NCBI GenBank assembly: GCA_020184695.1
Contig: JAANOX010000226.1
Span: forward strand, 1-6,051
Length of the DNA stretch: 6,051 bases
DNA from: Histomonas meleagridis 2922-C6/04-290x
Taxonomy: Eukaryota > Protista > Parabasalia
Direction: 5' to 3'
In this document: in pieces, positions 1-6,051 of the stretch
Layout: every line of letters begins with the position of its first letter
How positions within the stretch are numbered: the first letter of the stretch is position 1
The notes under the pieces: model-generated
What the model was told of the DNA's origin: nothing
The model's input: the letters and a program-made list of their open reading frames with translations, nothing else
The model's database searches: none
Position numbers and translations under genes: made by a program

Positions 1-729
1 GTTTATGTTTAAAAATTGTTGAATCGAAATTAGTTTTGATGAAATTGTAATCATAAAAAGAGTTCCTAAAACTTCAAATCCTGTAATATTTTTTCAATGA
101 TAATCCATTTTTAACCATATAATGCTATATTTTGCAATCTTTTCGTATAAAAATATTTACCATCGAGATTTATTTGATAAATTAATATTTTTTCCTTTTC
201 AAATTAAAAATTTATTATAACAAACATCAAAGAGCTGTTCTTCAGTAACAGTTTGTGATATTTTGTTAGCTTTCTGGAAAACACTATATTTCTAATAATG
301 GAGTAAAAGAGATTTAATTCATGAAATCTTGTAAAAACTTAAATATAATCTTACCAAAATATCATTAAAGAAAAAAATTTATTTGAATTTATAAATGGTC
401 TAATCATTTGAAAAATTGAATTCAAAACGATCAAAAAGCTTAAACACCAAAAAAAATCTTTTTTCTCTTGATTTTATATTAGGTTGTATATATTTTGATT
501 TAAAAATAAAATATAACTCTTTTTAAAATTTTTATAATATGTAATTATTTTTTATATCATCAGTTTAATTCATTAATAAAAAGTTATATTTTGTTATTGA
601 AAATTATTCAAACATGATTTTTTCCAAATTAAACACAATTTTATAAACTTATATTTATTATATATATTTCATTTATTAATAACTATAATTCATCCAAATA
701 AAAATTGAAAATTTGAAAATCAACTTGCG

Positions 730-741
730 AATCAGCTGATT
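730..741. other. Perfect 12-bp palindrome AATCAGCTGATT (copy 2: 3757..3768)
   Basis: Self-reverse-complementary and contains 4 G/C in an otherwise AT-rich spacer. Function unknown. Confidence 0.6.
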
Positions 742-942
742 TACTGAAAAATTGCTTTCCAGAAAATTGGTAAGAACAATTTTAACAAAACCTTGATATG
801 ACATTTATATCAATATAGAATGCTTATATTTTTGGATAAATTTTGGTGTTTGTATATAATACTTAGTTTTTTTACATTATTTTGATTAATAAATTCTTTA
901 ATTACTAAAATTTATCCACTTTAAAAAAAAAAGTTAAGGAAA

Positions 943-1012
943 TGTTAACTAGTTTCAGCTTTTTGCCATGAAATTCACTTATGGCAAATTTTAAATTAAA
1001 AAATTGTTAACT
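943..1012. repeat. TGTTAACT direct repeats (943-950, 1005-1012) flanking an 8-bp inverted repeat TTTGCCAT-N11-ATGGCAAA (962-988)
   Basis: Read directly. The same arrangement is present in copy 2 (inverted repeat at 3987-4013). Function unknown. Confidence 0.6.
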
Positions 1013-1102
1013 CTATACGGTTTATTTTTGTTGGAAAATTTTTGAAATTTGAAAGGGTATTTAATTGAGATTGAATAAAAATTTTGATCTAAATATATTA
1101 CT

Positions 1103-1108
1103 TCATTT
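1103..1108 (+). promoter_or_regulatory. Candidate initiator (Inr)-like element TCATTT, 9 nt from the putative +1 A to the ATG
   Basis: TTACT-TCATTT-TATTA-ATG. Matches the TCA(+1)Py(T/A) initiator that sits a few to ~20 nt before the ATG in Trichomonas genes. Low-information motif in AT-rich DNA, supported mainly by position. Confidence 0.45.
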
Positions 1109-1113
1109 TATTA

Positions 1114-2208
1114 ATGTCTGAAGAAATTTTATCAGTTGTTATTGATAATGGTACTTTCTCCTGCAAATCAGGTTATGCTGGGTCTACAATACCAGCATCA
1201 ATTATTAGAACAATTATCGGCAGATCATATTCAAATATCAATGAAATTTATATCGGAAACAATCTATTCAATGAAGATTTAAATTCTTTAAATTTATCAT
1301 ATCCAATTGAAAGAGGCACAATAATCAATTGGGATGATATGGAAAAAATTTGGACAGAAATTTATAATAATTTAAATATTCCATCAAATCAATATTCAGT
1401 TATTCTCACAAATTCAATATCAAATGAAGAAGAAGATGAAGAAAAAATTCTAGAAATTTTTTTTGAAAAATATAATGCTTCTAAAATTTGTGTTGCATAT
1501 CAACCGTTATTATCACTTTATGCAAACGGTGTTACAACAGGAACAAGCATTGAATTTGGTGATGGTATTATACAAATAATACCAATCATTAATAATAATA
1601 TTATTCAAATAGGTAAAAAATTTATTAATTTTGGTGGTCATGATATTACTACTTATCTTTATAATTTAATTGGTTTAAATTCATTAATTGAAGAAGGAAG
1701 TTTCAAAAAAGAAGAAATTGTTCGTAACATTAAAGAAAATTATTGTTACGTAACAATAAATTATACACAGGAATTAATTAAATCATTAACGACAAATGAT
1801 TGTAAAATAAATTATATTTTACCAAATAATCAAACAATCACATTAAATTCTGAAAGATTTCAATCAACTGAATGTTTATTTAATCCACTAATTAATGGTT
1901 CTACTCATCAAAGCTTACAACAAGTCGTTTATGATTCAATTACAAGTTGTGATTCTAATGTTCAAAATATATTATTTAATAATATATTTTTATCTGGTTC
2001 ATCTACAAAATTACCTGGTTTAAGTGATCGATTAAAAAATGAAATTATAAATCTTGCTCCTGAAGGTACAAATGTAAATATTTATTCTGTTTCTAATAGT
2101 TTACGTGGTTATGAAGCTTGGTTAGGAGGTGCACAAATAGCTGCAAATGAAGAAAATTTCATCACACGTAATGAATATGAAGAAAATGGTGCTGAAGTAA
2201 TTCATTAA
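1114..2208 (+). CDS. Divergent actin / actin-related protein, 364 aa, intronless (copy 1)
   Basis: Colinear with eukaryotic actin end to end: VIDNGT..CKSG (P1 loop), YPIERG..NWDDMEKIW, YQPLLSLYANGVTTG (Q137 region), GDG (P2 loop), EIVRNIKE, ERFQSTECLF, LSGSST.LPGLSDRL, WLGG, EYEENG. Family assignment is secure; subfamily (conventional actin vs a specific Arp) is not, so no symbol is given. Confidence 0.96.
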   Translation: MSEEILSVVIDNGTFSCKSGYAGSTIPASIIRTIIGRSYSNINEIYIGNNLFNEDLNSLNLSYPIERGTIINWDDMEKIWTEIYNNLNIPSNQYSVILTNSISNEEEDEEKILEIFFEKYNASKICVAYQPLLSLYANGVTTGTSIEFGDGIIQIIPIINNNIIQIGKKFINFGGHDITTYLYNLIGLNSLIEEGSFKKEEIVRNIKENYCYVTINYTQELIKSLTTNDCKINYILPNNQTITLNSERFQSTECLFNPLINGSTHQSLQQVVYDSITSCDSNVQNILFNNIFLSGSSTKLPGLSDRLKNEIINLAPEGTNVNIYSVSNSLRGYEAWLGGAQIAANEENFITRNEYEENGAEVIH

Positions 2209-2244
2209 ATCAATAAACAATTGATTTAACTAATTTTTTTTTTT
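2205..2244 (+). terminator. Candidate 3'-end processing signal: 10-bp hairpin over the stop codon, TAAA/AATAAA, then T11 tract
   Basis: TTAAATCAAT (2205-2214) + AAACA loop + ATTGATTTAA (2220-2229) is a perfect inverted repeat. The TAA stop is part of TAAA (2206-2209), AATAAA lies at 2212-2217, and TAATT at 2231-2235 runs into T11 (2234-2244). Function is inferred. Confidence 0.5.
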
Positions 2245-2646
2245 CTTTTTATATTTGTTTTTGTTATGAAAAATAATTATATATGAGATGTTATTAATAT
2301 TTAATTACAAAGAATAAATTTAATTATAATTTAATTTCTTAGAAATTCACATAATAATTGATTTAAATAGGAAAAAAATATAATAACAATAAAAGGAAAT
2401 CATGTATTGATTCATTTTCTAGAATATATGTAAAATATGAAAAATTAAAAATTAAAAATTTCAAATAATAGAGTATAAAAACTTAAATTATGTCCTTTGT
2501 TATCACTTATTTCCTTGTAAATAAGATAATTGGACTGTTTTTGATTATCATTAGTTATTTCAGAAAAAAAAATGTTGTAACAATAACTGAAATAGCCATT
2601 AAATAAAAAAATTGGCTAATCAAATACTTTCTGGTGTTTTTAAATC

Positions 2647-2658
2647 AGAATTAATTCT
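2647..2658. other. Perfect 12-bp palindrome AGAATTAATTCT (copy 2: 5672..5683)
   Basis: Self-reverse-complementary but AT-rich, so it may be chance. Confidence 0.4.
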
Positions 2659-4125
2659 CTTGAATTTGTAGGATTATCTTGTAATTATAGTTGACATCTA
2701 TGGAAACATTTTTTTGTAAAGCATATAAACCTATTTATAAAATTCAAAATTTTTGTATGGTTTATCAAAAAAGTGGCAGCAAATTTCAAAAATTTAAATT
2801 TTGATTCTTCTATTTATTTAATTCATTTGTTTTATTTATTATTGATTACTCAAAAATTTATTATTTATTATTTTAACGTTTAGTGAGAAAAATTGCATTT
2901 TTTGTAATAAAAAAGCATAAAATTTTATATATTTGTAACAAATATGAATTATAATTTAAAAATATAATCTTTGTTTCTTTGTGTTCTAATACAGTCAATA
3001 AAATGTATAATAATACTTTTAAATTTGTTTATGTTTAAAAAATTGTTAAATCAAAATTAATTTTGATGAAATTGTAATCATAAAAAGAGTTCCTAAAACT
3101 TCAAATCCTGTAATATTTTTTCAATGATAATCCATTTTTAACCATATAATGCTATATTTTGCAATCTTTTCGTATAAAAATATTTACCATCGAGATTTAT
3201 TTGATAAATTAATATTTTTTTTTTTTCAAATTAAAAATTTATTATAACAAACATCAAAGAGCTGTTCTTCAGTAACAGTTTGTGATATTTTGTTAGCTTT
3301 CTGGAAAACACTATATTTCTAATAATGGAGTAAAAGAGATTTAATTCATGAAATCTTGTAAAAACTTAAATATAATCTTACCAAAATATCATTAAAGAAA
3401 AAAATTTATTTGAATTTATAAATGGTCTAATCATTTGAAAAATTGAATTCAAAACGATCAAAAAGCTTAAACACCAAAAAAAATCTTTTTTCTCTTGATT
3501 TTATATTAGGTTGTATATATTTTGATTTAAAAATAAAATATAACTCTTTTAAAATTTTTATAATATGTAATTATTTTTTATATCATCAGTTTAATTCATT
3601 AATAAAAAGTTATATTTTGTTATTGAAAATTATTCAAACATGATTTTTTCCAAATTAAACACAATTTTATAAACTTATATTTATTATATATATTTCATTT
3701 ATTAATAACTATAATTCATCCAAATAAAAATTGAAAATTTGAAAATCAACTTGCAGAATCAGCTGATTTACTGAAAAATTGCTTTCCAGAAAATTGGTAA
3801 GAACAATTTTAACAAAACCTTGATATGACATTTATATCAATATAGAATGCTTATATTTTGGATAAATTTTGGTGTTTGTATATAATACTTAGTTTTTTTA
3901 CATTATTTTGATTAATAAATTCTTTAATTACTAAAATTTATCCACTTTAAAAAAAAAAGTTAAGGAAATGTTAACTAGTTTCAGCTTTTGCCATGAAATT
4001 CACTTATGGCAAATTTTAAATTAAAAAATTGTTAACTCTATACGGTTTATTTTGTTGGAAAATTTTGAAATTTGAAAGGGTATTTAATTGAGATTGAATA
4101 AAAATTTTGATCTAAATATATTACT

Positions 4126-4131
4126 TCATTT
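4126..4131 (+). promoter_or_regulatory. Candidate Inr-like element TCATTT (copy 2)
   Basis: Identical context to 1103..1108. Confidence 0.45.
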
Positions 4132-4136
4132 TATTA

Positions 4137-5231
4137 ATGTCTGAAGAAATTTTATCAGTTGTTATTGATAATGGTACTTTCTCCTGCAAATCAGGTTATG
4201 CTGGGTCTACAATACCAGCATCAATTATTAGAACAATTATCGGCAGATCATATTCAAATATCAATGAAATTTATATCGGAAACAATCTATTCAATGAAGA
4301 TTTAAATTCTTTAAATTTATCATATCCAATTGAAAGAGGCACAATAATCAATTGGGATGATATGGAAAAAATTTGGACAGAAATTTATAATAATTTAAAT
4401 ATTCCATCAAATCAATATTCAGTTATTCTCACAAATTCAATATCAAATGAAGAAGAAGATGAAGAAAAAATTCTAGAAATTTTTTTTGAAAAATATAATG
4501 CTTCTAAAATTTGTGTTGCATATCAACCGTTATTATCACTTTATGCAAACGGTGTTACAACAGGAACAAGCATTGAATTTGGTGATGGTATTATACAAAT
4601 AATACCAATCATTAATAATAATATTATTCAAATAGGTAAAAAATTTATTAATTTTGGTGGTCATGATATTACTACTTATCTTTATAATTTAATTGGTTTA
4701 AATTCATTAATTGAAGAAGGAAGTTTCAAAAAAGAAGAAATTGTTCGTAACATTAAAGAAAATTATTGTTACGTAACAATAAATTATACACAGGAATTAA
4801 TTAAATCATTAACGACAAATGATTGTAAAATAAATTATATTTTACCAAATAATCAAACAATCACATTAAATTCTGAAAGATTTCAATCAACTGAATGTTT
4901 ATTTAATCCACTAATTAATGGTTCTACTCATCAAAGCTTACAACAAGTCGTTTATGATTCAATTACAAGTTGTGATTCTAATGTTCAAAATATATTATTT
5001 AATAATATATTTTTATCTGGTTCATCTACAAAATTACCTGGTTTAAGTGATCGATTAAAAAATGAAATTATAAATCTTGCTCCTGAAGGTACAAATGTAA
5101 ATATTTATTCTGTTTCTAATAGTTTACGTGGTTATGAAGCTTGGTTAGGAGGTGCACAAATAGCTGCAAATGAAGAAAATTTCATCACACGTAATGAATA
5201 TGAAGAAAATGGTGCTGAAGTAATTCATTAA
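4137..5231 (+). CDS. Divergent actin / actin-related protein, 364 aa, intronless (copy 2)
   Basis: Same protein as 1114..2208. I found no nucleotide difference between the two CDSs. Confidence 0.96.
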   Translation: MSEEILSVVIDNGTFSCKSGYAGSTIPASIIRTIIGRSYSNINEIYIGNNLFNEDLNSLNLSYPIERGTIINWDDMEKIWTEIYNNLNIPSNQYSVILTNSISNEEEDEEKILEIFFEKYNASKICVAYQPLLSLYANGVTTGTSIEFGDGIIQIIPIINNNIIQIGKKFINFGGHDITTYLYNLIGLNSLIEEGSFKKEEIVRNIKENYCYVTINYTQELIKSLTTNDCKINYILPNNQTITLNSERFQSTECLFNPLINGSTHQSLQQVVYDSITSCDSNVQNILFNNIFLSGSSTKLPGLSDRLKNEIINLAPEGTNVNIYSVSNSLRGYEAWLGGAQIAANEENFITRNEYEENGAEVIH

Positions 5232-5268
5232 ATCAATAAACAATTGATTTAACTAATTTTTTTTTTTT
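5228..5268 (+). terminator. Candidate 3'-end processing signal (copy 2; hairpin 5228-5252, T12 tract)
   Basis: Same as copy 1 except the T-run is one base longer. Confidence 0.5.
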
Positions 5269-6051
5269 CTTTTTATATTTGTTTTTGTTATGAAAAATAA
5301 TTATATATGAGATGTTATTAATATTTAATTACAAAGAATAAATTTAATTATAATTTAATTTCTTAGAAATTCACATAATAATTGATTTAAATAGGAAAAA
5401 ATATAATAACAATAAAAGGAAATCATGTATTGATTCATTTTCTAGAATATATGTAAAATATGAAAAATTAAAAATTAAAAATTTCAAATAATAGAGTATA
5501 TAAAAACTTAAATTATGTCCTTTGTTATCACTTATTTCCTTGTAAATAAGATAATTGGACTGTTTTTGATTATCATTAGTTATTTCAGAAAAAAAAATGT
5601 TGTAACAATAACTGAAATAGCCATTAAATAAAAAAATTGGCTAATCAAATACTTTCTGGTGTTTTTAAATCAGAATTAATTCTCTTGAATTTGTAGGATT
5701 ATCTTGTAATTATAGTTGACATCTATGGAAACATTTTTTTGTAAAGCATATAAACCTATTTATAAAATTCAAAATTTTTGTATGGTTTATCAAAAAAGTG
5801 GCAGCAAATTTCAAAAATTTAAATTTTGATTCTTCTATTTATTTAATTCATTTGTTTTATTTATTATTGATTACTCAAAAATTTATTATTTATTATTTTA
5901 ACGTTTAGTGAGAAAAATTGCATTTTTTGTAATAAAAAAGCATAAAATTTTATATATTTGTAACAAATATGAATTATAATTTAAAAATATAATCTTTGTT
6001 TCTTTGTGTTCTAATACAGTCAATAAAATGTATAATAATACTTTTAAATTT

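Follow-up and report, generated by a model that had tools for sequence, protein, structure and literature searches.

Organization of the window and its gene

The window, that is, the whole 6,051-nt stretch of DNA analysed, contained two copies of an actin-like ORF, each lying in one of two near-identical repeat units (Table 1). The original prediction had given the gene as 1225-2208; the ORF begins at 1114, and an identical second copy at 4137-5231 had been overlooked. A Pfam profile search matched residues 3-364 of the ORF to PF00022 (Actin) with an E value of 2.5e-81 and 273.8 bits, against a cut-off of 27.

Self-BLAST aligned the two units (1-3026 against 3027-6051) at 99.5% identity; the alignment had 5 mismatches and opened 10 gaps. 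Apart from 5 substitutions, almost all differences between the copies were 1-nt indels in homopolymers, and none of the differences fell in the ORF. In a comparison of four units the ORF was nucleotide-identical throughout, and all 16 variable columns fell outside it. At the stop-codon density of the spacer, an open frame of 364 codons had a probability of about 1e-14, and none of 20,000 shuffles remained open (0/20,000). On these three grounds, namely the identity of the ORF in four units, the position of the variable columns and the improbability of the open frame, the ORF was considered to be probably under selection.

The ORF ended in ...EVIH with a TAA stop at 2206-2208, and the continuation past the stop read INKQLI followed by a further stop. 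The standard genetic code fitted the ORF. The C-terminal truncation was considered genuine because the stop is TAA, the sequence that follows is unlike RKCF, no in-frame stops occur and glutamine is encoded by CAA; it is thus true, as had been claimed, that the protein ends at VIH and lacks RKCF. A search of the sequence 3' of the ORF found no obvious intron concealing RKCF. A reassigned stop or readthrough restoring RKCF was considered separately and was ruled out by the TAA stop, the unrelated downstream peptide, the CAA glutamine codons and the lack of in-frame stops.

The gene had 25% GC and a GC3 of 8.8%. The protein contained 14% isoleucine and 13% asparagine, a strongly AT-driven composition in which many replacements were to N, I, S or K. 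The initiator-like TCATT upstream of the ATG, looked for as a sign of a parabasalid host, is present, but the chance of one such match per 20-nt window is about 12%.

Table 1. Coordinates of the features found in the window
Feature	Position (nt)	Strand	Remarks
Repeat unit, copy 1 (~3.02 kb)	1..3026	+	One gene plus ~1.93 kb AT-rich spacer; from self-BLAST
Initiator-like motif TCATT	1103..1107	+	A lies 9 nt upstream of ATG; matches TCA[YC][TA]; weak hint
Actin-like ORF, copy 1	1114..2208	+	364 aa, ATG to TAA, no intron required; supported by Pfam, PDB, AF2 and Foldseek
Phosphate-1 loop DNGTFSCK	1144..1167	+	S14T, G15F, L16S; D11 and K18 kept; G15 loss common to the neighbouring divergent-actin clade
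D-loop remnant SYSNIN (aa 38-43)	1225..1242	+	7-aa deletion
Phosphate-2 loop EFGDGIIQ, then W-loop INNN	1552..1599	+	D154E, H161Q; Y166I, E167N, G168N, Y169N
Former hydrophobic plug tip LINGS (aa 259-263)	1888..1902	+	L267N common to the '..LNG' of the neighbouring clade
Adenosine loop SGSSTKLPG	1993..2019	+	G302S, T303S, M305K, Y306L
Shortened C-terminal helix and truncated C-terminus, ...EVIH then TAA	2131..2208	+	AQIAANEENF, 3-aa deletion, W356F, 'ITR.EY' motif
Spacer	2209..4136	.	17.9% GC; without conserved ORF, tRNA, Rfam, Pfam/PHROG remnant, telomere repeat or database similarity
AATAAA, then T-run	2212..2217	+	Begins 4 nt past the stop; fairly frequent by chance at 80% A+T
Repeat unit, copy 2	3027..6051	+	Window is exactly 2.00 units
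Actin-like ORF, copy 2	4137..5231	+	Nucleotide-identical to copy 1

Sequence changes and predicted fold

Residues were numbered in standard actin numbering, with the canonical 375-aa actin L028:64-1188 as the ruler. Overall identity to canonical actin was about 36%. The replacements listed in the original prediction were all present: SYSNIN in the D-loop, INNN for YEGY in the W-loop (including Y169N), LINGS at the plug, and AQIAANEENF near the C-terminus. The interval from GR to (S/I)Y(V/I)G comprised 7 residues, compared with 14 in actin, which gives the 7-aa deletion in the D-loop. INNN occupied aa 159-162 (nt 1588-1599). AQIAANEENF (aa 340-349, nt 2131-2160) carried I345Q and a 3-aa gap, placed at 349-351 or at 350-352 depending on the aligner. 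The protein terminated at the equivalent of H371 and has no F375. The other indels relative to actin were a 1-aa insertion, a 1-aa deletion and a 2-aa insertion.

Changes in the nucleotide pocket were S14T, G15F, L16S, D154E, H161Q, G302S, T303S, M305K, Y306L and K336G. Thirteen of the 24 nucleotide- and cation-site residues were kept (D11, N12, G13, K18, Q137, G156, D157, G158, G182, R210, K213, E214, and G301). From this pattern, nucleotide would probably still be bound, weakly, or be poorly hydrolysed, with a weakened ATPase.

An AlphaFold monomer model, which had been proposed as a check, gave a clean actin fold. The AF2 model had a pLDDT of 95.8 and a pTM of 0.93, a confidence partly explained by the 94-sequence alignment supplied. 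Foldseek comparison with G-actin structures gave TM scores of 0.92-0.95 and rmsd values of 1.6-2.6 Å, and the best 50 PDB fold matches of the model were all conventional actins. As modelled, the sequence clearly fits an intact four-subdomain actin fold.

Conservation of the filament contacts

The residues of the F-actin interfaces and of the nucleotide site were divided into sets that we take to be those of published F-actin structures. Identity to canonical actin was 13/24 in the nucleotide site, 0/11 in the D-loop, 4/15 in the barbed-end cleft, 4/23 in the SD4-SD3 longitudinal contacts, 3/13 in the hydrophobic plug and 2/13 in the other lateral contacts. With the contact list so assumed, conservation was 13/75 in the filament contacts and 105/276 elsewhere (Fisher p=5.7e-4). 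The ratio of contact to background conservation was 0.45, and none of 100 actins and actin-like proteins in the comparison had a lower one.

Single features recurred in divergent actins: a short D-loop was found in 19 of the 100, and a few others were tail-less or had a short 348-355 segment. The combination of a short D-loop, a tail-less C-terminus and a shortened 348-355 segment occurred in this protein alone among the 100.

The original prediction of a coordinated loss of the longitudinal contact was borne out in part. The D-loop (0/11) and cleft (4/15) had indeed lost most identities, but the lateral contacts and the nucleotide pocket were eroded as well. The cleft, too, was only partly lost: F375 is absent, and the four identical positions are the retained Y143, A144, G146, and T148. 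With about 36% identity overall, lateral contacts no less eroded than the longitudinal ones and changes in the nucleotide pocket, the protein is, as judged by alignment, an actin paralog that has drifted globally, with constraint presumably lifted from every polymer surface, and not a case of surgical loss of one contact pair.

It had also been proposed that the protein cannot form canonical F-actin or be regulated by standard actin-binding proteins. The state of the D-loop and cleft and the absence of F375 are consistent with this proposal, and both canonical F-actin formation and binding of cleft regulators appear unlikely. Insertion of its D-loop into the cleft of a neighbour, or acceptance of one from a neighbour, would be impossible for such a protein, and binding of profilin, cofilin, gelsolin, WH2 domains or DNase I would be unlikely.

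Homology searches

The best 60 PDB sequence matches were all conventional actins, the top ones at about 253 bits. Among 5.8 billion clusters, a word-indexed search picked out 11 matches, the best at 36% identity; two of the 11 were Anaeramoeba proteins, one of them with a near-identical P1 loop (DNGTFSIKSG). An exhaustive HMMER scan of 1.84 billion representatives returned 13,517 matches, none above 39% identity, and its top bit scores belonged to long proteins that matched in two or three separate stretches. Actins of giant-virus MAGs were 33-37% identical to the protein.

In JGI metagenome loci identity was at most 38%, in every case through the generic word WDDMEKIW. With a degenerate probe for the C-terminal peptide specific to the family, nothing was found in IMG/VR-scale or JGI collections. 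A scan of 185,579 prokaryotic species genomes of GTDB gave matches of 32-44% through WDDMEKIW only and none to the family-specific word, so that nothing pointed to an Asgard or bacterial origin. BLAST against all fetched loci left the spacer unmatched and gave only the generic actin-core match. The protein is an orphan, since no match exceeded 39% among the 1.84 billion representatives and the other collections held nothing closer.

The prokaryotic scan also brought up numerous very small actin contigs of low coverage within bacterial assemblies (e.g. L106-L113, L116, L122-L142). These contigs look like eukaryotic contamination, and some are possibly human or animal actin cDNA.

Phylogenetic analysis

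A quick tree built from 96 sequences had the shape of a star, in which the branch of the protein measured 1.3 substitutions/site. Its weak neighbours there were a protein from a ciliate nanochromosome (C4A3 telomeres, in-frame TAG), Trichomonas and Tritrichomonas paralogs, and Logan proteins. The quick-tree grouping with ciliate and parabasalid orphans was set aside: it joined unrelated organisms, had the look of long-branch attraction and was not the same in the careful tree.

In the careful tree of 51 labelled sequences, from which curated Arp1-11 references were absent, the protein fell in a 12-member clade with UFBoot 97 and SH-aLRT 86. This clade included the Tritrichomonas musculus paralogs P0041 and P0104 together with metagenomic proteins. 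Derived states common to the protein and the clade, and absent in canonical actin, were the loss of G15, L267N ('..LNG') and H161Q; the loss of W356 with 'ITR.EY' was also common to them, as was a 'PIIN' W-loop in several members. Identities within the clade were only 31-38%. A profile of the clade retrieved ordinary actins first, and its consensus reverted to canonical actin. These results softly place the protein among divergent actin paralogs, including those of Tritrichomonas, a placement at odds with the quick tree and not robust to an AU test, and the group may represent an unnamed actin-like family.

Several observations were made on the near neighbours themselves. P0088, P0060, and P0036 came from consecutive ENA assemblies, and P0036 adjoined a large ankyrin-repeat gene. 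Another neighbour, P0196, was encoded on AT-rich, telomere-less contigs with long empty flanks. Taken with the Tritrichomonas paralogs and the Anaeramoeba matches, these observations softly hint at a host of metamonad type.

The repeat unit

The unit was 64% non-coding, and its spacer was non-repetitive. Searches of the spacer for a second gene or ncRNA gave no tRNA, Rfam, Pfam or PHROG match. Its ORFs were short and differed between the copies, and none survived the two-copy comparison under any genetic code. A scan for bacterial promoters and terminators gave no more than the shuffle expectation, with the exception of one hairpin. No replication-initiator gene, iterons or recognisable origin were found in the unit, and plasmid records showed no similarity to the unit or the spacer. 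A ciliate nanochromosome was ruled out by the absent telomere repeats and the circularly permuted unit.

The exact protein was found on two Logan contigs of 3,052 and 3,051 bp, from runs ERR15966388 and ERR15966324. Each contig had a 30-nt terminal direct overlap, as in circular k=31 unitigs, and the two, which start at different points, are related to each other and to the window unit by circular permutation. Flanking unique sequence was absent from all three assemblies. The window itself must come from a long-read or overlap assembly, because a de Bruijn assembler would merge copies that are 99.5% identical. The assembly closes on itself (two permutations in two runs), which is equally expected of a tandem array. 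The ~3.02 kb unit is therefore either part of a homogeneous tandem array or an extrachromosomal circle (or multimers of one), both of which explain the assemblies. The array is favoured on priors and because the unit has no replication gene, iteron set or plasmid similarity.

Interpretation

We regard the protein as an orphan, non-polymerising Arp-like monomer or complex subunit, whose gene lies alone on ~3.02 kb near-identical head-to-tail units that most likely form a homogeneous tandem array; we give this reading as a whole a probability of roughly 0.6. Under it, a fast-evolving eukaryotic actin paralog would have kept the four-subdomain fold, and probably nucleotide binding; of the canonical filament interfaces neither the longitudinal nor the lateral would have survived, and of the barbed-end cleft only a small part. 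From the loss of these interfaces and of the cleft, a role as a non-polymerising Arp-like monomer, complex subunit or regulator, and not as F-actin, is proposed. The unit would be present in many near-identical head-to-tail copies, presumably at high copy number, and its amplification may reflect dosage demand or selfish amplification. The gene would belong to an extremely AT-rich eukaryote with the standard genetic code, and weak hints point to a protist of metamonad or parabasalid type.

Three other identities of the protein were weighed. It may instead polymerise, forming a novel filament by way of non-canonical contacts in the manner of Arp1 and bacterial or viral actin-like proteins, in which case the eroded interfaces would reflect a changed lattice and not lost polymerisation. 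The intact actin fold and hinge of the predicted model, the four retained cleft residues with half of the nucleotide site, and a high gene dosage, which suits a structural protein, agree with such a filament. It is nevertheless improbable: the contacts were replaced mostly by N, S, Q, and E, in an AT-driven manner and with no new hydrophobic patch, no orthologs show a conserved alternative surface, and G15F and H161Q argue against a normal polymerisation-coupled ATPase. Less probable still is membership, as a divergent ortholog, in a known Arp subfamily such as the nuclear Arp4/5/6/8 types, which also lack G15. A short D-loop and a non-hydrophobic plug are found in many Arps, and several nuclear Arps have an aromatic residue in place of G15. 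However, where the original prediction had left room for grouping with a known Arp subfamily, none was seen: the best PDB matches by sequence (top 60) and by fold (top 50) were all conventional actins. These included actin chains of dynactin and INO80 entries, which presumably also contain Arp chains, and no Arp-named chain was on either list. No insertion exceeded 2 aa relative to actin, and Arp subfamily-specific insertions were absent. Twenty proteins of the top-150 matches were looked up, and none of the 12 that were source-named was a recognisable Arp1-11; P0109, annotated 'actin-related protein', had conventional actins as its best PDB matches and was judged a divergent actin. The protein is not a conventional actin either, at about 36% identity to canonical actin and at most 39% to anything, compared with 72-88% for the fetched conventional actins. 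Conventional actins are generally about 80% or more identical to one another. Least probable of all is a giant-virus-derived or virus-borne actin related to viractins, or a component of a small episome associated with a virus. The DNA of giant viruses is AT-rich and includes actin genes, and an AU test did not reject a grouping of the protein with viractins (p=0.26), but the free tree placed it elsewhere. Viractins in the fetched loci were 64-69% identical to actin, with contacts and nucleotide site intact, compared with 35% for the protein in that comparison, and the protein was just 33-37% identical to them. The largely non-coding unit is unlike gene-dense viral genomes, and neither the family-specific motif nor the spacer was found in IMG/VR.

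The nature of the vehicle was considered with the protein reading unchanged. The unit could be a genuine high-copy extrachromosomal circle, that is, a Rep-less eukaryotic single-gene minicircle or an eccDNA, possibly with multimers. This is what circular unitigs in different permutations from two runs would suggest, and a long-read assembler that goes twice round a small circle would yield a window of exactly 2.00 units; the lack of unique flanks in any of the three assemblies fits as well. Long homogeneous tandem arrays, however, give the same circular graph and are far commoner, and a circle would have to do without a replication-initiator gene, iterons, a recognisable origin or similarity to plasmid or viral records. 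In addition, for two units that differ slightly to stand on one contig, some reads must have extended beyond a single unit. We consider the circle possible but doubtful, and the narrower proposal of a self-maintained, Rep-less, high-copy nuclear minicircle of ~3.02 kb in an AT-rich microbial eukaryote, with this actin-fold protein as its sole gene, unlikely. The most speculative proposal, made by analogy, is that the actin-like protein might serve the element itself, for example in segregation as the ParM-type plasmid actins do.

Precedent and significance

Erosion of the D-loop, plug and C-terminus is a documented norm in divergent protist actin paralogs (PMC1852557). The Paramecium tetraurelia family comprises 30 actin, Arp, and ALP genes, with identities down to about 30% to the actins of other organisms, and its most diverse paralog is 17.6% identical to actin1-1 (PMC1852557). 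In these paralogs the DNase-I loop and hydrophobic plug are generally weakly conserved, most of the interacting residues that involve the C-terminus are absent, and some of the proteins are 'orphans' that resist classification (PMC1852557).

Divergent actins with the standard code and low GC3 were also found in rumen ciliates, on nanochromosomes capped by (CCCCAAT)n. Given the Paramecium family and these rumen-ciliate actins, proteins of this kind are already known. The present protein is one more, unusually extreme, lineage-specific actin-like protein in a large and poorly understood set, and, as it has no orthologs, it alone says little about general actin biology. If the model is right, it would illustrate how far the actin fold can drift and still be foldable, with 36% identity, the polymer contacts replaced and the P-loop glycine lost.

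Of greater use as a lead is the locus: in three datasets a single-gene unit of 3 kb, homogenised between copies, is assembled as a circle. Such a unit speaks either for strong selection on the dosage of a non-canonical cytoskeletal protein or for a new kind of small episome in eukaryotes. No report of such a unit with a divergent actin-like gene as its only cargo came up when the literature was searched for circular or arrayed actin genes.

Comparison with known systems

With Arp1-Arp11 the protein has in common the actin fold, modified or lost polymerisation surfaces, an altered nucleotide pocket and a likely role as a monomeric subunit or regulator; it differs in being closer, in sequence and in predicted structure, to conventional actin than to solved Arps and in lacking subfamily insertions. 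The viractins of Imitervirales are likewise intronless actin homologs in AT-rich DNA outside the canonical cellular context, but they keep about 65-69% identity to actin and the contact and nucleotide residues, and they lie on gene-dense contigs. ParM, AlfA, and Alp7A, the bacterial plasmid-partition actins, also combine an actin fold with small, multicopy and, as possibly here, circular DNA. The protein is of the eukaryote-type PF00022 and not ParM-like, and an adaptor gene and centromere-like iterons are absent from its unit.

The unit resembles tandem arrays and the circles that they shed (rDNA, histone, and tubulin arrays; yeast CUP1-type amplicons and eccDNA), in which a homogenised head-to-tail, few-kb, single-gene unit assembles as a circle. 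It differs from them in a spacer that makes up 64% of the unit, is non-repetitive and is unlike any known sequence.

Protist orphan ALPs, including those of Paramecium tetraurelia and the paralogs of Tritrichomonas musculus and Trichomonas vaginalis, are like this protein in having about 330-400 aa, a PF00022 domain and no cross-eukaryote orthologs. They are 17-60% identical to actin, with the same weakly conserved D-loop, plug, and C-terminus, and the Tritrichomonas-containing clade shares derived residues with it. The protein stands apart from the protist ALPs in having no relative above 39% identity, the strongest contact depletion of the 100 proteins compared and a unique combination of three indel and truncation features, and in being encoded on an amplified single-gene 3 kb unit.

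Sequence features of the repeat unit

The hairpin TTTGCCATGAAATTCACTTATGGCAAA was the sole terminator-like match (0.2 expected). It had a 10-bp stem followed by a T-rich run, and lay about 125 nt ahead of the start codon (ATG) of the actin-like ORF. A perfect palindrome of 12 nt, AATCAGCTGATT, was located in a part of the spacer where A+T content is among the lowest, with a 1-nt insertion adjoining it in copy 2. The spacer sequence was non-repetitive.

Coordinates of the features in the window (nt)
Feature	Position	Copy 2
Hairpin	962-988	about 3988-4014
Palindrome	730-741	about 3756-3768
Actin-like ORF (GC3)	1114-2205	
Spacer (GC)	2209-4136	
G>C skew	2001-2750	
Flip of skew sign	around 2900-3000	

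The GC3 of the actin-like ORF was 8.8%, about half of the spacer GC (17.9%), which is the opposite of the simple prediction for an unconstrained spacer. Around the 3' end of the gene, the G>C skew stayed between +0.15 and +0.22 (small counts) until about 500 nt beyond the stop codon, and its sign then flipped, again on small counts. Possible sources of this skew, small as the counts are, are a transcript or 3' UTR of some length and asymmetric replication.

Actin-like proteins and genes in the databases

The top scorers of the exhaustive search with the query protein (P0012-P0021) were long (541-895 aa), and each aligned with it over two or three segments set apart from one another, as would be seen if actin domains were fused or repeated in tandem in these proteins. 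By identity, the protein most similar to the query was P0036 (38%), from an ENA contig (ERZ17292903) carrying an ankyrin-repeat gene (694 aa) about 1 kb downstream. P0036 and two other near tree neighbours, P0088 and P0060, came from three consecutive ENA assemblies, which suggests one study rich in such actin paralogs.

Full-length eukaryote-type actin genes were embedded in a Polyangiaceae MAG contig (L115, 243 kb), a cyanobacterial MAG contig (L118, 121 kb) and a Microcoleus contig (L121, 34.5 kb); for these long bacterial contigs, horizontal transfer rather than contamination is plausible. The actin-bearing contigs L106-L113, L116 and L122-L142, from bacterial isolate assemblies, were very short and of low coverage, and are probably eukaryotic contamination, possibly of human or animal source.

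Divergent actins were also carried by ciliate nanochromosomes. Positions 1-1695 of L017 (Logan ERR13858651) formed a complete nanochromosome, terminated by (C4A3)n/(G4T3)n; its divergent actin contained six in-frame TAG codons (reassigned stop). The nanochromosomes of rumen ciliates (L100-L102) were 1.3 kb, 25% GC and (CCCCAAT)n-capped, and encoded an actin of 360 aa with only 34% identity to canonical actin and a D-loop remnant of 6 residues.
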